This document shows positions 1-46,674 of a DNA stretch of 46,674 nucleotides, piece by piece. This DNA comes from an uncultured Gammaproteobacteria bacterium (GTDB lineage: Bacteria; Pseudomonadota; Gammaproteobacteria; UBA9214), in assembly GCA_963773065.1 (NCBI GenBank), contig CAVYZN010000007.1, positions 1 to 46,674 on the forward strand. The letters are read 5' to 3'. The notes beneath the pieces are model-generated. The model was not told where the DNA came from and did not search any database. It worked only from the letters and a program-made list of their open reading frames with translations. Made by a program: the position numbers and the translations under genes. Each line of letters starts with the position of its first letter. The first letter of the stretch is position 1.

Positions 1-20
1 AAGCATAGTGCAATCTGGCC

Positions 21-186
21 TCAGAACTCACGCAACTCGAACAGCGCGATCGACTCCACGTGCGCGATACGCGGGAACATGTCCATGACATCCGCGGCGA
101 GCAGCCAGTAACCGAACTCCTTGACCAGCCGGGCCGCATCGCGGGCGAGTGACCCGGGATGGCAGGAAACATAGACCACGCGAGCG
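21..186 (-). pseudogene. rlmD: Diverged duplicate of the rlmD 3' end
   Basis: 37-186 aligns without gaps to 3988-4137 (about 14 mismatches in 150 bp by manual count). It reads [54 protein letters not shown] versus ...[16 protein letters not shown] in the intact gene. Confidence 0.9.
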
Positions 187-539
187 AGCGGGGAGTATTT
201 CCTGCGCCGTTTGCAACGTCAATATCTTCTATCTTCAACTGCACGCACCCGGCTGACATCGAAGGAAGTCATTATCGCACGGGTTCCCAGAACGAAATTT
301 TAGCCCCTGTAAGCGCAGCTGCGGTGTTTGAAAAAATGATTCGTCGCCGGGATCACGGTACTCACAAAAAGCCGTTGGCGGGCTGCTTGCGGCTTATTTG
401 AATGCCTATAATGGCGGGCATGCCGCCATCACCGAAATAGACAAAATTGCAGAAAAACCTTGTCATGTACTTTTTTCAGTTTTTTGCTGAATAGTTACAT
501 TTCGTTTTCGAAAATAATCCTGGTTGCCCACCCTATAGC

Positions 540-2366
540 TCAATGGACAAAGGTATCGTACCAATTCTTGAGCACGAGTGCTCTCATTACGATCTTATCG
601 GCGCTCAAATATATAACTGGGCGAGCACGTTTCCGTGCCTTTGCTTTTGCAAGCAATCCGGGAGCAAGCATCTTCAGGCTTTGCTTTACAAGAGACTTCG
701 GATTTATCCATTGAGCAAGAACCGATTTATGCCGGCTCATTTTTCCCAGTGCCTCAATTATTTTTGTCAGAGCAACTGAGTCGAGGAATTCCCAAATTCC
801 ACTGGAACGATCATTCAGCTCTTCCAGGACATAATCCCTGACCGGAGTTTCTGCGGCCAATAATATGAGCCAATCCTCGAGGTTGTCTCGCTTGGCAAAG
901 GGAAATTGAGCTAGGTGCGGATATTCATGGAGAACCATTTTACGATAGAGCATTTTGTCGATCCGCATCGGATCGGGCACTTTGGCCAGGAAGTCGAGGA
1001 TCGCGTCGTCAAGCAATACATTCCGTTGATCCAACTCGATCTGTTTGTAATAGCTGGCGGTCTGAAGGTAGCATTGGAGTCGATGTGTGAAATAGAAGAA
1101 ATCCTTGGCCTGGTTGGGCGAGAGATCGCGCGCTTCGAACAAGGCTTTTTCAACAGCAGCATCCGAGGCATCACATAACTCATCATAGTGTGTTTCCCGA
1201 ATTACTGAAGCAAGACCCTGCATATCACGTAAGCGGCGCAATTTCGCAAGCGCAAAAGCCCCTTCGGTCGAGGATGCAGAAAGTGACCAGCCGAAAACTT
1301 CGTCCCCACGAAGCACGCGCTCAAAACCCCAATTGCGCAGTTCAACCATGATCTGGTATTCGTGGGGATGAAACGCGGAAATATCCGAGAGTCCGTCAAT
1401 CAGGTAATTGACGCGTGTGAAGTTTTCTCGATAATCTGTAATCTTGCGTTGTATGAATTTATGATTCGTATTTAAATGACGGGCGATCAAAGCAGCCACC
1501 GCCACATCCGAATCCTTATTCCCTTGACTTTCACCCCAGGTAACCGTATTTAGCTTCGTTCCATTGCCCTGGACACTTGCCAACACACCCCCGAGGATCC
1601 CACGAGAATCCACACCTCCAGACAAAAAGATGATCGTCTTATCGGGTTCCCCCATATGTTTTTGTGTGGCTGTCTTAAGTAATTGACCCAGTTCGTGCTC
1701 CAAATCAGCCTGAGAGGCTCCATCGGGCACTGACCCTGGCGAGTACCTCCAATACTTTTCCTTCACCAACCTTCCACTTTCGATTCTCAATAATTCACCA
1801 CCCTGAAGCCGTCTCACTGATCTGAAGAGGGTTTGATCACCCAGCAAATAACCCTGTGCCAGGAACGTCGCGAACGCTTCCGAATCAATTTCCCTGTTCA
1901 CAAGAAGACTGGCAAGCAAGACTTTCACCTCGGGTGCGAAGAGCAGTCGATCCTTGATCAGAGCATAATAGATTGGAAAAGAAGCCCTACGATCGACAAT
2001 GAGGAGAGTTGTGCCGTGACCAGGCTCTGTCAGTACCGCTGAGAAAAAGCCGCGCCAATGGCAAAGCGCGGAATTCTCCGGCATTTTGTTAATAGGCACA
2101 TTAGGCTCGCGTTCGAGCAATGAACCGGAGACGAATAAATGAATACCGGATTCTTTACCATCGAGGCGAATGGGCCACTCAAGCGGATTCTGCTTCGGTA
2201 AACCGACTCTGCCAACCAGCAGATTTGATGCCGTTATAGATGCCTGCTCTAACCGATCCTCCTCGTGGTGACGAAGAGCATCGGCCATTTTCGTGAAGAT
2301 AATCTTTCCCTCTTCCTCTGAAGTCGACTTAGGGTTTAGATCCAAAATTCCAAACAAACCAGGCAT
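540..2366 (-). CDS. Asparagine synthetase B-like amidotransferase/ATP pyrophosphatase family protein
   Basis: 608 aa ORF with an Ntn-like N-terminal region (DRRASFPIYY, FAPEVK), PP-loop LSGGVDS and GDEVFG motif. Starts MPGLFG with no N-terminal Cys. Visibly lower GC than the backbone. Confidence 0.8.
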   Translation of the reverse strand: MPGLFGILDLNPKSTSEEEGKIIFTKMADALRHHEEDRLEQASITASNLLVGRVGLPKQNPLEWPIRLDGKESGIHLFVSGSLLEREPNVPINKMPENSALCHWRGFFSAVLTEPGHGTTLLIVDRRASFPIYYALIKDRLLFAPEVKVLLASLLVNREIDSEAFATFLAQGYLLGDQTLFRSVRRLQGGELLRIESGRLVKEKYWRYSPGSVPDGASQADLEHELGQLLKTATQKHMGEPDKTIIFLSGGVDSRGILGGVLASVQGNGTKLNTVTWGESQGNKDSDVAVAALIARHLNTNHKFIQRKITDYRENFTRVNYLIDGLSDISAFHPHEYQIMVELRNWGFERVLRGDEVFGWSLSASSTEGAFALAKLRRLRDMQGLASVIRETHYDELCDASDAAVEKALFEARDLSPNQAKDFFYFTHRLQCYLQTASYYKQIELDQRNVLLDDAILDFLAKVPDPMRIDKMLYRKMVLHEYPHLAQFPFAKRDNLEDWLILLAAETPVRDYVLEELNDRSSGIWEFLDSVALTKIIEALGKMSRHKSVLAQWINPKSLVKQSLKMLAPGLLAKAKARKRARPVIYLSADKIVMRALVLKNWYDTFVH

Positions 2367-2387
2367 ATATTTTGCCTATCCTTTAAT

Positions 2388-3083
2388 TATAGGAACTATA
2401 AATACCCTTTTCCGAACGGGTCAAGGGGTAATCCACGGGGACCGGGAGGACAGTAGCTCCGCCACCGCCACGAAATCCCGCCAGGTCCCACCGGGCCGGA
2501 CGCGAAATCCGCTCACGTTCTGGCCGATCCCGGCGCGACAGCCAAGCACCGCTCTGCCGCTTTCTGACGAAAGTAGCCACAGGTGCAGGAGGCAAGCTGA
2601 CGAGGTATGCCGACCTGCCGCAGGCGGGGACGTCTATCGAACCGGCGGACGGGTGGCGCCCGCCCTTCGGGTATCAGGCCCCTCCCCTGCGGAGCGTCCT
2701 TCTGATCAAGGTGGGCGAGAATCTTGTTGATCACCACCGGATCTTCTCGGCTTCGGCATCCTGCGTCGCCCTACCTCGTACGTCCCTGCACTCGGATGCA
2801 GGCAAGAGCCTGCCCCGCGAGCGCAGCGAGTGCTTTGGGCATGATCCTGACGCGCCACCGCAAGCGTGGCAGGTTTCGATATCGATGTCGCCTAAAGCGC
2901 CTACTTTTGGCAAACACGCGTTTCAGTCGCTGCGCCTTTATGCCCTTTGGGTGCAGGTCATGGCCGTGCAGCGTTCGACGGGCGTTTTCTCTTCCCTATC
3001 CCTATCCGAATGACGCTTGTTTCCCTTGTCAGTTTGGCCGGTGTCACCCACGCACGGTGTTTGCTGTTCGGCGCGCACACGCC
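2388..3083 (-). mobile_element. IS91/ISCR rolling-circle element remnant (transposase C-terminus plus oriIS)
   Basis: Minus strand encodes GVCAPNSKHRAWVTPAK, KTPVER..AMTWAQRLKRVF, DIDIETCHACGG, IIACIEDPVVINKILAHL, PEGRAPP (interrupted). These match ISCR-type transposase C-terminal motifs. It ends in GAAAAGGGTATTTATAGTTCCTATA, like ISCR/IS91 oriIS. Confidence 0.85.
2395..2424 (-). promoter_or_regulatory. Putative outward-facing sigma70 promoter in oriIS, reading into the asnB-like gene
   Basis: TTGACC-N18-TATAGT on the minus strand, about 30 nt upstream of the ATG at 2366. Confidence 0.4.
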
Positions 3084-3085
3084 AA

Positions 3086-3222
3086 GTCACCACATGTGAT
3101 CATCTACTACCAGAGGCTTCAGCCACTTCGTTATCTCCATGACCGCTCCGATTGCTTCCGGCTGGAGCGGTAGCCGGATGGGACTCTCACCCACTGGGAA
3201 ACGCCGCCTTTGCACAGCGCAC
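3086..3222 (-). mobile_element. Truncated 5' end of a group II intron (domain I fragment)
   Basis: Begins GTGCG at 3222 and continues CTGTGCAAAGGCGGCG...AGTGGGTGAGAGTCCCATCCGGC...CGCTCCAGCCGGAAGCAATCGGAGCG...GGAGATAACGAAGTGGCTGAAGCC, resembling bacterial group II intron 5' ends. No RT ORF or domain V follows. Confidence 0.7.
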
Positions 3223-3316
3223 TACAAAGAAGAAAATATTGAGCCAAGATTCTGTTGCCGGTCAGGATGAATTGTTCTAAAAAGGGCTTTGAGACCCCGT
3301 TATCGAGGAACGAATT

Positions 3317-3520
3317 ATGACTGCGCCTGCCGAGGATATCCGCAAACGACTCCATGAATTGGCCGATCAATTGCCAGCCGATGCCACATGGGATGATGTC
3401 ATAGAGGAGGCACGGTTTCGCCGCGCCGTCGAGGCTGGTATTGCAGCGGCCGACCGCGGTGGCTTCGCTACCGAGGATGAACTGCGAACGACTTTTGCAA
3501 CCTGGGATGTCAAGATTTGA
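3317..3520 (+). CDS. Putative antitoxin of a RelE/ParE module
   Basis: 67 aa acidic ORF (LPADATWDDV...VEAGIAAADRG) with a GAGGA RBS; its stop overlaps the toxin start. Confidence 0.75.
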   Translation: MTAPAEDIRKRLHELADQLPADATWDDVIEEARFRRAVEAGIAAADRGGFATEDELRTTFATWDVKI

Positions 3521-3807
3521 AACTCCGCTGGACGCGACCTGCGTTGGCGGATTTGATCGAGGCCCAGGGCTTCATCGCGTTGGATAACCCGCAGATCGCT
3601 CAGGAGGTGGCGCAACGCGTGTGGGATGCGGCTTCATGCTTATGCGACAACCCGAATATCGGCAGGCTTGGTCACATTTCAGGTACGCACGAATGGGTAG
3701 TCACGCGCACGCCTTATCTCGTTGTATATCGGATCAAGGATGATGCAGTGGAAATTCTCCGGGTCTGGCATACGAAACGCGATTGGCGGAATGAGTCAAT
3801 TGAATGA
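3517..3807 (+). CDS. Type II toxin, RelE/ParE family
   Basis: MKLRWTRPALADL...NPNIGRLG...GTHEWVV..TPYLVVYRI....VEILRVWH is the ParE/RelE pattern. Confidence 0.88.
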   Translation: MKLRWTRPALADLIEAQGFIALDNPQIAQEVAQRVWDAASCLCDNPNIGRLGHISGTHEWVVTRTPYLVVYRIKDDAVEILRVWHTKRDWRNESIE

Positions 3808-3977
3808 TGTTTGGATCAATGGCGTTCCTATTGATCGTGGCAACGCGACAGATGGGCGTTACCAAGCCGCGCCGCCGCCCGGCAACGGCAACATGATCGC
3901 ATCCTTGCGATTTCCTCTTGCGCTTCAGACTGGCAGGCGTACAGGGTGTCGGCCAGCTTGTTGCCTGCCCCAGAACG

Positions 3978-5309
3978 CTAACGTGTTTCGAACAGCGCGA
4001 TCGACTCCACGTGCGCGGTATGCGGGAACATGTCCATGACGCCTGCCGCCAGCAGCCGGTAACCGAACTCATCGACCAGCCGGGCCGCGTCGCGGGCGAG
4101 CGAGCCCGGATGGCAGGAAACATAGACCACGCGAGCGGGCCGGATATTCCCCACGACATCCAGCGCCGCGGCCGCCCCGCTGCGCGGCGGATCCAGCAGG
4201 ATGCGCTCATAGGCCGCACCCGCCCAGGGCGCCTCGATCTGGCTCGCGGCGAGGTCGGCGAGATGAAACATCGCGTTCCCGATACCATTGCGGATGGCAT
4301 TGGCGCGGGCACGCGCTACCAGGCCGGCATCGCCCTCGACCCCCACCACCTCGGCGGCATGGCGCGCGAGCGGCAGGGTAAAATTGCCCAGCCCGCAGTA
4401 GAGGTCGAGCACGCGGTGGGTGCCGTCGAGTTCCAGCAGGCGCAGCACACGCTCCACCATCTGCCGGTTGATGGCGGTATTGATCTGGGTGAAGTCGGTG
4501 GGCCTGAATTCGATTGCTATGCCCTGTGCCGGCAGGGTGTAACTCAATGCCGAATCCTCGGGCCAGAGCGGGCGCACGCTGTCCGGTCCGCCCGGCTGCA
4601 GATAGACATGGAAACCCTGGTCACGGGCAAACTGCTTCAGCCTGTCCCGGTCCGCCTCAGCCAGCGGATCGAGGTGCCGGAAGACCAGCGCCGTGACGCA
4701 ATCGGTCACGGCCACTTCGACCTGGGGTATGCGTGACCTTGCCTGCAACTGGCCGATGAGACGGGCAATTTCGGGGATGCGCTCGCCGACGGACGGGTGC
4801 AGCACCTCGCAGCGCCGCAGGTCTGCCAGGTGGGAACTGTGCTTCTCGCGAAAGCCGACCAGCACGCGGCCCTTGCTACTGACATCCTTGATGCCCAGAC
4901 GCGCCTTGCCGCGGTAGCCCCATAGCGGACCGCCGAGCGGCGGCAGCACCTCATCCGGGGTCACCCTGCCGATGTGTTTCAGGTTATCCAGCAGCACCCG
5001 CTGCTTGGCGCTGATCTGTTCCCCGGCTTCCAGATGTTGCAGGCTGCAGCCGCCGCACACGCCGAAATGCGGACACCTCGGTTCGACCCGGTGCGGTGAC
5101 GGTTCATGCACTGCCCGGACCCGGGCCTCGTCGTAGTTGCGGTGTGTGGCCAGATAGTTGATAGCCACCGATTCACCGGGCAGGGCGCCGTCGATGAAGA
5201 CGGCCTTGCCGTCAATATGCGCCACCCCGCGGCCATCATGCGCGAGTGATTCCACGCCAACCCGTTCCGCGGGGTCAGGCAGGCGCTGCGTGCGACGGTG
5301 TCTGCCCAT
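3978..5309 (-). CDS. rlmD: 23S rRNA (uracil1939-C5)-methyltransferase
   Basis: TRAM domain, CPHFGVCGGC Fe-S motif, LDLYCGLGNF, LDPPRSG, YVSCHP, DMFPHTAHVE. Confidence 0.97.
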   Translation of the reverse strand: MGRHRRTQRLPDPAERVGVESLAHDGRGVAHIDGKAVFIDGALPGESVAINYLATHRNYDEARVRAVHEPSPHRVEPRCPHFGVCGGCSLQHLEAGEQISAKQRVLLDNLKHIGRVTPDEVLPPLGGPLWGYRGKARLGIKDVSSKGRVLVGFREKHSSHLADLRRCEVLHPSVGERIPEIARLIGQLQARSRIPQVEVAVTDCVTALVFRHLDPLAEADRDRLKQFARDQGFHVYLQPGGPDSVRPLWPEDSALSYTLPAQGIAIEFRPTDFTQINTAINRQMVERVLRLLELDGTHRVLDLYCGLGNFTLPLARHAAEVVGVEGDAGLVARARANAIRNGIGNAMFHLADLAASQIEAPWAGAAYERILLDPPRSGAAAALDVVGNIRPARVVYVSCHPGSLARDAARLVDEFGYRLLAAGVMDMFPHTAHVESIALFETR

Positions 5310-5350
5310 CACTCAAAGGGAAACGAATCCAGCGAAAAGGCCGAGGCGGA

Positions 5351-6127
5351 TCAGGCAGCCTGCCAGGCCTGGAGAAATTCCTGCAGGTGCGGCTTGTCCG
5401 CTTTCTGCAGTTCATCGCGCACCAGTTGACAGGCCTGCGCGTAGTCCGCGCCCGTCAGGTGCCCACGGACCAGCTCGAAACGCAGGTAGACCAGGTAGGT
5501 ATTGAGCACATCGGTTTCACAATAATTGCGGATGCCTTCGATAGCGCCGGCCTGATAACTGTCCCACACCTGCGCGCCGCTCATGCCCATCTTGCCCGGG
5601 AACCCGAGCAGCGTGGCAATCTCGTCCAGGCGGGCGACCGCGCGCGGCTGGTAGCCGGAGAGGACATCCATCAGGTCGGTGTGGCGTTCGTGATAGCGGC
5701 TCAGATAGTTGTTCCATTTGAAATCGCGGTCATCGCCCCCGGTATCCCAGTAACGGTGCGCCGCGATACCGTGCAGCAAACTGCGGTAATGCAGGACGGG
5801 CAGGTCGAAACCGGAACCATTCCAGGAAATCAGGGTCGGCGTGTAGCGTTCGATGCCGTCGAAGAAACGCCGGATCAGCTCCCCCTCGGGCGCATCCACC
5901 TCACCCAGTGACCAGACCTTGAACCGCTCCGGCGTTTGTAACACGACGGAAATCGCCACGATGCGGTGCAGGTGATGACGCAGGAATTCCGATCCGCCGG
6001 TCTCCTGCGCCCGCAGGTGGAACATGGCCGCCGCCACATTGCGGTCATCCAGGCCATCCAGCCGGTACAGCCGCCGGCCGTTCTCCACATCGGGAACCGT
6101 TTCGATGTCAAATACAAACAGGTTCAT
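5351..6127 (-). CDS. Predicted 3'-5' exonuclease, PolB-like exo domain
   Basis: FDIETVPD, SWNGSGFDLPVL, HTDLMD and YCETDV DEDDy motifs. Confidence 0.9.
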   Translation of the reverse strand: MNLFVFDIETVPDVENGRRLYRLDGLDDRNVAAAMFHLRAQETGGSEFLRHHLHRIVAISVVLQTPERFKVWSLGEVDAPEGELIRRFFDGIERYTPTLISWNGSGFDLPVLHYRSLLHGIAAHRYWDTGGDDRDFKWNNYLSRYHERHTDLMDVLSGYQPRAVARLDEIATLLGFPGKMGMSGAQVWDSYQAGAIEGIRNYCETDVLNTYLVYLRFELVRGHLTGADYAQACQLVRDELQKADKPHLQEFLQAWQAA

Positions 6128-6169
6128 TGTTTTCAATGATCGAGAGTCTACCGCCGATATGCGAATACG

Positions 6170-6377
6170 CAGGAATTATGCCGTCAATAACAGACGGCTG
6201 ATGCCGGGCAAGTCCTGTAGATGACCGTCGGCCGCAGGGACGATGCACAGGGATGTGCAAGTGTCGCGTGAGGGCAGGATGCCCGGAGCGACTGCGGCCG
6301 TCGAGCTTACAGGGATGTATTCACAGCGTGTCACGGAAGGACTTGTCCGGCATAAGCTATTGGCACCGTAATACCTG
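6170..6377. repeat. About 200-bp nested imperfect palindrome (MITE/REPIN-like) with GGA-loop hairpins
   Basis: Inverted arms ATGCCGGGCAAGTCCT (6201-6216) / AGGACTTGTCCGGCAT (6338-6353). Inner arms CGGCCGCAG / CTGCGGCCG. Hairpin loops AGGGAT and AGGAT. Confidence 0.7.
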
Positions 6378-6433
6378 GTAATTTTTCACGCTTTGCATTT
6401 TGGGGTAAAAAATCCTGGCTAGCGGTATACAGC

Positions 6434-7027
6434 TTATTTCTGCTTCCAGGCGCCGCTTCCGTCCATGTACCACCAGCCGCCGGGGGCATTGTCCACCCAG
6501 CGCCGGGCAAAGGTCTGGCGGATATCCGGCTCCCATTCCGGGTGCCCGTTGGCTTGCGCGATTTCCGCGTAGAGCGCGCTGCGGTCCTGGTTTTCCCTGG
6601 CCACCAGTTTTTTCACCTGATTGCGCTCCTGCAGCGGCACCAGTGTCTGGTCGCGCAGCTCGATCTCGCCATTGCGTGTCATGCCGACCGCACCCGAGGT
6701 GTAATAGGGCGCGAGCTCCCGGTGGCGTTTCTCCATATCGGCCTGGAGCTGCCGGATCGCCGGGGTGTTGACCGAAAGATCGGCCTCGGCATGGGCCACC
6801 GGAATGAACCAGTCCAGCAGGGCGTTTCCGTCAGGCAGCGGCATGGCCGGGGAGTCATTCAAGGATTGCGGTTCCGTGGTCGGCTTCTGGTCTTCGCCAT
6901 AGACGTCACGGATGATTCTGTCGGCGGCCTGCTCCGCTGCCGCCGCGGGAAAATACACATTGATCGTCACACAGGCCGCGGCAAACAGCACCAGCAGCAG
7001 GGTCATCGGCAGTCGCAGGGTATTCAT
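6434..7027 (-). CDS. YdbL/DUF1318 family protein with lipoprotein-like N-terminus
   Basis: Lipobox-like AAAC-VTINVYFPAAAAEQAAD, ENQDRSALY.EIA.AN and C-terminal GWWY...G.W.QK. Confidence 0.8.
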   Translation of the reverse strand: MNTLRLPMTLLLVLFAAACVTINVYFPAAAAEQAADRIIRDVYGEDQKPTTEPQSLNDSPAMPLPDGNALLDWFIPVAHAEADLSVNTPAIRQLQADMEKRHRELAPYYTSGAVGMTRNGEIELRDQTLVPLQERNQVKKLVARENQDRSALYAEIAQANGHPEWEPDIRQTFARRWVDNAPGGWWYMDGSGAWKQK

Positions 7028-7106
7028 CGCTTGTCCTCATTCTCATGGTATCTACGGGCCTCTAACGCTAGCCCCCGGCACAGGTTAACACCATCCCGGC
7101 CCCTGA

Positions 7107-9189
7107 TCATTGCACCACGGCGCCGGCCTCCTGCCTGGTCACCGCAACGAGCTGTGACACCAGGCTGCGCCAGTTGACGCGGCTGGCATAACCGATGACA
7201 TCCAGGCGCGGCGGCAACAGGCGGCCCTTGACGATATAGTAACCGTTCGCGGCCGGCGCGACGCCACCCATTTCACAGGTCCCGTTCTCCAGGCGGCAAC
7301 TGATGCCCAGTTTTTCATAGGGGAAATCCTCGAAAAAGCGCAGCATGCCGCGTGATAGGGCGCCGCCGACACCGCCCCCGCCGATACGGGAGATATTGTC
7401 CACCGCCTTCTGACTGATGCGATGACGCGAGTCATCATCCGCGGGGGTGGCGAACCAGGCATCGAAGGCTACCGGGCGCCAGGCCTCCAGATAAAGGCCA
7501 TCGACGCGACCATCAAGGCGGCCTTCGATCTTGCCAAATGAGAAAGCCCGGGTCAGTGCCTCGAGGTCGATATTGTCCACCCGCGCATCGGCGCGCAACC
7601 GCGGGATCGCGGATAATGGCTGCAGCAGTTGCAGGTTGCCAAGGGTGATATCGCCGTCGAATGCCCGCACCAGCAGCATGCCCCCGACCTCCAGCTTACC
7701 GTTCGCATAATGCACGTCCGGAATGACCCCGGAAAGTTGGCCGGCGAACTCAGGCCACCCCAATGACCGGCACAGCTCGGGCAGGGAAACCGGCGTGAGG
7801 ATGCCGTCGATGGCCCAGCGCCAGGGAGCATCCCCGGGATAGGCGAGTTCGAAGGCGTCGATTTGCAAACCGCCGTCCAGCACGGCGATGCGGGCGGGTT
7901 CCCGCAGGCGCAGGCTCGACGCGGTCGATTCCGTGGCGATCCGCCCCACGCCCAGCGGCACCCGGTAGAGATGCCCATCCCGCCAGTGCACCTCGGAACG
8001 CCGCGCCTCTCCCTTCGCGGCCCAGTCGACGCTGCCCTGCAAACCGTCCAGACCGTAACGGCCTTCACGGTCATCGAAGGATACATTGTCAAGATCCAGA
8101 TGGATGCCGGCAAGCTGCCCCTGCCGCCACTGCATGTTCGCCTCGACGGCACCCGCCGTGTGCAAATCGGCGAGCACGGTATCGTTCAGCCAAGGCTGGA
8201 GATAGGTGTCATACAGGCCGGGGAGCCGGCCTTGCGTTATCTCGATGGTAAGCGCCTCCGGCCGGTCCGTCTGATCCAACCGGATGCGCCCCGCGGCGTG
8301 CAGCCTGACCGTGCCCGGATGTTCATAATCAAACGCGTCGACGACCAGGCGCCTGGCGCCGGGCTGCCAATCGAGTTCGGCCGTGACATGGACCGGCCGG
8401 GGATCGAGGTCGATGAATACCGGCTCGATATAGAGCTGTCCCTGGTTGGCGTCGAGGCGGCCCGAGACCCGCCAGCGATCGGCGACCCGTGTCAACCCGG
8501 CATCGAGGCGCAGCCCGAGATTCGTACCGGCGAGGCGGCCTTTTGCATCGGAGAATTCCTTCGACTGAAGACGGGCGGATACGCGGCCCGTGTGAAACTG
8601 CGCGCCTTCCCCCTGCAGCCTGGCGGTGAAATCAATCGCGCCGGGCCCCGACAGAGACGCCGGCAACGCGCCCGCAGCCGCCAGTCGCGCCGACACCGCA
8701 TGCAGTTGCAGCGCGCTTCCCTGTACTGTCAGGTTCCAGGCCGCCGGACTCCAGTTCCGCCTTGGCGGATACCACGCCACCGTCCACCCGCAGATTATCC
8801 ATGGCCAGCACCAGGCGGCCGGTATCAAACCGGTAGTCAAAATCGAGGCGCAGGCGCTGGGCGCCGAGGTAACCCGCGCCGAGCCGAAACTCCCCGTCGC
8901 GACAGGTGATCTTCTCCGGCGTGATCGACCCCTGCGGGCATACACCCCGCAGATCGGAAACACTGCCCAGCGGTTCGGGGAACACGGCCTTTGCCGCATC
9001 CAGCCGCAGCGCGGCCGTATTCCCGTCGAGCCAGACTAGGCGGGCCTCTACACCCTCGAGCGACCAGCCGGCGCCTTCGATGCCGCCCAGTGTGAGGCTT
9101 ATCTCCTCAACGGTATGGCCGGCCGGATAGTCCCCGGCCAACAGGACCAGCCCCAGCAGAAAAGTGCTAGCCCGCCGGCGTGAGATCAC
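7107..9189 (-). CDS. YdbH/AsmA-like intermembrane lipid transport protein (frameshift near 8740)
   Basis: ORFs 8632..9264 and 7107..8999 join as ...AELESGG-WNLTVQG... if one C is removed at about 8740. C-terminal ISQKAVDNISRIGGGG and GYYIVKG..PPRLDVIGY. Adjacent to the ydbL-like gene. Confidence 0.7.
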
Positions 9190-9193
9190 CTGC

Positions 9194-10084
9194 TCAGTCG
9201 GGGAACAAGCCGGTGGAAAGATAGCGGTCGCCGCGATCACAGATGATGGCGACGATGACCGCATGCTCGACCTGGCGTGACACGGACAAGGCCGCCGCTA
9301 CCGCACCCCCGGAGGAGATGCCGGCAAAGATGCCTTCTCTTGCCGCCAGTTCCAGCGTCGTGTGTTCGGCCTCCGCTTGGCTGACCTCGATGGTGCGATC
9401 TAAACGCGTCGCCTCGAAGATGGAGGGCAGATACTCTTTCGGCCAGCGGCGTATTCCCGGGATCGACGATCCCTCCGCCGGGGTGACGCCGACGATCTCT
9501 ATCGCCGGATTCATCTCCTTCAGGTAGCGCGAGGTCCCCATGATGGTCCCGGTGGTGCCCATGGAACTGACGAAATGCGTGATAGCGCCCCGGGTATCGC
9601 GCCAGATTTCGGGGCCGGTGCCTTCATAATGGGCGAGCGGATTGTCCGGGTTGGAGAACTGGTCCAGCACCCGCCCTTCCCCCCGCGCCTGCATCTCCAG
9701 CGCCAGGTCCCGCGCGCCTTCCATGCTGGCCTGCTTGCTCACCAGGATGATCTCGGCGCCGAAGGCCTTCATCACCGCGCGCCGCTCGGCGCTCATGTGT
9801 TCGGGCATGATCAGCACCATGCGATAACCCTTGATGGCGGCCACCATGGCGAGCGCGATCCCGGTGTTGCCGCTGGTGGCCTCGATCAGGGTATCGCCCG
9901 GCCTGATCTCGCCGCGGGCCTCGGCATGCCGGATCATGCTGTACGCCGGGCGGTCCTTGACCGAACCGGCCGGATTGTCGCCTTCCAGCTTGACCAGCAG
10001 GGTATTGCCGGTGTCGCCCGGCAGGCGTTGCAGGCGCACCAGCGGGGTGTTGCCGATCGTGGACTCAAGCGTGGGGTAGCTCAT
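9194..10084 (-). CDS. cysM: Cysteine synthase B
   Basis: KLEGDNPAGSVKDR PLP motif, EATSGNTG, SMGTTGT, IPGIRRWP. Confidence 0.96.
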   Translation of the reverse strand: MSYPTLESTIGNTPLVRLQRLPGDTGNTLLVKLEGDNPAGSVKDRPAYSMIRHAEARGEIRPGDTLIEATSGNTGIALAMVAAIKGYRMVLIMPEHMSAERRAVMKAFGAEIILVSKQASMEGARDLALEMQARGEGRVLDQFSNPDNPLAHYEGTGPEIWRDTRGAITHFVSSMGTTGTIMGTSRYLKEMNPAIEIVGVTPAEGSSIPGIRRWPKEYLPSIFEATRLDRTIEVSQAEAEHTTLELAAREGIFAGISSGGAVAAALSVSRQVEHAVIVAIICDRGDRYLSTGLFPD

Positions 10085-10225
10085 GACTCAGCCGTGACGG
10101 AGTTACGTTGCGGGCTAGTATACCGAAGATGAGCAGACCACCGACAGCACGCCTCCGGGTGGCTATACCCCGGTGGTTAGACTAGTATCGGTTGCCGTAT
10201 CAGAAAGGTCAGGAGACCATCCGGC

Positions 10226-10702
10226 ATGGGCAAGCGATACACGGAGAAACCGCAACGCAGCGGCAGGCGTCATGCCTTGCTGAAACCGATAGCGGCGCTG
10301 CGCAAGCTGCTGGTTGGTTACCGCGACGGCGCCCGGTCCGGCGCTACCGGCGATGCGGATATAATCCATGACGGCGGCAGCAGGATGGCGTTCACGGCTC
10401 CGGCCCGACTGTCCGACAAACTGGCCAGTGAACTATTCGCACGGCTGCTGCTGGAACTGCCGGAGCAGCGTCGTGATCTCCTGTCGGCTTACCGGGATGA
10501 CAATCTCGAACAACTGGCGAGGTCTACCCACAAGCTGCTGGGTGCGGTGGTGTACTGCGAACTCCCGGATCTGGCGGCGGCACTGCGCGAACTGGGCCAA
10601 ACGCTACGATCCGGAGAAGCCGGGCAGACGGGGCCGGCCTTCGGCAAGGTCATCCGGCTGATCGATGAACTGTTGGCCGACAGTGGCTACAACGGCGACT
10701 AA
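10226..10702 (+). CDS. Stand-alone Hpt phosphotransfer protein, BarA/GacS C-terminus-like
   Basis: LASELFARLLLELPE...HKLLGAVVYCELPDL resembles Hpt helices with the phospho-His. Alternative start at ATG 10385. Confidence 0.7.
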   Translation: MGKRYTEKPQRSGRRHALLKPIAALRKLLVGYRDGARSGATGDADIIHDGGSRMAFTAPARLSDKLASELFARLLLELPEQRRDLLSAYRDDNLEQLARSTHKLLGAVVYCELPDLAAALRELGQTLRSGEAGQTGPAFGKVIRLIDELLADSGYNGD

Positions 10703-10747
10703 CCCGCAGTTTTCACCGGCCGGCGGCTTTATTAAATCCTGGTTTCA

Positions 10748-11488
10748 TTAAATCCTGGCTTCCCGCATGAGGCGCTTCATCTCGGCCACCGCGCTGCCCA
10801 GGCCGGTGAACAGGGCGCGGGCGATGATGGCATGCCCGATATTCAGTTCGCGTATCGCCGGGATGGCGGCGATGGCCTGAACATTGTGGTAATGCAGGCC
10901 ATGTCCGGCATGCACCCGCAAACCGGCGTCCACGGCCAGCCTGGCTGATTCCCGTATCCGCGTGAGTTCCGCATCCTGCTGCGCAGCGTTTGCGGCATCG
11001 GCGTAGTGCCCAGTGTGGATCTCGATGCAGGGCGCACCGGAGGCGGCGGCCGCGGCTACCTGCCGGGCATCGGCATCGATGAACAGCGACACCCGCACCC
11101 CGGCCGCCGCGAGCCGCGCACACGCTTCCCGGATGCGCGGCAACTGGCCGGCGACATCCAGGCCGCCCTCCGTGGTCAGTTCTTCCCGCCGCTCCGGAAC
11201 CAGGCAGCAGTCCGCCGGCCGCAGGCGTTCGGCGAGCGCGAGCATCTCCGCGGTCACGGCCATTTCCAGGTTCATGCGCGTCTGCAGGATATCCTTCAAC
11301 AGGCTGACATCGCGTTCCTGGATATGCCGCCGGTCCTCGCGCAGGTGCAGGGTAATGCTGTCGGCGCCCGCCTGCTCGGCCGCGATGGCCGCCTGCACCG
11401 GGTCCGGATAACGGGTGCCCCGCGCCTGGCGCAGGGTCGCCACGTGGTCGATATTCACACCCAGCAGAATAATCGAATCAGTCCCCAT
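10748..11488 (-). CDS. pdxJ: Pyridoxine 5'-phosphate synthase
   Basis: [34 protein letters not shown]. Confidence 0.97.
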
Positions 11489-12251
11489 CACCCGCCGTCC
11501 GTACCATCAGCTCATGCCGTGCCGGTCCCGCCGCAGTGAATGTCGCCAGCCGCCGCGACACCTCCCGGGTCTTGAGCGGCCGCGACCCGAGATAGATCGA
11601 CAGCGCCGCCCGCAGCAGGCGTTTGGCGTCACGACAGGTGAGCGGATCGGCAAGCGCCTCTTCGTGCAGGGAGAGCAGACTCGATCCGCGCAGGTAAAGC
11701 CCCGCAGCCGCGGGATTATCGCACCTGACCGGCCCCCGCTCCAGGTGGTACTCGTATGTCACATCCGGCTCGATCGGCAGGCCTGTATCCGCCGTCCGGT
11801 CAAGCAGCAGGCCATAACCCAGTTCGCGCAGCAGGCGCTTCTCGAAAATACGCAATGCCGGCTCTTCGGGGCCGGCGAGTTCCCGCAGCGCCTGTTCATA
11901 GGCCGCGAAGATTCCGGGGTGGGGATCATGGCGCGCCAGCAGCCGCAGGATCAATTCATTGAGATAGTACGCGCTCAGCAGATGCCGGCCGGCAAGCGCC
12001 ACCGGTCCCTCCGGGGTATCGAGCCCGGTCAGGGTGCCCAGCTCGCCGCGCAGGCTCCATGACAGCAACAGGGGTCTGAATCCCTGCAACCGGCCATGCC
12101 AGCGCGCCCGCGCCGAGCGGGCGCCACGTGCCACCAGGCCGAGACGGCCGTGGTCCCTGGAAAACACCTCCAGCAACAGGCTGGAATCACGGTAGGGATA
12201 GTGATGCAGGATATAGGCCGGCTCGAGCGCGACCAAGCTGCGTTTGCTCAC
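11478..12251 (-). CDS. recO: DNA repair protein RecO
   Basis: [30 protein letters not shown]; era-recO-pdxJ synteny. Confidence 0.95.
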
Positions 12252-12314
12252 GCGGCCCTCCGGAATGCCGGGAGCGCACTCCAGGCGGCGCCAAATCGCG
12301 GCGATCCTGCCGGC

Positions 12315-13223
12315 CTATGCCAGGTGGTCATCGGAATAACCCAGGCTTTTCAAGGCCCGCTCATCATCCGCCCAGCCTTCCTTGACCTTCACCCAGAGCT
12401 TCAGGTTTACCTTGCTTTCCAGCATATCCTCGATCTCGATGCGGGCCTGCTGACCGATGTCGTGCAGCACGGCTCCCTGTTTCCCGATGACGATGGCCTT
12501 CTGGCTCTGGCGCTCCACCCAGATCAAGGCGTGGATATGAATGATATTGCCTTCATGGCGGAAATGTTCCACCTCGACGCTCAGTCCGTAGGGCAGCTCC
12601 CTGGTCAGCTTGCGGAACAGTTTTTCGCGGATGCGTTCGGCCACCAGGAAGCGTTCGCTGCGATCGGTGACCTGGTCCTCGGGAAAGAACGGCGCAAAGA
12701 ACGGTAACAACGCTTCCACGCAGGTCTCCAGTTCCGCCACGTTGTCGCCCTTGTGTGCCGAGAGCGGGATGATGTGGGCAAAGGCGCGTTTGCGTGACAG
12801 GGCCTGCAAGCCCGGCAGCAACGCTTCCTTGCCGGTAATCAGGTCCACCTTGTTGACGGCCAGTATCACCGGGCATTCGAGGCGTTCCAGTTCGCTCAGC
12901 ACGAGATCGTCATCGGCCGTCCAGCGCAGGCCCTCGACGAGAAACACCACGACGTCCACATCCTGGAGCGCCATGCTGGCCGTGCGATTCATCTGCCGGT
13001 TCATGGCGCGAGCGCTGTAACGGTGCAGCCCCGGCGTATCCACATAGATGAGCTGCGCGCTCTCCAGGGTCTTGATGCCGATGATGCGGTGGCGGGTGGT
13101 CTGGGGACGCCGCGAGGTGATGCTGATCTTCTGGCCGACAAGCCGGTTCAGAAGCGTCGACTTGCCCACATTGGGCCTTCCGACCAGGGCGATAAAACCG
13201 CAGCGATAATCTTGCGACGGCAT
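12315..13223 (-). CDS. era: GTPase Era
   Basis: GRPNVGKST, DTPG, NKVD, KH domain VIGKQG. Start at MPSQDYRCG. Confidence 0.97.
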   Translation of the reverse strand: MPSQDYRCGFIALVGRPNVGKSTLLNRLVGQKISITSRRPQTTRHRIIGIKTLESAQLIYVDTPGLHRYSARAMNRQMNRTASMALQDVDVVVFLVEGLRWTADDDLVLSELERLECPVILAVNKVDLITGKEALLPGLQALSRKRAFAHIIPLSAHKGDNVAELETCVEALLPFFAPFFPEDQVTDRSERFLVAERIREKLFRKLTRELPYGLSVEVEHFRHEGNIIHIHALIWVERQSQKAIVIGKQGAVLHDIGQQARIEIEDMLESKVNLKLWVKVKEGWADDERALKSLGYSDDHLA

Positions 13224-13227
13224 GGGG

Positions 13228-13911
13228 CTAACCCGCGCTTTCCAGTTGTTCGAGCATCCTGGCGGCGGCCATCTGTTCGGCGTGACGGCGGCTGCTGGCG
13301 TGCCCCTGCGTGGGTGGGAAGTCGCTGTCGCTGAGCGTGCATTGCACCCGAAACGACTGGGCGTGCGCCTCACCGCTCACCTCGATGACCGCGTACTCGG
13401 GCAGCGCCATCTGGCGGGACTGCAGATATTCCTGCAGGCGTGTCTTGGCATCCTTGAGCGACTGCGGATCGGCCAGCGCCGCGAGCCGGTCCGAAAACAG
13501 CCCGAGGATGCATTGCCGGCAGACGGCAAAGCCCCCGTCGAGGTAAATCGCGCCGAAGACGGCCTCGAGGGCATCGGCCAGGATGGAATCGCGGTGATGT
13601 CCCCCGCTTTTCCGCTCGCCGGCCCCCAGTCTCAGGTAACTGCCGAAATCCAGCGTCTGCGCCAGATCGGCCAGTGACTCGCGCCGCACCAGACTGGCGC
13701 GCAGGCGGCTCAGTTCTCCTTCCCTGGCCTTCGGGTAGCGCTCGAATAATTCAGCCGCGATGACACACCCCAGCAGGGCGTCGCCGAGGAACTCCAGGCG
13801 TTCGTTGTTCCGGCCGCCGGCGCTGCAGTGAGTCAGCGCCTGCTTCAGGAAATTCGGGTTATCAAACTGGTAGCCTAGTGATTTTGCCAGTGCTTCCGGC
13901 GGATTCGTCAA
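13228..13911 (-). CDS. rnc: Ribonuclease III
   Basis: NERLEFLGDA signature and C-terminal dsRBD (KTRLQEYLQ). Confidence 0.97.
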   Translation of the reverse strand: MTNPPEALAKSLGYQFDNPNFLKQALTHCSAGGRNNERLEFLGDALLGCVIAAELFERYPKAREGELSRLRASLVRRESLADLAQTLDFGSYLRLGAGERKSGGHHRDSILADALEAVFGAIYLDGGFAVCRQCILGLFSDRLAALADPQSLKDAKTRLQEYLQSRQMALPEYAVIEVSGEAHAQSFRVQCTLSDSDFPPTQGHASSRRHAEQMAAARMLEQLESAG

Positions 13912-14276
13912 CGTGTGTGCACCAGGACTTCCTTATAGAAACTCATCAGCACATCGACATTGGCGAAAAGGTGCTTGCGCGATTCGTAGTCCGCGATAAC
14001 CTTGAAATCCGGGCCCACCGGCTTGATGATCACCTCCTTGGGCTGGATGGTCTCGACGTAGCTGATGTCGAAGCGGCGTTCTAGCAGCCTGCGGATATCC
14101 GCGGGTGTTGCCAGGCCGGATTCCTTCTCCAGTGAGTCCAGCGTGGCCACCACCTTGTAGAATTCGAGATAGGATGGCAGCATCCTGAGCGTTAGCAGCA
14201 CAAAAAATCCGATCAGCGCCAGCACGATCAGCCAGCCGATTGCCGTCATGCCGTTTTGTCGTTTCAGAGATTGCAT
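13908..14276 (-). CDS. DUF4845 family membrane protein
   Basis: Pilin-like start QNGMTAIGWLIVL; usual position between lepB and rnc. Confidence 0.8.
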   Translation of the reverse strand: MQSLKRQNGMTAIGWLIVLALIGFFVLLTLRMLPSYLEFYKVVATLDSLEKESGLATPADIRRLLERRFDISYVETIQPKEVIIKPVGPDFKVIADYESRKHLFANVDVLMSFYKEVLVHTR

Positions 14277-14297
14277 ACCGATGTCCTCGCGTCAGTC

Positions 14298-15126
14298 CTA
14301 TTGAATTTTCCTACCGATCCGGTCCCATTCGATGCCGCCGTTGGCGCTGTCCCAGTTCATCCAGATACGAAACGCCTTGCCGACCAGGTTCTGCTCGGGC
14401 ACTGGTCCCCAGTAACGGCTGTCATTACTATTATCACGATTGTCGCCCATGACGAAATACTCATTCTCCTTGACCACGTACTCGCCTTCCAGTCCCGGTG
14501 TGCGCGGCATCACCAGGATCTGGTGTTGTACGTCGCCCAGGTCTTCCCGGCGCATGCCGGCGCCCGACATGGAAACTCCCGGAGCCCTTGCCGACATAGA
14601 CGCCGTCCGGCACCTGGGCGATGGGCTCGCCGTTGATGTGGAGCGTCTTGTCGTAGTAGCCGATGCGGTCGCCCGGCACGCCCACCACCCGCTTGATGTA
14701 ATCAACCGAGGGATCCTTGGGATACCTGAATACGACCACGTCACCGCGCCGCGGCTCGCCGATCTCGATGATCTTCGTATTGAGCACCGGCAGGCGAATC
14801 CCGTAGGCGTACTTGTTGACGAGAATGAAATCGCCCACCAGCAGTGTCGGCATCATCGAGCCGGAAGGAATACGAAACGGCTCGACCAGGAACGAGCGCA
14901 GCAGCAGCACGGCGAGGATGACCGGAAAAAAGGATTTGCAATACTCGATCCAGGTCGGCTCCTTGAGCGCGACCGCGACCTGCTGCGATTCCGGTGATAT
15001 GCCCTGCTGCTGCAGTTGCCGGGCGTTTCTGCCGCGACGCGGCGCCCAGACCAGGGCATCGACGGCCCACGCCAACCCGGTAAAAAGCGTTGCGGCAACC
15101 AGCAGGGTCGGAAAATCGAAATTCAT
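14298..15126 (-). CDS. lepB: Signal peptidase I (frameshift near 14579)
   Basis: [14 protein letters not shown] and DYIKRVVG in 14461..15126; [18 protein letters not shown] in 14298..14744. Joined by removing one G of a GGG run. Confidence 0.93.
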
Positions 15127-15188
15127 AATCGCTATACTCGCTCAGTGGGATTACCCGGGGGACCGCCATTATAGGCATGCCGCCGGCA

Positions 15189-16991
15189 TCATTCACTATC
15201 AACCCGCAGCACCGCAAGAAAGGCGGCCTGGGGTATTTCGATCTTGCCGAACTGTTTCATGCGTTTCTTGCCCGCTTTCTGTTTCTCGAGTAGCTTGCGC
15301 TTGCGCGTGATATCACCGCCGTAGCACTTGGCCGTGACATTCTTGCGCAGGGCCTTCACGGTGGTGCGCGCGATGATCTGGGAACCGATCGCCGCCTGGA
15401 TCGCGACCTCGTACATCTGTCGTGGTATCAGCTCCTTCATCCGATCCGCCAGCGCCCGTCCGCGGTACTGGGCGACATCGCTGTGCACGACGACCGACAG
15501 GGCATCCACCCGCTCGCCGTTGATGAGTATATCAAGCTTGACTAGCGGCGCCGCCTGGAAGCGGACAAAATGATAGTCGAACGAGGCATAGCCGCGACTG
15601 ACCGATTTCAGCCGGTCGAAGAAATCCATCACGATCTCGCTCATGGGAAGCTCGTAGCGCAGTGACACCTGGTTACCCAGATACTGCAGACCCTTCTGGA
15701 CGCCGCGCTTTTCTATGCACAGCGTGATGACCGCACCGAGATAATCCTGGGGCAGCAGGATATTGGCCTCGATGATGGGCTCGCGGATTTCCGCGATCTG
15801 ATTGACGGGCGGCAGGCTGGTTGGATTGTCGATCCGCTGGACCTCGCCCCGGGTCGTCAGTATTTCGTAGATCACCGTCGGGGCGGTGGTGATGAGGTCC
15901 AGATCATATTCGCGCTCCAGCCGTTCCTGCACGATTTCCATATGCAGCATGCCGAGGAACCCGCAGCGGAAGCCAAAGCCCAGCGCCTGCGAGGTTTCCG
16001 GTTCGTAATGCAGCGCGGCGTCATTCAGCCGCAATTTCTGCAGGGCCTCGCGCAGGTTCTCATAGTCATCCGCGCTGACCGGAAAAAGACCGGCGAATAC
16101 CCGCGGTTGCACCATCATGAATCCCGGCAGTGGCGTATCGGCCGGGTAATCGGCGCGGGTGAGGGTATCGCCCACCGGCGCGCCGTCGATCTCCCTGACG
16201 CCGGCGATGACAAACCCGACGTCCCCGGCCTGCAGGGCATCGCGTTCCCTCGGTTTGGGCGTGTAGACGCCCAGTTTCTCGACCTGGAAGGTGCGACCCG
16301 TGGACATGACGCGGATCTTGTCGCGCCGGGAAAACGTGCCGTCGACGATCCTGACCAGCGAGATCACACCAACATAGTTATCAAACCAGGAATCGATGAT
16401 CAGCGCCCGCAGCGGCGCCTCGGTATCGCCCTGCGGGGGCGGGATCCGCTCGATCAGCGACTCCAGCAGATCGACCACCCCCTCACCGGTCTTGGCGCTG
16501 ACACGCACTGCGTCCGTTGCCTGGATGCCGATGATTTCCTCGATTTCCTGAATCACCCGCGCGGGATCGGCCGCAGGCAGGTCGATCTTGTTCAGCACCG
16601 GCACCACCTCCAGGCCCTGGTCGATGGCGGTATAGCAATTCGCAACGCTCTGCGCCTCCACTCCCTGGGCGGCATCGACGACCAGCAAGGCGCCTTCACA
16701 GGCCGCAAGGGAACGCGACACTTCATAGGAAAAATCCACATGACCGGGGGTGTCGATCAGGTTCAGGTCATAAACCTCGCCATTACGTGCCGTGTACTTG
16801 AGCGACACGCTCTGCGCCTTGATGGTAATGCCGCGCTCGCGCTCCAGATCCATGGAATCCAGCACCTGCTCGGACATTTCGCGTTCGGTAAGTCCGCCGC
16901 AGATCTGGATGAAGCGGTCCGCCAGCGTCGATTTCCCGTGGTCGATATGGGCGATGATCGAGAAATTGCGGACGTGTCGACGCGCGGTCAT
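15189..16991 (-). CDS. lepA: Translation elongation factor 4
   Basis: [41 protein letters not shown]. Confidence 0.98.
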
Positions 16992-17155
16992 GAAGGGGTT
17001 TCGGCAATGGCGGCCATGGACCCGCCAGGGTTGAGGCACACCGCCGTCGTCCCCGTGGCCGGCAGGATGGGCCTGGTTGGTTTCGTTTTCGGGTTATGCT
17101 TATGAAGCAGGTAGTTAACTGACTGATTGTGCTTGAGGTTTTTTATTATACACAT

Positions 17156-17398
17156 TCACTCTGGGCGGAGATACCCGCGCAGGCGATCGGCGTCGAGAAA
17201 ATACCAGCACAGCTCGGCCACACCGGCCACCAGTACCGGGACCCGCTCACCGTATCTCTGCACCAGTATGGGGTCGTCATCCACGTCCCGCACGCGGTAT
17301 CTGAAGTCCAATTCGGACTTCAGATACTCAAGATCCCGCAGCATGTCGGCGCACAGGTGGCAACCCTGACGCACGAAAACCGTCAGTTCATGCTGCAA
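17156..17398 (-). CDS. Glutaredoxin-like protein (DUF836)
   Basis: RQGCHLC CxxC motif, DVDDDP, RVPVL. Confidence 0.85.
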   Translation of the reverse strand: MQHELTVFVRQGCHLCADMLRDLEYLKSELDFRYRVRDVDDDPILVQRYGERVPVLVAGVAELCWYFLDADRLRGYLRPE

Positions 17399-17431
17399 CG
17401 GCTCGCCCCCGTGGCCGACGGGAGGCGGAAC

Positions 17432-18862
17432 TCAGCCCGCATCCGGCACCCGGATCGCGAGGAACGTGGGACTGCCCTCGCGCTGCACCAGCACGGCAAC
17501 CGATTTACCGGCCGGCAAGGCATCGATCAGCCGGCGGAACTGTTCGACGTCCTTGACCGGTTCGTTATTGATGCTGAGTATGACATCACCCTTGCTGATG
17601 CCCGCCTTCGACGCCGCGCCATCGACGACGCGCTGCACCAGCACGCCGCCGTCGAGCTCAAGTTCCTGTTTCTGCTCATCGGTCAGGTCTGCCACGCTGA
17701 CGCCCAGCCGGTTGGTTTTTTCAACAGGTGACTTTTCCGTCGTGGCGGTGGCAACCTCCTCGGGCAGTTCACCCAGCTTGACCTTGACCTCGACCTGCCT
17801 GCGGTCGCGGATGATGTCCACGGGAACGTCCACGCCCACTTTGGTACTGCCGACTATCGGCGGCAGGGTGGCCGATTCATTGATCGCCTTGCCATCAAAT
17901 GCCACGATGACATCACCCACCTTGATGCCAGCCGCCTTGGCCGGGCTGTCGGGCAGGACCTTGGCAACCAGGGCGCCGTGCGGCTGACTCATGCCGAAGG
18001 ATTCGCCCAGCTCCTTGGTGATATCCTGGATCAGCACCCCCAGCCAGCCGCGGCTGACCCGCCCGCTGGTCTTGAGCTGGTCCGCCACGTCCATGGCGAC
18101 CTCGATCGGTATCGCAAAGGAAAGCCCCATGTAACCCCCGGTACGGCTGTAGATCTGCGAATTCATGCCGACCACCTCGCCATTCTGGTTGAACAACGGC
18201 CCGCCCGAATTGCCGGGGTTGATGGCGACATCCGTCTGGATGAAGGGAACATAGTTTTCACTGGGTAGACTGCGCCCCTTGGCGCTGACGATGCCGACCG
18301 TTGCCGAATAGTCGAAGCCGAACGGCGACCCGATAGCCAGCACCCATTCGCCGACCTCCAGACTGCCGGAGGAGCCGATTTTCACGACCGGCAGGTCTTT
18401 GGCATTGATTTTCACCAAAGCAACATCACTGCGTTTGTCCGAGCCGATAACCTCCGCCTGCAACTCGCGGCGATCATTGAGACGCACGATGATCTCATCG
18501 GCGTTGTTCACGACATGATAATTCGTCAGAATGTACCCGTCTTGCGAGATGATGAAACCGGAACCCAGGGACATGGCATCGTGATAGCCGTGATTGCCCG
18601 GTTCCTGGTCGAAGAAATACTTGAATAACTCGCCAAAGGGACTGCCTTCCGGCAGGTCCGGCATTTCGAGGCCTTCCGGCAATTGCGGCGCACCGGCCTT
18701 TACCTTCTGCGTGGTGCTGATGTTGACCACGGCGGAGCCGGATTCCTTGACCAGTTCGGTAAAATCGGGAAGCAGCTGTTTTGCCTGAACGCCTGGCGCG
18801 AACACCAACCAGGACAGGAACATTACCAGGATAGTCCCGGGGAACTTGCGGGTCTTGATCAT
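17432..18862 (-). CDS. degP: DegP/MucD periplasmic serine protease
   Basis: LGSGFII, TNYHVV, INPGNSGGPL, two PDZ domains, signal peptide; follows rseC. Confidence 0.92.
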   Translation of the reverse strand: MIKTRKFPGTILVMFLSWLVFAPGVQAKQLLPDFTELVKESGSAVVNISTTQKVKAGAPQLPEGLEMPDLPEGSPFGELFKYFFDQEPGNHGYHDAMSLGSGFIISQDGYILTNYHVVNNADEIIVRLNDRRELQAEVIGSDKRSDVALVKINAKDLPVVKIGSSGSLEVGEWVLAIGSPFGFDYSATVGIVSAKGRSLPSENYVPFIQTDVAINPGNSGGPLFNQNGEVVGMNSQIYSRTGGYMGLSFAIPIEVAMDVADQLKTSGRVSRGWLGVLIQDITKELGESFGMSQPHGALVAKVLPDSPAKAAGIKVGDVIVAFDGKAINESATLPPIVGSTKVGVDVPVDIIRDRRQVEVKVKLGELPEEVATATTEKSPVEKTNRLGVSVADLTDEQKQELELDGGVLVQRVVDGAASKAGISKGDVILSINNEPVKDVEQFRRLIDALPAGKSVAVLVQREGSPTFLAIRVPDAG

Positions 18863-18906
18863 TGTTAAACTCTCCATACGACATGTAGACAAGGTAAGAA
18901 AATAAT

Positions 18907-19386
18907 TCATGGGATTGCGTAACCTGATGACCGGGCCGCTGGCTCACGGCGCAGGATGACCGGCTGATAGCGATCATCCCGGCCGGTTGCGCGACTGAAA
19001 TGCTTCAACCAGCCGAGACCGGCCGCGAATCCGGCCGCCGCGCCCAGCAGGTCCGACAGATCGGCGTGGCGGGGAGCCCACCCGTCAGCGAGGCAGTGGC
19101 CGGTCAATGCGCCGATGAACAGACCCGCCAGCGGCACGGCATAAACGGCCAGTGAACCACGTACCAGGCTGGACTCCGCTATTCCGATCACCACCCGGTC
19201 GCCGACAAGCGCACCAACGCCGTTTATGACTCGCACCGGAGCCTTGCGCTGACCCAGAACACTGGCCAGGACGGAGGTGCCGCACCCCTGGCCTGCGGCG
19301 CAAGCGCCACAGGTGCTCGTGCGTAGCGTTTCAACCCAGGCGTAGCCGCCCTCGACCTTCACCACCTGGCCGTTTTCCTCAATCAT
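18907..19386 (-). CDS. rseC: SoxR-reducing system protein RseC/MucC
   Basis: STCGACAAGQGCG, YAVPL; position in the rpoE operon. Confidence 0.92.
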   Translation of the reverse strand: MIEENGQVVKVEGGYAWVETLRTSTCGACAAGQGCGTSVLASVLGQRKAPVRVINGVGALVGDRVVIGIAESSLVRGSLAVYAVPLAGLFIGALTGHCLADGWAPRHADLSDLLGAAAGFAAGLGWLKHFSRATGRDDRYQPVILRREPAARSSGYAIP

Positions 19387-20368
19387 TGGCGCCGTCCTGC
19401 CGGTTCTCGATGGAACGCGCCATCATTTCCACAGTCACCTCCGGGACCTCCCCGACCACCACCACCTGGTGACCGCCCACGACGGCGCCATAGGTATTCA
19501 TTGCCCCCATGCTGGAGAGCCCCGTCAGGGCATCCTTGTCGGCCGAGGCCATCTCCACATAGACCGACACCGTCGCCAGCCCGTCGCTGTAGACCAAGTG
19601 TTCGGTTCCCCCGCCGCCGGGTTGCATCTGCTTGCGCTGGTAGTGCGTCAGGCTGAATCCATCCGGCAGTCGGCGCACCACCCAGCGGGGTTGACCAGGA
19701 CCTGTCGAGGCATCGCCACCAATATCCTGATGATGCCAGGCATGCCCTGCTTCGCCCGGTGATGCCGGCATGGCGGCGTCGGTAACCTCCTTTCCGACCC
19801 CCATCTGGGTAAACATCACCTGCTCGATGGGGGTGCCATCCACCCCGGTAAGATCCGACTTGAGCAGCATCTTGCTGTCCTTGGCGATCCAGAAGCGATA
19901 GCCGTAGCGGTAAGCATCCCGGGGCATGATGGCGACCACCTGTGTCATGACTCCGGCCATACGGTCATCACCGATACTCTCGAAACGATAGTATTTCTCG
20001 AGTGTATCCAGGTCACGCAACACCACCGGAAATGGCTGTCGCGGCCGGCTCCGCCCCACCATAACCGATTTGCTGTCCGGCAGGATACAGGTCACCGACT
20101 GGTTATCGCGGATCACTTCCCGGGCGCTTCCCGTCAGGGAAACCAGCCGTTCCTTCTCACCTCCGCCATCGAGACGATGGATAATGCGCATGGCCTCCAG
20201 TTTGCCGTCATGAAGGTAGACGAAGGAACCGTCGTAATCGAGATTCCGCAGGGCCTCGGACATGGCGTCCAGCCATTGACGCGCCGGATTCTCCGCATGA
20301 ACATCCCCTACCGCTGCAACCAGCATCAACCAGAGCAGCGGCTTCACTGCATCACTCCTGAGCGTCAC
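19379..20368 (-). CDS. rseB: Sigma-E regulator RseB/MucB
   Basis: LDYDGSFVY, ERLVSLTGSAREVIR, YSDGLATVSVYVE. Confidence 0.93.
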   Translation of the reverse strand: MTLRSDAVKPLLWLMLVAAVGDVHAENPARQWLDAMSEALRNLDYDGSFVYLHDGKLEAMRIIHRLDGGGEKERLVSLTGSAREVIRDNQSVTCILPDSKSVMVGRSRPRQPFPVVLRDLDTLEKYYRFESIGDDRMAGVMTQVVAIMPRDAYRYGYRFWIAKDSKMLLKSDLTGVDGTPIEQVMFTQMGVGKEVTDAAMPASPGEAGHAWHHQDIGGDASTGPGQPRWVVRRLPDGFSLTHYQRKQMQPGGGGTEHLVYSDGLATVSVYVEMASADKDALTGLSSMGAMNTYGAVVGGHQVVVVGEVPEVTVEMMARSIENRQDGAND

Positions 20369-20906
20369 GGTTCATTTCATGTCCCACGATACGCACATAG
20401 GGCAACATGCCCTGCATCCCGCGGTTTACGGCGTATTCGTTGTGGTTCACCAGGTAGATATCCAGCTTCTGATCAGCCGTATGGCGGATGGTGTTCCGGG
20501 GTTCGTCCTGGACGCGCAGATAGCGACTACCATCGGACGGGGCGCTGGCCACGGTCGCCGGCGGTGACGATCTTTCCTGCCGTGCCGACTGGAAAGTCAT
20601 GACCGCCATCACCGCCACCGAGGCGGCCACCGCCAGGCCGGCGACCGGCTTGACCAGCGCGCCCAGGCGGGAATAGCGCGACATCGCCGGTTCGGCCCGC
20701 AGGCTGCTTTTTACCCGCCGGGAAAACGTCGGGTCAACCCGGTCGGGGAGATGATTCTGCAATGCATCACTGATCACCTGGTAACGCGACAGACACTGGT
20801 AGAGTTTCTCATCGCTCGCGATGCGTTTGAACAGCAGGTCGTGTTCGGACCCAATCAGTTCGTCATCAACCAGCGCAGAGAGCTGTTCATATAAATTGTC
20901 TTTCAT
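20352..20906 (-). CDS. rseA: Anti-sigma-E factor RseA/MucA
   Basis: EQLSALVDDEL, RYQVISDAL, TM segment GLAVAASVA, YLVNHNEY. Confidence 0.92.
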   Translation of the reverse strand: MKDNLYEQLSALVDDELIGSEHDLLFKRIASDEKLYQCLSRYQVISDALQNHLPDRVDPTFSRRVKSSLRAEPAMSRYSRLGALVKPVAGLAVAASVAVMAVMTFQSARQERSSPPATVASAPSDGSRYLRVQDEPRNTIRHTADQKLDIYLVNHNEYAVNRGMQGMLPYVRIVGHEMNRDAQE

Positions 20907-20925
20907 TGTTGAATCATCCGGTAAA

Positions 20926-21501
20926 CTATTTCAGCAGCGGTTGCAGTTTTGAATCGATGGCGTCTCTCGCCCGGAAGATTCTGGACCGCACCGTCCCGAT
21001 CGGACACTCCATGGTCTGGGCAATTTCTTCATAGCTCATGCCTTCCAGTTCCCGCAGCGTAATCGCCGTGCGCAGTTCATCGGGCAATTCCTCGATGGCC
21101 TGCGTGATGGCCGCCTGGATCTCATCTTTCAACAACAGGCGCTCCGGTGTGTCCTGCTCCTTGAGACCCATGGCGCCTTCATATTGTTCCGCTTCCTGCG
21201 CATCAATATCGCCATTCGGCGGACGCCGGCCCGAGGCCACCAGGTAATTCTTCGCCGTATTGATGGCAATCCGGTAGATCCACGTATAGAACGCACTGTC
21301 ACCCCGGAAACTGTTGACGGCACGGTAGGCCTTGAGAAAGGCATCCTGGGCGACATCCATGGCCTCGTCAGGGTCGCGGATATAACGATTGACCAGCTTG
21401 ATGAGCTTGTGCTGGTATTTGAGGACAAGGATGTCAAATGCCGCCTTGTCACCCTTCTGTACCCGTTCAACCAGCGCCTGATCGATGTTTCTCTCGCTCA
21501 T
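20926..21501 (-). CDS. rpoE: RNA polymerase sigma factor RpoE/AlgU
   Basis: DQALVERVQKGDKAAF, FYTWIYRIAINTAKNYL, CPIGTVRSRIFRAR. Confidence 0.97.
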   Translation of the reverse strand: MSERNIDQALVERVQKGDKAAFDILVLKYQHKLIKLVNRYIRDPDEAMDVAQDAFLKAYRAVNSFRGDSAFYTWIYRIAINTAKNYLVASGRRPPNGDIDAQEAEQYEGAMGLKEQDTPERLLLKDEIQAAITQAIEELPDELRTAITLRELEGMSYEEIAQTMECPIGTVRSRIFRARDAIDSKLQPLLK

Positions 21502-21542
21502 CCGGTGCTTTTCCAGCCATCCGGAATGCCTGCGCGCGCCGG

Positions 21543-21569
21543 ATAGACAACAATGGATACAGATAGTTC
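21543..21569 (-). promoter_or_regulatory. Sigma-E-dependent autoregulatory promoter of rpoE
   Basis: GAACTA-N16-TCTAT about 40 nt upstream of the rpoE ATG, close to the RpoE/AlgU consensus GAACTT-N16-TCtaa. Confidence 0.65.
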
Positions 21570-21708
21570 GCCTTGATCGTAACAAACCTGATATCGTTCA
21601 ACGACTGTCCCTGTCTGCCAGAACAAGGCTTCCGCCAACGGAATCATCGCTACCGGTCAGCGTGCCGCCGGTGACAACATTAACCATAAAACCCTTTATG
21701 CTCAAGAA

Positions 21709-23338
21709 ATGGCGCCTGCATACAATTTTGATGTCCTAGTCATCGGGAGTGGCGGCGCCGGCTTAAGCCTCGCGCTGCGACTCCCTCCGCATCTCCGGGT
21801 TGCGGTCCTGTCCAAGAGCCGGCTGGATGAAGGGTGTACCCTGTACGCCCAGGGCGGCATTTCCGCGGTCACGCACCCCAAGGATTCCTTCGAGGCGCAT
21901 ATCAAGGATACGCTGATCGCGGGTGCGGGGTTAAACCGGCCGGAGGCCGTGCGTTTCGCCATTGAACGCGCTCCCGAAGCCATCCGCTGGCTGATCGACC
22001 TTGGCGTCCCCTTTACCCGGCATACCAATACGCACGGGCACCAGGATTATCACCTGACCCGCGAAGGCGGTCATTCCACGCGCCGGGTTCTGCATGCCGC
22101 GGACGCGACCGGCAGGGCCATCGAGAATACCCTGATCACGAAGGCGCGGGAACGGCCGAATATCACGCTGTTTGAACATCATATCGCCGTTGACCTGATC
22201 ACCGGCGCGAAACTCGGGCGCCAGGAGAATCGCTGCCTGGGCGCCTATATCCTCAACCGGGAACTCAATCAGGTCGAGGTGTACGCGGCGCGTTGCGTCG
22301 TCCTCGCCACCGGGGGCGCGAGCAAGGTCTATCTCTACACCAGCAACCCGGATACCTCCACCGGCGACGGGATCGCCATGGCCTGGCGCGCCGGCTGCCG
22401 CGTCGCCAACCTCGAATTCAACCAGTTTCATCCCACCTGCCTGTATCACCCAAAGGCGAAATCCTTCCTGGTCACCGAGGCGGTGCGCGGCGAGGGCGGC
22501 CTGCTGCTGCTGCCGGACATGACACCTTTCATGCACCGCTTCGATGAACGCGGCGACCTGGCGCCACGGGACATCGTGGCGCGCGCCATAGACCATGAAA
22601 TGAAGCGGCTCGGCCTGGAGTACGTTCTGCTCGATATCAGCCACAAGCCGGCCCCGTTCATCAGGGAGCATTTTCCGACCGTCTACGCGCGCTGCCGCGA
22701 ACTCGGCTACGACATGACGCTGGAACCCATCCCGGTGGTGCCGGCGGCGCACTACACCTGCGGCGGCGTCATAACGGACCTCAAGGGATGCACCGACCTG
22801 CCCGGCCTGTACGCCATCGGCGAGGTGGCCTGCACCGGCATGCACGGCGCCAACCGGATGGCCAGCAATTCCCTGCTGGAGTGCCTGGTGTTCGCGGCAT
22901 CCGCGGGCGAGGATATCGCCGCGCGCCTGGCCGCGGTACCGCAGCCGCCGCTATTACCCGCATGGGACGTGTCGCGGGTCAGGGATTCCGACGAAGAAGT
23001 CGTCGTCGAGTCACAACTGGGACGAATTGCGCCGCTGCATGTGGAACTATGTGGGGATCGTGCGCACCAGCAAGCGCCTGCAGCGCGCCGCCCGGCGCGT
23101 GGAACTGCTGCAACAGGAGATCCAGGAGTACTACAGCAATTTCACCATCTCCAACGACCTGCTGGAGCTGCGCAACCTGGCGCAGGTGGCCGAACTCATC
23201 ATCCGCTCCGCGCAACTGCGCAAGGAGAGCCGCGGGCTGCACTACATCCTCGACTACCCCGAACCCGATACCGGCCATCTTCCGGCCGATACCGTCCTCA
23301 CCCCCGCCCCGACCGCCGGGGGCGTGGCGGGGGCCTGA
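21709..23338 (+). CDS. nadB: L-aspartate oxidase (frameshift near 23007)
   Basis: [35 protein letters not shown]. The C-terminus ([19 protein letters not shown]...KESRGLHY) continues in ORF 23027..23338. Confidence 0.95.
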
Positions 23339-23345
23339 ACGGGGT

Positions 23346-23615
23346 TCATACGATTTGGAAGGTCGGCGGCGGAGCGGCCGCCGCAAAGTCCTGGCAGCGC
23401 ACCTCACTCACCCGTGCACCCGGCGGGCCGTCGGACAGCCAGCCGCACAGGGCGGCAACGGCATCGGCCGGACCACAGGCCAGCACTTCAACCCGTCCGT
23501 CGCGCAGGTTGCGCGCATAACCGGTCACTCCCAACGCCAGCGCCCGATCACGCGTCGAGGCGCGAAAACATACCCCTTGTACGTGACCGCTGACGAAACA
23601 CCGTCGACATGCCAT
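23346..23615 (-). CDS. acyP: Acylphosphatase
   Basis: [31 protein letters not shown]. Confidence 0.92.
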
Positions 23616-23631
23616 AGGGTCGCGACAGGGG

Positions 23632-24150
23632 CTAGCGGGAAGTGGCGGTCTGCCGCAACGGCCCGGAGACGGCCTGCGGCTTAGGCATCTGCCGCTGCTT
23701 GCGTGCCAGGAAGGCCTCGATGGCCTGCCCGGTGATCGGTCCTTCCTGGCGGGCGACCCGTTCACCCTGCGGCGAGATGATGTAGGTAGTTGGCAGGCCG
23801 AGCACCGGTCCGAGCGGCGTCACGGTGACCGGTTCCATGCTCAGCACGGGATAGCTCATGAAATGCGTGTCAACGAATTCTTTCAGGTATTCGGGGTCGA
23901 CCGCTTCGAAGTTGATGCCCAGAACCACGGCGTCCTTGTCCTTGTGTTTTTCATGGAACTCGACCAAATCCGGAATTTCATCCAGGCAGGGCGGGCACCA
24001 CGTCGCCCAGTAGTTAACGATCACCCATTTGCCGCGAAATTCGGACAGGGAACGGGGCTTGCCGTTGATATCGGTCAAGGTGAAATCAACCTGGTCCGCG
24101 AGCGCCGTCATCGCCATGAATACCCCTAACAGTGCTACTGCGAACCGCAT
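23632..24150 (-). CDS. TlpA-family thiol:disulfide oxidoreductase
   Basis: Signal peptide, VNYWATWCPPC, GLPTTYII. Confidence 0.92.
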   Translation of the reverse strand: MRFAVALLGVFMAMTALADQVDFTLTDINGKPRSLSEFRGKWVIVNYWATWCPPCLDEIPDLVEFHEKHKDKDAVVLGINFEAVDPEYLKEFVDTHFMSYPVLSMEPVTVTPLGPVLGLPTTYIISPQGERVARQEGPITGQAIEAFLARKQRQMPKPQAVSGPLRQTATSR

Positions 24151-24298
24151 GCGTTGCTCCTCCGGAAACAGGCGTTATTGTACAGAAAATTCGGACAAAT
24201 CGCGCCGCATTAGGTTCCCGCCCGTAGACGGCCAGTTTCAGGCTAGAATTAAGGTCAAACAAGGCTTACCCGGCGTTCACGCAGACAGGCGTACACCC

Positions 24299-25822
24299 AT
24301 GGCGACCATTCGCAAGCAGGACTTCATCGACAGCATCCAGGACGCGCTGCAATACATCTCCTATTACCATCCCCCGGATTTCATACAGGCGCTGTACGCG
24401 GCCTACCAGGCCGAGCAAGCGCCCGCCGCGCGCGACGCCATGGCGCAGATCCTGATCAACTCCCGCCTGTGCGCCGAGGGGCATCGTCCCGTCTGCCAGG
24501 ACACCGGCATCGTCAATGTCTTTCTTGACATCGGCATGGATGTCCGCTGGGACACGGACATGAGCCTGGACGCCATGGTCAACCGCGCCGTGCACGCGGC
24601 CTACACCGACCCGCTCAATCCGCTGCGCGGTTCGATCGTCGCCGACCCCGCGGGTGAACGGCGCAACACGGGGGACAATACCCCGGCGGTCATCCACATG
24701 AATGTCGTACCCGGCGCCGTCCTCGGAATCACGGTGGCCGCCAAGGGCGGCGGGTCGGAACACAAGTCCCGCTTCGCCATGCTCAACCCCAGCGATGATC
24801 TCGTCGCGTGGGTGCTGGAGCAGGTGCCCGCCATGGGCGCCGGCTGGTGTCCGCCGGGCCTGCTGGGCATCGGCATCGGCGGGACCGCCGAGAAGGCGAT
24901 GCTGCTGGCCAAGGAGGCCTTGCTGGAACCCATCACGATGCATGAACTCAAACGCCGCGGACCCTCGAACCGGCTGGAAGAACTGCGCCTGGAAATCCAT
25001 GAGAAGGTCAATGCGCTGGGTATCGGCGCGCAGGGCCTGGGAGGGCTTACCACCGTGCTCGACGTCAAGATCCGCGACTACCCGACGCACGCGTCTTCGA
25101 AACCCGTGGCCATCATTCCGAACTGCGCCGCCACCCGCCATGTGCATTTTACCCTGGACGGCAGCGGCCCCGCGCGGCTCGAGCCGCCCGATCTCGATAG
25201 CTGGCCGGTCATCGCCCGTGATCCGGGCAGGTCGGCGCGCCGGGTGCGGTTGGACGGACTGGACCGGGAAGCCATCAGTCAGTGGCAACCGGGCGAGACA
25301 CTGCTGATCAGCGGCAAACTGCTTACCGGCCGCGATGCGGCGCATAAACGCCTCATCGATCTGCTGGACCGGGGCGAGGCGCTGCCCGGCGGCCTCGACT
25401 TCAGGGGACGTTTCATCTACTACGTGGGACCGGTCGACCCGGTGGGTGACGAGGTGGTCGGTCCGGCCGGTCCGACCACGGCGACCCGCATGGACAAGTT
25501 TACCGAACCGCTGCTCGCCAAAACCGGCTTGCTGGGCATGATCGGCAAGGCGGAACGCGGCCCGCAGACCGTCGCGGCCATTGCCCGCTACGGGGCGGTC
25601 TACCTGATTGCGATCGGCGGCGCGGCCTACCTGGTATCCAAGGCCATCCGCGCCTCCCGGGTGGTCGCCTTCCCGGAACTGGGCATGGAGGCCGTGTATG
25701 AATTCGAGGTCCAGGACATGCCCGTCACCGTGGCCGTTGACGCCCGCGGCAACTCGATACACGAGAGCGGTCCGCGGGAATGGCGCATGCGCATCGGCAA
25801 GATCCCGGTGGTAACCCGCTAG
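24299..25822 (+). CDS. Class I fumarate hydratase (Fe-S)
   Basis: PVCQDTG, KGGGSE, GWCPPG, GRDAAHKR, GPTTATRMD. Start at MATIRKQD. Confidence 0.95.
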   Translation: MATIRKQDFIDSIQDALQYISYYHPPDFIQALYAAYQAEQAPAARDAMAQILINSRLCAEGHRPVCQDTGIVNVFLDIGMDVRWDTDMSLDAMVNRAVHAAYTDPLNPLRGSIVADPAGERRNTGDNTPAVIHMNVVPGAVLGITVAAKGGGSEHKSRFAMLNPSDDLVAWVLEQVPAMGAGWCPPGLLGIGIGGTAEKAMLLAKEALLEPITMHELKRRGPSNRLEELRLEIHEKVNALGIGAQGLGGLTTVLDVKIRDYPTHASSKPVAIIPNCAATRHVHFTLDGSGPARLEPPDLDSWPVIARDPGRSARRVRLDGLDREAISQWQPGETLLISGKLLTGRDAAHKRLIDLLDRGEALPGGLDFRGRFIYYVGPVDPVGDEVVGPAGPTTATRMDKFTEPLLAKTGLLGMIGKAERGPQTVAAIARYGAVYLIAIGGAAYLVSKAIRASRVVAFPELGMEAVYEFEVQDMPVTVAVDARGNSIHESGPREWRMRIGKIPVVTR

Positions 25823-25887
25823 GCACGCTTCTCACACGATGGATCGCCAAACCAGGCGAACGATCCGCGATCCATGGCAGGGTTCGG

Positions 25888-25957
25888 TGTAGAAGCGGCC
25901 TTGGCCGCGAAGGGTCTCCGATCAGCAGCGTTGTTCGCGGGCAAGCCCGCTCCTACA
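25888..25957. repeat. REP doublet (GTAG family)
   Basis: TGTAGAAGCGGCCTTGGCCGCGAA ... TTCGCGGGCAAGCCCGCTCCTACA inverted pair. Confidence 0.8.
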
Positions 25958-25994
25958 ATGGGTTGCCAAACCAGCGAGGCAGACAAGGGAAGCC

Positions 25995-26348
25995 ATGAGC
26001 ACCGACATCACGATCTATCACAATCCGCGTTGCGGTAAATCCCGCGTCACCCTGGAACTGCTGCGCAAACAGGGCTACAAGCCGCATATCGTCAACTATC
26101 TCGACAACCCGCCGAGCGAGAAAGAACTCTCGTCGATACTGAAGCTGCTCGGCATGGAGCCGCGCGAACTGATGCGTAAAAAGGAAGACGAGTACACACT
26201 GGCAAGGCTCGATGACCCCAGCCTGACCCGCAAGGAGCTGATCAAGGCGCTGCACGATCATCCGCGGCTCATGGAACGGCCCATCGTCCTGGCCAACGGC
26301 AAGGCCGTCCTCGGACGGCCGCCGCTGCGCGTACTGGAGATCCTTTGA
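25995..26348 (+). CDS. arsC: Arsenate reductase, glutaredoxin-dependent ArsC family
   Basis: YHNPRCGKSR, LMERPIV, GRPP. Confidence 0.9.
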   Translation: MSTDITIYHNPRCGKSRVTLELLRKQGYKPHIVNYLDNPPSEKELSSILKLLGMEPRELMRKKEDEYTLARLDDPSLTRKELIKALHDHPRLMERPIVLANGKAVLGRPPLRVLEIL

Positions 26349-26960
<612 letters not shown>

Positions 26961-27001
26961 TATCGATTGGATGACATATAGGGCGACGGCCGGAACCCGC
27001 T

Positions 27002-27706
27002 TTATGCCGAATCGCCGGCGAGGGCCGCTTTTACGAAGGGGATGGTGAGGCGCCGCCGCGCAACCAGCGAAGCCTGGTCCAGCCGGTCGAGCAAATCACA
27101 CAGCGAGGCGAGATCGCGCGGAAAACGCCGCAGCAGAAAACGGGCGGTATCCTCCGGCAACTCCAGTCCCCGCGCCCGGGCCCGGCAAGTGACGGCGGCA
27201 AACAGCGTTTCCTCATCCAGCGGCCTGAGGACATAGGTCACCCCCCAGCCCAGGCGTGAACACAGATCCGCCAGCTCGATACGAATCTGGTCAGGCCGCC
27301 GCTCGGCCGCCACCAGCAACGTCCCGCCACTGTCGCGCATCCGGTTGAACAGATCGAACAGCCCGCGCTCCCAGTCGGCATGGCCGGCAACGGCATCCAC
27401 ATCATCCAGACACACGAGATCCATCTGCTCCAGTCCCTCGAGCAGGGCCGGGGAGAGCTCGAGCAGAGGCTGCAAGGGCAGGTAAACGGCCGTACGCCCG
27501 GACACGACCGCCTGCTGACAGGCCGCCTGCAGTAAATGTGTTTTGCCCAAGCCGGCCGGGCCGGCGAGGTAGATGAGGGATTCACCCCCGCCCTGTGCGG
27601 ACAGGCGCAGGCTGTCGACCGCCTCCTGGTTCCGCCCGGGGAAGTAGCTCGCAAAGCGCGCGCTGTCCCTCAGCTTGAGACCTAGCGGCAATTGCGGATG
27701 TTGCAT
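27002..27706 (-). CDS. hda: DnaA regulatory inactivator Hda
   Basis: N-terminal QLPL clamp motif, GLGKTHLL, DLCSRLGWG, LTIPFVK. Confidence 0.95.
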   Translation of the reverse strand: MQHPQLPLGLKLRDSARFASYFPGRNQEAVDSLRLSAQGGGESLIYLAGPAGLGKTHLLQAACQQAVVSGRTAVYLPLQPLLELSPALLEGLEQMDLVCLDDVDAVAGHADWERGLFDLFNRMRDSGGTLLVAAERRPDQIRIELADLCSRLGWGVTYVLRPLDEETLFAAVTCRARARGLELPEDTARFLLRRFPRDLASLCDLLDRLDQASLVARRRLTIPFVKAALAGDSA

Positions 27707-27725
27707 AGTGTAAGATCCCGCGCGG

Positions 27726-28277
27726 CTACGGCTCGCGCCGCAGCCAGGCCCTGCGTCCCCAGGTCCAGACATAATCGAGACCGCTCCAGAGCGTCGTAAA
27801 CAGCACGCCGTAAATCAGCACATCCATCCAGAAGGACGGCAACTGCCGGATGGCCTGCGAGTACATGACGGCCAGCACCAGCAGTATCTGCGCGAGGGTA
27901 TTCAGTTTGCTGACCATGCTGGGAGCGGCTTCCAGTTTTTCGATGCGCATGTGGTACACGATCGCGCCGGTCACGATGACCACATCTCGCAGGATCACCA
28001 GCCCGACCAGCCAGGGCGGTATCAGACCGAGCCATGCCAGGGCCACAAAACCCGATACCAGCATGAGCTTGTCGGCCAGCGGATCCAGCAGGGCGCCGAG
28101 ACGGCTGGTCCAGTGATAGCGCTTGGCGAGATAGCCATCGAGGGCATCCGAGAAGCCCGCCAGCGCGAACACCAGCAGGGCACCCACGTACTGGCGGTTG
28201 AGCAGCAGCAGGACAACCGGCGGGACCAGCAGGAAACGAAAGACGGTGATGCTGTTGGGCAGATCGCTGGCCTTCAC
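27726..28277 (-). CDS. CDP-alcohol phosphatidyltransferase
   Basis: PNSITVFR and SDALDGYLAKR...G.LLDPLADK signature. Confidence 0.92.
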   Translation of the reverse strand: MKASDLPNSITVFRFLLVPPVVLLLLNRQYVGALLVFALAGFSDALDGYLAKRYHWTSRLGALLDPLADKLMLVSGFVALAWLGLIPPWLVGLVILRDVVIVTGAIVYHMRIEKLEAAPSMVSKLNTLAQILLVLAVMYSQAIRQLPSFWMDVLIYGVLFTTLWSGLDYVWTWGRRAWLRREP

Positions 28278-29347
28278 TGTCGCAGCCTGTAGGCGCCTGG
28301 CGCGCCGCCGGGGGACGGTTCCAGCACCGTGCCGATGGTGATCGTTTGCGTCAGTCCGTCCAGAGTGCCATCGAGCTGCAGCGCATACTGCAGGGTTGCG
28401 CCGTCTACCCGTTCCAGCTCCAGGCGCCTGATGGCGGCCAGCGAGGCAAGATAGTCATCGACACGTGCAAAGGCCATGAGCGTATTCACGTCCTCCACCG
28501 TGATGCTGATCATGCCGGCAACCGTACCCGGGTTCGTCACGGCAAGCCGCGCCGTCAGACGCTCGGAAACTTTATCGATGCCGGCCTGCAGCACATCGCC
28601 GAGCCGTTCGCCGTTGTCGGTCCAGGAACCGCTACCGCCGCTTTGCATGTCCCAGCGCGCAACCCAGCCCCCCGACGGGCTGCGGTTGAGGCGGCCGATC
28701 AGCACCGCCTGGGGGCTGTAGCGGGCGGAGGCGGCCTGCACCCCGTCAAAGAACCCGCCCCAGATATCGGTAAAACGAACCCGCGACTGGTCTTCCAGAT
28801 CGAGCAGCGGGAACAGCAAGGGTATGCCGCGTTGCTTCGCCGCCTGCTGCAGTTCCCGGGAGGCGTCAGTGTCATCCTGCGCCGATACGATAGTGCGACT
28901 GCTGTGGTCTTCAACCGCCAGCCAGACGAGGATATCCGGCCTTTCGCTCTTTCCCCAGTAGGCCACGCCCTGCCGTGTGAGCGCCTGCTGCAGGGCCTCG
29001 CCGTCGAAGCGCACCCGCAGCATCAATTGGGGTGGCGCGCTTTCAGGCAGCGTATAGTAACGGTACTGCTGAACAAACTGTTCGGGTTTACCCAGCAAGG
29101 ACTGGATCTCCGGCCGGTCCAGCACCTCACGCTGCCCGGTCACCCGCACCAGCACTTCCTCCATGGCCGTCTTCAGATACGCCGTGCGCTGGTCGGGCTG
29201 CTGGCCCGCGACCGGAACATCGGCCTCAAACAGGTTGTCCGCGGCCGGCGCGCCGCCGGGTAGCGGCAGCAGACACAGGCAGGCGGCGAGCACGGCCAGG
29301 CGCAGGCGCGCCAGCCGTGGGTATTTGTTATCCATGTACGGGTTCAT
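28274..29347 (-). CDS. DUF2066 family periplasmic protein
   Basis: [37 protein letters not shown]; divergent from purM. Confidence 0.85.
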
Positions 29348-29515
29348 TCAGGCTGCTTGCGGATGGTGCCAAGCATACGGGTATCAAGGGATTTTGACCA
29401 TATCAGGCAAGGGCGCGAGACAGCCGGGCCGGGGCGGCGGCATGCGCGACCACCGGGTTTGCACCGCTTGCAGGCGAACGCTACCATTAGCCCAGCCTTC
29501 ATCAGGAGTCGCTAC

Positions 29516-30587
29516 GTGGGTGCGCAGGATAATAATACGGCCGCAGATCAGCTTTCCGCTTCATTGAGTTATCGCGATGCCGGCGTCGATATCGACGCGG
29601 GTAACCGCCTGGTCGAGCGGATCAGGCCGGCCGCGGCGCGCACGGCCCGGCCCGGGGTCCTCGCGGGACTGGGCGGTTTCGGCGCCCTGTTCGAGCTGCC
29701 CCTGGACCGCTATCGCCACCCCGTGCTGGTCTCCGGCACGGATGGCGTCGGCACCAAGCTCAAACTGGCCATCGAAACCGGTCTCCATGAGACCATCGGT
29801 ATCGACCTCGTCGCCATGTGCGTCAACGATATCGTCGTGCAGGGCGCCGAACCCCTGTTCTTCCTCGATTATTACGCCACCGGCAAGCTCGATGTCGAAA
29901 TCGCGACGCGCGTCATCGGCGGCATCGCACGCGGCTGTGAACTCGCCGGTGCGGCGCTGGTCGGCGGAGAAACCGCGGAAATGCCCGGCCTGTACGCCGC
30001 GGGCGATTACGACCTCGCCGGTTTCAGCGTCGGCGTCGTCGAGAAGGCGGCCATCATCGACGGCAGCCGCGTCCGGGTGGGAGACACCCTGATCGGCCTG
30101 GCCTCCTCCGGACCCCACTCCAACGGCTATTCACTGATCCGCAAGATCATCGAGCGCACGCACAGCAAGCTGGATGACGCGCTCGATGGCAAACCCCTCG
30201 CCGAGTGGCTGCTCGCCCCGACCCGGATCTACGTCAAATCGCTGCTGTCGCTGTTCAACACGGTCGAGGTCCATGCGCTCGCCCATATCACCGGTGGCGG
30301 ACTGACCGAAAACCTGCCGCGGGTGATGCCCGCGGGCACCCGCGCCGCGCATCGACTCCAATGCGTGGCAACGACCGGCCATCTTCGACTGGCTGCAGCG
30401 CCTGGGCAATGTCGATCGCGGCGAGATGTTTCGCACCTTCAACTGCGGGATCGGCATGGTGGCCTGCGTCGATGCACCCGATGCGCGCCGCGCGCTGGAA
30501 CACCTCGAAGCCCAGGGCGAAACCGCCCGGGTCATCGGCCGCATCGAAGCGGGCGACGGGGAACCGGTGGTGATCCTGGAGCCATGA
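29516..30587 (+). CDS. purM: Phosphoribosylformylglycinamidine cyclo-ligase (frameshift near 30350)
   Basis: [38 protein letters not shown]. The shifted frame from 30351 gives [17 protein letters not shown]...[12 protein letters not shown] to TGA at 30587. Confidence 0.94.
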
Positions 30588-30624
30588 CCGGAACCTGCCT
30601 GCCGATTCGCCGCACCGCCCCGTC

Positions 30625-31305
30625 ATGGCCGATACCATGACCCAGCCACTGCCGGTCGTGGTCCTGATTTCAGGTCGGGGCAGCAATCTCCAATCGATCC
30701 TCGATGCGATCGCCGGCGGCGAACTGCCGGTCGAGATCAGCGCCGTGATCAGCAACCGTCCCGAGGCCCCCGGGTTGCAACGCCCCGCCCTGCTCGGCAT
30801 CCGCACCATCGTCATCGATCACGCCTGCTACGCCAGCCGGGCCGCGTTCGAATCGGCCCTGCGAACGACAATCGATACCTTCGAACCGGGCCTGCTGGTA
30901 CTGGCCGGTTTCATGCGGATCCTTACCCCGAATTTTGTCAACCACTACCGGGGACGCATCCTGAACATACACCCCTCGCTGCTGCCCGAGTTCCCCGGTT
31001 TGCATACCCATCGGCGGGTGCTGGATGCAGGCAAACGGGAAACCGGTGCAACGGTCCACTTCGTCACCGCGGATACGGACGGCGGCCCGGCCATCCTGCA
31101 GGCGCGCGTACCCGTTCACGCGAATGATGACGCCGAGTCGCTGGCGCAACGGGTGCTGGAACAGGAACACCGCATTCTTCCGCTGGCGATCCGCTGGTTC
31201 GCCGAGGGCCGCGTAGAGCTGAATGCCGCTGGACGGGTCATCTTCGATGGCGCCCCGCTGGAACGGCCCCGGGTGCTGCTTCCCGGTGCAAAGGAGCCGG
31301 TTTGA
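30625..31305 (+). CDS. purN: Phosphoribosylglycinamide formyltransferase
   Basis: [26 protein letters not shown]. Start may be ATG 30637. Confidence 0.96.
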
Positions 31306-32048
31306 GCCACCGATGCCGCCACCCGCTCCTCACCTTCGCGGGCTGGCTGCTGGGGTGCGCCCTGCTGATCCCGGCATTGCAGGCGGCGTCCCTGCCGGCC
31401 TTCGCCGCGACGTTTAAGATCATGCGCGGCAGTCTGCGCCTCGGCACCACCGAAGTCTCCCTCACGGTGGAGGATAACGGCGCCTACCGCTACGAATCCC
31501 ACACCTGGCCCAGCGCCTGGATATCGTGGCTGCTGAAGGAGGATTTGCGCGAATTGAGCCGGGGCGTCATGGACTACGCCGGCATCCGCCCGCATTATTA
31601 CCATTACCAGCGCAGCGGGAGAAACAGCGCGCGCGCGGCCGATCTGACCTTCGACTGGAAAACCTCGACGGTCGTGAATGACGTCGATAACAGCCGCTGG
31701 GAAATGCCCATTCCGGCCGGGACGCTCGACAAGCTCGCGACCCAGCTCGGCATGATGCGCGAGCTGCAAAACGGCGCTACCGATAAGACCTTCGCCGTGG
31801 CCGACGGCGGGAAACTCAAACAGTATTCCTTCCAGATCATCGGGACGGAGACCATCGACCTGCCCGCCGGTCGCTTCGAGACGGTCAAACTCAACCAGGT
31901 GGGTCATGGTAAAAATAAACTGACCTACATCTGGTGCGCGCCGGAACTCCATTACCTGCCGGTGCGCATCTGGCAACGCAAGCAGGACCAGAGCGAGTAC
32001 CAGAGCGAGCTGGAAAGCTTCAGTGAATCATTGCGCGTGGAAAAATAA
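31302..32048 (+). CDS. DUF3108 family exported protein
   Basis: Signal peptide, ETIDLPAGRFETVK, W.APELHYLPVRI; common after purN. Confidence 0.82.
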   Translation: MSHRCRHPLLTFAGWLLGCALLIPALQAASLPAFAATFKIMRGSLRLGTTEVSLTVEDNGAYRYESHTWPSAWISWLLKEDLRELSRGVMDYAGIRPHYYHYQRSGRNSARAADLTFDWKTSTVVNDVDNSRWEMPIPAGTLDKLATQLGMMRELQNGATDKTFAVADGGKLKQYSFQIIGTETIDLPAGRFETVKLNQVGHGKNKLTYIWCAPELHYLPVRIWQRKQDQSEYQSELESFSESLRVEK

Positions 32049-32114
32049 CACGGCTGAACGGCAGGCAATCCACAAAAGGGGAAAAGGTGTTATCACCTTC
32101 CGTTAAGCGCCAGT

Positions 32115-32435
32115 AGGGTCATAAAGGGTCGATTGATTTCATCGTAGTGATCAATTTGGCCATTGAATTACCGGAATCAATCGAGTCTGACCCCACGGTA
32201 GCTTGGCGATTGCGCGAGATAGGTGCAGGTGCGAATTTATTCGCACGTACTGGACGATACGGCAAACGTGCGAATAAATTCGCACCTACGGGAGATGGAA
32301 ACGCAGTAATTGGGGCAGATTCATTTTTCAGGAAAATAAATCTGAGAATCACCTTTTCGATCATTTCCCGTTTTTGGTCGATCATCTCAGCGTTACATCG
32401 CTGGCAGTTGCGCAATGCTGGTAAATTCGCACCTA
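32115..32435. repeat. Cluster of palindromic intergenic repeats including a REP doublet
   Basis: GGGTC..GATTGATT / AATCAATCGAGTCTGACCCC (32115-32194). GCAGGTGCGAATTTATTCGCACG / CGTGCGAATAAATTCGCACCTAC (32225-32289) with a partial copy at 32422-32435. CAGATTCATTTT / AAAATAAATCTG (32316-32344). Confidence 0.75.
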
Positions 32436-32495
32436 ACGGACGGTACACTTGGCTACATACGCCAGTCGGCAAACACCCCAACAGGAACAGGTCGC

Positions 32496-32723
32496 GTGAC
32501 AACACAGCTACTGAGTCGGATCACCGTCAATCCCGAACAATGCGGCGGATGCCCCTGTATTCGGGGTATGCGCATACGGGTGTCCGATGTGCTGGATCTG
32601 TTGGCGGCGGGTTTGACAGCCGAGCAGATTCTCGACGAGCTGCCCGATCTTGAGCCGGAGGATATTCCGGCCTGCCTGCACTATGCCGTCCGCAAACTCG
32701 ATCATCCCGTGATCGCTGCGTGA
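32496..32723 (+). CDS. DUF433 family protein (putative antitoxin)
   Basis: RITVNPEQCGGCPCIRGMRIRVSDVL...PDLEPEDI.ACL.YA; GTG start. Confidence 0.9.
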   Translation: MTTQLLSRITVNPEQCGGCPCIRGMRIRVSDVLDLLAAGLTAEQILDELPDLEPEDIPACLHYAVRKLDHPVIAA

Positions 32724-33061
32724 AGATCTGGCTCGATGCGCAACTGTCGCCTGCGCTGGCCCCTTGGTTAACGAGTGAATTTTCTGTCGAAGCCAGCCCG
32801 GTACGCGATCTGGGATTACGTGACAGTACGGATGAGGCGATATTTTCGGCTGCCAGAAAAGCCTCGGCCATCGTCATGACCAAGGACGGGGATTTTCCGC
32901 GGCTGCTGGAACAGTTTGGCCTGCCACCACAGGTTGTCTGGATCACGTGCGGCAACACCAGCAATGCGCATTTGAATGAAATCCTGGGAAAAACACTCCC
33001 ACCCGCACTGAAACTGCTTGGCGCCGACGAACCCTTGGTCGAAATCAGCGACCCCTGGTAA
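32720..33061 (+). CDS. DUF5615 PIN-like protein (putative toxin)
   Basis: MKIWLDAQLSP, D.AIF..A, MTKDGDF, PPQVVW.TCGN; coupled to the DUF433 gene. Confidence 0.88.
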   Translation: MKIWLDAQLSPALAPWLTSEFSVEASPVRDLGLRDSTDEAIFSAARKASAIVMTKDGDFPRLLEQFGLPPQVVWITCGNTSNAHLNEILGKTLPPALKLLGADEPLVEISDPW

Positions 33062-33098
33062 GCGACAGAAACTTCGCCCCTGCGGTGTGAAACCCGCC

Positions 33099-33665
33099 TC
33101 AGGTCTTGGGCAGCGTGACGCCTTTCTGTCCCTGGTACTTGCCGCCGCGGTCGCGGTAGGACGTCTCGCAGACCTCGTCGGCTTCGAAGAACAGCACCTG
33201 CGCGACCCCTTCGTTGGCGTAGATCTTGGCCGGCAGGGGGGTGGTGTTGGAGAACTCGAGGGTGACATGCCCTTCCCACTCGGGTTCCAGCGGCGTGACG
33301 TTCACGATGATGCCGCAGCGGGCGTAGGTCGATTTCCCCAGGCAGATGGTCAGCACATTGCGCGGGATGCGGAAATACTCGACGGTGCGCGCCAGCGCGA
33401 AGGAATTGGGCGGGATGATGCAGACATCCGCCCTGACGTCGACGAAGCTGTTGGCGTCGAAATTCTTGGGGTCGACGATGGCCGAGTTGATGTTGGTGAA
33501 GATCTTGAATTCATCGGAACAGCGGATGTCGTAGCCGTAGCTCGAGGTCCCGTAGGACACCAGCCGTCCCGCCGCGCCTTCCCGCACCTGGCCGGGCTCG
33601 AACGGCTCGATCATGCCGTGATCCCTGGCCATGCGGCGTATCCATTTGTCCGACTTGATCGACAT
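33099..33665 (-). CDS. dcd: dCTP deaminase
   Basis: [43 protein letters not shown]. Confidence 0.97.
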
Positions 33666-33720
33666 GATTCTAATCGTCGGCCCAGTTCGACTGATTACTA
33701 GCCTTAAACCTAGTAAATAG

Positions 33721-33778
33721 CCCCGGAAACACGCGGAAGACACGGAATTATCCGGTGTTGTATCGTGCGTTTCCGTGG
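33721..33778. repeat. Imperfect palindromic intergenic repeat (CACGGAA-type)
   Basis: CCCCGGAAACACGCGGAAGACACGGA pairs imperfectly with TCCGGTGTTGTATCGTGCGTTTCCGTGG. Confidence 0.5.
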
Positions 33779-33835
33779 ACAACGTGCGCATACGGCCGAT
33801 AGCCGTAAGCGCCATTGAGTCATGCCATTGGTTCT

Positions 33836-34927
33836 TCAGTCGTTCTGGATCACGATCTGCGGGAAACGCGCGGCGTAGTCCTTGGTCCTGAGCGAGAGCT
33901 TGGCGGCGGTGCGCCGGGCGATCTCGCGGTAGATCTTCGCGATGCGGCTCTCCGGCTCCGCCACCACGGTGGGCTTGCCGGCGTCCGTCTCCTCGCGGAT
34001 GCGCTTGTCGAGCGGCAGGCCGCCGAGGAAATCGACGTTGTACTGCTCGGCCATGCGCCGCCCGCCACCCTCGCCGAAGATGTACTCCTCGTGGCCGCAT
34101 TCGCTGCAGATATGGATGCTCATGTTCTCCACGATGCCGAGCACCGGCACCTCCACCTTCTCGAACATCTTGAGTCCCTTGCGCGCGTCCAGCAGGGCGA
34201 TATCCTGCGGCGTGGTGACGATGATCGCCCCGCTCACCGGCACCTGCTGGGCCAGCGTCAACTGGATATCCCCGGTACCCGGCGGCAGGTCCACCACCAG
34301 GTAGTCGAGATCCTTCCAGTTGGTGTCATGCAGCAACTGCTGCAGCGCCTGGGTCACCATCGGGCCGCGCCAGATCATCGGCGTCTCCTCGTCGATCAGG
34401 AAGCCGATGGACATCGCCTGCAGGTGATAACTGACCAGGGGTTCCAGCGACTTGCCATCCAGCGATTCCGGCTTGCCGTGCACGCCCAGCATGCGCGGCT
34501 GGCTGGGACCGTAGATATCGGCATCCAGCATGCCCACGGTGGCGCCTTCCGCCGAGAGCGCCAGCGCCAGATTGACCGCCACGGTGGATTTGCCCACCCC
34601 GCCCTTGCCCGAAGCCACGGCGATGATGTTCTTGATGTTGTCGAGGTGCTTGACGCCCTTCTGCACCGCATGGGCGGCGATCTTGGTGGACACCTTGACG
34701 GTGGCCGTGCGGATGCCGTCGATCGACTCGACCAGTTGTTTCAGCGTGCCCGAGAGTTGCTCGTGGTAACCGCTTGCCGGAAAGCCGAGCACCACCTCGA
34801 CCGTGGCGGTGTCGCCGGCTACCGCGATACTTTTGATGCTTTTCGCGGACACCAGGTCGCGCTCCAGATAGGGATCCACGTAGGTGGCCAGCTTAGCTTC
34901 GATCTGGGATTGGGTTACTTCAGCCAT
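33836..34927 (-). CDS. apbC: Iron-sulfur cluster carrier ApbC/Mrp
   Basis: [40 protein letters not shown]. Confidence 0.96.
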
Positions 34928-35122
34928 TCGTTGACTCCTTGCGGAACGACAGGGTGCAGGCCGCCGCCGCTCTCGGGTGAAAATTGAGCGGGGATTGTAC
35001 ACGAACTTCCGCGGAGCGTCCCCCGCCGGAGGCGCTCGTTACCGCACCACGCGCCTCTCTATGGCATACTAGCGCGTGGATTATCTGCACAAGCAACAGG
35101 GTATTAACCGGGAAACGGCTCC

Positions 35123-37158
35123 ATGAATCCAAGCAAGCGCACCCTGCTGGTCACCAGCGCCCTGCCCTATGCCAACGGGCCGATCCATCTGGGACATTTG
35201 GTCGAGTATATCCAGACCGACATCTGGGTGCGGTTCCAGAAGTCGCGGGGTCACGATTGCGTCTATGTGTGCGCCGACGACGCGCACGGCACGCCCATCA
35301 TGCTGCGCGCGCAGCAGGAGGGCATCACCCCCGAACAACTCATCGAGCGCATGGGCCGCGAACACCGCGCCGACTTCCGTGACTTCCACATCGACTTCGA
35401 CAACTATCACAGCACCCATTCCCCCGAGAACCGGGAACTCGCCGAGCGGCTTTACCGCCGGCATTTCGATGCCGGCCACATCGCCACCCGCACCATTACC
35501 CAGGCCTATGATGCCGAGAAGGAGATGTTCCTGCCGGACCGCTTCATCAAGGGCGAGTGTCCGCGCTGCGGCGCCGCCGGCCAGTACGGCGACAGTTGCG
35601 AAGTCTGCGGCGCGACCTATGCGCCGACCGAGCTCAAAAACCCGGTGTCCGTGATTTCCGGCAGCACGCCGGTGGAACGGGAATCCCTGCACTACTTCTT
35701 CAAGCTCGCGGATTTCGAGCCGCTGCTGCGCGAGTGGACCCGCGCCGGGCACGTGCAGGCGGAGGTCACCAACAAGCTCAACGAATGGTTTGATGAGGGC
35801 CTGCGGGAATGGGACATCTCCCGCGATGCGCCCTACTTCGGTTTCCCGATACCCGGCGCCACGGACAAGTATTTCTATGTCTGGCTGGACGCGCCCATCG
35901 GCTACATGGCCAGTTTCAAAAACCTGTGCGCGCGCACCGGCCGCGATTTCGACGCCTACTGGAGCAAGGACAGCACGGTGGAACTGTACCATTTCATCGG
36001 CAAGGACATCATCTACTTCCATGCCCTGTTCTGGCCGGCCATGCTGGCGGGCGCCGGCCTGCGCACCCCCACGGCCATCTTCGCGCACGGCTTCCTGACC
36101 ATCGACGGCCAGAAGATGTCCAAGTCGCGCGGCACCTTCATCAAGGCGCGCACCTACCTCGACCACCTGAACCCCGAATACCTGCGCTATTACTTCGCGG
36201 CCAAGCTGGGCGGCGGCATCGATGACCTGGATCTCAACCTGGACGATTTCATCCAGCGCATCAACAGCGACCTGGTCGGCAAGGTGGTCAATATCGCCAG
36301 CCGCTGCGCCGGGTTCATCACCAAACGCTTCGGCGGCGAACTCGCGGGCAATTGCGCGGAAGCGGGGCTGTACGCGGAATTCGTCCAGGCGGGCGATGAC
36401 ATCGCCCGCGACTACGAGGCGCGGGAATTCAGCCAGGCGATACGCAAGATCATGGCGCTCGCCGACCGGGCCAACCAGTACATCGACCAGCACAAACCCT
36501 GGGCGCTCGCCAAACAGCCGGGGCAGGAGCAGGCGGTGCAGGCCGTCTGCAGCGTCGGCATCAATTTGTTCCGGGTGCTGGCCGCCTATCTGTCGCCGGT
36601 ATTGCCGGCGATGGCCGGGCAGGTGGAGTCCTTCCTGAACATCCCGCCGCTGCGCTGGGATGCCATCGGCTCGCCGCTCACCGCGCATGCGATCAACCCG
36701 TTCCTGCCCCTGCTCACGCGCGTGGAACCGGATAAGGTGGCCGCCATGCTGGAAGATTCGAAACACAGCCTCGGCGACCGCGACACGGCCGCGCCGGCGG
36801 CGCACGCGCCGTTGCAAGCGGATCCGATCGCGGCAACCATAAACTTCGAGGATTTCGCGAAAATCGACCTGCGCATCGCCCGCATCAACAAGGCGGAACC
36901 CGTGGCCGGCGCCGACAAGCTGCTGCGCCTGGAACTCAATCTCGGCGGTGAAACCCGCAACGTCTTTGCCGGCATCAAGTCCGCCTACGCACCGGAGGCG
37001 CTCGAGGGCCGCCTGACCGTGATGGTCGCCAACCTCGCCCCGCGCCAGATGCGCTTCGGCGTATCCGAGGGCATGGTGCTCGCGGCCGGCCCCGGCGGCG
37101 GGGACCTGTGGATACTCCATCCCGATGCCGGCGCCAGCCGGGCATGCGGGTCAAGTAG
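35123..37158 (+). CDS. metG: Methionine--tRNA ligase (1-nt deletion near 37135)
   Basis: [11 protein letters not shown], zinc knuckle, KMSKS, tRNA-binding C-domain. The expected end PDAGA(Q)PGMRVK* is present in a shifted frame with TAG at 37156-37158. Confidence 0.96.
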
Positions 37159-37198
37159 CGGCGGCAGGTGCGCCCGCGCGGCAACATCGGTGACTGAT

Positions 37199-37780
37199 AT
37201 GACTGAACTCGCCCTGATCCTGGTCAGTACCGTACTGGTTAACAATTTCGTGCTGGTCAAGTTTCTTGGCCTGTGCCCGTTCATGGGCGTCTCGCGCAAC
37301 GTGGAAACGGCCACCGGGATGGCGCTGGCCACCACCTTCGTCATGACCCTTTCCTCGATCTGCAGCTTCCTGGCCGATCACTACCTGCTGGAGCCGCTGG
37401 GGCTGCAATATCTGCGCACCCTCACCTTCATCCTGGTGATCGCCGCCGTCGTGCAGTTCACGGAAATGGTGGTCCACAAGACCAGCCCGCTGCTCTACAA
37501 GGTGCTGGGCATCTTTCTGCCGCTGATCACCACCAACTGCGCGGTACTGGGGGTGGCGCTGCTCAATACGCAGGAGAAGCACGGTTTCCTGCAATCGGCG
37601 GTCTACGGTTTCGGCGCCGCGGCCGGCTTCTCCCTGGTGCTGATCCTGTTCTCGGCCATGCGCGAGCGCGTTGCCGTCGCCGACGTGCCGGCGCCGTTCC
37701 GCGGTTCCGCCATCGCGCTGGTGACCGCCGGCATGATGTCGCTCGCCTTCATGGGTTTTTCCGGCCTGATCAAGGGCTGA
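37199..37780 (+). CDS. rsxA: Rnf/Rsx electron transport subunit A
   Basis: [31 protein letters not shown]; own ATG at 37199. Confidence 0.95.
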
Positions 37781-37824
37781 GCGGCGCCCCGTGAACTGAC
37801 CGGCCGGTTGCGTTTCCCGTCCCC

Positions 37825-38406
37825 ATGCTGACCGCGCTGCTGACACTGGGCACCCTCGCCGCCCTGATCGGCCTGATACTGGGCTACGCGGCCATCCGTT
37901 TCCGGGTCGAAAGCGATCCGATCGTCGACCAGATCGATGCCCTGCTGCCGCAGACGCAATGCGGCCAGTGCACCTATCCCGGCTGCCGCCCCTACGCCGA
38001 AGCCATCGCGGCCGGCGAGGCCGACATCAACCAGTGTCCGCCCGGGGGCGAGAGCACCATCCAGGCGCTGGCCGATCTGCTCGGGCGCGACCCCAAACCG
38101 TTGAACCCGGAACACGGCATGCACGCCGAGAAGAGCGTCGCCATCATCCACGAAGAACTCTGCATCGGCTGCACCCTGTGCATCCAGGCCTGTCCGGTGG
38201 ATGCCATCCTCGGCGCGCCCAAGCACATGCATACCGTCATCGCCGCCGAGTGCACCGGCTGCAAGCTGTGCGTCGCGCCCTGCCCGGTGGAATGCATCGA
38301 GATGGTGCCGGTGCCGCAAACCATCAACACCTGGGTCTGGCCCACGCCGGAGCACCCGCTCCACGGCGCGGGCGCGGGCGCGCTGGTGCAGGGGGCGCGC
38401 GGTTGA
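37825..38406 (+). CDS. rsxB: Rnf/Rsx subunit B
   Basis: [14 protein letters not shown] and two 4Fe-4S motifs (CIGCTLC, CTGCKLC). Confidence 0.96.
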
Positions 38407-40091
38407 TGCAAGCGAGCGTCGACACGACACTGGTGCGCGAGGACATCATCGATCCCCGCGATCAGCTTTACCGTTTTCACGGCGGGCTGGTCCTGCCGGG
38501 CCAGCGCGAGCCGGCGGCCTCGCTGCCCGTGCGGGTCGCGGGTATTCCGCCGCGGCTGGTGCTGCCCCTGAAACAGCACATCGGCGAAGCGGCCGACTGC
38601 CTGGTCAACCCGGGAGAGCAGGTGTTCAAGGGGCAGATGATCGCCGCACCCCGGGGCGCCATCAGCATGCCGGTGCACGCCTCCAGCTCGGGCACCGTCG
38701 TCGCCGTGGAAGACCGGCCCGTGCCCCACCCTTCGGGCCTCAAGGCGCCCTGCATCATCATCGAGACCGACGGCAGGGATGAAGGGATCGACTCGGGCGC
38801 CCCCCTCTCCGATTATCACCGCGTTCCGGCGGGGACCCTGCTCGACATCATCCGCCAGGCCGGCATCGTCGGCCTGGGCGGGGCCGGCTTCCCGACCCAG
38901 GTCAAGCTCTCGCACCGCGCGCAGGAAGGGATCGATCTGCTGCTCATCAACGGCGTCGAGTGCGAGCCTTACATCTGCTGCGACGACCGGCTTATGCAGG
39001 AGCGCGCCGGCGAGATCCTGGAGGGCGTGAGGATACTGCGGCACATCCTTAAGCCGCGTCACTGCGTCATCGCCATCGAAGACCACATGCCGGCGGCCGA
39101 GGCCGCCATGCGCGCGGCCGTGAGCGCCGCGGCGGCGGAGCCTATCCGCGTCATACGCGTGCCGGAGATCTATCCGACCGGCGGCGAGCGCCAGTTGATC
39201 AAGGTGCTGACCGGCCGCGAGGTCCCCAGCCAGGGATTTCCGGCCGACATCGGCATCATCTGCCAGAATGTCGGTACGGCCGCCGCGGTGTACCAGGCCG
39301 TGGTGCGCAACCAGCCGCTGATCGCGCGCCTCATCACGGTCACCGGGGCGGGCGTGCGGGAGCCGCGCAACCTCGAGGTCCGGATCGGCACGCCGTTCAG
39401 ATACGCCGTCGAGGCCTGCGGCGGCTACAGCCGCGACGTCGACCGTCTGCTGATGGGCGGGCCGATGATGGGCTTCGCGGTGGCGACGGATGAGGTCCCC
39501 GTCATCAAGACCAGCAATTGCATCCTGGCCGTCACCCGCGAGGAGATGCCGCCGCCCGCACGCGCCCTGCCCTGCATACGCTGCGGCAAATGCACCGAGG
39601 TCTGTCCCGCCGACCTGCTGCCGCAGCAGCTCTACTGGCATGCGCGCAGCGGCAACCTGGATGCCGCGCAGGATTACAACCTGTTCGACTGCATCGAATG
39701 CGGCTGCTGCGCCACGGTGTGCCCGAGCCACATTCCGCTGGTGCAATACTACCGCCACGCCAAGGCGGAGATCTGGACCCAGGAAAAACAGAAGCAGGCG
39801 GCGGATATCGCGCGCCGGCGCCACGAGGCGCGCCTCGCGCGCCTGGAACGCACCCGGCAGGAACGGGCCGGGCGGCTCTCGGAGCGGAAGAAATCGCTCG
39901 CCGGACCGGCCGATCAGGCGGCCGACGCCAAGCAGGCGGTCATCCGGGCCGCGCTGGAGCGCGTCAGGAAGAAAAAGGAAGAGGCCGCCCAGGCGCCCAA
40001 AAACATCGATAATCTCAGCTCCGAACAGGAACAGAAGATCCGCGAGATCGACGCGCGCCGCTCCCGCGGGGAGCCATCACCGCGAGACTGA
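38406..40091 (+). CDS. rsxC: Rnf/Rsx subunit C
   Basis: GIVGLGGAGFPT, NGVECEPY, CIRCGKC, CIECGCC; ATG overlaps the rsxB stop. Confidence 0.96.
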   Translation: MQASVDTTLVREDIIDPRDQLYRFHGGLVLPGQREPAASLPVRVAGIPPRLVLPLKQHIGEAADCLVNPGEQVFKGQMIAAPRGAISMPVHASSSGTVVAVEDRPVPHPSGLKAPCIIIETDGRDEGIDSGAPLSDYHRVPAGTLLDIIRQAGIVGLGGAGFPTQVKLSHRAQEGIDLLLINGVECEPYICCDDRLMQERAGEILEGVRILRHILKPRHCVIAIEDHMPAAEAAMRAAVSAAAAEPIRVIRVPEIYPTGGERQLIKVLTGREVPSQGFPADIGIICQNVGTAAAVYQAVVRNQPLIARLITVTGAGVREPRNLEVRIGTPFRYAVEACGGYSRDVDRLLMGGPMMGFAVATDEVPVIKTSNCILAVTREEMPPPARALPCIRCGKCTEVCPADLLPQQLYWHARSGNLDAAQDYNLFDCIECGCCATVCPSHIPLVQYYRHAKAEIWTQEKQKQAADIARRRHEARLARLERTRQERAGRLSERKKSLAGPADQAADAKQAVIRAALERVRKKKEEAAQAPKNIDNLSSEQEQKIREIDARRSRGEPSPRD

Positions 40092-40097
40092 CCCGCC

Positions 40098-41120
40098 GTG
40101 GAACTGCACAACTACAGCTCCCCGCACTTAAGCCTTCAGGGCGGCGTGACGGTCATGATGTCGCGCGTCCTGATCGCGCTCTCGCCCGGCATGGCCTGCG
40201 CCGTCTGGGTGTTCGGCTGGGGCATCATCGTCAATTGCCTCATCGCCTCCCTCGCGGCGATCGCCGCCGAGGCCGGCATGCTCGCCCTGCGCAATCGTCC
40301 GGTGGGCGCGACCCTGTACGATGGCAGCGCGCTGGTGACGGGCGTGCTGCTGGCGCTGGCCCTGCCGCCGCTCTCGCCCTGGTGGATCCCGGTGATCGGC
40401 AGCCTGTTCGCGATCGTGGTCGCCAAGCAGCTCTACGGCGGGCTCGGCTACAACCCGTTCAATCCCGCCATGGCCGGCTACGTCGTGCTGCTGATTTCCT
40501 TCCCGCTCGAACTGGCGCGCTGGTCGCCCCCCTTCGAGCCGCAGGGCCTGCTGGACACCTTAACGCTGGTGTTCACCGGCGCGCTGCCCGCCGGCGCCAC
40601 CCTGGACGGGCTAACCATGGCCACCCCCCTGGACGCCGTCAAGACCCAGCTCGGCCTGAATGTCACCCTCAGCGAGCTCGCCAGCCACGGTCTGTTCGGC
40701 CATTTCGGCAGCCGGGGCTGGGAGTGGATCAATCTCGGCTACCTGATCGGCGGGCTCTGGCTCCTTCGGGTAAAGGTCATCCAGTGGCAGATCCCCGTTG
40801 CCACCCTGGCGGGACTGTTCTCGATGGCCCTGGTGTTTTACGCGGTCAACCCGGATACCTCCACCTCGCCGGCGTTCCAGCTCTTCAGCGGCGCCGCCAT
40901 GCTGGGCGCCTTCTTTATCGCCACCGATCCGGTATCCGCCTGCACCACCCCGCGCGGACGGCTGATCTACGGCGCCGGCATCGGCATGCTCACCTACCTG
41001 ATACGCACCTGGGGCGGTTACCCGGACGGAATGGCCTTCGCCGTGCTGCTCATGAACATGGCGGCGCCGACCCTCGACCACTACACCCAGCCGCGGGTGT
41101 TCGGCCAGCCCGGTGACTGA
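40098..41120 (+). CDS. rsxD: Rnf/Rsx subunit D
   Basis: SSPH, KQLYGGLGYNPFNPA, FMN site TMATPL, FFIATDPVS. Confidence 0.96.
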   Translation: MELHNYSSPHLSLQGGVTVMMSRVLIALSPGMACAVWVFGWGIIVNCLIASLAAIAAEAGMLALRNRPVGATLYDGSALVTGVLLALALPPLSPWWIPVIGSLFAIVVAKQLYGGLGYNPFNPAMAGYVVLLISFPLELARWSPPFEPQGLLDTLTLVFTGALPAGATLDGLTMATPLDAVKTQLGLNVTLSELASHGLFGHFGSRGWEWINLGYLIGGLWLLRVKVIQWQIPVATLAGLFSMALVFYAVNPDTSTSPAFQLFSGAAMLGAFFIATDPVSACTTPRGRLIYGAGIGMLTYLIRTWGGYPDGMAFAVLLMNMAAPTLDHYTQPRVFGQPGD

Positions 41121-41123
41121 GCC

Positions 41124-41813
41124 GTGAACTATCGCAGCAGCGCCATTACCGCCGTTGTCCTCAGTCTGTTCGCCATTGCCGGGACGGCGCTGGTCGCCTA
41201 TACCCATGACCAGACGCGGGAGCGGATCGCCGCGAACGAACGCGAAACGCTGCTGCGCAAGCTCGACGTCCTCATTCCCCGGGACCATTATGACAACAAA
41301 CTGATCGAGGACACCCTCGAAGTCAGGGATGAGAAGCTGCTCGGCACGTCCGAACCGGTCACCGTCTATCGCGCCCGCCGGGAGGGCAAACCGGTTGCCG
41401 TGGTCATGACGCCGGTCGCGCCGGACGGTTACAGCGGTTCCATCAGTCTGCTGGTCGGCATCGGCTATGACGGCACCCTGACCGGCGTACGTGTAACCGC
41501 GCACCACGAGACACCCGGACTCGGCGATTACATCGAGGAGGAGCGCTCCGACTGGATCTACGGTTTTGACGGCAAATCCCTGGATAATCCGCCGCTGGAA
41601 CGCTGGGGCGTGAAAAAGGACGGCGGGGCGTTTGACCAACTGACCGGCGCCACCATCACGCCGCGCGCGATCGTCAAGGCGGTGAGGAAAACGCTGCTAT
41701 ATTACCGGGAACATCGCGACGCCTTGTTTGCCGAGGCGAAGGCGCCTGTTCAGGGCACATCGACCCCGGCAGGAACGAGGGGAACAACCCCGGAGCGAGG
41801 CAACCATGAGTGA
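41124..41813 (+). CDS. rsxG: Rnf/Rsx subunit G
   Basis: APDGYSG, HHETPGLGD, FMN site FDQLTGATITPRA. Confidence 0.95.
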   Translation: MNYRSSAITAVVLSLFAIAGTALVAYTHDQTRERIAANERETLLRKLDVLIPRDHYDNKLIEDTLEVRDEKLLGTSEPVTVYRARREGKPVAVVMTPVAPDGYSGSISLLVGIGYDGTLTGVRVTAHHETPGLGDYIEEERSDWIYGFDGKSLDNPPLERWGVKKDGGAFDQLTGATITPRAIVKAVRKTLLYYREHRDALFAEAKAPVQGTSTPAGTRGTTPERGNHE

Positions 41814-42718
41814 TCCCGGCTAGCTTGGCGCATGACGCCAAGTCCGCCATGCCCGCATGCAGGGTGAACCCGGCCTTCTTGATCGGGTGCGCGGCCAGCG
41901 TGCGATACACAATGCCAGCATCTGGCCCATGATCGCCGGGCGGGTTCTACATTGCGCTCCGACGGCGCGCCCGCGTGTTCCAACAGCAGTGTTCGAAGAT
42001 CGTTCAGCAGCAGAGGCGCGTACAGGAAGCTCGCGCTATAAATGTTGCGCACCCGCCGTTGGCCGTCGATGAGAAAAACCTTCAGCATGTGCGCGAGCGC
42101 CCCGGTCTCCCGCCCGCGGGCGTCGTGCTCCCGGATCACATACTGGCCGTAGCGATCCAAGATAGGCGCAAGCTCCGATCTGGAGGCGGTGGTGAGAAAC
42201 ACCCAGTCGTCCATGTCCGTGCGGCCCACCATCGCATCCGCATAGGCCCGCATCGCCTGGGGCGTGTCGTGCTCGGGGTCGAAGCTCAGGCTGATTAAGC
42301 GCACCCGTCCCGCCAGCGCCGGATCTTTGGCCACCCGCGAGGCCACTTGGCGCAGCACCTGGGTGGCCAGAGGACAGCCGCGGCTGTCGGCGCAATGGGT
42401 GTAGATGAAGCTTAGCAGTACTATTCGCCCGTCCAGGTAGTCCGACAGCTTATGCCGGCTCCCGGACGTGTCCAGCACCGCGCCGTCGGCGGCCCGCTGG
42501 ATCGGCGGCAGCTCATAGCTGCCCGGCGCGGGCGGCTGGTAGCCCAGACCGGCACCGGGGTCGCCCGCACTGTCCGCTGCAAGACCCGCGGCGAGCCAGG
42601 TCCATAGCACCAGCGCGCAGGGACGCGCACCCCTTCTCAGCGCGATAGGCATCTGCCCGTCGGCCCGGGGCGGGCCTCCCACATTGGTGGGAGCGGCGCC
42701 CTCGCCGCGACGCCTCAT
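41750..42718 (-). CDS. SCO1/SenC copper chaperone associated with methanethiol oxidase; C-terminus probably truncated
   Basis: FIYTHCADSRGCPLA, SLSFDPEHDTP, HMLKVFLID. Start at 42718 or 42652. Beyond about 41945 the ORF reads through transposase debris and into the antisense of rsxG. Confidence 0.85.
   Translation of the reverse strand: MRRRGEGAAPTNVGGPPRADGQMPIALRRGARPCALVLWTWLAAGLAADSAGDPGAGLGYQPPAPGSYELPPIQRAADGAVLDTSGSRHKLSDYLDGRIVLLSFIYTHCADSRGCPLATQVLRQVASRVAKDPALAGRVRLISLSFDPEHDTPQAMRAYADAMVGRTDMDDWVFLTTASRSELAPILDRYGQYVIREHDARGRETGALAHMLKVFLIDGQRRVRNIYSASFLYAPLLLNDLRTLLLEHAGAPSERNVEPARRSWARCWHCVSHAGRAPDQEGRVHPACGHGGLGVMRQASRDHSWLPRSGVVPLVPAGVDVP
41845..41944 (-). mobile_element. Internal fragment of an IS91/ISCR transposase
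   Basis: Reads RPAIMGQML(G)IVYRTLAAHPIKKAGFTLHAGMA with a 1-nt slip. This matches recalled ISCR motifs ..P..MGQVL.IVYR.L..HLIKKAG fused to the downstream AGFSLHAG motif. Confidence 0.75.
41864..41884. repeat. 21-bp direct repeat, copy 1
   Basis: GTGAACCCGGCCTTCTTGATC, identical at 44194-44214. Confidence 0.95.
42660..42710. repeat. REP-like doublet (GTGGGAG type)
   Basis: TCGGCCCGGGGCGGGCCTCCCAC followed by GTGGGAGCGGCGCCCTCGCCGCGA. Confidence 0.7.
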
Positions 42719-42720
42719 GC

Positions 42721-44097
42721 TCAGCGCAACCCGGCATCCCGCAGTGCAACCTCCGCGGGCGGTGTTATGCCGTATAGGGAATAGGCACCGAAGCGCATGA
42801 TGTGCGGCCGGCCGAGCTTGGCCTTGTAGAAGTCGATCGCGAACCGCGGCTTCAGCTCCTTGCCGTCCCAGTCGTAGGCCTTGAGAAATTGCTCGTTCTG
42901 ATCTCCGAGCTTGTCCCAGTGCGACAGCAAAGACGAGGTGAAATACAGCCGCTTGCCGTCCCAGCTCTCCGAGACCATGTTGACCTGCGCGCCGATCGCC
43001 TTCTCGTAGATCTGCTTGGGATGGAACGGGTCGCTTACGTCGAACGCGCGCACGGTGCCATCCGAAAAGGTATCTACCCACAGGATCTTGTCGTCCGCGC
43101 TCAGGCTGATATCCACGGGCAGCGGGCTCTTGGAAGGATCGCCGATGTCGGCCACGGGCTTGGCTTGCCACTCTCCTTTATCGTCCTCGTAGATGAGCCA
43201 GATCTTGGAGCCGAGCGCGGTGCTGGTGAAGGCATAGTCGTGGAACGGGCCCCAGGAGAAGCGGATCTCCAGCGGGGCGCCCGGCACGTCCAGGACCTTC
43301 TTGGGCTTGCGCGCATGCAGATCCCACACCACCATGGTCTGGCCGAAGCGCTTCATCGCCTCCGGGTCCTTCAGCATCACGCCGATGTCCATCATGTAGT
43401 TGGACCAGCCTGTGAACGAGGACGTGAGCATCACGTTGCGCCGCGGCAGCACCCGGACGTCGTAGCCGTAGCCGTCGGCGAGCTTCTGGATCACCGCGCC
43501 TTGCGGGTTGTCATTGGTCGGCATCCAGTGGGTAGTGATGTAGTCGCCTTCGTTGTTGTATTCCACCATGGCCGTGCGCCCGCCACGGTCCTTGGCATTG
43601 GAGAGCCCGGTGATGAGCATGCGCCCAGGCAGCGCATAGAAGGTATGCGGACCCATAGCGCCGCCCGACTTCGCGACGAAGTCATCTATGGTCTTCACCA
43701 ACCGCGGCTTGGCCGGGTTCGTATGCACGTCGAAGATGAAGATCTTGCTGTCGTCCAGGCCCCCGGCCCAGAAGTAGCGCCGATCATCGGTGAAGTCGCC
43801 GTGATGCGCCTCGTGCCGCCCGCCGACCGAAACGCTGCTGAGCACCTGGCCGAAGCTCTTCGAGCCGGGGCGCGCATCCACGGTCACCAGCTTGTCGGAA
43901 CCGTCTCCCAGACCATCCACGCCCAGCGTCCAAACGTAGACGAAGTCCTCGTTCCCGGTAATCTTGGCCATGTACGGAGAAAGGCAGGTCTCGTCAGCCA
44001 CCGATGCGGCGGGTGCAGCACTGAGCACGGCGAGCCATCCCAGCAGCAGCAAACGACGTGGGTTCAGACGAAAAAAATATGCGGGGCGCTCTATCAT
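42721..44097 (-). CDS. mtoX: Methanethiol oxidase (SBP56/SELENBP1 family)
   Basis: 458 aa with GAGGAGG RBS and signal peptide, then DETC.SP, HEAHH, GPHTFYALPGR, GYGYD, SSFTGWSNY, GAPLEIR, PLPVDIS, SLLSHWDK. Both Trp residues proposed for the TTQ cofactor in MtoX are present. Confidence 0.9.
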   Translation of the reverse strand: MIERPAYFFRLNPRRLLLLGWLAVLSAAPAASVADETCLSPYMAKITGNEDFVYVWTLGVDGLGDGSDKLVTVDARPGSKSFGQVLSSVSVGGRHEAHHGDFTDDRRYFWAGGLDDSKIFIFDVHTNPAKPRLVKTIDDFVAKSGGAMGPHTFYALPGRMLITGLSNAKDRGGRTAMVEYNNEGDYITTHWMPTNDNPQGAVIQKLADGYGYDVRVLPRRNVMLTSSFTGWSNYMMDIGVMLKDPEAMKRFGQTMVVWDLHARKPKKVLDVPGAPLEIRFSWGPFHDYAFTSTALGSKIWLIYEDDKGEWQAKPVADIGDPSKSPLPVDISLSADDKILWVDTFSDGTVRAFDVSDPFHPKQIYEKAIGAQVNMVSESWDGKRLYFTSSLLSHWDKLGDQNEQFLKAYDWDGKELKPRFAIDFYKAKLGRPHIMRFGAYSLYGITPPAEVALRDAGLR

Positions 44098-44118
44098 CGG
44101 AATCCTCCTCAACAGGTG

Positions 44119-44133
44119 GCATAAACAGCGCCA
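44119..44133 (-). promoter_or_regulatory. Possible sigma54 -24/-12 site upstream of mtoX
   Basis: TGGCGCTGTTTATGC has correct GG-N10-GC spacing, but is very close to the RBS. Confidence 0.25.
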
Positions 44134-44193
44134 TTGTCCCGGCGCCGGCTTTATTAGTTTGTCATTCAAGCTACAAGTATAGACGGCCAGCGT

Positions 44194-44214
44194 GTGAACC
44201 CGGCCTTCTTGATC
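44194..44214. repeat. 21-bp direct repeat, copy 2
   Basis: Identical to 41864-41884; its last 4 nt (GATC) are also the first 4 nt of the rsxG duplicate. Confidence 0.95.
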
Positions 44215-44466
44215 TACGGTTTTGACGGCAAATCCCTGAACAATCCGCCGCTGGAACGCTGGGGCGTGAAAAAGGACGGCGGGGCGTTTGACCAACTGAC
44301 CGGCGCCACCATCACCCCGCGCGCGATCGTCAAGGCGGTGAGGAAAACGCTGCTATACTACCGGGAACATCGCGACGCCCGGTACGCGGCCGGGGCAGAG
44401 GCCGCCGCCCAGGCGTCGCCCGTACAGGGTCCGTCAATTCCCGACCAGACCCACGGTAATCACTAA
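44211..44466 (+). pseudogene. rsxG: Duplicated 3' part of rsxG
   Basis: 44211-44379 matches 41555-41723 (169 bp, 4 mismatches by manual count), followed by a diverged but related tail (PVQG.S.P...GNH*). Confidence 0.93.
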
Positions 44467-44483
44467 CGCGGAGCGGCGCAGTC

Positions 44484-45194
44484 ATGAACGATCCAAGCTA
44501 CACGAAAATCATCAATGACGGCCTGTGGCACAATAACGCCGGCCTGGTGCAATTGCTCGGCCTGTGCCCCCTGCTGGCCATCACCACCTCGGCCATCAAC
44601 GGCCTGGGGCTGGGACTGGCGACTACCCTGACGCTGGCCACCACCAACGTGACCGTCTCGCTGATCCGCAAACTGATCCGTCCCGAAATCCGCATTCCCG
44701 TGTTCGTGCTGCTCATCGCCTCCGTCGTCACCGTCATCGAACTGGGCATGAACGCCTGGTTCCACGATCTCTACAAGATCCTGGGTATCTTCATTCCGCT
44801 GATCGTGGTCAACTGCAACATCATCGGACGCGCCGAGGCCTTCGCCTCCAAGCACACGGTGGACCGCGCCCTGGTGGATGGCCTGGCCATCGGGTTCGGC
44901 TTCACCCTGGTCCTGGTCACCCTCGGCGCCCTGCGTGAGCTCATCGGGCACGGCACCCTGTTCGCCCAGGCCCAGCTCATGTTCGGCGAAGCCGGGCGCG
45001 CGCTCTCGCTCACCCTGATCGAGAACTACCGCGGCTTCCTGCTGGCGATACTTCCGCCCGGCGCCTTCATGGGGCTTGGACTCATGATCGCCGCCAAGAA
45101 CCTCATCAACGCCCGGCGCGAACAGCGCGCCGCCGTGCGCGAACTGCCCGTCGCCCCGCCCGCCAGGCCTGACGGACCGTCAGGCAAGCCGTGA
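44484..45194 (+). CDS. rsxE: Rnf/Rsx subunit E
   Basis: GLWHNNAGLVQLLGLCPLLA, IPLIVVNC.IIGRAEAFA, LPPGAF. Confidence 0.96.
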   Translation: MNDPSYTKIINDGLWHNNAGLVQLLGLCPLLAITTSAINGLGLGLATTLTLATTNVTVSLIRKLIRPEIRIPVFVLLIASVVTVIELGMNAWFHDLYKILGIFIPLIVVNCNIIGRAEAFASKHTVDRALVDGLAIGFGFTLVLVTLGALRELIGHGTLFAQAQLMFGEAGRALSLTLIENYRGFLLAILPPGAFMGLGLMIAAKNLINARREQRAAVRELPVAPPARPDGPSGKP

Positions 45195-45826
45195 ATCGCC
45201 GCAAACGCCAGGAAATCTTCGAACGCCTGCGCGCGGCCAACCCCCACCCGACCACCGAACTGGAATACGGCAATCCCTTCCAGCTCCTGGTCGCCGTGGT
45301 CCTGTCGGCCCAGTCGACCGATGCCGGGGTCAACAAGGCTACCCGCCGCCTGTTCAACAAGGTCAGAACGCCGGAGGACATGCTCGAACTGGGCGAGGAC
45401 GGGCTGAAGGAGTACATCAAGACCATCGGCCTGTATAACACCAAGGCCGGCAACCTCATCAAGGCCTGCGTCCTGCTGGTGGAACGGCATGGCGGCGTGG
45501 TCCCCGAAGACCGCAAGGCGCTGGAGGCCCTGCCCGGCGTGGGGCGCAAGACCGCCAACGTCATCCTCAACACGGCCTTCGGCCAGCCGACCATCGCCGT
45601 CGATACCCACATCTTCCGCGTCGCCAACCGCACCGGCATCGCACCCGGCGAGAATGTCGCCGAGGTCGAGAACCGCCTGCTGCGCCTAGTGCCGGAGGAG
45701 TTCAGGAAGGACGCCCACCACTGGCTGATACTGCTCGGCCGTTACACCTGTATCGCGCGCAAGCCCCGTTGCCCCTCCTGCCTCATCGCGAACCTGTGCG
45801 AGTACCCGCACAAGAACCCGAGCTAG
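45191..45826 (+). CDS. nth: Endonuclease III
   Basis: LSAQSTD, HhH LPGVGRKTANV, AVDTH, C-X6-C-X2-C-X5-C. Confidence 0.97.
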   Translation: MNRRKRQEIFERLRAANPHPTTELEYGNPFQLLVAVVLSAQSTDAGVNKATRRLFNKVRTPEDMLELGEDGLKEYIKTIGLYNTKAGNLIKACVLLVERHGGVVPEDRKALEALPGVGRKTANVILNTAFGQPTIAVDTHIFRVANRTGIAPGENVAEVENRLLRLVPEEFRKDAHHWLILLGRYTCIARKPRCPSCLIANLCEYPHKNPS

Positions 45827-45911
45827 GGACCGGCCCGTTTTACGCGGGTAACCGAGCGTTTCCCTGTTACTAAGAACAACACAAGCGAGGTACGCCCTGC
45901 CGAGCGCGCAA

Positions 45912-45977
45912 TAAAAAAGCGGCGGTCCGTCTGGACCGCCGCCGAGGAGTCATAAACTATGAAAAAAACGACCGCAC
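45912..45977 (-). ncRNA. Candidate small RNA with anti-Shine-Dalgarno seed
   Basis: Lies between a TTGTGC-N17-TAGGGT promoter-like motif (46012-45984) and the terminator at 45913-45942; contains UUUUUUUCAUAGUUUAUGACUCCUC. Confidence 0.4.
45913..45942 (-). terminator. Rho-independent terminator
   Basis: Perfect 10-bp stem GCGGCGGTCC / GGACCGCCGC with a 4-nt loop, followed by T6 on the minus strand. Confidence 0.75.
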
Positions 45978-46365
45978 AGGTATACCCTAAACCATAGGCA
46001 AAGCCGGCACAATACGGGATATTACGTATATCGCACGAGTGATACACGGCTAAAATTGACATTAGCGAGCAGCGACACTACCCGGCGGGGAGCTTGCATC
46101 GGGCGGTACTTCATGGCACCGCCGGGAAGATCGTGAAGCGCCACGCAGCAGGCAGTCAGTTCCGCCAAACGTCGGCACCGACAGCAAACAGCGCCGGTAG
46201 GCGCAAGCCTTTACTGATTCACTGCCGGGTATACGGCAAGCGAGGCGGTCACATGATAATTTGCTCAGCGCCAGCCTGGGGAACCCGGTGGCGCAGTCCA
46301 GACATAACCTGTCTCAAGTACGGCATAGCTGCTGATGACACCCTTTGCGATGAGTCTCCGCCTAC

Positions 46366-46674
46366 ATGACTGATAAAGCGCCCGTGCGATTGTCCGATAA
46401 TCACCCGGCATTAGACCGCTCGCTGATCTGGATCGGGTTCCTCTTCGGGGCCGGTTTCTATGTCTTCGATGTACTGATCGATGTGTTACTGCTTCAGCAG
46501 GGAAACCTATACGATGAGATGCTGCACCCGGATGTACATGAAACATTGATGCGTTTCAGCGTCCTGCTGATGTCCGTGGCATTTGCCGTCTATGCCGGCG
46601 TTCTGCTCGCAAGAGCGCGGACTGCCGCCGGTCGCGCGCAAACGGCGGAAAAATTTCTCAAATCCATCATCGAT
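46366..46674 (+). CDS. Partial membrane-anchored signalling protein, probably entering a PAS domain (runs off window)
   Basis: Open frame MTDKAPV... with two hydrophobic segments, ending AEKFLKSIID, typical of a PAS-domain entry helix. Confidence 0.6.
   Translation, partial: MTDKAPVRLSDNHPALDRSLIWIGFLFGAGFYVFDVLIDVLLLQQGNLYDEMLHPDVHETLMRFSVLLMSVAFAVYAGVLLARARTAAGRAQTAEKFLKSIID

Follow-up and report, generated by a model that had tools for sequence, protein, structure and literature searches.

The window, by which we mean the whole 46,674 nt stretch of DNA analysed here, contains the 3' part of an IS91-family transposase gene, consisting of approximately its last 115 codons plus a series of inserts, and truncated on its 5' side (Table 1). 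This relic lacks the HUH, Y2 and zinc-binding parts. Of the two domains that mark a full IS91 transposase, the PF04986 catalytic domain and the N-terminal zinc-binding PF14319, the relic has neither; a search of the genome with PF04986 (Y2_Tnp, HUH plus two tyrosines) returned contigs 28, 30, 32 and 9, the window being absent from the matches. The relic was recognised by tblastn, using the copy on contig 28 as query, which matched the window at 3083-3036, 3027-2833 and 2953-2651, and by local alignment to the 3'-terminal 135 codons of L013, the DNA of protein P0002, an uninterrupted foreign ISCR2/ISVsa3-like homolog; in this alignment the homology of the window begins at around residue 385 of 498. 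The tail of the relic also aligns to its counterparts on contigs 28, 32 and 6, and it resembles the C-terminal tail of protein P0122. All IS91 copies of this genome are defective, and the longest open reading frame (ORF) found in them lacks the HUH region. An Rfam scan of positions 1-6000 additionally gave a fragment of a group II intron (3062-3196) and, below threshold, Cyano-2.

Table 1. Transposase relic and its lesions, in coordinates of the window.
Feature	Position	Strand	Evidence or place
IS91-family transposase relic (ISCR2/ISVsa3-like), 3' part	2640..3083	-	tblastn and alignment to L013
17-nt insert CACCCAAAGGGCATAAA	2937..2953	-	within the Trp codon of ..MTW^AQRL..
22-nt insert (CCAAAAGTAGGCGCTTTAGGC plus one G, at either end)	2890..2911	-	between ..RVF and DIDIE..
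1-nt deletion, ..CGGA(V).. codons	2852..2853	-	reference nt 259-260 missing relative to L013; gap relative to the contig-32 copy
36-nt insert, 28/36-nt family	2805..2840	-	site C, ..(V)RI^IACIEDP..
48-nt insert	2747..2794	-	site D, between ..ACI and EDP..

According to the original prediction, an ISCR C-terminal motif emerges when four inserts of 17, 22, 36 and 48 nt are removed and one missing G is restored. We could reproduce this motif: with the four blocks taken out, the minus strand reads ..AMTWAQRLKRVFDIDIETCHACGGA.. and then, one frame over, ..RIIACIEDPVVINKILAHLDQKDAP, so that the tail becomes ..WAQRLKRVF.IDIE.C..CGG...IIACIEDP.VI.KIL.HL..RAPP. The alignment to L013 agrees to within 1 nt, placing the extra blocks at 2937-2953 (17 nt), 2891-2912 (22 nt), 2801-2840 (36 nt, split by the aligner) and 2747-2794 (48 nt), and none of the 11 foreign homologs aligned carries them. 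As for the missing G, a 1-nt deletion near 2852/2853 is indeed present, although the identity of the lost base cannot be told. A possible fifth insert, proposed at 2599-2634, was rejected, as it lies downstream of the coding homology, which ends at about 2640, and has no other copy of at least 21 nt in the genome. A further block of 16 nt, at 2995-3010, falls in a linker whose length varies naturally, and was left uncounted.

The boundaries of the four inserts are uncertain by 0-1 nt, and flanking direct repeats never exceed 1 nt, as expected from the claim that target duplications are absent. Together with unit ends that, judged by eye, are not reverse complements of each other, this leaves all four inserts devoid of the hallmarks of MITEs. 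The assertion that several of them form hairpins did not hold, since their predicted DNA folds are no better than those of shuffled sequences (z, 36-mer: 0.19 and 0.06; 17-mer: 0.83; 48-mer: -0.42 and 0.12). The 22-mer alone, with a z of -1.39, leans towards a hairpin. The lengths add up to 123 nt (17 plus 22 giving 39, then 36 and 48), which is a multiple of three, and the 36-mer is free of stop codons in all six frames. The 17-mer and the 48-mer, in turn, introduce stop codons. The host gene is a dead relic and the inserts are passengers in the window, where they presumably have no function.

The 36-nt insert belongs to a family of 28/36-nt units, GCCCAAAGCACT..GGGGCAGGCTCT, with five copies in the genome; IS91 relics host them all, and one copy is inverted and located at a different site. 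On contig 28 it lies in frame within an ORF of 332 aa. When sites A to E were compared in the five IS91 copies of this genome, presence and absence of inserts turned out to be combinatorial. The 36/28-mer also occurs in seven of the 24 other genomes of the family, as opposed to none of 16 genomes of other families, and 11 of the 12 matches in the family's genomes fall within IS91 remnants. In metagenomes, 115 stretches matched the 36/28-mer, of which 80 were fetched, and 73 distinct flank contexts could be told apart among 89 instances. Thirty-nine of these contexts are forward insertions in IS91 genes, nearly all straight after reference residue 454 or 463; three are inverted at IS91 residue 427/428; and six fall within transposase genes of IS3, IS4 and DUF772 type. 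Transposase genes, as identified by blastx or Pfam, therefore account for 48 of 73 contexts, a share that may be inflated, because the family pattern required exact arms taken from an IS91-borne copy and misses diverged copies. The family was also found in intergenic DNA, and no copy was found inside an ordinary protein-coding gene. The 36-mer occupies at least five distinct positions within IS91 genes and occurs there in either orientation. As to a check put forward with the original prediction, the same inserts do turn up at identical codons in IS91 copies that are independent. In three metagenome loci (L117, L141 and L158) the left flank is that of site C and the right flank that of site E, which reveals a deletion between two copies and means that recombination between inserts does occur.

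Inspection of 80 uninterrupted loci provided the empty sites, GTC AT^C GCC and GTG AT^C AAG, such that the two favoured sites are Val-Ile codon pairs of IS91 genes with the form GT[C/G]AT^C. Of the 25 contexts beyond both favoured sites, 23 have T at position -1 and 24 have a purine (A or G) at position -2. A left flank ending in ..RT, most commonly as GT(C/G)AT, is typical of the 36/28-mer, and the conserved motif is on the left only. An IS91 gene has 9-10 GTSAT motifs, two of which receive most insertions, a preference that reflects either a target longer than the motif or survivorship. In-frame inserts are found in full-length ORFs, namely, those of P0017 (507 aa) and P0129 (509 aa), and also in that of P0058.

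The latter protein provides the evidence for recent mobility. P0058 and P0056, both IS91 proteins encoded on many contigs, share 377 of 380 residues, and their sole difference is an insert of 12 residues, which implies that the 36-mer was gained, or precisely lost, recently. In a tree of 121 IS91 proteins, the seven carriers need five changes, at least three of which are forced by well-supported branches. At E<=1e-5, 7863 relatives were counted, 120 of them among the matches listed. Within the genome itself, identity is 95-100% between shared inserts, as compared with 70-78% for the coding DNA that surrounds them in these copies. However, the coding DNA near the inserts is approximately 90% alike between the window and the contig-32 copy, so this contrast is weaker than it appears and stems in part from distant, less conserved parts. 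Recent mobility rests, therefore, on the pair of P0058 and P0056 and not on the contrast in identity.

Of the remaining three inserts, the 17-mer has two copies in the genome, the other one being at the same site of the contig-32 IS91 relic with 17/17 identity, a situation that copying between relics fits better than two independent insertions; with one mismatch, it was found in one of 40 relatives, in a different context. The 22-mer has nine copies, three at the IS91 site seen in the window and one at a different IS91 site, whereas the others are nested in REP-like units. It interrupts GGTAGGGYA^ACGCAGGAGCAGTTACC units at five to six intergenic places of the genome, and is nested likewise in 22 of 29 instances among relatives. 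It occurs in 18 of the 24 other genomes of the family and in none of the 16 from other families, and at the identical IS91 site in another genus (L235). The 48-mer is a composite of two repeat units, one similar to CGACTGCAGGGATG followed by GGTAGGGCGACGCAGGATGCCGAAGCCGA, with a GTAG tag inside (GGTAGGGCGAC..), and is a GTAG-type REP-like unit. It has 29 related matches genome-wide (35 for its U2 unit), which form mosaics at several intergenic places. These relatives possess a 6-bp stem, GGTAAC/GTTACC, which is degraded in the copy of the window, whose fold is no better than that of shuffles. Two DDE transposase ORFs, an hsdR-like ORF and a kinase-like ORF of the genome contain relatives of U2 (GTAGGGTAAC..GTTACC) in frame. 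These ORFs are the only ones that look real by eye; other long ORFs spanning these repeats are mostly GC-rich artefacts. The 3' unit of the 48-mer was detected in nine of the 24 other family genomes, there always in mosaics or hairpin loops, and in none of 16 from other families; it is common in two other genera, yet was found in none of four genomes of the window's own genus. Overall, the 48- and 22-nt families are mostly located in ordinary intergenic mosaics. CTCACTT heptamer arrays lie beside mosaics in this genome.

We conclude, with a probability of roughly 0.7, that a dead 3' fragment of an IS91-family transposase gene has been invaded by non-autonomous mobile repeats that are very small (17-51 nt) and belong to three or more unrelated families. 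That the inserts are tiny non-autonomous elements had been proposed, and the repeat families do recur in the genome and its relatives, the 36/28-mer in metagenomes as well. The units would move as single strands by means of an HUH transposase (Y1, IS200/IS605- or RAYT-like) acting in trans, and movement of this kind would account for both the absent duplication and the short one-sided motif. Their accumulation in transposase genes could have three reasons, namely, that insertions are tolerated there, as the stop-free 36-nt insert preserves the frame; that the target motif is conserved there; and that insert-bearing IS copies multiply and travel between genomes. Candidate enzymes do co-occur with the units, as had been suggested, since ten places in the genome match the Y1_Tnp (IS200/RAYT-type) profile over the cut-off. 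The scanned flanks of ten Y1_Tnp places contain other repeats (GGGGACATTCTGG.., GGGGGACAGACC.., GGGGTCAGGTC..), none of the Y1 genes examined has insert units at its flanks, and no RAYT gene flanked by units of the 48-mer type was found among them; one insert-type unit lies near a sub-threshold Y1 match of 20 bits on contig 27. The known substrates of Y1 enzymes are hairpins, and the fact that the units fold no better than shuffles counts against Y1 mobilisation.

Four other explanations deserve consideration. The inserts might be immobile, each having entered an ancestral IS91 element just once, to be spread thereafter by multiplication of the lineage and by recombination or gene conversion. 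The 17-mer, known only at one site of two IS91 relics, the hybrid flanks of L117, L141 and L158, and the insert-adjacent coding DNA that is some 90% alike in the window and the contig-32 copy, all agree with such a history. However, it does not fit with a 36-mer at five or more IS91 places in both orientations, as well as in IS3, IS4 and DUF772-type genes and in intergenic DNA, nor with 22- and 48-mers that are mostly outside IS91; clearly non-homologous sites were found for three of the four inserts. The combinatorial occupancy of sites A to E in the five copies, the scatter of carriers over the protein tree, and a protein pair that is 99% identical and differs by the insert alone argue in the same direction, and we consider a single entry per insert unlikely. 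Ordinary decay, that is, random insertions as in any old pseudogene, is refuted, even if the relic bears other damage, since all four blocks recur as defined units in the genome and three of them turn up, ends conserved, in further genomes.

It has also been claimed that the units preferentially enter mobile DNA that exposes single strands. In this view, either rolling-circle or copy-out transposition would make such DNA available, or the IS91 HUH enzyme itself would move units near its own gene. The bias of the 36-nt unit for transposase genes is real, with 48 of 73 contexts, 11 of 12 matches in the family's genomes within IS91 remnants, and no copy found in ordinary protein-coding genes. Nevertheless, the 48- and 22-nt families favour intergenic mosaics, as the refuting condition of the original prediction anticipated; IS3, IS4 and IS5-type elements are not known to use long single-stranded intermediates; and the IS91 copies of the genome are all defective, with a longest ORF that lacks the HUH region. 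Ascertainment, hitch-hiking and survivorship can yield an equal bias, and a target motif kept as Val-Ile codons, tolerance of a stop-free insert with a length of 3n, and hitch-hiking explain it equally well. Active targeting is thus improbable. Far less probable still is that these are functional intervening sequences, excised at the RNA or DNA level, or passed over by the ribosome as happens with the translational bypass elements of a yeast mitochondrion, in a gene that still works. The combined length divisible by three and the frame-preserving 36-mer could be read in this sense, but the catalytic part is missing altogether, a further 1-nt deletion is present, the 17-mer and 48-mer add stop codons, and pairs of take-off and landing codons are not visible. 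The features of a self-splicing intron or an intein are not seen either, and the Rfam scan gave no RNA family within 2747-2953. No public run among those searched contains the whole window stretch, the best having 0.19 of the sampled words, and no insert-free joints were detected in contigs of four runs (three DNA, one RNA), whose cover is partial, limited to 2730-2839 (48-mer/36-mer, with 0-4 differences) and the group II fragment, and does not bear on excision or expression. The idea of removable sequences found no backing, and nothing points to a system for silencing elements, the other role envisaged.

Within the preferred reading of an invaded IS91 relic, it is tempting to speculate, although we see this as doubtful, that the 28/36-nt unit is the smallest sequence-specific mobile DNA of bacteria yet seen, a specialised IS parasite that keeps the frame at GT(C/G)AT^C and rides on IS91, and sometimes on IS3/IS4/IS5-type elements, among sediment bacteria. 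Such a parasite would profit from a target that IS91 genes must keep as Val-Ile codons, and the transposase may stay active after insertion. In a bolder form, the HUH transposase of IS91 would itself move the 28/36-nt unit; if true, the recurrent insertions in the zinc-finger tail would be a by-product of an enzyme that acts beside its own gene.

Several known systems resemble these units in part. According to Delihas 2007 (PMC2229807), the 107-bp form of Correia/NEMIS, the Rickettsia RPEs and other ORF-carrying MITEs are fused in frame inside protein genes, and the hosts of the 107-bp Correia form include three classes of transposase genes. Like the 36-mer, these elements are described there as small and non-autonomous, with open frames, and in frame in otherwise intact genes; yet they have 100-170 bp, terminal inverted repeats and long stem-loops, several with TA duplications, whereas the 36/28-nt unit is shorter by a factor of three to five and has no inverted termini, no duplication and no better-than-shuffle fold. 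GTAG-tagged REPs, as portrayed by Di Nocera et al. 2013 (PMC3733652), are 20-40 bp long, form mosaic clusters, are sometimes intragenic and in frame, and occur at about the same recB site in two Xanthomonas species. These REPs and BIMEs are matched by the 48-mer and the U2 relatives in tag, mosaics and in-frame intragenic copies. They differ from the units of the window in that no cognate RAYT flanked by units was found among the ten Y1_Tnp places and in the degraded stem of the window's 48-mer, while the 36/28-nt and 17-nt units are non-palindromic and bear neither a GTAG nor a CGTC tag.

The small dispersed repeats (SDRs) of heterocyst-forming cyanobacteria, cited in PMC3116915 and PMC2884548, come from a different phylum and have different sequences. 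The units of the window are, like SDRs, very small and nested. SDRs, on which Elhai and colleagues are said to have written in 2008, reportedly measure about 20 nt, are thought to be mobile, are nested in each other and in other repeats, and lie beside heptamer tandem repeats, likewise the position of the CTCACTT arrays of this genome; we know of no link between SDRs and transposase genes or fixed codon positions. Elements of the IS200/IS605 type insert directly 3' of a short motif, such as TTAC or TTGAT, which is kept on one side, and cause no target duplication, and the 36/28-nt family is likewise free of duplications and has a left motif of ..T(C/G)AT or ..RT. However, these elements and their miniatures possess subterminal hairpins at both ends and are at least 100 bp long, whereas a unit of 28 nt can accommodate no more than a single weak 5-bp stem (TGCCC/GGGCA).

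Given that in-frame small repeats, including those in transposase genes, are in print (PMC2229807, PMC3733652), calling the inserts an undescribed system was too strong overall. No description of the 28/36-nt unit in IS91 genes was found in the literature searched, most subscription journals being outside its coverage. It is commonly assumed that mobile DNA requires two or more recognisable ends with a length of some tens of bases. A unit of 28-36 nt that sits at the same codon in diverged genes and separates near-identical alleles lowers this size limit, and together with its GTSAT flank it offers a concrete substrate for asking which enzyme moves very small repeats, a question that extends to REPs. 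For genome annotation, the consequence is that such units disrupt or extend transposase and other genes in these bacteria. They also record the earlier hosts of an IS, as illustrated by the 3' unit of the 48-mer, which is present in other genera and in none of four genomes of the window's own genus.

The inserts lie in what remains of the 3' part of a transposase gene of the IS91 family (ISCR2/ISVsa3 type). With the best IS91 copy of the genome as query (a 332-aa ORF on contig 28), tblastn matched the window at 3083-3036, 3027-2833 and 2953-2651. Local alignment with the last 135 codons of L013, an uninterrupted foreign homologue that encodes the 498-aa protein P0002, showed coding blocks parted by clean extra blocks, together with a 1-nt deletion near 2852/2853. 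Because the homology is confined to the part after about residue 385 of 498, and because the window was not among the matches of a Pfam Y2_Tnp search of its own genome, the gene is a relic. Its 5' break is adjoined by a group II intron fragment, near which neither a maturase ORF nor a domain V/VI match was found; relatives of this fragment are plentiful in sediment metagenome and metatranscriptome contigs.

Features of the window, and insert sites of the IS91 tail (insertion point marked ^)
Feature	Position or peptide context	Strand	Basis or remarks
IS91-family transposase gene tail, ISCR2/ISVsa3 type	about 2640-3083	minus	tblastn and local alignment
Group II intron fragment (Rfam group-II-D1D4-4)	3062-3196	minus	67.5 bits (gathering score 49), whole model
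17-nt insert	2937-2953	minus	local alignment with L013
22-nt insert	2891-2912, or equally well 2890-2911 as originally predicted	minus	local alignment with L013
36-nt insert	2805-2840	minus	local alignment with L013
48-nt insert	2747-2794	minus	local alignment with L013
Asparagine-synthase-like gene	540-2366	minus	between two rlmD 3' ends
ParE-type toxin gene and small upstream ORF	3317-3807		between two rlmD 3' ends
Mosaic of CAGGGATG.. type and two GTAG-tagged palindromes	6222-6306; 25933-25957; 32176-32435		intergenic
Site A	MT^W		insert in window and contig 32a copies
Site B	RVF^DIDIE		insert in window, 32b and 6 copies
Site C	RI^IACI		36-mer in window, 28, 32a and 32b; another insert in 6
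Site D	ACI^EDP		insert in window, 32a and 6 copies
Site E	EDPVV^I.KIL		28-nt form of the 36-mer in 32a and 32b

The four extra blocks lie where the original prediction had placed them: each boundary can be placed to within 1 nt, their omission restores the predicted peptide, and all four are absent from the 11 foreign homologues aligned (11/11). Insertion was exact and without target duplication, as had been claimed, no direct repeat longer than 1 nt being found beside any of them. A possible fifth insert at 2599-2634 was rejected, as it lies past the end of the coding homology and has in the genome no second copy of more than 20 nt. Hairpin formation, also proposed, was not borne out for the 36-mer, whose fold is no better than that of shuffles (z = 0.19 and 0.06). 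The 36-mer has no GTAG or CGTC tag, and no stop codon in any of its six frames.

All four inserts recur in their own genome (3.84 Mb, 33 contigs), with one further copy of the 17-mer, nine copies of the 22-mer, five of the 36-mer and 29 hits related to the 48-mer; U2 (GGAGGTAGGGTAACGCAGGAGCAGTTACCGAGGA), a relative of the latter, gave 35 hits. Seven IS91 remnants were found in this genome, on contigs 7, 28, 32 (two), 6, 30 and 9. None of the seven is intact, and their longest ORF lacks the HUH-motif region. Five cover the C-terminal tail and carry differing subsets of inserts over five sites, A to E (see table), so that the same inserts do recur at the same codons of separate IS91 copies. Their presence is combinatorial and does not fit a simple tree. 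Copy 32a has the 36-mer at a sixth place too, inverted and in frame (YR[..]GTTH). Among metagenome proteins, P0122 and P0124 hold the inverted 36-mer in frame at this same place (YRE[..]GTTH), and P0124 and P0128 have a related in-frame insert of 12-13 residues, APKTLA.LAGWAL, at a further IS91 site, RLAAL^VPKPR.

A search pattern made of the two arms of the 36-mer yielded two forms, of 36 and 28 nt with the conserved TCT tail counted in, the shorter length being our reading of the site-E junctions. Of 24 further genomes from the family, seven contain the pattern, as against none of 16 from outside; a reversed control pattern had no match at all. The original pattern also occurs in 115 metagenome stretches, of which 80 were fetched; 87 loci were read, giving 89 instances in 73 distinct contexts, as defined by 25+25-nt flanks and sorted by blastx against P0002. 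Thirty-nine contexts are IS91 genes with the unit forward, nearly always directly after residue 454 (C) or 463 (E), and each of these sites hosts both length forms. Three more hold the unit in the opposite orientation, immediately ahead of the Met of MTWAQ, and one has it in the zinc-binding domain. In two contexts (loci L117, L141 and L158) a single unit has the left flank of site C and the right flank of site E, that is, a deletion between two copies with the loss of nine codons, as expected from recombination between resident copies. For the other contexts, Pfam was run on 150 of 155 nearby ORFs; the five of L134, which is probably a chance match, were omitted. Six contexts proved to be transposase genes (four IS3-type, one DDE_Tnp_1 and one DUF772, whose domain is split exactly at the unit), and in six others ordinary genes adjoin the unit, which stays outside them. 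Thus, transposase genes were assigned by these tools in 48 of the 73 contexts, a figure obtained with a pattern requiring exact arms from an IS91-borne copy, and neither blastx nor Pfam placed the unit within an ordinary gene in any of the 73. About six more we take, from motifs recognized by eye, to be transposase contexts: four site-E look-alikes, an IS3 OrfA and a Y1 transposase. The bias towards mobile DNA that had been anticipated is therefore seen for this family, within the limits of that pattern.

Beside these insertions a short motif is conserved, on one side only, and the unit takes its orientation from this motif rather than from the gene. Empty sites C and E, read from 80 uninterrupted ISCR2-like loci, are GTC AT^C GCC and GTG AT^C AAG, each a Val-Ile codon pair. 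For 25 contexts other than C and E, the unit is preceded by T in 23, and the position ahead of that T is A or G in 24; after ..GGGGCAGGC follow Y, C (24/25) and T (20/25), which we take as the unit's own tail. The motif, GTSAT, explains the repeated use of the same codons. Since it occurs 9-10 times per IS91 gene, and GTSATC 7,260 times in the genome, it explains neither the dominance of two sites in ten nor the frequent targeting of IS91.

We infer that survivorship fills this gap. A transposase whose C-terminal tail holds an insert that keeps the frame may remain functional, and an IS that still works would keep spreading, taking the unit with it. Two ORFs bearing the 12-residue insert are indeed full-length (P0017, 507 aa; P0129, 509 aa). 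The idea in the original prediction that single-stranded intermediates of mobile DNA draw the units in may hold, but is not needed. As for their own movement, the units would travel as single strands by means of a Y1 HUH transposase supplied in trans, and their target use would resemble that of IS200/IS605 elements (TTAC, TTGAT). As to the proposed HUH/RAYT link, ten Y1_Tnp matches over the cut-off co-occur in the genome, but none of these ten is flanked by the units, nor do the units have convincing hairpins.

Units have been gained or lost recently. Of the 380 residues that P0058 (392 aa, with a site-E insert) and the insert-free P0056 (380 aa) have in common, 377 are identical; members of the two clusters lie on up to 17 contigs and on 13, respectively. 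In a FastTree phylogeny of the last 300 residues of 121 IS91 proteins, with insert columns removed by gap trimming and 11 of 132 stored proteins (each shorter than 290 aa) omitted, the insert is both clustered and polyphyletic, because its seven carriers need five changes, at least three of them forced by well-supported branches, against a mean of 6.9 for shuffled labels (as low as observed in 3 of 500 shuffles). Inserts shared by own-genome copies are 95-100% identical (17/17; 36/36 twice; 35/36; 42/44), compared with 70-78% for the coding DNA of the same copies. We give this contrast less weight, since the window copy and the contig-32 copy are about 90% similar in the coding DNA near the inserts.

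The 48-mer and the 22-mer are REP-like. The former joins a CGACTGCAGGGATG-like unit to a GTAG-tagged one, and its relatives build intergenic mosaics, often within a MITE-like element with TTCACCGCAAAGACGCAAAG ends and beside CTCACTT heptamer arrays. Examples of this element in the genome are C18:440-610, C21:23100-23400 and C9:178300-178560; its 14-mers occur 68, 36 and 21 times, the micro-units are patched together variably in its interior, and tandem CTCACTT arrays (about 90 14-mer hits) adjoin some copies. The 3' unit of the 48-mer is present in 9 of 24 other family genomes and the 22-mer in 18 of 24, both being absent from 16 genomes that belong to other families in the class. Units are also nested: at 5-6 places of the genome the 22-mer splits the GTAG unit, with GGTAGGGYA on one side and ACGCAGG on the other, and 22 of the 29 instances retrieved from relatives show the same interruption. 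In relatives it further occupies IS91 site B of another genus (L235) and six unrelated places. The 48-mer unit was in an IS91 gene in none of 26 copies fetched from relatives, which lie in mosaics or a hairpin loop, nor in the further own-genome copy on contig 5. U2-type units occur in frame at the same position of two diverged DDE transposase ORFs, presumably IS1634/IS4-like; C27:37580-39421 (614 aa) and C11:222755-224587 (611 aa) each hold a 17-residue unit between IEAHIF. and FLAYC (IEAHIF.[..]FLAYC). Other hosts, named by eye, we take to be an hsdR-like (type I restriction) ORF and a Ser/Thr-kinase-like ORF (C14:157174-158547 and C16:92541-94145). In the former the reading frame runs through one unit (FIVF[..]DEGGGKLIKKMAGYHQF) but is broken by another that lies about 500 nt beyond it; the latter has its unit in frame within a linker.

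A search of the window for the genome's repeats revealed none inside its housekeeping genes. Its GTAG-tagged palindromes are GTAGGAGCGGGCTTGCCCGCGAAC and, as an inverted pair, GTAGGTGCGAATTTATTCGCACG. The 3' end of rlmD is doubled (1-180 and 3978-4140), a 52-aa ORF at 21-179 resembling the C-terminus of the full gene (3978-5312), and the 3.8 kb between the two ends hold the asparagine-synthase-like gene, the IS91 relic, the group II fragment and the ParE-type toxin gene. This segment appears to be an island that has integrated at the end of rlmD; the start of the window is a contig end. RlmD of this uncultured gammaproteobacterium has matches only among proteins named from MAGs. Poly-A and poly-C 14-mers occur 394 and 195 times in the genome, which is odd for a GC-rich one; artefacts of assembly or of contig ends may be the cause.

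Small dispersed repeats of cyanobacteria are reportedly nested, and are among the precedents of these units, as are REPs and RPEs. The closest are ORF-carrying small repeats fused in frame: Delihas (2007; PMC2229807) describes the 107-bp form of Correia elements, whose hosts include three classes of transposase genes, and the Rickettsia RPEs, likewise found in frame within genes. REPs that lie in frame inside genes, even at one and the same site in two species, are described by Di Nocera et al. (2013; PMC3733652). No published description of the 36/28-nt family was found in a search that reached few subscription journals. Unlike all these precedents, this family is smaller, has neither inverted ends, fold nor duplication, uses a defined short target and hits fixed IS91 codons again in many samples. 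In-frame small repeats in genes are therefore already known, and it is in size, ends, target and fixed IS91 codons that the 36/28-nt family differs.
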